A stretch of 63,306 nucleotides of DNA, counting the filler, from Olpidium bornovanus S191 (lineage: Eukaryota; Fungi; Olpidiomycota), in NCBI GenBank assembly GCA_017911155.1. It is 33 parts of 33 records of this genome, joined end to end, with 100 filler letters (N's around TTAATTAATTAA, not from the genome) between each part and the next. Parts side by side here need not be neighbours in the genome. Positions count along the whole stretch, not along the records: positions 59,783 to 63,306 come from JAEFCI010006214.1; 32 more parts are not named here. One strand, given 5' to 3'. Positions within the stretch are counted from its first letter, which is position 1. Every line of letters starts with the position of its first letter. This document shows, one piece after another, positions 1 through 63,306 of the stretch. A model generated the notes under the pieces. It did no database searches. It was not told the origin of the DNA and saw only the letters and a program-made list of their open reading frames with translations. Position numbers and translations under genes: made by a program.

Positions 1-354
1 CGCATCTTCCACAGCTTCCACGGCTCGCTCAGATGCGCGTCGCCGGAGATCCTGCGCGGCGAGCCGTACGACGCGGACGCCGCCGAGGTTTGGTCGCTGG
101 GCGTCCTCCTCTACACCCTGCTGACAGGCGAGGTTCCGTTTGCCGATCCGGCGCAAGCCGTCCGGGACCGACACCCGGCGCCCAGGGTCCGCGTCAGCGC
201 GAGCGCCGTCGACCTCCTGGACTGGATGTTGGAAAAGGACGCGGCCAGGAGGCCGGACGTCGTCCAAGTGTGCAGGCACCCGTGGTTGGACCCCGCGGCA
301 GCACGGCCGGCGCCAGCGCGCAGGCCCCCGGCCTTCCCGGCGGCGGCCGACTGA
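1..354 (+). CDS. Ser/Thr protein kinase, C-terminal half (subdomains VIII-XI), CAMK/PASK-like; 5' partial
   Basis: Frame 1 reads FHGSLRCASPEILRGEPYDADAAEVWSLGVLLYTLLTGEVPF...LLDWMLEKDAARRPDVVQVCRHPWL, stop TGA 352-354. Not in the ORF track (no ATG). Confidence 0.9.
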   Translation, partial: RIFHSFHGSLRCASPEILRGEPYDADAAEVWSLGVLLYTLLTGEVPFADPAQAVRDRHPAPRVRVSASAVDLLDWMLEKDAARRPDVVQVCRHPWLDPAAARPAPARRPPAFPAAAD

Positions 355-1101
355 CTAACTGACTGACTGGCGGCGGCGTCTGGGCGCGCTCTGCTTGCAG
401 CCGCGCCAGGATTCCGCCAAATCCCCTCCTTCCCCCCCTTCCCCCGTCGTTGTGAAGCTATCTGCCGCGGTGGAAACGTCCTTCTTGGCGTGTTTTAAAC
501 AACCTCGCAGCTCGACATCAACGGCCCGCGGCCAGAAGTCGGCCCCGACTGTTGCGCTGCGCCGTGCCGCCGTTAAGTTTTTAAAAAGCACGCTTTTTGC
601 TGACGGAAAACATTAATATGCTGCTGATGAAGCCCCGAGCGAGAAAACGCTGTCCGGGTAAGCTGGGAATAAAGCGACGCGACGAAAGTCTACTTTTGCC
701 CAGACGTTGCCACCCGGAGATGGCGCCCCATAAGCGGGCGCGAAAAAAAAAAGTTCTACATCGCGCGTGGCGGTTAAGTCGCGGCTCCACATCCTTTTGG
801 CTACCCCCGCTCACCCTTCCCCGGCTGCAGACGATTCTTGCGCCGCGGAAAATCTGGCTCGGAAGGGAAGAGAGGGAGGGTGCGGGCGGGCCTCCCTGGT
901 CTTTTCCCTTCTCGGCGGAACATGAAAACAAGCTTGTAGAACGCGGTCGTCTATATTCCTTTCCCGCAGGGTGGTCGGGGAAGAGGGGCCGGGGTCGGGT
1001 CTCCACTCGTTCTTTGCCCCCTTTTTTGCCCCGCGGACGGAGTTTTCCCGAAGGCCCCTCAATCACCACCAGCACCCCCGCCCACCCCCCTTCCCTCACA
1101 A

Positions 1102-1201
1102 NNNNNNNNNNNNNNNNNNNNNNNNNNNNNNNNNNNNNNNNNNNNTTAATTAATTAANNNNNNNNNNNNNNNNNNNNNNNNNNNNNNNNNNNNNNNNNNN
1201 N
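1102..1201. other. Artificial contig-joining spacer (44 N + TTAATTAATTAA + 44 N), first of 32
   Basis: Identical 100-nt spacers start at 1102, 3160, 5514, 6821, 8872, 10175, 12359, 16193, 17711, 18980, 23084, 24467, 25900, 27330, 29016, 30496, 32149, 33390, 34509, 37001, 41087, 42772, 44924, 46378, 48380, 49929, 51271, 52864, 54315, 56517, 58269 and 59683. Confidence 0.99.
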
Positions 1202-1391
1202 CTGCAACACCTATTTCACACGAAACGGAATATGTGCACACAGACATACATTTGGCACTTTCATTATTCTCCCGCGATCGAGGGGATCAGCTACGAAAGC
1301 AGTGACAGATCAAACAACCATGGCACCCTAGTGGGACTGTGCAGGCAGTACCGGCTGACCTTCACGCGTTCTTCGCCGCCTTGTCCCTCAC

Positions 1392-3159
1392 CTTCTGCTG
1401 CTGATTTATCCCGCCTGCGCCGGCGGCGTACCACTGAACAGAAACGTCGGCAACGGAGTACCGGTCGTACTTTCGTTCGCTTTGCACTTCGCCTTGGACT
1501 GTTGCGCGAACGGCGTCGTACTTTGCGAGGAGGTCAGCTACTTCTTCCGGAAAATCATCGAACGTTTGTTCGCTTGACAAACTCGGTTTCGTGTCGGGAG
1601 GCACCGCGGTCTGAGGGGCAAGAGCGCGCGTCAGGGACCGCACCGCTTTTTCGAAAGTGCGCGCCGTTCAGCCTAAAAGGCAACCGCTTTGCAATTCAAA
1701 CAACCTGAGGGGATTTGCCGGCGCCGTTCGCAGAGTCGCAAGCAAAGTCAAATGCGGAAAGCATCGCGTCCAATTCGTGGCTTTGCCAGGGGTCGTCGAA
1801 AATATCATCAACCTGGGCGGCCGGAGCTGCGTTCTTCGGCTCCACGCAAGTAACGGCCGAGGTAAAGGAATTTGAAATAAAAGGCGGGTTGAGGGCTGTG
1901 CTGCTCGTTGCCGGTGTAGTGTTGGCATCGTATGTCGAGAGAAGGGCTTCGAGCTCCTCTTCCATCTCCATGCCAAAATCGTCCGATGTCGCGTGCTGAC
2001 CATGGCCCCGGAAACGCGGGGAAAGGGCAGCCGGCGCCTCCAACGTGACTGCGCCGGTTTGCAAAACTGTCGTTTGCCGCTCTAGATCAGAACAAGAACG
2101 CACCGCGCGCCCTTCCGCGCCTTGCGTGCAGGTTTAAATAGCGGGACGCGTTCGTCGTACCTGTCCGCGTTGGAACGAAAGGGTCCTCGCCGTCAAGAAC
2201 CACCTGCCCCGATTTAGAGTTCTCGTGTGCGGTTGCCGCTTGCACTTTCCTGTCAGAGGTCGCTGGTTGCGCAGAACCGGGCATACACAGTCGCAAAGCG
2301 GGAGCAGCTTCGACCGGAGTGCCGCGTGAGGTCGTGAACCCGCCAACCGAGCGGTGCCAATGATGTCGCCGGTCTGTGCTCTGTTGCGCGAGAAATCTGG
2401 GAGCCGCCTGCAGCTCCAGCTTGCTCCCTGTCGACGGAACGTTCATATCCTCTGCGGAGCAAGCCTCATTTGGCCGATCGTTGCGAAGCACCGGCGAAGA
2501 AATGGATCGCGCAAAATGCCTTTTCTTATGGGTGCCGACGCTGTCATTGGGGAACACTAGCGATTCTGACGGCAAAAAAGCGGACTGCACTTTGTTGATG
2601 AGGTCGACAAGTGCTCGGCGCGATTTCTTCTTCGAAGACGGAAGAGGCGGAGGCATCACTTCTGCGGGCAACTCCTCGACCACAGGATCACCGGTCGCGG
2701 CCGAAATTCCCACGACGGCGCCGGTATCGCTGCGCGATCGCTTGAGAGAAGGCGAAGAACGAGAAGCAAGCACCAACCGCGGACCGTTCCCACCGAGCTC
2801 ATTGCTCGCCCCGCCAACTCCCCTGTTACTTGGAGAATCTCGTGATGCCCGATCAGCCACCTGCGTAAAAACGCCACGTGAGCGATCCAAAAGAATTAAC
2901 GCCGAAAAACGCATAACTGCGACGGCGGGCCGACCTCGCCCTGTACCGCGGAATCCTGCATTTTCGGGTTTCCGTCACAGCCTAGCATCTTCACGATATC
3001 ATCGACAAGGTCGCGCCCGTCCGAGACCTTCAAACGGTCATGGCCACCTTTCTCGGCCGCCCTTTTGAGCAGCTCGGTCGGCGGTGACGGGACCCAGACA
3101 ACCCGGTCTCTGGACGCCTTCGAGCAGACCAGTGGACTGAAGCCAGGTCCAGGAGTGTC
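1392..3159 (-). CDS. Multi-exon gene fragment, probably the disordered N-terminus and start of the OB region of Dna2 nuclease/helicase
   Basis: Phase-compatible GT-AG exons give ...RVVWVPSP... (resembles fungal Dna2 IWKYSP), three acidic amphipathic motifs, then ERKYDRYSVADVSVQWY...QQK| (resembles Dna2 RYLVLAV...EK). Catalytic domains are not in the contig. Confidence 0.45.
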
Positions 3160-5002
3160 NNNNNNNNNNNNNNNNNNNNNNNNNNNNNNNNNNNNNNNNN
3201 NNNTTAATTAATTAANNNNNNNNNNNNNNNNNNNNNNNNNNNNNNNNNNNNNNNNNNNNCATGAGCGGAACCTTGCAAGCGGGCACCCAGCGTCAAATCT
3301 GGCCATCAAATCCGCACGAATCTGACGTCAAACCGGTTGTCCAAGTCCATACTTCTTCGATCGTTGGAGGTTTTGGGACGTAGATTCCCAGCCGCAAACT
3401 GGGCGCGCCGTCCAAACGAGGTGCACCTTCGGGCAACGGCAGGGTCGCGCACGCGCGCCCTCCGCGCACGGTTGCGTGATGAAATGCTCTTTCTCCCCGA
3501 CTGGGGCTGATGGCGGGGGCGTGGTGCGCGTGCGTGTATCTGTGTGTGTGACGGGGAAAGGGAATGGGGGGTTGCGATGCGCGCGCAGACCGGGGGAATC
3601 GGACGGAAAGGCTTGCGTGCCGATGATAATGAAGTAAAAGAAAAACTCGCGTGCAGAACGAGCGCGGGCTTCGCAGGCTTCGCCTTAAGCTTCGGTGCGA
3701 CGGACCGGTCGGCCAGTTTCACGATCGCGTTTCACGTTTTATTCGCATTCTAGGCCCCTGCGCCGGCCTCGGCTTGGGCGAGAATGCACACACCCTTCCC
3801 CTCTTCGTCCAATTTTTTTTTTTTTTTTTTTTTTTTTTCCCCTTTCCCCCTTTTCCTTTCCCCCCCCCCCCCCCCGTCTCCGGGGTGCCGGGGGCCGGAG
3901 ATAGATGATGACGATGACGCGTGGATCAGCCACGTGACGGCACGTGGATGCCGCCGCCAATGCTCCCCCGCGAGAACGCCCGGAACAACGACGTGCGAGA
4001 AAGGATTCTCCGCACTCACACACACCCTCCCGCCCCCCTCCCGCCCTCCGCGTTTCCCTCTTCCCCCCGCTCCCCCTCCTCCCCCTCCTCCCCCTCCTCC
4101 CCCTCCTCTCTCTTCCCGTCCCTGCGACTCTTTTGCCGTCCTCCCGTTTCGACAACACCCCCCAGCTGTGCCAGAAAGAGAGAGTGCGTCTGTCGCCGCC
4201 GGTGTTGGGATCCCCGGTCCGGATCTTGCCAAGCGTGTGTGTCCGCGGCGTTCCTTCCTGGAGACGGGTGGGTGCTTGCTGGTCCTGACCCCATCGGAAA
4301 AAACGAAAAAAAAAAAAAAAAAGTGCCGGTTGACGGCCTGTGCGAAGTGCCCACAGATATATTCGCGATGCCGCGGGAACGAAAAAGAGGAAACCCCCCT
4401 TTCTCCCCCACCCTCCCCTGCTCTTCTTCTCCGGAGGACTTGCCGGCGGGGAAACGTTGGTGCGACAAGGCTTTCCCCCCCTTCCCCCTCATCCTGGGTT
4501 TCTCGCTTACTTCGTAACGCCTTTCCTTCTCGACTTGTTGCAGACTGCATATAATCTTCGCTCTTCTGGGCGGTTGTGGCTGCGACGGGAAGGAGGCCAC
4601 GAATTCGAAAACTCTGACCGTTTTCCCGCACGAAGTAAACTTCACCTGGGGATCTGGAACTTCGGCGAAACGGCTGGGGGACGAGGACGCTGCGTGGATC
4701 GCGGCTATACCGTGCCTTCCTTAACTGGGAACACCTGCAGATCGGAAGCCCTGGTTGGAACCGGTTGTGGAAGAAGTGGGTTTTCTGTCGGTAATCGATT
4801 AGTGCGCATTGGTGCCCCGGAATCGTCGAGATCCTAGGCAGGCCTTCAGTGGGCCGTCTTCTAGCATATCAATAATGCCAAAGGTAATCGTTTGGCTCAC
4901 CTAGCTCTTGTACCTCAATCTCGCAGTTGTCGGGGCGGGGGGGGGTTTTTTCGGCTGATTTCCGTTACCGGTTGATACGTTCCTGCCGTGAAAGCCGCCA
5001 CA

Positions 5003-5513
5003 ATGAGTGAAATCACGGAAAGGATAGCGGCTGCCCGTAAAGAGGCTGACGCACTTAAGGAGAAGATAAAAGTCAAGAAGGACTCTCTGGCTGACACAAC
5101 GCGTAGGTGTCGGAATTCTGCAGTCCTGCGTTTCGCGGTCGTAATTCTGGAAGATGGACAGAGCACTACGTGGCACTACCGGCCCCTGAATACGGCGTTC
5201 TTGCCGGTTCGGGCGATGTTTGTTTGCATTACAAAATCTCGAGCGTTGCGCGCGGCTCACGGGTGACGATTTGAAAAATATATGAATACTCGAACAGTCA
5301 AATCGGTCGCCGCGGAGCTAGAGGCCTTGCCGCGCATCGTGATGAAGGTTCGCCGGACGCTGAAGGGCCACCTCGCCAAGATATACGCGATGCACTGGGC
5401 ATCGGACAAACGCCACCTGGTGTCCGCGTCACAGGACGGCAAACTCATCGTGTGGGACGCGTACACGATGAACAAGGTGCACGCCATCCCGCTGCGGTCT
5501 TCCTGGGTCATGA
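5003..5513 (+). CDS. GPB1: Heterotrimeric G-protein beta subunit; exons 5003-5102 and 5298-5513; 3' partial
   Basis: Spliced product [67 protein letters not shown]...[14 protein letters not shown]...[13 protein letters not shown]; intron GTAGGT..CAG 5103-5297. Confidence 0.98.
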
Positions 5514-5802
5514 NNNNNNNNNNNNNNNNNNNNNNNNNNNNNNNNNNNNNNNNNNNNTTAATTAATTAANNNNNNNNNNNNNNNNNNNNNNNNNNNNNNN
5601 NNNNNNNNNNNNNCTGAAGAACGTAGACGGTTTTCGGGGGCACGGAGGAGCTCTGCTCTGCCGGGGCTGTATTTTTCCGCCGCCCTTTTGTTTACTCTAT
5701 ACGTGTACGGGAAAAAGGGGAAACTTACGGTCCAGGGGGCGGAGAGTGCGCAGTGGCCCCCCTTTACTTTTGCCCTCCCCCTTTCCAACACTTTCCGCTG
5801 TG

Positions 5803-5833
<31 letters not shown>

Positions 5834-6143
5834 GGTTTTTTCTTTGTCGAATCTGGCGCAGAAAGGGAAAAAAAAAAAATTCCCGCCTGGCCTGCCGTCA
5901 AAATTGGGAGCAGATTTTTGCCTGAAACAACCTCACGCCCCTCCCCGGGGTGCCGCGTTCGCATCTTGGGCGGGCCGCTGACCCGTCGGCCGGCGTTGAA
6001 ACTGTGCCCCCCGCCGGCCGAGCGCGCGTTTCGGTCGAAGCCGACGTGCGCGCGCTCTGGCGAAGGCAGCCAGCCGCTCGCCCACACCCCCTGCCCCAAC
6101 CTCTCGTTTTTTGCCAGCGGTCGGAAAACGGTCGCCCGAAATC

Positions 6144-6747
6144 ATGCCGCGTCCCACGCTGCCGGCCGGCCTGCCCGTCCTGGACTCCCTCCTCTCCGCC
6201 GCCGTTTGCTTCGGGAGCGCCTTGCTTTTTGTCGGCCTGCTCTACCTCGTCGACGCGCGCCGCGTCTGGCAGGCCGCCGCCGCCGCCTCGTCCGCGCCAC
6301 CGTACGGAGCGGCCCCTGACCTCGAGGAGCCTACCGCCAAGTACTGCAAGGACGACCCCAGAGTCATCAAAAGGCGCTTCGTTGCCGTGGGGCTGTCCTC
6401 TGTGATCGTACCGACCGTGTGCCGGGCTGTGATGGGAGTCGACGTCGGGACGGTAGGTTGGGGGCGTCTGTGAGTTGCCCGCCAGTGGAGGACGCGAAAA
6501 TGTTTCTTAAGTCCGACTGATATTTGCGGAAACCTGAAAGTTCCTGAAATTTGCCGGTTTGAGATTCGATGGCCTCCTGTTCGCCGCGGTCCTCCCGCTG
6601 CTGCTCACCGCTACGATCTTCGCCGGATCGCTCGCGTTGATGGTGGCGGACGACGCCCTGTTTCGACGCTGTGGGCGACAACACACGGCCAGGTTTGATC
6701 TCGCCTACGTTTTTACTGACCCGCAGTGCCTGCGGAACTACATCGTG
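6144..6747 (+). CDS. RCE1: CAAX prenyl protease 2 (Rce1), N-terminal part; exons 6144-6452 and 6541-6747
   Basis: N-terminal TM segment, KDDPRVIKRRF motif, second TM (AAVLPLLLTATIFAGSL) and LRNYIV| just before the expected APxxEE motif; phase-0 GT-AG intron 6453-6540. Confidence 0.88.
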
Positions 6748-6788
6748 GTGAGGCCGGGCTTTGTCTGTTGTTGCACCGTAAACGAAAA

Positions 6789-6820
<32 letters not shown>

Positions 6821-6921
6821 NNNNNNNNNNNNNNNNNNNNNNNNNNNNNNNNNNNNNNNNNNNNTTAATTAATTAANNNNNNNNNNNNNNNNNNNNNNNN
6901 NNNNNNNNNNNNNNNNNNNNC

Positions 6922-7040
6922 ATGAAGATAACCGCCGACCTCATACAGAACTCGCCGTCGTTCATCAACGCGGTAAAGACAGGGAGCTGGACCTGCGCGG
7001 GAACAAGAAAAACCAAATCGAGAATCTCGGCGCGACAAAG
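6922..7040 (+). CDS. SNRPA1: U2 snRNP A' (Lea1/SNRPA1) first exon, with an apparent 1-nt frameshift
   Basis: MKITADLIQNSPSFINAVK / DRELDLRGNKKNQIENLGATK|gtgact matches the U2A' N-terminus. One A is missing in GTAAAGAC. No second exon is recognisable downstream. Confidence 0.8.
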
Positions 7041-7915
7041 GTGACTGAGTTCAGCTCGCTGCGCTGGCTCCTGCGCCTTTGTTCTTCGTTCGCTCGCTCG
7101 TAGGTTTCGGGGAGGCCGCGCGCCTTTTCATCGTGACGCCGGCGTCCCGTCGGCCCGTCCTGTGCCACCCTGGCCGCCCCGGGCAAACCGCACGAGTGCC
7201 GTCCCGCTACTTCGGCTTCCCTCCCGGCGACTGCACGTGGTCGGCAACGCCACGTAATGCTTTGCTGCAAAGAAGAGACGCGGTGGGAATTAATAGTTAG
7301 CAAATATAACTCAGGTTTGGTTTAAAATGTGCCCAAAATTAACCATACACCAATATTAGCAATATTGGATGTGCAGCGGCTGACCGACTCCTGCCGCCCT
7401 TACCTCCTTCCATCCTTTCTTGCCGGTATCGAGCGGGGCCAACATTTTTTTTTTGTTTTCCCGGTAGCCGGAAGGAAGGAAGGGGTGGCGGCAGAAGGTG
7501 GCGTTGTGCCGAGTCTGCCCAGTCCCACCCTATGAATTAGTAAAGGGGACAGCGAGGGTGTGCGGCGGCTGACCGGCTCCGGCCGCGTTCTGTCGAGAAC
7601 GCGGGTTTTCTCCGCGGAACATTAAGGAAGGAAGGAAGGCATGGCGATCGGCAGGAAGGAAGTCAAAAAGGAAAACCTTTCTTCTGGTTTTTTTCTTTTT
7701 TTGACGTCTGCTGGCGTACCTTTTCTGTTCTTATTTTTTGACGTCTGCCGGCGTTCCGTTTTTTTGGTGCTGCAGAATTGGGAGGTATACGCGATCATAA
7801 AACGGGCGGTAATTCACCTTGTTTGCTCACTATATTTTCTGTTTGCGAACTTGTAGGATCTCAGTCATGGTTGTATGGGAATTTCACGGGATTCCAAAAC
7901 CATGGCATATCCGGC

Positions 7916-8352
7916 TGCAACTGCATCGGATTGTGCGTCTGAACCTGCTTCAGACTCTGCATATAAATCTGCGTGTTTTGCGTCTGAATCTCCGTTTTAA
8001 TCTACATCAGATTCTGCGTCAGAGTCTGCGTCATATTCTGCGTCTTATTTGCGTCTAGACCGGCGTTGACTGCGTCTGAATCTGCGTCGGGTTTTGCTTG
8101 TGAATTTGCGTCAAATTCTGCGTCTGAATCTGCGTCGGATTTTGCGTCTGAATCTGCATCGGATTTTGCGTTATGAGTTTACATCAGATTCTGCGTCTGA
8201 GTCTGTTTCATACTCTGCGACTGAATCTGCGTCTAAATCTGCATCGGACTCTACACCTGAATCTGCGCCGGACTGTGCGTAGGATTCTGCGTCTGAATCT
8301 GCATCGGATTTTGCATCTGAATCCGCGTCGGACTCTGTGTAGGATTCTGTAT
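7916..8352. repeat. Degenerate 12/24-bp minisatellite (TCTGCGTCTGAA / TCTGCATCGGAT)
   Basis: Over 30 imperfect 12-bp units. Translates to SASESASD-type repeats on + and DADSDAES-type repeats on -, both broken by stops or frameshifts. Confidence 0.9.
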
Positions 8353-10274
8353 CTTCGCCACGGGAGGGCCGCAAAGAGGTTTTGAGATGACGGGTCTGCG
8401 TACGTCGGTCGTTTCTCGTAGCCGTCGCTCATTCTCGTCTCCGCTCGTCACCGCTCGTGCTCGCTCTCGTTCCCACTTCCACTTGCCGCTCGATCTCGCT
8501 GACTCTCGCTTTCGCTGCCGACCCACGCAGAAGGGTATCGTCGCTCGTCCTCTTCACCTCTCGCCGCCTTGCACTCTTTCGTTTGGTGTTCAACCTCGCC
8601 GCCGCTGGAAGTTTGCCAGTCTTCTGTTACTGTTGCATCCCCTCTAACCGCCTTGTCCCTGCGCCCTGAGCCGCAAGTGCCCTCCTGCCCGGGAGTGCCA
8701 ACTGTTGGGAAGGCAAGGCAGCTTTGCAGGCGGCACAGGGCCTTTTTACTTGCAGGTCTCGACCTCTCTCTTAACGCCTGCTTCCTTCTTACGCGTTCGG
8801 AAGGGGCTCTTTCGCTCGGGCGGAGTTCGTATGAGAGCTCGGGAAAGAGCAGGGGGGGGGGGGGCTAAGACNNNNNNNNNNNNNNNNNNNNNNNNNNNNN
8901 NNNNNNNNNNNNNNNTTAATTAATTAANNNNNNNNNNNNNNNNNNNNNNNNNNNNNNNNNNNNNNNNNNNNTGCCCAATTCGGGAAATTTGGAAGGCGAA
9001 CGGGCCACAACTACTCTGCCGACTTCAAGTTTTCCAATTATCGATTCTCGGTTGTTTTTTTTTTTCTGGGCACGCTCAGCTTCTGTAGTTAACCCTGGTA
9101 TTTTCCGTGGTTTCTGTCCTGTAAGGGAACCTTCCGCGAACAATACTGTACAACAATTTGGTTCCTCGGTGGACAATACGTTTTGGCGGCCAGTACCCGG
9201 AGTTTGACGGCTACTGCCGAAGTGAAGATTAACGATGCCTGGTCATGGACCTTATCGGCGCCGGTAACACTGGCAACGTCAGTGGCGTCGCCGGGATAAT
9301 CGGTAACTTCGACATTTTCGTCAGGAATAACGGTAAACTCGTCATTGTTGACGGAAAAACTGGTTAGCTTCGGCGTCTTTGCCGGGAATATCGGGTATTT
9401 CCGTAATGTGCCACTGGTCGCGCCCCCCTCTTGGTAATTGACAGGCACGCGGTGGCCTCCACTCCCACAACTCTCCACTTATCGCGCACCAGAGGTTGCT
9501 CCATCCCCCGGAAGGTTGGTCTGAGCTTCCTTTTATTGGTGAAGCCCCGAAAGGCATCAACGGGGATGGTGGCGGGAGCAGCCGGAGCTTGGGCCCACCC
9601 CCTACGCTTTACGCACATAGGCGTGGCAGGGGTGGCCGGGGGGGAACGGCAGTCCTTGTTTCACGTGCGCGGGCGGGGCAAGGTGCAAAATTCACCGGGA
9701 TTCTGGGGCCGTGACGTCTGCTACAACGAGCGGGGAACCGGCGACGGGCGACCGGTGTACGGAGGGGGGGGGGGGGGGGGGGGGGCGGGGGGGGGGCAGG
9801 GCGGGCGGGGGGGCGCCCGCCCGGGCGCGGAATGCTGCGAGGACCGCTTTTGGGGGTCCCACCGCCGGAGAACGGATTGTCGTGCACCGGTGCTGCTGGC
9901 AATCGGGCCCCCAACGGCAGGGCTCAGCGGCGCGGTGCGCCGCTTTTTTTGCCGGGTGGGGGCGGTGGTGGCGGCGGGGGTTTCCTCTCCTCTGTGATAG
10001 GTACAGAAAGGGGAATGGCAGGCGTTGTTGACACCTGCGATACTAGCACCCCGCATGTACGGGGCACCGTTGGCAACAAGGCATTTAACGCAACGTAGAC
10101 GGTGGAGGCGCGCTTCAGCGAATGTGCACGCTTTCAATTCTAGTAATATATATTTAATAATAGATTATATTACANNNNNNNNNNNNNNNNNNNNNNNNNN
10201 NNNNNNNNNNNNNNNNNNTTAATTAATTAANNNNNNNNNNNNNNNNNNNNNNNNNNNNNNNNNNNNNNNNNNNN

Positions 10275-11069
10275 CATGTACCTGAAAGCCGTCCCGCAGA
10301 CTTCGCATAAGAAGGGCCGCTCGTTGCTATGAATGAGCGAATGCGACTTGAGATTATACGACCTTGCAAAAGACTGCATGCATTGTTCACAGCGGTAAAT
10401 TTTCGCCCGCGAAGTAGCTCCGCCAGACAGTCGTCTTTTGCGAACAAGTGGACAACGCGGCTGCTCGGCCACCGCGTCCAATTTCGCCTGCTCGACTTCC
10501 TGGATCTTATTTTCGTCGTCGTCATAGTTATCCCCGCCGGCTCGGACACCGCAGGCCCGTCGGTCAACGACATCGTAAAGACCTGGAAGCGAGTGCGGCC
10601 TGGGCCGGGAAATTAGCGCCGCCTGAGTCGATGTCGATAAGAATCCGGACAATCTGTTCGTTGCAGCGAACGACGACCGCCGACCGAACGACGGCGACTC
10701 CGGCGCCGCTACGGGCGGAAGACCCCGCTTTATGTCACGCATCTGACTAGAGTCACGCCCAGCTACTGGCCGCTCGCGGTTTTCTAGAGCAAAACCCTGA
10801 TGCTCGGCAGGAGGGCTGGACGGCGTGACGATTGTGACAGGAAGCGCGTCGTACGCGGCAGGAAACGGACCGTCTGCGACGTTTACTTCCCCCTCCGACA
10901 CAACTTCCGAGCCGCTTCCGCCGAATTTCTGCTCCACAAGTGCAACATTTTTCTGTGTCATACCGTCGACTGTCGGCAGATTTCCCTGCTCGCGTCCACT
11001 TCCGGGACCGACGCCGTCGCCGGGGTCTTCGACAAGAGAGTTGATCGAGCAAAAGGTAGCGGTTCGCAT
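10275..11069 (-). CDS. C2H2 zinc-finger transcription factor (Crz1-like finger spacing); 3' partial
   Basis: YRCEQCMQSFARSYNLKSHSLIHSNERPFLCEVCGTAFR, then a probable GTACAT donor at the contig edge; long Ser/Pro-rich N-terminus. Confidence 0.9.
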
Positions 11070-11784
11070 TACTGGGAAGACGCGCCGCAGGCGCGGCTTG
11101 CGCCTCCGGATTTTCCAGTACCCCGCTCCACGCGGCGAAGTACGGTCGCAAGGTGCGATTAAGAACGGTCGGCGGAAACGTCAGCGCGACAGAAGCGGCA
11201 GGCTAAGCACGCCGCTGGGGAAGATAGCAGGCAGTGATCAACCATTTACCTTTTTTTTTTTTTTCCTTCCGTGATGTGACACACCGGCCAGGAATAACCA
11301 CTCAAGCGGCAAAACGGCAGCAGCCGGAGAAACGGCGCGAGGCAGTCCGCGAGGGAGAGACAGGGACGAGTTTGCTCGCTCGTTCGTTAGAAGCCGCCGG
11401 CACGCCGAACTTGGTCGAGACAGATTTTTTTCCTCAGGCCGAAATTTGCGACCGCGAAAGAGGCCGACGGGGATCGCCAGATCAGTCGAGAGAGCGAGGG
11501 TGTGACACACGTCCGGCTTTTTTTTTCTCTTAAGCGGAACGGGACCAAAAAGGAACGGAAACCGGCAAAGATCTGGGAGGGAGGGGAGGCTGGGCGGGGG
11601 GAATAAGGGCGACGGGGCGCGGTCACAGCTCTCTCGCGTGGCGGCGTGGAATGCGCGGTTCGGTTGGCCCTTGACGCATCCCCCGCCGCCCTTACACGCA
11701 GCCATCTTCGACATGGCGTCCCTGTTTTTGTCGCGAAACCGCCCCCTTCTCCCCCTCCTTCCCCCACACCACCCCGCGCCCTTC

Positions 11785-11826
<42 letters not shown>

Positions 11827-12214
11827 CCCCGCGCGCGCTCCCCTTCCCCGGCGGTTCGGCGTCCGCCGCCGTGCGCTCGTCTCCCGCCTGGGGGCTGGAG
11901 GGGCGCGCGTGGGGGGGTTCGTTCGCCGCCTGACGCGAACGGCCCGCCCGACTCCTCGGCGGTCAGCCACAGCGCCGGGGCCCCTTCCCCCAACCCCCCC
12001 GCTGCCCCGCCTCCTTCCTTTGCCCCCCTTCTTTTCGTGGCGAAGTGCGCATGAAGCCGCGGACGTGTGTCAATTTCCCCAAACTTAGCACAGGGATAAG
12101 GCGGCGGGGGGGAAGAACAAGGGGGGAAGGGAAGCAGGACTCCTCCCCATGTGGCCCATATTCTTGGCAGACCAAAACGAACCTTGCCCAGGGGGACGGG
12201 GCCGAGCGGGAGAA

Positions 12215-12272
<58 letters not shown>

Positions 12273-12459
12273 GGGGGGGGGGGGGGGCGGGGGGGCGGGG
12301 GAAGGAAAGGCGTGCGCTGCGGTCGTCCGTGTGTTCCAATGGGGCGTGCGGACCGACCNNNNNNNNNNNNNNNNNNNNNNNNNNNNNNNNNNNNNNNNNN
12401 NNTTAATTAATTAANNNNNNNNNNNNNNNNNNNNNNNNNNNNNNNNNNNNNNNNNNNNC

Positions 12460-12783
12460 ATGGACCACGACGTCCCGATCTCGGGCGGGGAATTCGAACT
12501 TCCGGAGTACAACGTGTACTGGCCCTTAAAGAATAACCTCCTCTGGTTCTTTGGCAACGCCGTCGTACACAGGGCGGCGGTACTTTCGCATCCGGAGGGT
12601 ACCGAGGGGCGCTATACAATGGCGCATTCCATCCCTCGTCGCCTGTGGTTTTATATGACCACCAAGGGCATATATTCCAGATCTGCACCTGGCCGGCGCT
12701 CTGAGCCTCTCGTGGGCAATGAAGACAGGGCTGTGAATGAGGCCAAGTTGGTCCAAGTCATAGAGTTATCTATGATGCTGTAG
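12460..12783 (+). CDS. C-terminal half of a 2OG-Fe(II) dioxygenase-like domain (possibly TET/JBP-like); 5' partial
   Basis: GGEFELPEY...NNLLWFFGNAVVH(12568)...GR(12610)YT fits the GG-x-f...F...H...R pattern of the DSBH C-terminal half. The HxD motif would lie in the gap. Confidence 0.5.
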   Translation: MDHDVPISGGEFELPEYNVYWPLKNNLLWFFGNAVVHRAAVLSHPEGTEGRYTMAHSIPRRLWFYMTTKGIYSRSAPGRRSEPLVGNEDRAVNEAKLVQVIELSMML

Positions 12784-13575
12784 ATGTAGCTCGTAAGTGC
12801 GAGTTCCTGAATTTGGCCACTGAGTCCTGTGCATTTTCTAGGCTCTCCTCATATGCCCGAGTGGCCTCCAATGCGTTGTCCCCCAGCCATAGCACGAGGT
12901 ATTGTCTCCTGCCGTGTCGGAGCCTAGTGGCGAGGATCGTATCGACCTCATACTCGTCGTTCCCGACAGGCCCCGGTCGACTAACTTGATGTCCCGCGTC
13001 TGGTTCTTGATATTTTTGCAGTAGGGAAATATGGAACACGGAGTGTATCTGCATGCCTTCTGGCAGGGCAAGCCAATAGTTGTCCTTGTCGATCTTGATG
13101 TGAGTGACCATATAGGGCCCGATATAGAAGGCCCTATATTTGGCGGCGAGACGGTCGTCGTGGGCAATGGCGTCGCGTCGGAAAAGTACTTGATCTCCGA
13201 CTGCCAGCTTTATTTCTCGACGACGATGATTGTACGCGACGACTTGCGCGCTCTGCGCTTTCTGGAGGGACGCGCGTACGTCTTGGAGTATTTGCGGTAG
13301 GTACTCGAGCGCCGTCCCTTGCCGTATGCCGTCTATGCCACGCAGGTCGGTCCCATATGCCAGCAAATGGGGAGACTGACCCGTGGTCATATGGGGCGTC
13401 CAGTTGTGTAGGAACTCGAGCATTGGCAAGGCAGCGAGTCAATCCTTTCTGGTGGATCCAATATAGCTCGCCATCATCGTCTTGATGATGCCAATAGCTC
13501 GCTCGGCTTGTCCATCCATCTGTTGGTGAGGTGCCATGGCAAGCTGTTGCTCTATGCTGAGGTCCTGGCAGGGCA
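12770..13575 (-). mobile_element. Degenerate Ty3/Gypsy chromovirus pol 3' end: integrase C-terminus, GPY/F motif, chromodomain
   Basis: HQQMDGQAER (=HPQTDGQTER), in-frame TGA at 13439-13441 where DW is expected, EFLHN..TTGQSP, YIGPY, HSVFHISLLQKY, EYEVDTIL...GRRQYLVLWLG. 5'-truncated. Confidence 0.95.
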
Positions 13576-13791
13576 AGTCTTTAGCGTTATCAGGCTCTTA
13601 GGGGTTAGGTTTAATTACTTGCATAGGTGCGTATGCGCCATATTTTCATTTACGCAGTGCATTACGCGAGCAATTTCTGTCTGCCGCCCTATGTTGGCAA
13701 ACTCGGTGAGAAACTTCTGAAAATCCACTTCCGGAAGTTAAGTTTCTTTTGCTGCATACACAGACGCCTTCACTAGCATTTATATGCAACG

Positions 13792-13843
13792 GCCTGACAT
13801 TGCGGATGACATTGCGGACATTGCGGACATTGCGGATGACATT
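13792..13843. repeat. Short minisatellite (GACATTGCG[GAT])n
   Basis: gacattgcggat gacattgcg gacattgcg gacattgcggat gacattg seen directly. Confidence 0.9.
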
Positions 13844-15072
13844 GGAGGCACAGAGCTTCCGGGGAGCGTCTCCGGGCGCCAGTCGCCGAAGAGCTCACGT
13901 GTCTCGTGCCGTCGGGAGATACAACACGGGCGTCGATGCGGGACGCGAGCAGCGGTAAACTTGGCCCCGCGTCTCTGCCTCCCGTTTCGTTTCTTTCCGG
14001 TCGAACGTTTCTTTTTCTCGCTGCCGCCTTCTCCCTTACCCCGCCCTCCGGCCTTGTCTCTTTTCGTTGACGCTGCGTCCGCGTCGCTCCCTCTCGCCCC
14101 CTCTCTCTCTCTCTCGCTCGGGGTCAAAATGCCCGGGGAACATCCAGATCGTTGCGGCCGTTGCCTCGGCCCTGCGCGCAGCGGGCAGATCGGGTTGTAT
14201 TTGAGAACGAGCGTGGAGATCCAGACGCCGGCGTCTGGCGCTCGCGCTGGCACTAGGAAGTTCCGCCCTTGCGCCTGCGCGGGTCGCCCCGTCGTCGTCG
14301 ACACTCGTTGGTCGTTCGCGGTTCGACGTCACTGTCCCGCACGATCGAGCCCCGACATTTAAAGCGAAGGCATCATCAACGACAAATTGCCCGACGATCG
14401 TGCTAGCCCTGTGTTGCGGATGCAAGATTCGAGCAGCTTCAGAGCCGCTCGCGGCCGTTTTGCGGACCGGCGAACTCGGAATCAACGGTCCAATCCCGAT
14501 CTGCGGACTTCTCAAGCCGCTCACCCCGCGCGGTGGCGGGCTCGTCGGAATCCGCCGTATCGCACACGCGGCGCGTCTGCCCCGGCCCCTCACCCCAGCG
14601 GCGAGAAAACGACCTCGTCAAACTCGCAGACGTCAGAGCGAGCGGCGAACAGTTGCCCGGGCTCAAGGGTTCGAGGTGGCAAACGATCGAGGTGGTCCCC
14701 CAAAGCCGACGTCCAAAATGTCTTTCTCTCCCTTTCCCTCTCTCGACAGCCTCCCCGCCCCGTTGGTTGGTCGGCTGGTTGGGGTGGATGAAGGGAACTG
14801 CCCCGGCGCAGCGGGGTCACGAGGCGCCGCGTGACTCCGGCGCGCTCCTTCTCCGCCCGCGGCCTGCCTCCCGCTCGTCCGCTCCGCCGCCGCGCCACGC
14901 CGGCCGCCGCCCGCGCCCCGTCGCCCCGGCCGCGCCCCGGCCGCGCCCCGGCCGCGCCCCGCCCGGAGAGAGACCTGCGCTCCCCCCGCGCGTGCCTGCG
15001 CCTGCCTGCCTGCCTGCCCCTCCCCGTCGTGGCGGCGTGCGCCCGGTCGCGGGAAACCCGTGCTCGCCCGCC

Positions 15073-15852
15073 ATGGCCGCCCGTGCCGCGGACTCGGCCG
15101 CCGGCGGTGGGGACGACTACTGGGACGTCGACTGCATCCTGGCGGAGGCGGAGGGAAACAAAAATGATAAAGAACGACAGCGCGGTGGATCGCGGCGTCC
15201 GCGCGGGATTGATTTGTGACGGACGTTGCGGGATGCGAAGCCGCGGCCGGGACCGCCAGTTTGTCGTTGTCCTGAAATTTTTGATTTCCGTCCCGCCGCG
15301 TTTCGCCTTCGCCCCTCTTCCCCTCCACGCAAAAAAAAAGAAAGTCCCGGTGATCTTCAAGACCGACGTAAATAACACAGGAGGACTCGGCGGATACCAC
15401 GAGCAGAAGGTACCGATGTTCCCGAAATCTAGGTTTTTTTTGTGGTTTGGAAGAAAGCGGGGAGGTTGGGGGTGGGGGGGAGGGGGTGGCGTCAACGCCG
15501 GAAAACTGACGCCCGACCGTTTCCGCAGATCACGGCCGGCAGCCGGTTAGACGTTCCGTTTTATATGGTCGAGTCTCTCGTCATAAAGTCAGTTGCGGGA
15601 CTTAAAAAAAACAGAAGGGCGTTTTGTTTGCGTGTTCTGTTCGCGACGGACATTCCGCCCCCTCCCCTCTCCCCCCCTCCCACAGGCTCTGACAATCCCG
15701 CGTTATACGCCCGAAAGCAACTTCGTTGACATGCTGCACCCCAAGGCCTTCAACGCCGCGAACCGGCGGAGCATCCGCGCGTCGGCGAAGAACGTGAACC
15801 TTCACCGGTTATCGCCGTACTTCTACGCCTTCGGCGCCAGGATGACCGACAT
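15073..15852 (+). CDS. PSF3: GINS subunit Psf3; exons about 15073-15153, 15341-15409, 15529-15587/15591, 15686-15852; 3' partial
   Basis: DYWDVDCILAEAE|KVPVIFKTDV...|ITAGSRLDVPFYMVESL..|...PKAFNAANRRSIRASAKNVNLHRLSPYFYAFG. First donor reads GG rather than GT; the exon 3/4 phase needs either a missing A or the weaker GTTGCG donor. Confidence 0.9.
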
Positions 15853-16616
15853 GTGTGTGTCCCGAGGGTTTTCCGAACAAAAAAGAAGAAAACAAAATAA
15901 AACGTCGAAAACGCGAACGCGCCACTCTGCCGTGTCCGAACGGAGCGAGATTCTTTTCTCTCTTCGGGCGGAAAAAAACGGAAATAAATAATTCTGCCGG
16001 ATAAGTTGCAAGCATCTTCTGACGCTGGCACTCGGCTTGCGGAATTGGCGTATTTCTTTTCTCGCCCCTCGCATGCGACTTTTTCGGGATGACAACACCC
16101 GCCGCGGCCAATTCTGGGGTTCAAACTTACAGCGAATAGGAAAACCGGGGGAAAAAACCCCCCAACACATTACCGGCAAAATTTCGTAAAACNNNNNNNN
16201 NNNNNNNNNNNNNNNNNNNNNNNNNNNNNNNNNNNNTTAATTAATTAANNNNNNNNNNNNNNNNNNNNNNNNNNNNNNNNNNNNNNNNNNNNTCCATGCC
16301 CTGCAAACGGAAAGGGGGGGGGGGATAAAAAGATAAAAAACGGAAGAAGAGGAAGAAAGAAAAAACCGGCGGGGAGGGGGAAAACAAAACGCGAGGTCAG
16401 CGGTTTGCGGGGCGGGTGGGAGTTTTGGCGAGTTCCGCGTTTCTTATTTCTCTGATTCTCTTAGAAACGTGGCTTTTTCTATATAGTTTTTTTGTCTTAA
16501 GAAGAAAAAAAGGAACAAAAAAATTTGTTTTTTTTTTCCGATTCTTGAAGTTTTTCCTTCCCCCCCCCGCTTTTGGTCTTATCTGCACGGAAAACGCCGG
16601 CCGCCACATTTGGTAC

Positions 16617-17258
16617 CTCGGACATTTTGTCCCACAGCTCTTGGAAGCCGTTTGCAAAGACCTCAATTTTTCCCTGGCAGGTTTCGATGAATTTCAGGAA
16701 GTACGCGGCGGGAATGTCGTCGTCCAGGTACCCGTACCCTGCGGAGGTGTAGGCGAGGTACCAGCAGTCCCCGACATACTCCATGTCCCTGTCGCGCAGC
16801 CACTGGCGGATCGGGGCGGCAAGCTCGACCTCGCTGACGGGCCCGTGGCCGGCGCAGTCGACGCCGCGGAAGGCGGCCTCGCGCTTGTCGTAGTAGTCCT
16901 GGATTCTGGGCATCAGGCTGGCGTAGAGGGCGATCATGTCGTTGTCCGGCCGGGTCTCGAGGTAGCGGCCCGTGTCGAAGTCCAGGATCCGCCCGCGGAA
17001 CCGCGCAGGCTCGACCCCGAACTCCGCCGCGAGCGCCGCGACCGCGCGGTAGCACGGGCTGATGCACACGGCGCCCACGTCGTACCGCCGGCCGTCGACC
17101 TCCACCGTCCCGGACTTGCCCGCCACGCGCCCGCCGGCCTCGAGGACCGTGACCCGCGCGTACCCGGCCTTGCGCAGGAAGTGCGCCGCGCACAGCCCGC
17201 CCGGCCCGGCCCCGATGATCCCGATCCGCGTGCCGCTCCGGTCGTCGTCGACCGTCAT
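16617..17258 (-). CDS. FAD-dependent oxidoreductase/isomerase (amine-oxidase fold), PAI (polyunsaturated fatty acid isomerase)-like; 3' end unresolved
   Basis: RIGIIGAGPGGLCAAHFL...VTVLE...RVAGKS..VEVDGRRYDVGA, and TSAGYGYLDDDIPAAYFLKFI...FANGFQELWDKM; uninterrupted for about 214 codons, then a possible GTACCA donor at 16616. Confidence 0.85.
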
Positions 17259-19201
17259 TTTTTCTGGGGGGTTTTTCTCTACGCGTAACCGGCGCGTCCG
17301 TGCGCGTTGCGCCCGGTTTATTGGCGTGTTTATTGGGGGAGTGGGCGTTTAATGAGGGCGGCGGGGTTTGGCGATTGGCGGGCAAAATTAAACGCGCAGA
17401 CCAACGTTCTTGCGGACGGCGCCGGCCATCGGCGCCGGGCGGTCGATTCAATAGAAGCCGGGCGGAAGGAAGCGCGCGACCGTGACGCGAGCGCACCGCG
17501 GGAATATTTGTTTTTTTCCCCCCAAAAGACGAGCACGGCTGTCCCTGTGCCGTCATCAATTAGCGTTTCGTGGGAGGGTGCCTCCTCCCCATGTTTTCAT
17601 TTCGTCCGAGAGAAAGATGGAAATGTGGAAACCAACAAGCCTTTCATCGTTTCGAAGTGGTTAATCTTGACGCGTTTCCCATTCGCTTCTCTTCAGCGGG
17701 AACTGGAAAANNNNNNNNNNNNNNNNNNNNNNNNNNNNNNNNNNNNNNNNNNNNTTAATTAATTAANNNNNNNNNNNNNNNNNNNNNNNNNNNNNNNNNN
17801 NNNNNNNNNNGCCCGAGAGTTTGTTTCCGCTGTAAGCTGTGCCCAAGAACTTACTGTCTCGCCTCCTGGAGAACCAATGAAACAAGCAGAGCTTTCCCCT
17901 CGGTTTGGCCAAATGCCTGTTGCGCCTCATGTCTTCGCTCAAAACCGGCCCTTGTTCTAACACCCTGTTAACCGTAGAAGATCCATGTGGTGACTCCGGG
18001 TCTCCCTAACTCGGCTGTGCGCACGTAAACGGGGTAAATCTAACGTAGCCATTTCACAACAAATAACAGGTTATGCGCCCAACCGGACACCTTTGTCCCT
18101 GAGCGCAAAAGCAGGCAGGGGGCGAACGCGGCCACCGTCCGCCGGAAGCGCACGCTGCGCGGAGCGGACAGAGCGGCGCAGCAAGCATCTGGGCCACGCG
18201 TACCGTGCTGTTGCGAGAAAAAGGGGAGAAGAGGGAGGGAAGAGTCAAAACAGCAGAGCGTACAAAACTACACAACAAAAATCCAAGAATAAAGGATAGA
18301 ATTCCAGATCGAGAAGACCGGGTTGTTAAGCCCCTATCCCAACAAGTCGCCGGTCGAATGCGTCAAGGCCCCCAGAAACGGTGAGACGCTTCCAACCCCC
18401 GAAAACTCGTGGCGTTTCCCGAATGTATCACGTAGCGCAGAAACCCCGTAGCGCAGCAAAAACGAGAGGAGGTCAAGAAAGGAAGACATTGAGAAGCGTC
18501 GGGAAGTGTCTCGGAGAAGAGATCGTGGCCTCAAATGCGGGCAGACGAAATCAAAAGGAGTGGAGGCTAAAAGTCGGATTCTGGCAGTTGAAGTCGCTGT
18601 ATAGGAGGGAGAACCATCCACAAGGCCCGGCGCTGCTTGCCTTTAACTACCCACCTATATTTTCCCAAACTTTGGCGCTCGGGCAGGAGGACAGTGAGAA
18701 ATTTTACTTTTTACTAAGCGGCGAAAGTGAGTGTGGTAAAATGCTCGGGAAGAACAACGTGTGACGAGCCGGCAAAAGGAATGATGGCAACAGTTTGAGA
18801 CGAGTGCGAACGGCCAGGTGAGCGAATGCGGCAAACGTCACAGCGGCGGTTGATCCGACCGGCGTAACGTGGCACCCTCTTGTGTGGAGGAACTTTTTTT
18901 GGCAGCTCAAATACCATTTAAAGAGTCGCTCCGGAAGAACGAGATGCAGACGGCGCCGCGATATCTCCTGATGAAAGCANNNNNNNNNNNNNNNNNNNNN
19001 NNNNNNNNNNNNNNNNNNNNNNNTTAATTAATTAANNNNNNNNNNNNNNNNNNNNNNNNNNNNNNNNNNNNNNNNNNNNCATGTATACAACTAAATGTAG
19101 TTGGGGGATATTGCGGGAGCAAAAAGGGGGGAGAAAAACAGAGGAAAAAAAACGGGGGGAGGTGCAAAGTACAAAAGAAAATTCCAGATCGTGGTGCTCG
19201 T

Positions 19202-22200
19202 CTACGCGAAGCTGAAGCCGAATGACGCCTCGGTAATGGCGAGTAGCAGCTGCTTTCGCAGCTGCTCGTATGACTCGTATTGCGGGAGATCCATAGAGTT
19301 GAAACTTGGCAAGGTGAACAAAAGCCGTTAGGACCACCGGCGCGCGCGGAGAGGCGAAACGAACACCAGATTTCGGCGCGTATCCGCTTACCAAGTGTGG
19401 GCAGATGGCAACCGGGACGGCGACGATGGATCCATCCTGATCGAGAACTTCTGAACCCCGCTCATGCCTTGTAAGGACGCAAAACCTTCGAGTGGTACAC
19501 GTGACGTGCCGGTGACGAACTGCAGGAGCTGAAAGTGAAAGGGGCCGAGGGACGTGAGGAACCACATCGTGTTTCCGACTGGGGCGACGAGAACTGAGGT
19601 AAAATGCCCTACCTTCGCCTTCTCTTCCTGTTCGAAAAGCCGAACTGCCCGCCAGAACCACTGGATTTGCGGCGACGAGGAAGTATACCCTTCGTACTCG
19701 GTGTTCGCCTTCCAGTCTTCAACATTTATATCAGGCATGCCGCTACGCGATTAAAGCAAAGGGTTAGCCTTTAAAAAAAGAAAGTTCAGCGAGCGAGGTC
19801 AACGGGAATCGCGGCTCACCTGATCATAAGTTCCAGCTGCTCCGGGTCGAATATTGAGACGAGATCGCCGGGAACAATCTCGTGGAATCCCTCCTTAAAA
19901 GCAGCAATCTGGTCCTTAATTGCTTTGGTGAGCTTGTGCTCGGAGACAAGGCGGATATACTCGCGCTTGAAAAATTTTCCATTTCGCCGGTCAGATCTCG
20001 GGAAGATAATACCCCCCTTCCCCCCCCCCCACCCCCCACCACCAAAAAAAACCCCCCTTCCAAAACAAAAATAAATTTAAAAACCGCCGTAGGCACCTTG
20101 TTTTCCTCCGTCACTGGAATATTCGCGCCGCCCGGGACGAGCTCGATGATTTCTTCCTTTCCGAACTCGGTCTCCTCGACGGTCATCGTCAAGTCGATGA
20201 CGTCCGTGATGTCGTTGTTGAGCATCCATTCCAGCGACTGGTAGTACGCCGGGTCGAGCGCCTCGACGTCCCTGTAGTCCACCGGTTTGCCGAGAATGTG
20301 CTTGTACAGCGATCGGGTGAAGTAACAGTCCAGCAGCTTCCCGTCGAAGATCGCCTTGCCCACGATCCGACCGACGAACCGGAAGTACAGCAGGTGCTCC
20401 GGGTTGAAGTAGCTGTACCGGTTTGGTTGGTAGGTAACCTTCTTGACCGCCGAGGAAATGAACAGCGCGTAATCCGGGTTGAACATTTGGCGCGCCAGCA
20501 CCTGGAACCACTCGCGGGACACGCCGCCGGCGTCGACGCCCTCCTCGTCGTAGAACCGCACGCTGAGCTTTCCGTGTTTGACTTCGTTTCCGGTATGGCC
20601 TTGCAGCTGGTGGAACGAATCCTCGAAAACGAACTGGCGGCGAACGTTGAGCTGGATCGTGCCGTAGTGCTCCCGGTTCGACCCGCGTTTGTGCAGCTGC
20701 TGGTTGAAGTAGTTCCTTTTGTTCTCGAACTCGAGGACCTGGCCGAAAGTCGAAGCGGCGTGTAAACATCTCCGAGAACCCAAGAAGACCGGGGGCCAAC
20801 GGGAAAAAAAAAAAAAAAAAAAAAACCCCCCCCCAACAGCTTACGTTCGGGTTGTGAACCAGCAGCGAAAACGAGCCGGACATCAGCGACGGGTTCTTGC
20901 GCACCATCGCGTTCAGGATCTTCCGGTGGTCTTCGGTGAACTGGAAAAACAGCCTTTCCGCGTTCGGGCTGTCCTCCGGTTCCGGGGACCCGGACGCCTC
21001 CCTGCCGATGAGGTGTATCCGGCTCGCGTTGCGCTGCATCGTCGCCGCGTTTTTGAAGCTGATGTGCTTGTGCATGACCATGAACGATTCCATGATGGGG
21101 AGCAGCACGGTCGCGACGTGCATGAGGTCCTCCTTCTTGTGGATGAGGGACATGCAGTCGCCGAGGTGCTTCCACATGTTGTAGAAGCTGAGCGCCTCGT
21201 ATATCTTCGACGCCCTCTGCTCTTCGGGCATCTTCTCGGGCTCGGACTCCTTGCCCGCCGCGGGAGCGGCGGCCGTCGCGGCCGGCGCATCAGACGGGGA
21301 GCCGGAAGCGGGCGCCGCGGGCGCCGCCGGAGTGACAAGCATCGGTCTCGGCGTGGTCGGCGAGCCCGGTTTCGGGAAATACATGTAATCGATGGTCTTG
21401 AGGACGCGCAGGAGCTTGGCCTGGTCGGACGACGCCGGAGTGAACTTGTTCAGGACGGTGCCTTGCACGTCAATGCCGGAAGACGCCTTCCCGAGCAGCT
21501 TCCGGAGATGCACGAGGTCCTGCTTGACGCTGTCGCCCAGCGCCTGCGCCCGGTGGGTGAGCTCGGCAGTGATTTTCTCCTTGGCGCCCGGGAGCACGGA
21601 AAGGTTCTGGATGACCGCCAGCGTGCACTGGAACGTCTTGCTCGTGCATTCGCCCTCCGTGAGGGCGTTGACGACCAGCTTCAGGCAGTACTCCGGTATG
21701 ACCGGAAGGCGCAGCGGGGCCGCGTCGTCCTCGGACTTCCCCGGCGTTTTCGGGGCAGCCGGCGTTTCGCCGCCGCCCGGCGCCGGTTTCGACTCGTCGG
21801 CGTCCGAACAGCTCGCCGGTTCCGCCGCCGCCGAAGCCGCCGCTCCCGCCGCGCTTTTCGCGTCCTCGGCTTCTTGCTTGGCGATGGACGGCAGCAGCCG
21901 GCATATCGTCGAAAGCAGGTGCATCAGCTGCTCCATCAGAGCCGAATTTCCCGGGAAGGACTGGCGCTCCAGCAAGCCGAGCAAAACCGCGATCGGATAT
22001 CTGTTCCCGGCGGCGGCGGCGGCGGCAGGGGCCTTCTCCTTGCCTTTCCCTTTCTTGCTGTTCGACCTTCTTATCGGGACGTTCTCGTTTTCCTTCAAAA
22101 AGTACTTGGTGGTCTGCTCGTTGTACGTGACCAGGTAGCTGACGGCCTCGAGGCACCGCTGCGTCACGAGGTTGGGAATTCCCTCCGTCGGGCCGGCGTC

Positions 22201-23083
22201 GCCGTCGGACAGGGAGGAGTAGCGTTTTCCGGGCGCGGCGGGCTTTCCCGGCGTCGAGTGGGCCTTCCCGCGAACGGACATCTGCGAAAAGATGCGGTCG
22301 ACGGCAGAAAAATCCGCCCCGCCGTCCTGGACGATCGACAGCAGAAGGGACATCAGCTCCGACCGCGTCCTCCTGTTCTCGCACAGGTTCAGCAGCAGCT
22401 TGTGAAGCAGCGGCTTCTGCGGCGGCTGCGGGAGGAACAGCAGCCGCACGAGGGTCACCAGCCCTTCGCGGTCGACCAGCTGGACGGGTTCGCGCGTCGG
22501 CGCCGGCGTCTTCTTTCCGGAGGCGGCGTCGACGGCACTCGCTTGCCCCGCCAGCCGGCGGTGAGCGTGCGTGCGCCGCGGGGTCCTCAGGTTCTCCGCT
22601 TGCGCCACGAGGTCCGGCGGAAGCGAGGCGAGGAACATGTCGTCCGAGCCCATCAGCATCGCTCCCCTCAGCTCGGGGTCCATGTTCGCCAAGAACGTCG
22701 CCGGGTCCATTTCGCCGGGCGCCACCGCGTCCAGAGTGCGGCGGTTGCGCTGCCGGTCCTCGATTTCCCTGACTCGCTGCTCCAGGCGCTCCTCCGCCAG
22801 CACCTCCTCCCGGATTTCCGGCGGGAGGGCCTCGAGGAACTCGCTGCTGATGCCGGCGCTCCGCGGCCGCGGGATCGGCCTGCCCTGTTCCCGGAGGTGC
22901 TGCTCTACGACCTCCTGCCTCATCTCCTCCGGCAGGGCCTCCAGGAACGTGATGTCGATGCCCATGTCCGCCACGTCCACTTCCGTCCCGTTGATGACGA
23001 CGACCAACCTGGGCTGCTGTTGGGCTTGAGACGGGCCCCCGCCCTCGGCCGCCTGCACCGCCGGAGTTCCCGCGGCGGCGGCG
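19202..23083 (-). CDS. TOM1: HECT E3 ubiquitin ligase Tom1/HUWE1, C-terminal part; exons 23083-20845, 20738-20097, 19965-19820, 19742-19613, 19528-19392, 19304-19202
   Basis: UBM-type repeats ([13 protein letters not shown]), [16 protein letters not shown]|[47 protein letters not shown]|FN with the catalytic Cys split by an intron; stop TAG 19202-19204; five GT-AG introns in phase. Confidence 0.98.
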
Positions 23084-23183
23084 NNNNNNNNNNNNNNNNN
23101 NNNNNNNNNNNNNNNNNNNNNNNNNNNTTAATTAATTAANNNNNNNNNNNNNNNNNNNNNNNNNNNNNNNNNNNNNNNNNNNN

Positions 23184-37100: not shown

Positions 37101-38447
37101 ACCCCGGATATCAGGAACCACCGGACTGTCGGTTTCGACACGACGAGCCGGGGCTGGGGTGGCGCAGGCGGCGGCGGCGGCGGCCGCCCCGGGTTATACT
37201 GCGCTCGGCGTGCCTCGCATGCGTCCGCGTGGTAGTAGTACCCTTCGTCGTCTTCGAAACGGGCGCCGCCGCCGCGCGCCGGCGAGTGGTCGTCCACGTG
37301 GCCCAGCACCAGGACAGGGTGCTCGTGGCGCAGCAGCGACTCCTTGGTGAAGGTGTAAACCGTCGACGGGAAGAGCAGGCGGCCCAGCGGTCCGAACCGG
37401 GAGGGCCGCGGCGGTGGCGCTGGCGCCGGCGGCGCCCCCGGGGCCGCCTGCGCGTTTGCGGTCGCGCCGCCGTCGCTTCCCCTGCCCCCCTTGCCTCTTG
37501 CTTCCGGCCTGTCGTAGCCGTTGGAGGAGGACGCTCCGGCCGGCGGCGGCAGAGGGGCCGAAATCGCCTGCAAAGGGGGAGCGGGGCAAAAAATTCGTAA
37601 AAAATAAAATGTGCGCAATGAAAAAAAACAAAAATAATACCGTCCCGGGAGGGCGGATAAAGGGGCGCGGGGGGGAAGGGGGCGGCTGCTCACGTGGGTT
37701 TCTCGAACGGTATCCTCCAGCACCCACTCCGCCCCTTCGGTAAGCACGTCCACGAGCGAGCCGTCCGGCAGCTTCAGCCTCCAGGGAGTTTCCAGCACCT
37801 TCTCCTTGATGTTGTCCCTGGGGACGACCACGGCGGAAAGGAAGCTCGGCCGGAACAGCCACCGGAGGGCCTTGGGCGCCCAGGACGTCGTGAGGATCTC
37901 GGTCCTGCAAACGGCGTGCACCGCCCTGAGCCGCGAGAGCGGGGCTATGATCGGGTTTTCGCAGTCCGTCAGGCCATGGAGCTGTGCAAAAAGTAAGATT
38001 TCGCGGAAGACGCGCGGAGGACGGCCCGGTCAGAGAAAACAAACAAACGAAACAAAAAACAAAAAAAAACAAAAAAAAAGAAAAAAAAAAACGCCACGTC
38101 CTCCCGTGCGCAGCCTTTCTTTTCCTTTATTGTGGTTCCTTCCCGCCTACCCCTCGCCCCCGGCACCGCCGCTTCCGTCCCTCGCTTCCCTCTACTTATT
38201 TCGGTTTTATTTATTTTTTCACCTTGAAGTAAGATTCCGACCTGAATATGTTCTTCTCGGTGCGCATCCTGGCGCGGATCTGCGACGCGGACGAGACGTA
38301 TCTCGCGTTCCTGATCTTCCGCACTTTTCTCCCGTGCCGCAGGTAGCCCACGAGCATCGACACGGCCCCCACCGCTGCCAAGACGACGGCGGCGGTCACG
38401 GCAGTTCTTGCCGTCCTCGGTTGGACCGCCCTTGCCGCCGCCGACAT
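37101..38447 (-). CDS. MUL1/MAPL/SP1-like membrane protein with GIDE domain; exons 38447-38223, 37981-37694, 37567-37101; 3' partial (second TM and RING not in contig)
   Basis: N-terminal TM, KIRNARYVSSASQI, KLHGLTDCENPIIAPLSRLRAVH, ETPWRLKLPDG, TKESLLRHEHPVLVLG, LVVSKPTVRWFLIS follow the GIDE motif order as I recall it from plant SP1 and human MUL1; phase-0 GT-AG introns. Confidence 0.62.
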
Positions 38448-38944
38448 GATAACTCGCAGGGCCGGGCCGGGCCTGCGTGGGTGGGAAAAGGGGAGGACGG
38501 GAAGATTGAGGGTGGGGGGGGGTGGGTGAGGTGGGGAGTTGAAAAAGGGCGAGTTTGGGCGGTAGGAGAAGAGAGGGGGTGAAGGCGGAAAAGTTCCCGG
38601 TCAAGCGGGACTCTGACCGCTCGCGCGCGCCACCGCAAGACAACCCGGATTTTTTTGTCTTCTTTTCTTCTGTTGTTCTGGCGCGGCGGAGTTTGCGACC
38701 GGGTCTCGGAGGGTAAGGGAAACTTGAGCGGCGCCCCTTCCCAGACCGCAAATCTCCCGTGCGGTCACGTGATCAACCCGACTTTTTTTGTCCCCCGCCC
38801 ATGTTATTTCCGGCCGTAGCAACCCGCGCCAAGGCAACCGGGGCTTCCGCCGGAAAAATCAAATAAAAACAAAATCCTCCGAGACCCCCAAGTTTTGGAA
38901 ACGCCGCGAACCAGACGAAAAAAAAAATCAACAACGAAACAAAC

Positions 38945-38975
<31 letters not shown>

Positions 38976-39081
38976 GGACCAGCGGCCCTCCGCCGCGCCG
39001 CCGGTTTCTTACCCCTCGCCCTTTTCCCCGCCCCAGGGCCGCAGGAAGAAAGAAGGAAGGGGAGGCGGGTGAAAAAGAGAG

Positions 39082-39116
<35 letters not shown>

Positions 39117-39195
39117 GGCGCGCCGGGCAGGGAGCTCCTTACAAACCCTCTGAGGGGAGGGAGGCGGGGGCTCTCTCCCCCCCCCCGCCCCAAAA

Positions 39196-39553
39196 ATGGC
39201 GATCGCCAGCTGCTTCGCCGCGCGGCGGGAATCCCGGCGGGCGGCGGCGGCGCCGACGACGGCGCCCGCCCCCGGCGCCGGGCCGGCGCTGCTGCTGTTT
39301 GCCGCGGCGCGGTCGCTCGCGCCGGGCGCCGTGCGCCGGGCGCTGGCGCAGGGGAGCGACCCGGCCGAGCGGGACCAGCACGGGAGGACGGCGATCCACC
39401 ACGCCACGTCCGCCTTCTGCGCGAGCGTCGCGGAGCTGGGGCGGCACGCGGGGAAGGTGCTGGTGCCGAGGGGCGCCGGCGTAGGCGGGGAGCCCGCGCC
39501 GCCGCCGCCGGCGTGCGGCGATTGCGCGGGCGGGCGGACCGGCGTTCGCGGGC

Positions 39554-39598
<45 letters not shown>

Positions 39599-39766
39599 GC
39601 AACAAAAGCAGCGGCTGCGCCGACGACGGCGACGGCGACGGCGGCGGCGAGGAGAGTGAAACGGCCCTCATCGACCCCTGCAGCTGCCTCACCGTCGGGG
39701 ATCACATCAGGAGGCTGACCGGAAACGCCGTCCGGATCGTCGAGCTGCTGTGCTCCGCGGCGGAGG

Positions 39767-39804
<38 letters not shown>

Positions 39805-40536
39805 GTGGGCGGAGGGACGGCGAGTGACGTCGGTGATTCGCTCGCGCCAGTCGACCGGCCCGGCGGCGCCGCCGCGCTTGTCAACGCGCTGGACAAAGAG
39901 CACCGGTCCGCCCTCTACGTCGCGATCTTCTGCCGCTGCGCGGTCGGCGTCAACCGGCGCGCCGGCGGCCGCGAAGAGGAGAGGTCAAACGCCGCGGCGG
40001 CGGCGGCCGCGGACCGCCGCCAACGCCGGTTCCCCGGCCGCCGGTGGCCCGGGGAGGAGCCGCCCGCGGCGGTCACGGAAGACCCGAGCGGCGTCGCCGC
40101 CGACGACGCCACGTTCGCTCTGCTCCGGACCCTGGTGCGCCACGGCGCAGACCTCTTCTTGCGGGACAAGCGTGGCAGGACCCCGGTCCACGTCGCCGCC
40201 GCGAACGGCGACGCCGCCTGCCTGGGATACCTGGCCGCGGTCGGCGGGGACGTCAGCGCCGCAGACTACCAGCTGCGCACCCCGCTGCACTACGCCCTGA
40301 GCAGCGGGAGCCGCTCGGCGGTCGAGCAGCTGATCTCCGCGGGCGCCACCCTGCTGCCCCGGCCGCACGGCAGCAGCCGGCCGCAGGCCTCTGAGACGGC
40401 CTCGCTTCCGGGCCGCCGGCCCCGGACGGCTCAGCGTGGCCGAGTCCGCGTACCGCCGCTGAGACAGCTCTGCCTGGTGGTCGTCAGGAGGGCCGGGCTC
40501 CCCATCCCTCGCTCCATCGTGCGCTCCGCGTTTTAG
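39196..40536 (+). CDS. Intronless ankyrin-repeat protein with a C-terminal SOCS/BC-box-like motif
   Basis: RDQHGRTAIHHA, DKEHRSALYVA, RDKRGRTPVHVAAANG, DYQLRTPLHYA; C-terminus VPPLRQLCLVVVRRAGLPIPRSIVRSAF*. Confidence 0.85.
39555..39597. repeat. (CAG)14 microsatellite encoding poly-Ser in the ankyrin gene
   Basis: Direct reading. A (GGC)n run at about 39769-39803 encodes poly-Arg in the same ORF. Confidence 0.95.
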
Positions 40537-41222
40537 CCCATTTTATTTTTTTTTCCCTTAAATTTTTTTTTTATATTTTTATATTTTTTTCCCTTTCACT
40601 TTGCACGGACGTCCTTGCCCTCGACAGCAGGTACACCTCGCCACCGGATCGCGCCTTTGAAGCGCAGGGAAGGGGGGAAGGATGGGGGAAAGAACCCGGG
40701 GCACGACCGAGATTTTGCAACGATCTGCCTGCCCGGGCGCCGCCTCCGTGGGCGTGAGAATGCGATTCTCGACCGGCCAAACCGCCAGCGAAATCGCCAA
40801 CCCCTGCAAGCGACCCGTGGACACCTCGGTTACCAGGTTGTCGGCAATCCAGTGTCCCGGCAGATAGCCGCTTCCCAGAGCCGGGGTTGTATGGGGGTGC
40901 ACCATCGCCGGCATCCGTCGCAATGTACGCTCGATGGTTGTAATCGCCGTCAGCGACGTCCATCGGTGCTGAAGGCCCTCAGACACTGTCTTCAGCGCTG
41001 CAGTACGGACTTGCCACCCGGGTTGCGGCTGTCGCGACGCCGATTGGAACGACGCTGTTGAGGAAGAAAACAGCTTGGAGAGCATGNNNNNNNNNNNNNN
41101 NNNNNNNNNNNNNNNNNNNNNNNNNNNNNNTTAATTAATTAANNNNNNNNNNNNNNNNNNNNNNNNNNNNNNNNNNNNNNNNNNNNCGGCGGAAGGCAAG
41201 GTTTTCATACCTAATGACTTAC

Positions 41223-42649
41223 GCTTTCGTGACCCAAGCAACCTCAGGGGCAAATCCTTCAACGTGGTCCTTCTCCTTCTCCAGGACCTTGTTGGAAACA
41301 AACATGGGAAAGTACGCGTCCTCCACGCCGAGTTTCATGATCTCCGCGTCAAAAAACGCTGTGACGCATCCATCGCCGGCGCGTCAGCTGACGTGACCAA
41401 ACCAGTCAAAGCATTCCAAACCAGGAACACGGCAGTGACTGACCAGAAATTTCTTTCCATATGCCGTACGCCCACGGACGGAGGATGTAGCAGCCGCTGA
41501 CGTCGTAATAATCGATCATCTCCGACTTGGTGAGGACCTGCTGATACCAGCGAGGGAAATCCTCTTCTTTCTTGTATTCGATTCCAATCTGGATAGCGTT
41601 GGTCAATTTCTCGTGGCCTACGCCGGGCACGGTCACAGGACAAAACCCCCGCGTCAGACCAACGAGATACGGCGTGCCGTTACGGCGCACGGGCTGCGCT
41701 CTCAGGTCCAGCAGCAAAACCGGGGGGAATTGGAAAATGAGCGCGCAGTAACCGACCAACGCCCGCCGGCTTGTGGGTATCCTTAGGCTTGTGGCTTACG
41801 TCACCGGGCTTCTTTTCAACGGCCGCGGGGGCGGATGCAGCAATCTCGGCAAAGTCCACGACCGTCGGCTGGACGCCGACGCCCTTGAAGTAGCTGGTCA
41901 GCTCGTCGGCGCGGACGAACGCCGTGCACTCTGCCGACGACGCGCGGAAGGCCAGGTCTGTGTCCGGCGCAATTTCCATAATTGACTTGTCGAGTACCAG
42001 CAAGACATTCGGCAAATTCGCGGCGGTGACGTTGGAGAGGGAGAAAGGCCCAACTAACGCACGAAGAGTCCAAAAAACAACAGGTAAGTTTTTGAGTCCC
42101 AAGCGGGTGAACCTGGAACGTGAGCGTCCCGCGTCAAGGTATGCGGAAAAAACAAAGCCCGGATAGGCGCGGTTGCACGGGTTCGGCCACAAGCATTCCT
42201 CGGGAAAGCTGATCGGTACCGTAAAGCGCGATCCAAGTCTCGACGCACACCATTCCCGTTGCCGTTGTGTGGGGGGGGGGAAAGAGGGGGGCGCGAGGTT
42301 ACCTACCGCAGGTTTTGTCAGCGCCAAAAAAGTCCTTGAGGAGGTCCTCTGCGGCCAGGCGCATCTCCTTTAAGCCGAGCTTCCTGGCGAGGGCCGACGC
42401 GTTCGTCTCGGTGGACTCGAGGGCAACCAGGACGACCGGGGTGACGGCCGCGGTCTTGGCGGCCTTGGGCTTAAACACGAGCGTCTTGGTGGCCAAGTAC
42501 GGCGGGCCCTCCTTCCCGCGGGCGGTTCCCTCCAGCTCCGCCCTCCACGCGGCCGAGTCCGGGGCGGCGCGATGGGAGACGGTCCGCGCGGGGGCGAGAC
42601 CCAGCCTCTGGAACATGGCGAGCAGGTCTGCGTGGCGGTTGGCGGTCAT
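41223..42649 (-). CDS. proS: Cytosolic prolyl-tRNA synthetase with N-terminal YbaK/ProX-like domain; multi-exon, 3' partial
   Basis: TKTLVFKPK...[12 protein letters not shown]...GPFSLSN; [39 protein letters not shown]; [30 protein letters not shown]. Confidence 0.97.
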
Positions 42650-42737
42650 GTTTCGGGTTTCTGCGAGGCGGCCGGGTTTTCCGGGGGCGGTGGAGTGAGG
42701 GTTCGGCGAAGAAAAGGGCGGGCGTCAAAAGGAACCA

Positions 42738-42771
<34 letters not shown>

Positions 42772-44007
42772 NNNNNNNNNNNNNNNNNNNNNNNNNNNNN
42801 NNNNNNNNNNNNNNNTTAATTAATTAANNNNNNNNNNNNNNNNNNNNNNNNNNNNNNNNNNNNNNNNNNNNCATGATGATAGACGAGGAGGAAAAAGATG
42901 TGAGGGAGAAAGGACACAATGGGAAGGACACAATTTGGGGGAGGGAATCTTTTCGTCAACGTGCAGGCAGATCCTGATCTCGTAGGGTAAACTGATTTTC
43001 TTAAATCAAGGCACAGATGACATTACGGCAAATGATGCCACAGAATTTAAAGCTCTGACGCTTCGCGCAGCCCTCCGCCGCCCCGCTTCGCACAGCCCCG
43101 CAGCCGTGTTGTGAACCGAAAGAGTACGCTCAACGGGCACGTAATCAAAGATGCCAAGACCGGGAGAGGAGCTTCCCCTTGGAGCTCTTCCTCCCGCCGT
43201 CAAACGCAAACAACGGAAGGGAAAAGGAGAGAGGAAGGAAGACGGAAAGAAGAAGAGCCCTTTTTCCGCAACAAGCCGCATTCGCCGCCGCCATCGCCGA
43301 CCATTGCCCGGCAGTTGTTGATTCTCACCGTGGGCCTGCCATCCTGCTTCCTCAGATGTGTGACAACCGTGCTGTCACATTCCACATAGCAACTGTACTC
43401 CATCGCCAGCTTCAGCTCCTCCTGCAGCAGCTGGAATGCATCGTGGTTAACGCAGCGGCTGCCAGCCTCTCCATTGGCATCTGACGATGGCATCCGTGAC
43501 GGCGGCAAGCACCGTAAGCAGTTGTCAGCGATTGTTTCTTGCACGCCGAACCATTGCACCTATGGCGTTTCGCTGCCAGCCACGCGAAACACAGCCGGCG
43601 CAGTTTCTTCAGGCACCAACCAACGGCCAAAGTTCGCCGTGTCGACAGCAGCAGCCTCCCTGACAGGTTAACGCATGAAGTCGCAACTAGGAAAAGAGGG
43701 GGATGGTTGTCGACTCCTGTGTGCCCTATGAGCAGCTTCTGCGCGCGTGAATCCCCCCGTTTACAGTCCGGCACTTGAGATTTCCCCAGAATAACAAATT
43801 GCGGTGGCCGAATCAAATCTTGTCCAAATCTCAATAATGAAATAAATAAAAAACCCCTTCCCCCTGGCCCCTTGACCGCCGCCCCTCCCGCCCCCGACGC
43901 CCCCGCCCGCGCCCACGCCACGTCCACACCAACGCCGACGCCACGCCACGACGACCACCACGCCCACAACGTCCGCAGCCCACAACGTCCGCAGAGGCGC
44001 CGACATC

Positions 44008-44903
44008 ATGGGCAAGCTGCAACGAAGGAACAGAGCCTTTGCGACGCGCGCGAGGAGGGTGGACCCCATGGGGGTCGTGCTCACGCCCGCTCCGGGGGCC
44101 GTCCAGGGACTACCGGAGGGCGAAGGAGGGCCCGCCGCTGCCGTCGCGGCTGGTGCCGACACCTCGGTCTTGCCCGTCGTGAGGAAACTCTGTTCCGCCG
44201 ACGGCACCGACCGGGCCTGGGCCTGCGCTGCCGTCTCCAACCTGCTGCTCGCCGATGCCGGGACCCGGAAGTTGCTGCTCGACAACGGCCTTTTGCCGGC
44301 GCTGGTCGACCGCCTCACCGACAGCGTGAGAGAAGTCGTTTTAGAGGCGGCTGGGGCCTTAAGAAACCTGACCGTATTCGCCGGAGACGCCGTGTGCAGG
44401 GAGCTGTACGAGAAGGACGCTCTGACGCCGCTGTTAGCTCAAATTGAGAGGGTATGGCTGTGGTCCAGGGAAAGGCCGTTTTTGTTTTGACGCTACGGGC
44501 CGCACCGGCCGCTCGTTATTTGTTGAAAGATGTCGAGTTGCCTTCGTTGAAGTCGGACGACGTGCCACATCTGCCAGGCGTCAGCCGTCATTGAGCGGAT
44601 CGTGAAGAACGTGCCGGTCGACCCGCAGAACAAGGAGGAAACATCGGAGCGTAGCACTGTTTTTGATCTGACGGAGCAGGCCGTCGCCGTCATATGGGCA
44701 CTGATGTACGCCGGACCGTTAGTGCTTTTTGTTGCGACAACTTTCAACCGTTCATCACGTCCAACGCGTTGATTTTGATGGCAGCGAAGTTTCAGAGAAG
44801 GCCATGAAGACGGTCACTAATTCTCAACTGGTGGCAATTCTCTTGACGTTGCTGGACCCTGCCATCGGTAACATTATACCCTCCAAGCTTACCGTTCTGT
44901 CCG
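44008..44903 (+). CDS. SYO1: Symportin Syo1/HEATR3 (uL5/uL18 chaperone), N-terminal part; 3 exons
   Basis: MGKLQRRNRA..RVDP; VLPVVRKLCSAD..DRAWACAAVSNL; LVDRLTDSVREVVLEAAGALRNL; LTEQAVAVIWAL. Confidence 0.9.
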
Positions 44904-45181
44904 GTGAGTAATGCTAAGTTGCCNNNNNNNNNNNNNNNNNNNNNNNNNNNNNNNNNNNNNNNNNNNNTTAATTAATTAANNNNNNNNNNNNNNNNNNNNN
45001 NNNNNNNNNNNNNNNNNNNNNNNCATGCATTCGTCCTGGCTCTGTTCAGCTTCGGTGGCATTCAGTCTTCCTCCGCCCACGCGTCAAAAAAAGGTTGCTC
45101 GGCCTTTACGGCCCCGATCAGGATGTCCCCTCACAACATCTCGATGCCGAACAATTCGTCACGAAACCTGGTTAGGTCCCG

Positions 45182-45249
<68 letters not shown>

Positions 45250-45770
45250 CCCCCCCCCCCCCCCCCCCTCCGGCCCCCCAACCCCTTCCTCCCTGCAGTA
45301 ACTTGTAAGACCCGAGGAGCACCGCAGCAGCTCCTCGGTTAGAGAGGCGTTAATGTTTAATTCCAAACGGCAAAAGCGAACTAGCGCTCTTTTGGTGTTC
45401 TTTCTCTGTAGATGGTTTTTTTCGCACGATGCGCAGGGTGAAGAAAGAACGGGGCCGAAAATCGTGCTTATGTACAGCACATGCATTTTCCTTCCCCCGC
45501 AACAGCAAGGACTTGCAATCGGGACTTGCCGACATGAGCAGCAACCAGGGGAGACCGCGCGTGGCTCCGACGGATGCATTCCACATGTAGTCTTTTCCTG
45601 TTCGCCCCTTACTCTCTGTGCCGTCCGCGGCACTAACATGGACGCCGTGTTTACCCTTCACAAAAGACAGATCGGGCGCTAAACGATGAGAAGATTTGTG
45701 ACCGGGCGGCGGGGCGCGGCACGGCCCGTTTTATAACAAATCTGCACAGCGGCTACAAGAAATTCGGTAG

Positions 45771-46300
45771 CTAGGGGATGTCTCTTCGGAATGCTGCGTC
45801 AGACGCGTCGGACATATTGCCCAGGGAGTCGTTGGAAAACTGTTCGAAAAGAGCGGAAGGAGCCTCTGAAGGTTGAGTCGGATCCAGGGGTCGCTTTAGA
45901 ACCTGGAGCTTTTCGCTGTCGATCAGTTCGTTGCACATCGGGCACGGCCCGGAACCCCTGTCATCGCTCTTGGCCAGCAGCGATTTTAAGCAGCTGATGA
46001 TCGCGGGAAATTCGCAATGAGGACAGATAGTCCACTCCTCCAGAATCATATGGCGTCCCTAAAAAAAAAAAACGTGCAAACGGAAAAAGGCGAGATTAGA
46101 GGCACCCATTTCGACCACCTTGAATTTGTTCGCTCCGTAGAATGCCGAGAGTCCGGCAAAACCCCGTTTTACCCACGGATGCAATGCAGTACGGCAACCG
46201 GGTTTTGCATTCCATGCAGTCCAGGGTGGTTTCCGGGACCGGGGATGTGCAGTAGGGGCATGGCGATCTGGGCTCCGCATCCTCCTCTTTGGAAGGCCGC
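45771..46300 (-). CDS. WDR19: Intraflagellar transport protein IFT144/WDR19, C-terminal Zn-ribbon exons 46300-46177 and 46058-45771
   Basis: RPSKEEDAEPRSPCPYCTSPVPETTLDCMECKTRLPYCIAS|GRHMILEEWTICPHCEFPAIIS...CPMCNE matches the WDR19 tail (CPFC..CPGCK..PYCIATGRHM..DDW..CPHCDFPA...CPMC). Confidence 0.93.
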
Positions 46301-46477
46301 CTGCAGTGAAAGTCCTTGTTTTGTCAACCCTTTTGTTCCTTGATCGCCGGGTTTGAACAAAATTGACGGTCGATACGNNNNNNNNNNNNNNNNNNNNNNN
46401 NNNNNNNNNNNNNNNNNNNNNTTAATTAATTAANNNNNNNNNNNNNNNNNNNNNNNNNNNNNNNNNNNNNNNNNNNN

Positions 46478-46600
46478 AGACATCAGGTTGAACGCCGAGA
46501 AGCGCGTGGCGCCGCGGAGGCGTTGACGGATCTCGTCGATTCGCCCGAGGGGGGTTGCGTCCTTTATCGTTGCCTTGTTGAGGTAACGGAAGTCCATGAC
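46478..46600 (-). mobile_element. Ty3/Gypsy reverse transcriptase fragment (degenerate)
   Basis: VMDFRYLNKATIKDATPLGRIDEIRQRLRGATRFSAFNLMS matches DYRxLNK.T.KD.YPLPRID...L.GA..FS.LDL; the motif-A Asp reads Asn. Confidence 0.88.
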
Positions 46601-47826
46601 CTTTTTCTCCGCGATTGACGACTTGGCATACGTCGAGGGCGGCAGCATCAGCTTCAGGCGGAGAGCGTCCACCGCCGGCGGCCAAAGAGGCGCGCTCCAG
46701 ACCAGCGGAGGTCCGCATTTGGCAATCATTTTGCAATCCCCTGATGTTCGGTGGCCTCGGCAAGGCGCGTCTGTAATATTGCTTTGCAGAGTTTAGTTAG
46801 CCGTCGGCCGCAAAAGCATACCTCGACCATCAGCACTTGCATATTTCACCCGTCAGAGTGCCCGTCAACGCGGAGGTATCGTGGCCGGTTTGATACGCAC
46901 GCGCAAAAATTGCAAAGCAAATGGCGCAGAGCGACGTCGCGCTTGAACTTGGTGATGGTCTTGCTGGTGAATCTGCAAAAAGTCATCTAGTAAGTTACCC
47001 CTGCTTGCGCAAGATGGTATCAAAGAATCACCTTGAGGTATTCCTTCCCGAAAAACACCAAAGAAAACACCAAACAGGCTTTTCAGCGACTTCCAGTTCA
47101 GCACAGCCCGCACATCTGGTTGCCAGACCCTCTCCGGTGATTTCGTCACGCAAGGCGACACCAAGGTGCGCGACCTGAAAGGCCAACGGTTAGTCCCGCT
47201 CACAAATCTTCGCGTAAAAAAAAAAAAAAAAAATCCAGAATGCCGCATACATCACGGCAGCGAAACAAACGTCTCGGCGGTGTTTTGCGAGAGGCTCTTG
47301 GCCGCGGTAGAATTTAACACCTCACAGATCATCATTGATCTGGGCGGCAGACAGCTCGATAAGAAGAAGAGGTAAAAAGAAGGAAAAGAAGGGAAAAAAA
47401 AACTCGCTTCCGGGGCGAGAGAAAGAGAAAAGGAAAAGGAGAGAGAAAAAAAAAAAAAGTTCCCCGAGAAACACAACGCACCACATCTTTCCCCCCCCCC
47501 TCGCGCCCCCTTTTCTCCCCCTCGCCGCCCGCGCCCAAAGCCCGCACCCGCCACCCGCCACCCGCGCCGCCCTCCCTCCCCGGTCGTGCTGGGGCGCCCG
47601 CCTCCCGGGTTCGCCTGCCGCTCTGCCGCCGCCGCTGCGGGCCGCCCGTTCCCCGCTGGCCTTCTTCGCGGATATATCCGGACGCCGCCCGAAGAGATAG
47701 AGATAGAGAGGAAACCGGAGAAGAGGAGAGCGCGGGCGCCGGGCCCCTTCCCCCAGGGCGGGGCGGGGGACGACGACGGCGGCGAAGGGAGCAGGGAGCC
47801 GCCCAGGATAGCGGCCCGACCGGACG

Positions 47827-48127
47827 ATGCAGAGCTCACAGCACCAGCAACAGCACCACCATCACCACCAGCACCACCACCCGTCCCACCACCTCCCGCA
47901 TCTGCAGGTCGGCGGGAGCGCCGGCGCCCCCGCCGTAGGAGGAGCAGCAGGAGGCGCGCCTGGCCCGGCTGCGGCGGGGGCATCGGCGAACGATGTCGGC
48001 GCGAACCGCTCCCGGAGCGTCGGATCGACTGCCCCGCCGGCGAACACGGGGTCGCCGAACGTCGTCGGCGTGCACTACCGCGTGGGGAGGAAGATCGGCG
48101 AGGGCAGCTTCGGCGTCATCTACGAAG
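47827..48127 (+). CDS. Casein kinase I (Yck/Cki, CK1-gamma-like), first exon
   Basis: His/Gln-rich leader, then SPNVVGVHYRVGRKIGEGSFGVIYE|gtgaga. Confidence 0.95.
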
Positions 48128-48327
48128 GTGAGAGGGCAACAGGGGAGAAGGAACGACGGTGGGGGAGAGGGAAGGGGAAAAGGGTCGGGGGTGGGGAGCG
48201 GTTGGAGGAGGAGGAGGAGGAGGAGGAGGTTGGAAGACGGGCCGAAGGGGGACGGATCTGGAGGACGGATTGGGAGAACAACAGCCGGAGGTCCGAGCGT
48301 TATACTGCGCAGTGGGGAAAGAAAAAG

Positions 48328-48359
<32 letters not shown>

Positions 48360-48884
48360 AATTTTTCCTAAAAAGGAAANNNNNNNNNNNNNNNNNNNNN
48401 NNNNNNNNNNNNNNNNNNNNNNNTTAATTAATTAANNNNNNNNNNNNNNNNNNNNNNNNNNNNNNNNNNNNNNNNNNNNATCCTCAAGCAACCAGAGACG
48501 GAAAATAAACAACAACGCTGTGAGAAAGGACGATTGCGTTTTTTCGGATCACATTGTTGCTGCGCTTGACCTGACAGTAAGGTGCGCTTCTTTGTCCATG
48601 CATCACGCGGGTAAATTGATTGGTTAAGTGGTGCTCCGTAAAGAGAAAAAGCATTCTTTCCCGAAGTTACAAAACTGGGGCCCTCCGGCATGTGATTGAG
48701 TAAAACAAAACTGATTGAAAGCCGGTTTCTATTGCCCACAATTCCGAAATCGAGCGCCGCCGGAAAAACCGCTGGAAAGCCGGCGAAAGCGTTTATATAC
48801 AACCAGCTACTCCCCACATATTTTTCGGGCACGCGGACGTCCCCCGGCGAGTGTCCGAGTGTTGCCGTCCGGAGCGGCGAGGGG

Positions 48885-49928
48885 TCAAAGCAACATGTAC
48901 GCGACGACGGCAGACGAGCTCACGAGATAGACGGCGCTCGACAGTCCTCCAACGTTCTTAAAAGCTCCGGATACCGAGGTCTTCGGCGTGCGCGTCGTCG
49001 AGGCGGCTCGGACCTCGGAGCCAGTCTGCTCCTTAGGCTTGTTGCCGAACGGCCTGCGGGAGGAGCTGCTGGAGGGCGAAGGCTTGGAGTCCTTGTCCTT
49101 GTCGTCCTTGGGCTTGTCGTTCTTGTCATTTCCGGATGGCTTATTATCCGGGTCGGTCTCGCCGGTCGCCCCTGATCCGAAAGGCAAAAAACGTTGCATT
49201 TAATATATCTGCCAAAATGTCTTATCAGACAGCCCAATATTTTGGCCAGAAGCAAGAAAAGTATCGGAGACAACATTTTGTCCGCGGAACCCCGTACCTT
49301 TGATCTGAAACCTCGAGCCGTAGAAATAGCCGTCCTGGACGCTTCCCAGCCGGAGGAAGTAGCCCCCGCCGGGAGGGTTGGGATCCAGGTCCTTCGGAAC
49401 GCGCTCCCACTTGTAAGACCCTGCCCTGTACAACAGCGTCCCACACGCGAGGTGTTTTCTGATTTAAGTTTCCATTCCCTCCTCCTTTCGAGAGTTCGCT
49501 TGGCACTTCCGCACATCCACGCCGCCGCCCCACACGCCGTTACCTGGGATCGACTTCTTTGCCGACGATGGTCATCGCCTTGGATGCCGCGTTGTCGTCG
49601 CCCATCATTAGGTCGATTCCGATCTTTGAGGGGAAGGGCGAGCCGGACGAGTCGATCACTGGCTCCCTAGGGAAATGTTTGAAAATATAAATCTCACGGT
49701 CACGGGGAACACGCTCTAACCGAAAGTACAATAAAAACCAACCATTGGATCTCGAGTGGCTTTCCGGCGACCGCGGGGGTACCGCCAGTGACCGGGTATG
49801 TCACGAATATCTGGTTGATCACGGCCGGCGCACGCGCGTCAGCTAAGACGTGCTTGGGTAATTGGTGGAAGGAGGGGAAGGAGGGAATTGGAGGGAGAGC
49901 GGGCAGGAAAGCGAAGATTGCTGTCATG
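48885..49928 (-). CDS. GPI-anchored cell-surface protein with Kre9/Knh1-like N-terminal Ig-like domain; about 4 exons; true start uncertain
   Basis: Spliced product IFVTYPVTGG..AGKPLEIQW|EP...KIGIDLMMGD..TIVGKEVDP|RAGSYKWERVPKDL...YFLRLG...YGSRFQIK|, low-complexity stalk, hydrophobic C-terminal GPI signal ...SSAVVAYMLL*. Confidence 0.78.
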
Positions 49929-50326
49929 NNNNNNNNNNNNNNNNNNNNNNNNNNNNNNNNNNNNNNNNNNNNTTAATTAATTAANNNNNNNNNNNNNNNN
50001 NNNNNNNNNNNNNNNNNNNNNNNNNNNNCCCCCCCTCGAGCCAGGCACCTCAGGCACTGCTGTCAACGGGGCTCGGCCACCCGCGCAACCACAATCGGAG
50101 GGACGAAGTCACGATTGGGCTCATAACCTGTTGTTTATTTCGGAGTTGCGGGAGGGGCGAAAAAAAAAAAGGGTTTCTAACCACTGTGCCCGGGAGCGGT
50201 AGGAAGGAACTACGGCTGCAACATGCAGGGGTTCCGGCCAATCACTAACAAGACTCTCGGCAGCATCTCATGGTTGTATCAAGAAAAAAAACTTCACGAA
50301 CATCCAAAAAACTCAGTTTTACATGT

Positions 50327-51270
50327 CTATGTCCCATCGACAACCGCGGAAGCCACTGGGACTGCCTGTTCACTGCACTCCTCTCGCCCCTCGGGCGCGG
50401 TGTCAACAACATAGTACTCCCCTTCCGTCCTCTTGGCATACTTAATCAGCGTCCTCCCTACGCAATCTCCCTCATCCATCCACTGATCGGCCCGGAGAGG
50501 GCAGCCCCATTCTTCCGACAACCTCACCAGCGGCGGCACGTCCGCCGCACTGACCTCCTGGATGTGCCGTACGAAGTGGCATAACGCGTTCACATCCGCG
50601 GAAAGGGCGGCCACTGCTGCGGCTCGTTCGGAGTCCGAGCTACGCACGGAGTCCCCGGGAGTCCGAAGGCCGGCCAGTCGCAGCAGGCCGTCGAGAACTT
50701 CGGGCGTCACGTCACAGGTGCGCGAGGCGAGATCCAATGTCGGCAAAAGGGACTTCACAGACCACGAAGCCTCTTCGGGCTGGCGACAAGAAGAGGAAAT
50801 GTGGGGGGGGGAGAAAAAGTTAAAAAAGGAGAACCTTGATCATCCCGTTTTATGCGTACATCACGTACCAGTACATCGAAAGCATCCTCCGCCGAAGCTC
50901 TTCTCGCTTGCGAGGTGTAGAACCTCCTTGCTCCCGGCAGCTTACTTCCGTCCCCGGACTGTCTCCTGACGTTCCCCCCTCCAGTGGCAGTAGTTTTCCT
51001 GCCGGTAACCCACCGGCCTTCGCCGTCGTCCCACGCAAACACCTCGGTTTCCGAAGAATTGTAGTTCCATTCTTCCCCCGCCAAGATGTCGCCTTCGTCG
51101 CCATCGATCCCTCTGCGTGGCAAGCCGTCGACAGACATACTTCGCTGAGCATGTTTTCCCGAAGTGGCCGTCTCCGGTGCCTGCTGCTTCCGGCGGCGCC
51201 CATTGAACTTCTCTTGATCACTCTGGTTCCTGTAGGCGGACGAGGTACGGCCCTCGTCATCGCAGGAAGC
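50327..51270 (-). CDS. Mitochondrial Glu-tRNA(Gln) amidotransferase small subunit (GatC/GatF-like); intron 50780-50868; 5' partial
   Basis: EASWSVKSLL, LDGLLRLAGL, DVNALCHFVRHIQEV..VPPLVRL, GRTLIKYAKRTEGEYYVV. Confidence 0.78.
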
Positions 51271-52963
51271 NNNNNNNNNNNNNNNNNNNNNNNNNNNNNN
51301 NNNNNNNNNNNNNNTTAATTAATTAANNNNNNNNNNNNNNNNNNNNNNNNNNNNNNNNNNNNNNNNNNNNCCCCCTTTCCTTTCCCCTCCACCTCGCCTC
51401 TCTTTTTCCCCCGCGCTACGGGGGCAACGCCCGTCCACAAAAGGGCAGAGCGTACCAACAAAGAAAAAAAAAAGCACGGACGGACGGAAGAGCACCGGGT
51501 TGCAGGTATGGCCGCCGCCGGGGTGCTTCCCCCACCACCGGAAGAGTTTCCCGGTGTGAGCGCTTCCCTTCCCCCGCCCCTCACCTAGGACCTCGGAAGG
51601 TTTGTTCGGTCCTCGTCCCCCTCTCCTCCTCCTCCCTCTCTCGTACCTCTCTCCCGTCCGCTCCCTCTCTTTCCCTCATCACAATTTCCTTGCACCCCCC
51701 TGCACTCCCTCACCACATCCCATCACCACATTTCTCTTCACCTTTCCATCTGCCCACACTCCCCTTCCCGAATCAAAATGTACTTATGTAGGGGCTTTTC
51801 GGCCCTTTCCTTACTTTAGTTTTTATTTTTTTACTTTTCATTAATTCAAAGGAACTACGAATCCTCGGATCCCGGGCAACCGGGTACGTAGGCAGCCGAG
51901 GCTCTTCGTAGCGGAGGTCCGAGGTTCCCCCCCCCCCGCCCCCCCCCCCCCACCTCCTCTATTTTGAATCCACTGCCACTCCACGCCATCGTCCATTCCC
52001 CAAAACACCAATGTACTCCCACTTCACAATTTAACTCAAATCGCACCATTTTTTCAACTTGTATCAATCAAATTTGAATCTTGCAACCTCACTCTAACTC
52101 TACACTCAAATGTACAATGCAATGTGTTTTATCTTGAAGCAATAAAACTGACTTCAAACTTCGAGCGCTCTTTGTCGGTGAGGATGAGAATGATCGAGTT
52201 TGCCGCGGCACGGCGGGGAATCTGCGGGCCGGCGCGGCTGTTATTTGTGGGGGGGGGGGCTTACCGCGGCGGGGTGGGGGGGGGGGTTGTTGGGGAAAGG
52301 GGGGGATGGGGAGGAGGGGAGTGTGAAGGCAGATAAGTTACCGTTGGACAGGGTGAGGGAAATCTGCGTGGGTTGTTTACGGGTGAAAAACGGCGGAGGT
52401 CGAGCCAGAGTGAAAAGGAGAGGTTTCAGCGGCTCGTTGCAGGGGTGGCCGAGTTCTTATTCGCGGCGGCTCGAACGGGAGGGGCCGAGCTCCGATTCGG
52501 CGCACGCCGCGGCGGAGCATTGGAGCAAGGCGTGCCCGGAGAGCGGCGCAGACATGGAGAGGGGGGGGAGCCTCTGTCATATTACGAGGGGCCACGGATC
52601 ATCGTGATCTTGAAGTCCCGCTGCGCTGGACCTCCTCGGGACGTCCGCGGCATCGACGGGTCTGCCAAGGGAGCAGGGGCCGGGAGATATGGCCAGTGAA
52701 ACGCGACGGCCGCAAACGGCATATATGACTTCGAACGTGAACTGATTCACAAGATTTTCCTTCTCTCGTACTATGCGATATATCCTGTTCGGATGCGGCA
52801 TCGTTGGGGTGCGAAAAAAAGGGGAAAAGCCTTCGGCAAAAGTCCCTGTTGTCGGCGTAGCCANNNNNNNNNNNNNNNNNNNNNNNNNNNNNNNNNNNNN
52901 NNNNNNNTTAATTAATTAANNNNNNNNNNNNNNNNNNNNNNNNNNNNNNNNNNNNNNNNNNNN

Positions 52964-54138
52964 CGTCCTGCAGGCTGAGGTTGCATAGATGGCTCTCCGT
53001 CGCAATGACAGGTCGGCCAAACGTGCTTCCTGTAAGCAATTTTCGGCCGCAAGGTTTTCGTTAATCCACGATCGGGGGCGCATGCCGTTTGCGGGGAGAC
53101 GGTCGCACAAGAAGACAGAACATCCGGCCGGGCGCAGCCTGCCCATGTCCGTCTAGACAAACGGCCATCGGTACCTTGGAAAGCGGTCGCATAAAGATGA
53201 TCGAACGCCATGCTTTCGGGGCAGTTGTCGGCCTCCGCGCGGGCCGCGATAGCGCCTGCCCTAGCGGCTTCAAAGTTGGCCTTGCTGAAGGCAGGATTCG
53301 TCACCGAGTCCGCGATGATGCCCACCATCTTGCCAACGTCGTCCTTGAGCACGTCCGCATAAAAGGCGTTGTTCTCGCGGGAGGTGTACGAGCGGAGCCG
53401 GGCCCCGATTCTGTCGACTTCGGAAGAAAGGGCGGTTTCCGACCGCGTTTTCGACCCCTTTATCAACACCACCACCCCCCACCCCACACGGGAGCGTCGA
53501 AAGGAGAGACAAACGCTGTCAAACGCCTGATCTTCGCAAGGGCCCTCCCCGCTTCTGCCCTAAACTGACCGACCCCCTCGGGCTTGCCCGCTTTTCGTCC
53601 GGCTCTTTTACAAGGCACCGACAGAGGCAAGGCTTTTCCAGCCCGTCAGTACCTTAAGAGCCACCCGTTCGAGGAGGTAAGCGGTGCCAGGCGTGTCGAG
53701 CGCCTCCGCCCTGGAACCGGCAGCAAACCAAGCGCCGACCGTGGCCAACGGGGAGGCGGGGTTGGCCTCTGTCGCGACGGTGACGCCGTTGTCCAACCTG
53801 GTTATTCTGGTATCGGCGTGCGCTTCGGACGCGTACCCGCGCCGCAGGCGGCAGGCGGGGGCAACCTGAAACAACAACAAAAGCACGCGGACAGGTCGGC
53901 AAAAAAAAAAAAAAAACCGCAGGCCGTCAAATTCGGTCTCCACTCAAGGAGTGGAAGGGACTGGGCGGCGGCACGGCCGAGCGAGCAAAGATTGGGGTGG
54001 GGTGGTGTTGACATAACAGCGGGCAAAAATGTGCGGGGTAGCGGAAGCGGGGCAACGCACCTTCCGGCTGCTTGCGCGCAGAGGCGAACGCGCGGCGGCG
54101 GCGGGGCGCAGGGCGGCGCAGAGGTAGGCGGCGGCCAT
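52964..54138 (-). CDS. QCR1: M16 family MPP-beta / Complex III core protein 1 homologue lacking the zinc motif; 4 exons; 3' partial
   Basis: Mitochondrial presequence, TRITRLDNGVTVATE, TVGAWFAAGSRAE, GTAYLLERVALK|GSKTRS, YTSRENNAFYA, FDHLYATAFQ|GSTFGRPVI. Confidence 0.88.
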
Positions 54139-54414
54139 CCGACGAAGCACTGCGCGTGCGCGGACGGGTCGCGTGGGGCGGGTGCGGGTTGGGCGCGTGT
54201 GTGCGGGGGGGGTGGGGGGGTCGAAGGAAACGGGCGGTCGGCCGTGTCCGGGCGGGCGTTTGTTCCCGGCCGCCCGAAAAAGCCCGCCCGGCCCCGCCGC
54301 CCGCCGCGTTCTCCNNNNNNNNNNNNNNNNNNNNNNNNNNNNNNNNNNNNNNNNNNNNTTAATTAATTAANNNNNNNNNNNNNNNNNNNNNNNNNNNNNN
54401 NNNNNNNNNNNNNN

Positions 54415-55050
54415 CATGCAAGTTTGTTCAGTGACTTGCCCAACGATTGTTCTTGGCCTGACGGCTTTCGGCATCACACGAAACTTTAGATACATTTGCC
54501 AAATTTCACCACAGATTTGGCTATTTTCGTAACGAAAATACACAGAGTCGTGTCCCCTCGACATAAATGCGACATACCTCGAAATGTATCACGATTCACT
54601 GCGATGCCGCGCGTTGCGATGTCTACATAAAAATCATAAATCGGGATCTTGTGACATCGCCCCAGAGGCATTTAAAAGACATCCGTCCTTATAACGTCGC
54701 ATGACGTGGTGCAGCATGATGTTAACAAAAAGGCATCAGGTGATGTCTGGCCGGTGACGCTGCGTCAGCATCTCACCATGTGACATTGTGGTAAGATGTG
54801 CAGGCTGACGTCTTGTGTGATATTTCGCATTGCATTGCATTACAAAGCTATTGAGGCACGAAACATCTTATTGAAGTTGCAAATAAAATGTTAATGTGAA
54901 ATTGCACTGCAAAGTCATTCAGCTTCACGATGGTGGCATGTATCGGCGACCACACAGGCCGTCACCGAGTCGGGGCAGATATTCGTTTGTCAGAGTCATT
55001 TATTCAGGTGTCATTGAGGCGTCAGGCAAATGCACACTGTGTATACTGGG
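54415..55050. mobile_element. Putative non-coding TE remnant / non-autonomous element (lower GC, recurrent CGACAT/ATGTC/TGACGT motifs)
   Basis: No credible ORF; visibly more AT-rich and TG/CA-rich than the genes; dispersed short motifs. No terminal repeats identified. Confidence 0.35.
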
Positions 55051-56616
55051 GGGATGGGTGGGGTTAGCTATCTGATTTCATAGGAATAGACATAGAAAGG
55101 TGGCCGAGGGTGGGGGGGGAGAGAGACGTCCCTGTGCACCCTCTCGAGCAAAAACCGGAAACCAGGAAGATAAAATAAAATAAACATGAAGGAAGCTGGT
55201 ATGCAGACATTCCCGCGACTCGGCCGGGCGAATGTCATCCCCGTTTGTGACGCCGTCATCTGCCGAGCGGCTTTTGTCGCAGCCCCGCACTGCTCGCTGC
55301 CAGAAAATAAAAAGTAAATAAGAAAAATGAAAAGAGAGAATTGATATGCCGAAAACGTGCGAGAATGAAGGCGATGACGAGGAGCGGGCGGTCTATTTAC
55401 AAACGCGCATTTTTGTTGCCGTAAGGTGATATTTTCTGTCGCGGGAGAGAGGGGGGGGGGGTTGGTGGTGGTGGGTGGGAAGGTGTGCGGGGGGGGGGGC
55501 TGATGGCACCTGAGTAAATCAACTTCGGGGCTTCTGTGTTTTCGCTCGATGGAGTAAGACGGCCGCCCAATTCAACATGGAGAGAAAGCGTCCAGGACTC
55601 TTGGTTCGTTCGTTCTTTTTTTTGTTTTTTTTTTGTGGGGTATCTGGAGCCGCACGCGGAACGCGGCCCGCCACCGTCGCCGGATAACCAGACGTCCGCG
55701 GGTGTGTGTTCGGCCGGCGACTTTGGAAGATTAAAGCACGGCGGCCCGGCCGCTTTGCCCAGTCCCGCGGGGCCCACAGAAAGGAGGGAACAATTCCGCT
55801 CGTCACACGGAGCTGGACTGGCGCAATGTAATGACGGGAAAGGGCCAAACATTTCTGCTTTTTGGAAAGGGGGGGAGGAAGGGGGGGAGGGTGTGAGAGA
55901 GGCGGGAGCGGAGCGATGTTGCGAGCATTTGCATCCCGGGTGGGCCGTTGGTGGGTTGGCCGTTGGCGGAACGGAAAGCGTCCGATCCGATTATCAATAA
56001 AGTGCTATTGAAGAACTTCTATTTTCCAGAATCAGGGGAACTTGCTACTTACTTCCCGCTCCGCAAAAGCTTCAAATCGGTTTTCCTCAAATTTTGCCTC
56101 TCGTAAACGTTCGGGAAGGAAAAGCCGGGGGCGCGGGCAGACTCTGCCCACGAGCCAAGGAAAAAAAAATTACATTAGATTTGTGACGGATGCTTCAAGG
56201 AAAAAAGAGAAAAAAAAATCGTTTGCGTGGATGTCGGGGGACGGGGGTCGGCGCGCCGCGAATGATCAAAATGGGGACTGTGCAGGAAGATGTTTCTTTT
56301 TACACGGTGTGAATAGCTGGGTTTGAAAAAAAAGGACGAAAGTGCGGCCGACAGAGGAGAAAAAAAAGTTGGTAGGGGGAATACGGAAACAGGAGACAAA
56401 AACGAGACAAACTAGTTGTTTGAACTTCTTTCCGTCAGGCAAACCACCGCTCCCGCGGCCCTCCCAGACAGAAGCTACAACGCGTGCACGGCACCCAAAA
56501 GCCGTGCACCGGCATGNNNNNNNNNNNNNNNNNNNNNNNNNNNNNNNNNNNNNNNNNNNNTTAATTAATTAANNNNNNNNNNNNNNNNNNNNNNNNNNNN
56601 NNNNNNNNNNNNNNNN

Positions 56617-57477
56617 CATGGTTTCCAGAAGAGCTAGGAAATTCCTGGAACAAAGATTTGCAGAGTGAGCAAGTCGCCTCTATGCAGAAATTAAGCTTTC
56701 CAAAACTCGACAACACCGACCCTGCTGCTCCGTTGATCAACACGTCCAATCTGCCGAAGTTTTCGAGCACAGCCTTGACGGCTTTGTCGCAGTCTTCCGG
56801 CTTGCGTACGTCGCCAGCAACCGTCTTGCACACTTGGCCAGTGGCACCCGTCAATTCTCTGGCGGCTTCTTCCAATTTCGACGCCCTGTGAGACGCGTGC
56901 GACAACCTCTGTTAATTTCACAGCCATTCCATACCCTTTGACAGCCACCCGTATTGAACAAAGTGATACAAAAAGCTCTGGCAACGAACGTCCTGCCAAA
57001 GATGACCACATTTGCTCCGTGTCTCATAAACGCGCCAGCTATGCCTTTGCATATGCCCGAACCTGCATGACCAAAAGTCAGATTCCGGAATCCTTAAAAC
57101 CAACACAGGAGCTCGAGGCGCCGACGTACCACCGCCGGTCACGAGGGCGACCTTGTTGTGGGGAATTTCGAAGGGGCGGCGTTCAAACAATATAGACGCG
57201 TGTTACCATCAACAATCCTCAAGAGCAGTACACGACGCAGAAGAGAGAAAAGGCAACCTTTCCCTTGAGAATGTCAGCCTGCGGAAGAGGAGAGCGCGTC
57301 GAGAATGAGATGCGAGGTCCGTGAGGCACCGGAACGCGACGCGACGGCCCCGGAAGCCGCACGAAGCGCTCCTCTCACGTCCCGCCCGCGGGCGACAAAC
57401 GTGAAAAAGAGCCGCACCGCGAAGATGGCAATCGTGGGCGCCGACAGCGGCACTGGGGAAAGGGTGGATGCCGCCAT
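56617..57477 (-). CDS. SPS19: Peroxisomal 2,4-dienoyl-CoA reductase (Sps19/DECR2); exons 57477-57418, 57278-57258, 57151-57130, 57062-56990, 56885-56721, 56644-56617; 3' partial
   Basis: Spliced product IAIFA|ADILKGK|VALVTGG|GSGICKGIAGAFMRHGANVVIFGR|TASKLEEAAREL...GDVRKP...FGRLDVLINGAAG|NFLA; all phases consistent. Confidence 0.92.
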
Positions 57478-57733
57478 GTCCCGTCCCAGTCCACGTCCGA
57501 GTTTGCTTGCGCGCCGTGGGACGACGAACGGGTCGCGTTGCGAGGTTCGGAGGATTCAAAAAAAAAATCTTCTCTGTGGCGGGCACGCGCGCCACGGCCA
57601 CCCCCCCGCCTTCTCTTCCGGGTCGGGCAATCAATTCACACAACGAACGCGGGGATTCGAGAAGGCCCGGTTAACACGAGTTAAGCCGAGCGGCGCTGTG
57701 CAGAGAGCGTTCTTTATACTCCGGATCCCAACA

Positions 57734-57928
57734 TTCACTCGTGGATCACACGGGTTTACTCGGTTTTTCGCTTGCGCGGGTTTACTCGGTTTCAAATTCC
57801 GAGCAAAACGCAATTCGCTCGCGATACACGGCAAAAGTGCCCCCGAGTAATCCGGCGTAATCACGAGTAAATCCGAGTAACCACGTTCGCTTTACTCGCA
57901 TTCATCTGGCTTTGCGCGGCGTTACTCC
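57734..57928. repeat. Dense cluster of CGAGTAA/TTACTCG motifs in both orientations
   Basis: Perfect copies within 57755-62, 57781-88, 57844-50, 57864-70, 57874-80 and 57891-98, plus degenerate ones. Confidence 0.85.
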
Positions 57929-58368
57929 TTGCGAAGGCCTTATCTATTCGGCCACCGAACCCGGGACCGGCCCGCCGTGCTGCCACCTGTCCGGGCACCC
58001 GCCCCACCATGCTAGCACCCGTCCCAGTAGCCGGCCTATCATGCTGGCGCTTGTGCAGGCGCCGCGCCGTTCATGCTGCCACGAATGCACCTGTCGTGTT
58101 ACCATGGGCACAGCCGTACCATTTTACACAACTACTGTGCGCCGCAGCAGAGTTGTCTTTGTAAGAAAGGCAGTGAAAGCCGTGTTTCGGGAACGGACGT
58201 GTTGGACGCCAGCGTGCCTGACACGGGAGTCGGAAACGTGAAAGCGCGCGGGCCTGTGAAATGGAGGGNNNNNNNNNNNNNNNNNNNNNNNNNNNNNNNN
58301 NNNNNNNNNNNNTTAATTAATTAANNNNNNNNNNNNNNNNNNNNNNNNNNNNNNNNNNNNNNNNNNNN

Positions 58369-59682
58369 GCACAGAGCGCGCAGACCCCGATCTCGATCCC
58401 GATCCCGAACCTGAATCACACAAGTCTCCAGATAATTCCGTCCCTCGATAGCACTGGTAGTGCGCGACGTGAATAGACTTGTTACAATGACCTTCCCTAT
58501 TCAACAGCTCACCGAGCAGATCCAACACCAGACGCAAGGCAACGATCAAGTCCGTCAGGCGCTGTTGTACCTGGTGGACCAGGAACGCGCCCGCCAGCGC
58601 TCGGACTCAACGGGAAGGAGGGGGTATCGCCAGCGTCACTTGCTACAACTGCGGGGAAGTCGGGCACCTGTTCCGCGATTGCACCAAACCACGCATGGAC
58701 CGGCGGAACTCAACCCCAGCAACGGGCTCCAACGCCGAGCCGTTAAAAGCCCAGCCGGCCGCGCCCTAGGGACGGGCACGGTCGGCGAGCACGAGTCCCT
58801 TTGGGTGGCCCAGGTACATGACGCTGGGCGGGAGGATCTTGCCCTCGCCATCGTGACCGCGGCGCACGGAACGGACGAGGAACCGGACGGCGATTTCTTC
58901 GCCGCGAAGCGCAAGGCGGAGGAATCGGAGCTACCTCCCGGTCGGCAGCTCCCGGGCAAGCGTGGTCGTCACTCCGGCCGCAGAACGTCTCCGCCCCCAT
59001 CACCCGCTCCGCCCGCTCCGCCCCCTTCGCTGCCACCTGTGGTACCGGACTCGGAATGGGCTCCTGCGTGTCGAGAGCGCCGGACTGCAGAGGAGCAGCC
59101 GCAACCCGAAAAGCCCTCCAACCGCGCGGAACCGCCGGGTCCAGGAGAGTCATCGAAGCAGTCGTCCGTCACGTCCGATCGTTCGATCGCACCACTCCTG
59201 ATCAACCGCGGGGAGGTTTTCGACGTCGTCGATCAAGTCCGCAAACTCACGGTCACCCTTCCGCTCACGCAGTTCCTGGAAAAGTCGCCTTTGGAACACA
59301 AACGTTTGATGCAGCTCCTGCAGAAGGAGCGTCGCTCGGTCTCCTTTTCTTCGCCCGCTTCGCCCTCCGATCCGCCAATGCTCGGGATGCCGGGAAACAT
59401 ATTTTCCTCGGCCGAGGACGTCGTCTCGGCATACGAGCGCATGGAAGCCGCCAAGCGCAGATGCGTCGCGGCGTACAGAACGAATAACGACAGTACCACC
59501 CCCGTCATCGTAGTCATGATCAACGACGTTCCCGCCCTCGCCGGCGTCGACGACGGGAGTGACGGTACGTTTGTTCACCCGGCGTTCGCTAACCTCTGCG
59601 GCTTGGACATCGACACTCAAGTCAGGAAATCGTACCGCGGGATGGGCGGCGGCGAGAACCGCGTCGCCGGCACGGCCCGCGC
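58369..59682 (+). mobile_element. Degenerate Ty3/Gypsy-like gag (CCHC knuckle) and aspartic protease, with frameshifts
   Basis: CYNCGEVGHLFRDC at 58641-58682, in a different frame from the long ORF; TVTLPLTQFLEKSP; retropepsin-like ALAGVDDGSDGTFV...CGLDI...GMGG...VAG. Confidence 0.85.
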
Positions 59683-59782
59683 NNNNNNNNNNNNNNNNNN
59701 NNNNNNNNNNNNNNNNNNNNNNNNNNTTAATTAATTAANNNNNNNNNNNNNNNNNNNNNNNNNNNNNNNNNNNNNNNNNNNN

Positions 59783-60965
59783 CATGAAATTCCGCTCAGA
59801 CTGGAAGGCCTCCTCGTCGACGCCACCGCTGGAGTAAAATTCCAGGTCGTCGAACGTCGGTCTGTCCCCCTGAGACGCAGGGTCGGAGCGGCCGATGTTC
59901 CCGGTGAAAAGTTCAGCCAATCTCAAGTCTGAATGACGAGCAAAGTCCATAGCTGTCCGGCCTTTGGCTGTCTTTGTGGATGTCTTCGCACCGTACTCCA
60001 CGAGCATCCGCGCAAACGCGTAATGGTTGTTCTTTGCGGCCCACTGCAAGAATTGTCAGCGATGGTATTGACCAGCGCAGCAGTAGAGGAAGAGATTGTA
60101 AAACTGTCAGTGACAATTTTGATAAGGGCAATAGCAGTTGAATAGCTGCGCATTCACACGGCAAGAATGGCGTAAAAACCATAACGGCTGGTTGGAAATC
60201 AACATACCGTTAGTGGGGTCCAACCAACTGAGGTCGGCAAACGTAAAGTCAGCGAAGAGAGCACGGGTACATTTTTCAGCGGGCTTTTACGAGCTCCGGC
60301 ACAGGCGGCCGCCTACCGAACGTAACGCGGGCGGCTCGCCGCGACTCACACTTGTCCTGGATGTCCGGGTCCGCGCCTGCTTCGAGCAACAGAAAAGCGA
60401 CTTCCATGTGACCAAAGCAGGCGGCGTAAATGAGCGGTGCGGAGCCCTCCTCGTCCTTCGCGTTGAGATCGATGAACTCCCGTGGTACCTGATTCAGGAT
60501 CCTCTCCACTCTCCTTGCGTCGCCGTTACCGACTGCCCGAGAAAGGATGCACCGCAGGCGCTCGATCCTCCCGTCAACGGGGATGTCCTCTCGGCGAGCA
60601 AGCTCAGCCTCGTCGACGGACTCATCGAAGAGTACGTCCAGCTCGCCCACAGGGCCTGTCGCGGAGGCGGCATTCGAGGACAGCAGCGCCAGGAACTCGG
60701 CATCGGCGGGCTCGAGGGGCGCGCTCAGCATCGAAGACGACGGCGGCGGCGACACGACGGGCGGGCCAAGCGGGGCCGGGAAGCCAACGACGCCTCCGCG
60801 GTCGTCCGCCGGCGGCGGGACGGGAGGCGGGTCATAGCCGAGCTTCCTGGACAACGACACGGGTTCGCCGCGCAGGGGTAAACGGGGCGGCGCGGCGCCG
60901 TTGTCGGCGGCGGCGGCCGGGTCGGCTGCGGAAAGGAGGAGGTCGGGGAGGTCTGCGGCGAGCAT
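59783..60965 (-). CDS. Ankyrin-repeat protein of the fungal ankyrin + DIL-domain family, N-terminal part; multi-exon, 3' partial
   Basis: RLRCILSRAVGNGD..IDLNAKDEEGSAPLIYAACFGH...AGADPDIQDK|..GWTPL..|WAAKNNH...KTAKGRTAMDF...FYSSGGVDEEAF. The DIL domain is inferred from family memory, not seen. Confidence 0.85.
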
Positions 60966-61536
60966 TGCAGCGAGCGAGCGCGCCACGGGCGGGGGGGGCG
61001 TGCGCGCGCCCGGGGGGGGAGGGGGCCGGGTCACGGAGCGCCAGGGACACGGAGGCGGTAAGGGGGGAAAAAGGGGGAGGAACAGGGGGGAAAGGAGGAC
61101 GAGGAGGAGAAAGCCACGCGTGCTCAACTCTCTCCGCCCCGCCATCCTAGCACCCTCCCCTCCCCCCTCCCCTCCCACGCGGCTTCGCGACAAGGGCAAT
61201 CCATCGAATACACCGCTGCGACAGCTGCGAAAGGCTGCACTTGCCCAAATCCCAACAGGGTGCCCGTGAGTGGCAGGATGCGGTTGAAACCTGGGCAAAT
61301 TCCTGGGAAAGGGGGGGGGATGGGCGATATTTTGCGCCAATTTTAGGGATTGGCGTTGGTTTTTGGTTCGCTTGGCTCGGAGCGCCTGGTTTGATGCGGG
61401 ATGAGACGTTGGCCGACGTGCACGGGACTCGAGGACTAGGACGATTCATGTTCAACCAAGTTTTTACCGAGTTTGTCTTGACGGCCAATGCGCTGTTACT
61501 GGCCTCAAGGTGCCTCTGTACTTGGGGGTCAATACA

Positions 61537-61667
61537 AACGTTGGGTGTCAATGCACGGTCGCTTGCGTTGAGTGTCATTGCACTTAAATTAAGTTGAGGG
61601 TTTGCAAATGATTGACGTTGGGTGTCATTGCGTGGTCACTGACGTTGGGTGTCAATGCACTGTCGCT
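61537..61667. repeat. 27-bp minisatellite, about 5 copies (consensus GACGTTGGGTGTCA[A/T]TGCACxGTCGCTT)
   Basis: Units at 61537, 61564, 61591 (degenerate, 23 nt), 61614 and 61641. Confidence 0.88.
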
Positions 61668-61768
61668 TAACTCAACATTGCATTGTGCGCAGAGGGCCTC
61701 GGTTGACGTTGCTGAGCTTGTGCCGCCTTTTAGAGCCCTCCCCCCAGGTGCTGAACATTCTAATGCGA

Positions 61769-61907
61769 CTTAGCTGGCCAATATGAAACAACAAAAATCT
61801 CCTTCTTGAGCAGTTTCGCAGACCAAATAAGAAGAATCAAATCTCGTTTTCAGTTAGTTTCGCAGATCAAATTAGAAACCGAGTAACATTCGCTTAGCTG
61901 GCCAATA
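61769..61907. promoter_or_regulatory. A-B-B-A direct repeats in a divergent promoter; unit A contains CCAAT
   Basis: CTTAGCTGGCCAATA at 61769 and 61893; AGTTTCGCAGAxCAAAT at 61812 and 61856; lies between the ankyrin gene (-) and MICU (+). Confidence 0.5.
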
Positions 61908-62320
61908 GAAACAAAATAAAGTTCGCTCTTTTGAACCTTTTTGCCACTGGCCAAAACCTGGATAACAACCAGGGCGACCCCCTTGCCTTTACTCTGGAGT
62001 CGAAGCGGGTGAGCTTCGGTGAGACGAAGAGCGAGCGGCATCCGTAAAGCGAGCGCGGCGGGACGGAAAAGTTTTACTCGAGTCGAGGTCGCGAACATTG
62101 GAAACTGTTGTTTTCCGAGGGATGTTGTGTCGAGTCCGCGCGGGAGGCGGATGTGCTCTGGCACGGCGTCGCCAAGGGGCCGCTCGCGTCGCGATCACGG
62201 TGAGATCCCATCGCTCCTTCTTTCCCCACTCCGCCCCTCCGGGCGCGCCGCGCCGTCGCCCCGAGCATCCCGCCCACGTGCAGCAAATCCCCGCGCGGCG
62301 CCTCCCGCCTCGCGCGCACG

Positions 62321-63306
62321 ATGTCCGCTGCGAACCGGCCGGCGTTGGCCGCGATCCGCGCCGCGTTGTCGGCGGCGGCGGTCGCGGGGAGCGCGGGCGC
62401 GCACCGCTGCGCGCAGCCCGCCTCCGCCTGCCCGCGGGCGGACGTTCGGTCGTCACCGCCGTCGTCGTCCGCGGCGGCGGGGTCGTGTCGTCCTGCACCG
62501 CCGCCGGCGAAGCGATCGAGCCCGGGCGCGAATTACCACGCTGATCGCCGGCGGTGGCGCTCGTGCGCGGTGCCCCCGTGGGATCTCTTCCTCGCCGGCC
62601 TAGCCGTCGTCAGCGCCGCGGCGGCGGTCGGAGCCGCGTGCGGGCCGCGGCGCGCGGCCTGCGAGGAGCGCGCGGAGTCGGTGAGTGCGTTTGCTACTGG
62701 CAATCACAACGGCCGACAGACGCTTGGCGAGCCGTGTGTTCGTCGGCGGCCAAAAGCTGCATCGGAAGTCCGTTGAGTCTGCCATCCTTGAACTGTGACG
62801 TCTCCAGCGGTTTTCGGCATGGAAGCAACACAAGACCGGAAGATACGGTACGACTTCGGTGCCCCTACCCGGGAGTCCGGTCTCTGACAATAATCCCCGT
62901 CGATCGCCTTCAGGTTGAGATTTCCCGCTGTCCCTCCATCCCAGAAAACCGGTTGAGATTCTACTCCCACCCGCTGAAGGTGTTCAAGTATTTCTCCAGC
63001 GTCGTCCTGCCGGACAGCGATGGCCAACCAGTGTACTTCATGACACCGCAGGACTTCGTGCGAAGTCTAGTCCCCTACAACGAGGTTGACAGTGCTCGGC
63101 ACGCGCAAGGCGGCACGACCTGGTCTGCGGATGTCGTTATCAGCGGGGCGGACCCCGTCGATCGGAATCCGGACGCAGACGGTGACATGAAATCTGGCAG
63201 GGACAGCGTCGAGGCGTCGTTGGAAAGTCCAGAGCTGAGGAGAGCTCTCGACTTCTTTAAGCTCGCAGACACGAACGGCGACGGCTTGATTGCTTACCAG
63301 GAATAC
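62321..63306 (+). CDS. MICU1: MICU-family mitochondrial calcium uptake regulator; exons 62321-62680, 62808-62847, 62945-63306; 3' partial
   Basis: Ala/Arg-rich presequence and TM, then RYENRLRFYSHPLKVFKYFSSV...VYFMTPQDFVRSLVP...LDFFKLADTNGDGLIAYQEY (canonical EF-hand). Both introns GT-AG and in phase. The catalytic exon is absent from the ORF track. Confidence 0.9.

Follow-up and report, generated by a model that had tools for sequence, protein, structure and literature searches.

The first exon of a PAI-like gene is related to the N-terminal domain of Glomeromycota NRPS-like FAAL proteins and shares an intron position with them

A first exon that resembles a bacterial flavoenzyme, in an assembly filed under a fungus, raises the question of how the gene came to be there and what kind of protein it belongs to. 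The initial annotation of this locus proposed a stand-alone linoleate isomerase of the PAI type and a candidate for horizontal acquisition from bacteria. By the window we mean the whole stretch of DNA presented, 63,306 nucleotides in length; the sequence that we analysed is the piece at positions 16293-17710 of it. Its features are listed here by window position (X1 and X7 are sequencing runs).

16293..16300, minus strand: the 8 bases at which exon 2 starts, where the piece ends; continued in frame by the X1 contig
16301..16616, minus strand: intron 1, 316 nt, GT...AG, phase 0; joined form in the X1 contig, unspliced form in the X7 contig
16617..17258, minus strand: exon 1, start codon at 17258 and 214 codons, which cover the first half of an FAD-dependent, PAI-like domain, from the open reading frame and its translation
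16689..16748, minus strand: family signature TSAGYGYLDDDIPAAYFLKF, residues 171-190, which aligns with PAI TAFGYGHFD-NVPAAYVLKY
17196..17225, minus strand: dinucleotide (FAD) binding motif IGIIGAGPGG, residues 12-21, at which the Pfam Rossmann-type models start; equivalent to PAI residues 9-18
17259..17267, minus strand: start of the 5' untranslated region, agreeing with the transcript contig (X1 contig match)
17268..17710, no strand: upstream flank, presumably the promoter region; 56% GC, CpG observed/expected 1.47, no X1 coverage

On the minus strand, the ATG at 17258 is the first start past an in-frame stop, and 214 codons run from it to 16617 without a stop. The reading frame remains open down to 16497; homology stops at 16617, in the sequence GAG/GTACCA. 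Pfam recognises in exon 1 the Rossmann FAD/NAD motif (NAD_binding_8, E 1e-13) as well as the beginning of the flavin amine-oxidase family (Amino_oxidase, E 6e-12), while NCBIfam gives weak N-terminal matches only and an ESM Atlas feature search returned generic amine-oxidase clusters only. An AlphaFold model of exon 1 alone, built from a 12-row alignment, reached pLDDT 40 and was set aside as unusable for fold search. In the upstream flank no gene was recognised and an Rfam scan found no RNA family; Rfam and tandem-repeat scans of the piece as a whole returned nothing relevant.

Among all solved structures, the best relative of exon 1 is Cutibacterium acnes PAI (2b9w, E 6.8e-22, residues 9-205 aligned to PAI 6-205). 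The next structure is putrescine oxidase, which matches in its FAD-binding part only (E 3e-10), a gap of some twelve orders of magnitude. The PAI motifs that the initial annotation had named are all present in the 2b9w alignment (riaiigagpag, ggk, grryemga, tafgyghfd-nvpaayvlky and wadgt), and FANGFQELW, the counterpart that it had quoted from the window, is located near the end of exon 1. The orthologue from Rhizophagus irregularis aligns with PAI over the full length (residues 13-434 against 3-423, E 4e-38; next PDB match 2e-5). Judged by these alignments, exon 1 encodes the FAD-binding half of a domain that, as in the R. irregularis orthologue, is probably homologous to C. acnes PAI from end to end, and it falls in the PAI branch of flavoproteins with the amine-oxidase fold. 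The two domains have the same fold family, the same motif order and the GxGxxG FAD-binding motif in common, although identity is only about 30%.

We mapped four sequencing runs onto the piece. A contig of 3,533 nt from run X1 (depth 57) covers 16616-17267 and, past exon 1, reads ...GATGTCCATGC, which with the next base corresponds to 16293-16300; that is, 16301-16616 are absent. The donor GTACCA at 16616/16615, which the initial annotation had put forward as possible, is therefore in use, the contig joining 16617 to 16300. The intron that it removes is of low complexity (45% GC) with many homopolymer runs, and its acceptor is TTTGCAG. Past the join, the coding strand continues in frame as G-M-D-I-R-F-N-Q-R-A, position by position like the start of exon 2 in R. 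irregularis, N-L-N-V-I-Y-N-S-K-V. Within the exon, contig and piece differ at one site, 17052, a synonymous third position.

The label of run X1 as RNA is a guess; its depth pattern (57 on the exon, 3.7 on the intron, 0 on the flanks) fits RNA. While a processed, intron-less DNA copy would also yield the joined contig, the depth pattern argues for RNA. A 2012 run under organism label B (X7) contributed an unspliced contig of 527 nt, at 16528-17054, which spans the donor and is 100% identical to the piece. Two large RNA-seq runs from 2026 that carry the same organism label as X1 had essentially no reads in the 6% that we sampled, which is too little for a test. We conclude that the gene is expressed, spliced and eukaryotic, and is not a bacterial contaminant. 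On the PAI-like flavoprotein, its uninterrupted frame of about 214 codons and the donor that would mark a eukaryotic gene, the initial annotation was correct. Beyond 17267, the X1 contig departs from the piece: it has 13 A and then CC where the piece has A5 C6, followed by 107 unlike letters. This mismatch could be a difference in homopolymer length or between strains, an assembly error in the piece, or an intron in the 5' untranslated region.

What kind of protein does this exon begin? By local phmmer, the nearest relatives of exon 1 are the N-terminal domains of Glomeromycota proteins of about 1,630 aa, which are 47-50% identical to it and score 181-212 bits, against 106 bits or less for all other proteins, bacteria included. 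A word-index search placed two partial Glomeromycota proteins at the top (Acaulospora morrowiae, 49%, and Racocetra persica; both species are represented here only by partial proteins of about 200 aa), followed by Streptomyces and metagenomic proteins of about 430 aa at about 35%, and an exhaustive search brought up further, long proteins that have the domain embedded in them. Members of the family are mostly 1,614-1,665 aa in Gigaspora, Dentiscutata, Cetraspora, Acaulospora, Diversispora, Rhizophagus, Ambispora and Paraglomus, the gene models of Funneliformis (1,871 aa) and Entrophospora (1,948 aa) are longer, and the family was found in every sampled Glomeromycota order. According to Pfam, their architecture is a PAI-like flavodomain, an AMP-binding domain with a DIP2-like AMP C-domain (a FAAL, or fatty acyl-AMP ligase), two PP-binding domains and a thioesterase.

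Exon 1 aligns with 11 Glomeromycota orthologues nearly without gaps, with two small indels. In this alignment, 7 of the 10 residues of IGIIGAGPGG are invariant and I15 and A20 are nearly so, and TSAGYGYLDDDIPAAYFLKF is the block of highest conservation in the clade formed by Glomeromycota and the window. The relatives are the 'NRPS-like FAAL' proteins (Gigaspora margarita KAF0481106.1, P0178; the 1,637-aa R. irregularis protein, P0194), which also have the same intron 1 and a homologous start of exon 2. Crown Glomeromycota members are 61-92% identical to each other over the N-terminal 460 residues, and the window lies outside that crown. According to Koczyk et al. (PMC8070225), FAAL clusters occur in no Mucoromycota other than Glomeromycotina and are bacterial-like in their Alien Index, and KAF0481106.1 has been described as an NRPS-like gene of unknown product that starts with an acyl-CoA ligase (Venice et al., PMC7732545). 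Both papers list the protein as an 'NRPS-like' or FAAL gene only and make no mention of an N-terminal PAI-like flavodomain.

Neither the word-index nor the exhaustive protein search found a protein identical or close to that of the window. Among JGI metagenome contigs, a protein scan found no relative of the window's own lineage, and an alignment scan found one AT-rich Glomerales-like contig and none of the window's lineage. One JGI contig of 1,530 nt (metagenome 3300078620) carries a 168-aa open reading frame (P0217) that is exon 2 of another divergent family member; it is 52% identical to R. irregularis residues 220-384 and ends at the Glomeromycota intron-2 site. It is unlike the start of exon 2 in the window, which indicates that at least one further unsampled lineage carries the gene.

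The close relatives of exon 1 are thus all N-terminal domains of long PAI-like/FAAL/ACP/ACP/TE proteins, and the proposal of a stand-alone linoleate isomerase finds no support. The transcript contig also speaks against it, since 2,774 nt of it lie beyond exon 1. Were this stretch colinear and coding over its whole length, it would end near codon 1,139, just behind the point where the orthologues have their first carrier-domain serine motif (residues 1,104-1,126). An end inside the duplicated carrier region fits, since short-read contigs tend to break there, and the end of the X1 contig is, by inference, consistent with the layout of the megasynthase. We consider it likely that the gene is a sister, and probably an orthologue, of the pan-Glomeromycota megasynthase described as 'NRPS-like FAAL', that the rest of it encodes the second PAI-like half, a fatty acyl-AMP ligase, two carriers and a thioesterase, and that the module came from bacteria before crown Glomeromycota. 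The ligase, carrier and thioesterase domains would lie downstream, off the piece, as predicted by orthology.

The intron bears directly on origin. We mapped the gene models on their contigs and compared intron positions; intron 1 is at the same codon and in phase 0 in R. irregularis, Paraglomus brasilianum, Ambispora gerdemannii, Racocetra persica, a Glomerales-like metagenome contig and the window. The two bases that flank the site are as follows.

Window, 16617/16616: intron 1 site
L003, 3654/3655: intron 1 site
L004, 3639/3640: intron 1 site
L005, 3618/3619: intron 1 site
L001, 3396/3397: intron 1 site
L006, 1064/1065: intron 1 site

In each case, intron 1 follows directly after ...W-x-K-M-x-[EK], at residues about 206-220. 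The residues that precede it are DFWSKMSK in R. irregularis, KLWEKMVE in P. brasilianum, ELWEKMMK in A. gerdemannii, DFWIKMAK in Racocetra, WTKMSK in the Glomerales-like metagenome contig and ELWDKMSE/GT in the window. A spliceosomal intron in common with Glomeromycota rules out an independent bacterial acquisition by this genome. In the R. persica orthologue (CAJVQC010025462.1, L001:3170-3260), we noticed a short deletion and a frame change inside exon 1. The deposited Racocetra model spans the deletion with a 73-nt 'intron', and the locus may be a pseudogene or contain a single-nucleus assembly error.

We built two trees, one of 87 rows and a careful one of 45 rows. The clade of the window and Glomeromycota has support of 98 in the former and 99/94 in the latter. 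Glomeromycota without the window are monophyletic (99 and 100/99, respectively), and their internal order follows the fungal orders. AU tests reject trees in which the window nests with Glomerales, Diversisporales and Entrophospora, with Paraglomus or with Ambispora (p 0.0003-0.001), with composition strongly unequal between the window and the arbuscular mycorrhizal fungi (AMF). As far as these sequences tell, the window groups as the sister of the Glomeromycota, which are monophyletic, and lies outside the sampled crown. Several AMF rows of the trees were flagged as compositionally deviant, and the extreme GC3 and GC-driven amino-acid make-up of the window could distort its position.

The nearest branch outside this clade, weakly supported, consists of domains embedded in bacterial megasynthases. 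Bacterial proteins from Archangium, Polyangiaceae, Byssovorax, Saccharopolyspora and Streptomyces have the same domains in other orders: A, Ox, ACP, TE in Archangium and Polyangiaceae, and Ox, ACP, TE in Saccharopolyspora. They differ from the mycorrhizal proteins in that the ligase comes first or is missing and in that there are no introns (Archangium WP_407755965.1, Polyangiaceae MCU0655709.1, Saccharopolyspora WP_358617264.1). Bacterial megasynthases are 26-31% identical to the R. irregularis protein over the whole flavodomain, and the best bacterial domains are 36-46% identical to exon 1 of the window over about 185 residues. Given that megasynthases of myxobacteria and actinobacteria contain the same set of domains, and given the Alien Index report (PMC8070225), it is plausible that the module is of ancient bacterial origin. 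The whole module probably entered eukaryotes from bacteria before crown Glomeromycota diverged, rather than recently into this genome.

A simpler history would be that this genome took a stand-alone PAI-type linoleate isomerase directly from bacteria and gained an intron afterwards. PAI is indeed the best solved relative, single-domain bacterial homologues of about 420 aa are abundant, and the best bacterial domains reach 40-46% identity. The Glomeromycota domains nevertheless score twice as high in a nearly gapless alignment, and the intron's position and phase are common to four AMF lineages. The start of exon 2 is homologous too, the transcript contig far exceeds a gene of 430 codons, and the clade of the window and Glomeromycota is strongly supported. 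Taking both sides together, we judge a direct acquisition to be highly improbable. For this genome alone, which is sister to a pan-Glomeromycota clade with the same intron 1, the bacterial transfer proposed by the initial annotation is not supported; it is plausible only in the ancestor from which all members of the eukaryotic clade descend. That annotation would have given up its proposal had the gene nested within a broadly distributed, vertically inherited fungal clade. The close relation to such a clade, the Glomeromycota, is borne out; nesting in its crown is rejected by the AU tests, the window being sister to it.

In composition, exon 1 stands apart from its mycorrhizal relatives. Its GC content is 0.69 and its GC3 0.93, in keeping with the GC-rich codon usage that had been noted, and GC3 declines along the exon, being 1.00 in its first 75 codons and 0.70 in the final 30. 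G- and C-ending codons are both common (e.g., GGG 13 vs GGC 10). AMF orthologues have GC3 of 0.19-0.52, and their intron 1 is 82-187 nt long compared to 316 nt in the window, where CpG is undepleted as well. The P. brasilianum orthologue (L004:3001-3639) has the richest exon 1 among the AMF examined (GC 0.49, GC3 0.52), above the GC3 of 0.19-0.40 in R. irregularis, Racocetra, A. morrowiae and A. gerdemannii, and composition therefore varies widely in the family even among mycorrhizal fungi. On composition we weighed several kinds of source, among them one with a grass-like GC3 gradient, GC-rich algae and early-diverging fungi, and claim none of them. The source could be an unsampled sister lineage, an old eukaryote-to-eukaryote transfer, or an associated organism in the samples.

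In the second of these cases, an organism that is neither a glomeromycotan nor closely related to one would have received the gene, intron included, from a mycorrhizal lineage that is either a stem lineage or unsampled (or would have been the donor itself), for instance through cohabitation in roots or soil, and the gene would since have become GC-rich like its recipient. The differences in GC3 and intron length could be explained in this way, as could the report that Glomeromycotina alone among Mucoromycota have the FAAL gene (PMC8070225), the presence of the sequence in root metatranscriptomes and soil metagenomes, and the fact that protein searches returned no orthologue from other named eukaryotes. 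However, composition by itself does not show transfer, the AU tests (p ≤0.001) mean that the transfer would be old or its donor unsampled, and vertical descent with loss explains the data equally well. We regard such a transfer as unlikely.

Alternatively, the 1.4-kb contig could be contamination from an associated, unsequenced eukaryote in the samples rather than part of the labelled genome. It is a very short contig, its protein is absent from all protein collections searched, and the two large RNA-seq runs that bear its organism label had essentially no reads in the part read. Yet under organism label A the sequence is present in runs of at least four studies (P1, P2, P4 a small share), the 2012 run under label B has the 527-nt stretch at 100% identity, and, according to the initial annotation, codon usage is like that of the other pieces of the window. 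Contamination of this kind seems to us quite unlikely. Our preferred reading is still that of a sister, and probable orthologue, of the Glomeromycota megasynthase.

For this megasynthase, the domain order suggests a load-modify-release cycle. The ligase would adenylate a long-chain fatty acid and load it onto a carrier domain; the PAI-like flavodomain, through FAD, would shift or introduce double bonds (isomerise or dehydrogenate) in the tethered chain; and the thioesterase would release the modified acid. The logic would be that of bacterial FAAL/ACP/desaturase/thioesterase cassettes, with a flavoenzyme replacing the desaturase. In the JamABC alkyne/polyyne cassettes, which together with a thioesterase are described in PMC8406139, the fatty acid is likewise activated, held on a carrier, altered in its double bonds and released by a thioesterase. 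These cassettes consist of separate proteins, however, and their modifying enzymes are membrane di-iron desaturases rather than flavoproteins, with no sequence relationship for the modifying step. The isomerase activity of the window-family proteins is putative.

PAI itself is a free-standing protein of 424 aa that acts on free linoleate, whereas, by orthology, the window domain would form the N-terminus of a megasynthase of the carrier-protein type. In PAI, Arg-88 and Phe-193 presumably hold the free carboxylate at the entrance of the channel; these roles reportedly go back to Liavonchanka et al. 2006. The window has an Arg within one position of PAI Arg-88 (two HMMER alignments disagree by one residue), and the aligned Arg is replaced in Gigasporaceae and Acaulospora, so that it is not conserved across the clade. 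The loop of Phe-193 is six residues shorter in the window. A carrier-bound substrate would not need the carboxylate-gating residues of PAI. As possible functions, the initial annotation had put forward the making of conjugated fatty acids or the modification of host oxylipin precursors; as substrate, an acyl chain on a carrier is likelier than a free fatty acid.

Arbuscular mycorrhizal fungi are unable to synthesise long-chain fatty acids and depend on lipids from the plant. A megasynthase conserved in every sampled AMF order is a candidate for the processing of host lipids, and it is unstudied. With the window, the family gains an expressed and divergent relative, from a genome of very different composition; it thus reaches beyond the sampled fungi, and the window provides an outgroup for dating the module's entry into eukaryotes. 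It is tempting to speculate further that the gene resides in a GC-rich organism that is not an AMF, the megasynthase having either predated Glomeromycotina or moved with its intron between root and soil eukaryotes, and that the PAI-like domain represents a flavin isomerase or desaturase of a new, carrier-protein-dependent class, making conjugated or rearranged lipids from plant-supplied fatty acids. We consider this combined proposal unlikely; if it is true, the rearranged lipids may act as symbiosis signals. The locus also illustrates that, from a first exon alone, a correct likeness to a bacterial enzyme can mislead on both origin and architecture.

Plant proteins of 2,300-2,400 aa (Reevesia pubescens REPUB_Repub05bG0102300, P0204, and a 76%-identical protein from a metatranscriptome, P0202) are colinear with the mycorrhizal protein over the PAI-like domain, the ligase and the carrier. 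They differ from it in having extra hexapeptide-repeat and catalase-like parts, and identity is about 30% over roughly 1,250 residues. They are farther from the window than the best bacterial domains are, and they have no intron at the window's site. We considered and rejected a place for the window in this plant PAI-like/FAAL family, given its identity of about 30% to the mycorrhizal proteins and its introns elsewhere; the family is also not among the best 150 matches of exon 1, the weakest of which scores 71 bits. The Reevesia gene (CP140576.1, L007:4001-12298) has 7 exons and 41% GC and lies in an 81-Mb chromosome record beside an Rcd1-type gene, and two JGI contigs (L008 and L009) look like full-length mRNAs of the 76%-identical plant homologue.

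Follow-up and report, generated by a model that had tools for sequence, protein, structure and literature searches.

Does Olpidium bornovanus possess a MICU-type gatekeeper of the mitochondrial calcium uniporter? The question is raised by the last piece of a 63,306-nucleotide stretch of DNA (the window), in which parts of 33 records of one genome are joined end to end. This piece (59783-63306, 61% G+C) is identical, over the 118 nt compared at its start, to JAEFCI010006214.1 of the Olpidium bornovanus S191 assembly (GCA_017911155.1; 13,695 contigs, 29 Mb). Only an ankyrin gene is annotated on JAEFCI010006214.1. We find that the same contig very probably also carries, unannotated, the 5' part of an expressed and correctly spliced MICU1-type gene, for whose product we infer a pore-capping mechanism.

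The distribution of MICU among fungi has been surveyed before. Pittis 2020 (PMC7423614) put the co-occurrence of MCU and MICU at 99% of 1156 eukaryotes and found MICU, EMRE and animal-type MCU together in 3 of 776 fungal genomes, those of the early-diverging Allomyces macrogynus (MICU: AMAG_11987), Catenaria anguillulae and Spizellomyces punctatus. Olpidium, sequenced later, was not part of that set. An earlier note on this DNA, made from the sequence alone, had given as background that MICU is absent from Dikarya and reported among fungi chiefly from a few zoosporic lineages that also keep animal-like MCU and EMRE, and the published survey agrees.

Features of the contig piece that carries the MICU gene, in window coordinates.
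Feature	Position	Strand	Remarks
Ankyrin-repeat gene	59783..60962	-	Divergent neighbour; exons 60350-60962, 60208-60227 and 59783-60043; cut by the other contig end
MICU 5' UTR	62059..62320	+	5' limit is the start of the X3 transcript contig
Exon 1	62321..62680	+	120 codons; presequence-like N-terminus, then hydrophobic segment; donor GTGAGT at 62681
Predicted membrane/hydrophobic segment	62579..62644	+	Residues 87-108, in exon 1
Intron 1	62681..62807	+	127 nt, GT..AG; joint in X1 and X3 transcript contigs
Exon 2	62808..62847	+	40 nt: RFSAWKQHKTGRY plus 1 nt
Intron 2	62848..62944	+	97 nt, GT..AG; joint in X1 and X3 transcript contigs
Exon 3	62945..63306	+	Cut by contig end; 121 residues
MICU N-domain core	62944..63081	+	ENRLRFYSHPLKVFKYF...FMTPQDFVRSLVPYN; ungapped against human MICU1 115-160
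Linker before EF-hand	63082..63228	+	Lineage-specific; residues 52-75 of exon 3 predicted disordered
EF-hand loop DTNGDGLIAYQE	63268..63303	+	Canonical, 12 residues; first EF-hand of N-lobe

Judged by its sequence, the gene is a member of the MICU family, of the MICU1 type. Exons were searched and folded individually, never as the joined protein. Among the 177,635 sequences of the PDB, exon 3 matched human MICU1 first (E 7.4e-10), its residues 1-46 aligning without gaps to MICU1 115-160 (6k7y_I). The second-ranked match was Dictyostelium MICU (9K6M, 3e-7), and thereafter only generic EF-hand proteins were found. A profile built from the fungal clade, which includes the window sequence, reverses the order of the first two: the Dictyostelium discoideum protein is its best solved match (1e-83), followed by MICU1 (5e-69), MICU2 and MICU3 (both about 1e-50), Aralar (3e-25) and calmodulin (1e-15). 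The earlier note had named a comparison with MICU1-3 as the check on its reading, and these scores bear that reading out, with MICU1 placed 144 bits ahead of Aralar.

Exon 3 was also compared with 1.84 billion cluster representatives, yielding 188 matches with a best E of 1.5e-12. All of the named top matches are MICU-like proteins of zoosporic fungi (Sorochytrium, Powellomyces, Blastocladiella britannica, Coelomomyces, Allomyces and Caulochytrium), and animal MICU1 and protist homologues rank below them. No near-identical representative was present among the 1.84 billion in this exhaustive search, and word-based protein searches did not recover the product of the gene at full length. An identical protein was missing because the public record has no annotation for the MICU part. 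Leads from the protein Atlas were of low recognition and no more specific than EF-hand or Aralar-like. No Rfam family matched the piece, and neither an exact degenerate-pattern scan nor a protein-guided scan returned related metagenome contigs.

The individual residues agree with the family assignment. Exon 3 contains the motif YENR[IL]RxYSxPxK[IV]FxYF ... [FY]MTxxDF[IV]RS, and eleven of its residues (E1, N2, R3, R5, P10, K12, F14, Y16, F17, M33 and D37) are invariant in 25 of 25 MICUs. In the ungapped alignment to MICU1, R5 and R40 of exon 3 stand at human R119 and R154. The EF-hand loop is fully canonical, with D1, N3, D5, G6, I8 and E12 in place. Its score against Pfam EF-hand_1 (E 0.0016, 18.2 bits) lies under the cut-off of 25.4 because the contig end cuts the hand; the window contains the first EF-hand of the N-lobe, whereas the partner hand falls past the end of the contig, as would the C-lobe hands and the C-terminal helix of a complete MICU. 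The MICU1 signature that the earlier note had read here (ENRLRFYSHPLKVFKYFSS and FMTPQDFVRSL) and its canonical EF-hand are thus both upheld.

Upstream of this domain, exon 2 supplies the W-K-x-x-K-x-G-x-Y lead-in seen in fungal MICUs. The first 40 residues of exon 1 include four basic residues and no acidic ones, and its best 19-residue window on the Kyte-Doolittle scale (LFLAGLAVVSAAAAVGAAC, residues 89-107) has a mean of 2.22. Exon 1 is therefore predicted to encode a mitochondrial presequence and one hydrophobic segment.

The fold of exon 3 was also predicted. In the AlphaFold (AF2) model of exon 3, the N-domain has pLDDT values of 75-96 per ten-residue block, with three of the four blocks above 90 (residues 11-40), and the helix leading into the EF-hand is also modelled with confidence. 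The linker at residues 52-75 falls below 50. The nine best Foldseek matches are all MICU1 N-domains, superposed over 43-45 residues at an rmsd of 1.7-3.9 Å. With a superposition as short as this, about 45 residues, their E-values stay weak, the best being 4e-3.

The window shares its overall architecture with human MICU1 (4NSC, 6K7Y, 6WDN): a leader, a hydrophobic segment, the N-domain and an EF-hand lobe. R119, K126 and R154 of the human protein are kept, K126 as K12 of exon 3, whereas R129 is replaced by K. The first N-lobe hand, degenerate in animal MICU1 (..GECGLISFSDY..), is canonical in the window, as it is in fungal, glaucophyte and other protist MICUs.

The likeness to zoosporic-fungal MICUs is closer. 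These share with the window the N-domain motif with 'SHP', the W-K-x-x-K-x-G-x-Y lead-in and a canonical first EF-hand (KLADT[DN]GDGLI), and are 44-62% identical to it over the matched stretches; direct comparison with the Allomyces and Blastocladiella proteins gave 40-44%. On these values Allomyces and Blastocladiella were set aside as the source of the piece; Fonticula, Acanthamoeba and GC-rich algae had been considered too, and the match of the contig to the Olpidium record speaks against all five. Two lengths set the window apart. Its leader is longer, placing YENR at about residue 133 rather than at 63-132 as in the other zoosporic-fungal MICUs, and its linker before the EF-hand, predicted to be disordered, exceeds those of other fungal MICUs by some 27-40 residues.

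Reasoning by analogy with MICU1, we propose that the Olpidium protein would be imported into mitochondria and would cap and release an MCU pore. The N-terminal presequence and the hydrophobic segment would bring it to the intermembrane space. There the N-domain, through its equivalents of R119 and R154, would cap an animal-type MCU pore at the ring of aspartates in its mouth and keep the pore closed at resting Ca2+. Binding of Ca2+ to the EF-hands would then relieve the block. In the human protein, R119 and R154 bind the aspartate ring of the MCU DIME motif, and MICU2 lacks both residues (PMC6347451).

The earlier note had predicted a full MCU-EMRE-MICU uniporter for this organism, possibly linked to flagellar motility. 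The channel gated in this way might instead consist of MCU and MICU only, as in Dictyostelium, whose uniporter operates without EMRE, and in Fonticula alba. Supplementary Data 1 of Pittis 2020 lists both of these organisms, the latter a member of the Holomycota, with MCU and MICU and without EMRE. The window itself has few basic residues before YENR (AWKQHKTGRY), in contrast to the EMRE-binding KKKKR run that precedes the N-domain of human MICU1. However, each of the MICU-bearing fungi in Pittis 2020 also had animal-type MCU and EMRE, and EMRE is small and readily overlooked. We regard an EMRE-independent channel as unlikely, though a serious contender.

We next consider whether the gene belongs to Olpidium. 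The DNA behind the assembly came from non-axenic zoospores washed off cucumber roots, and its contigs were sorted into the bin by tetranucleotide composition and fungal hits (PMC7865070). Because the assembly is a metagenome bin from non-axenic material, the assignment to Olpidium rests on the binning by the depositors and carries some risk. In our gene tree, exon 3 falls in a clade (support 97/89) with all of the named zoosporic-fungal MICUs and some metagenomic ones, separate from animal, glaucophyte and stramenopile sequences. Within this clade, and with 81 columns available for the window row, exon 3 lies outside the sub-clades of Blastocladiomycota and of Spizellomycetales with Caulochytrium, and so in no named sub-clade. 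The 'SHP' signature after YENRxR is common only to the window and the zoosporic-fungal clade. The earlier note had named a non-fungal contig as a ground for rejecting its reading; identity to JAEFCI010006214.1 and a clade whose named members are all zoosporic fungi favour a fungal one.

A genuine MICU could still have reached the bin from another eukaryote, a chytrid or a protist, washed off the cucumber roots. The bin was drawn by composition from a mixed assembly of 187 Mb, the tree leaves the place of exon 3 within the fungal MICU clade unsettled, and two raw RNA runs (X19 and X22) with the same species label as the transcript-bearing runs have no read anywhere on the piece. Against this, the depositors discarded contigs without fungal hits. 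A position outside the known sub-clades, with no match to a named species, is what would be expected of a lineage without any other recorded MICU. Moreover, several studies contain runs with transcripts at least 99% identical, all filed under a single organism label. Mis-binning therefore appears improbable. As to the two blank runs, the species label may denote the host, or a sample in which the fungus is not always present.

MICU-like proteins at NCBI also come from Blastocladiella (including B. emersonii), Sorochytrium, Coelomomyces, Powellomyces, Geranomyces, Gaertneriomyces, Caulochytrium and Synchytrium. A further close relative was observed on a 51-kb ENA metagenome contig (L001, 3001-4287). 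This gene is intron-less and stands in a compact row of p450, GCD14, Pam17, MICU and mRNA triphosphatase genes; the eukaryote that carries it is represented in three ENA assemblies.

The Olpidium gene is interrupted by two introns in the part seen here. Its start at 62321 is the first in-frame ATG downstream of an in-frame stop. Exon 1 (80% G+C) ends in phase 0 at 62680, and exon 2 ends in phase 1 at 62847, before the donor GTACGA. The acceptor of intron 2 reads ..CCCAG/AA at 62944/62945. The codon that this intron splits is G plus AA and therefore encodes Glu. Both ENRLRFYSHPLKVFKYFSS and FMTPQDFVRSL are encoded by exon 3, from 62944/5 onwards, and the final complete codon of exon 2 specifies the preceding Tyr, so that the spliced product reads ...KTGRY-ENRLRFYSHPLKVFKYFSS... 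across the joint. The position 63306 is the end of the contig and not of the gene. The window codes for about 254 of an estimated 500 codons, in the first three exons.

Both joints, 62680 to 62808 (127 nt skipped) and 62847 to 62945 (97 nt skipped), are present in Logan contigs from runs X1 and X3, which belong to two independent studies. The in-phase splicing claimed in the earlier note is thereby confirmed from transcripts. A single X3 contig, 2010 nt long, reaches from 62059 through all three exons and on for 986 nt past the window, which indicates an mRNA of about 2 kb. Since runs X19 and X22 gave no reads, the strand and the ends of the MICU transcript are read solely from the GT..AG orientation of the introns.

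The transcripts also bear on whether the gene is functional. It could be a decaying, non-functional MICU remnant, given that it is unannotated and seen in part and that an upstream ATG overlaps its start. But exons 1 to 3 keep an open reading frame, splicing and expression are seen in several studies, and the key residues are kept. Within the MICU exons the RNA contigs depart from the assembly at one position, G>A at 63171, and the change is synonymous (Pro, CCG to CCA). A remnant is thus very improbable. The upstream ATG lies near 62120 in the 5' UTR and opens a 141-codon frame (62120-62544) that runs over the start at 62321. This frame may be a chance product of GC-rich DNA, or it may act as a translational brake.

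The Ca2+-binding N-terminal domain of Aralar and citrin (4P5X, 4P5W) is distantly related to MICU and has its EF-hand lobe arranged as in the window. In Aralar and citrin this domain is fused to a carrier domain; neither protein is known to have a leader of about 133 residues with a hydrophobic segment, and Aralar is not known to have a YENRxR motif. A feature-based Atlas match to an 'Aralar1-like fragment' cluster (0.91), the presence of citrin and Aralar among the weak structural matches and a contig end ahead of where the Mito_carr part would lie might suggest that the exons encode such a domain, from a mitochondrial carrier of the Aralar or SCaMC type. This is scarcely credible. Exon 3 matched no Aralar, citrin or SCaMC chain of the PDB up to E = 1, so that its best matches are not the carriers by which the earlier note would have been refuted. 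The profile scores Aralar far below MICU1, and the domain comes after a leader of 133 residues that contains a hydrophobic segment. The 986 nt of mRNA that remain (at most 328 codons in the transcript contig) fit a MICU of about 500 residues and appear too few to complete an Aralar N-domain and add a carrier to it.

The remainder of the piece is occupied by the ankyrin gene and an intergenic region. The N-terminal exon of the ankyrin gene is 100% identical to the NCBI entry 'MAG: ankyrin repeat-containing domain protein, partial [Olpidium bornovanus]'. As modelled by MAKER in the public assembly, this gene runs into its first intron (…DIQDKCESRRAARVTFGRRPPVPEL/WAAK…; - strand, 60044-60349). 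In transcript contigs, introns at 60228-60349 and 60044-60207 flank a micro-exon of 20 nt (60208-60227), and the resulting reading, …DIQDK-FGWTPLT-WAAKNNHY, is a regular ankyrin repeat.

We also observed an X1 contig (61697-62680) that joins 61804 to 61937 with CT..AC ends; on the minus strand these are the GT..AG ends of an intron. The same contig continues through the MICU 5' UTR and exon 1 to 62680. This suggests that a minus-strand transcript, either an antisense RNA or a long ankyrin leader, overlaps the 5' end of the MICU gene. The intergenic region contains direct repeats, with ACGTTGGGTGTCAATGCAC-type motifs at 61538, 61615 and 61642, three 47-nt copies within 61538-61688 and two further two-copy repeats within 61769-61920. 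Low-level transcript contigs cover part of 61538-61920. Immediately upstream of where the ankyrin transcript starts, G-rich and C-rich tracts (61007-61181) include 24-nt arms that are 79% complementary.

Several considerations define what a MICU1-type gene in Olpidium adds. Pittis 2020 (PMC7423614) resolved the 'fungal MCU paradox', and because MICU was already known from zoosporic fungi through that work, the gain is incremental and does not amount to a new kind of system. The finding adds one well-placed fungal lineage to the known distribution. No MICU was previously on record for the Olpidiomycota, and no paper in the literature we searched mentions Olpidium together with 'uniporter'. The gene also provides a concrete Olpidium sequence to clone for reconstitution.

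The placement of this lineage gives the gene its interest. Phylogenomic analyses make Olpidium the sister of all non-flagellated fungi (PMC7865070), and so their nearest relative among zoosporic fungi and the last such branch ahead of the terrestrial fungi. A MICU gene in Olpidium shifts the latest date at which MICU can have been lost, on the way to Mucoromycota, Zoopagomycota and Dikarya, past this split. This suggests that MICU, and presumably its channel too, survived up to the split between Olpidium and the non-flagellated fungi and was lost later. It is possible, at somewhat less than an even chance, that Olpidium keeps the whole animal-type uniporter of MCU, EMRE and MICU, and that this was later lost on the stem branch on which the flagellum was lost. 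If so, the shared loss would suggest that the zoospore stage and the gated entry of Ca2+ into mitochondria are functionally linked.
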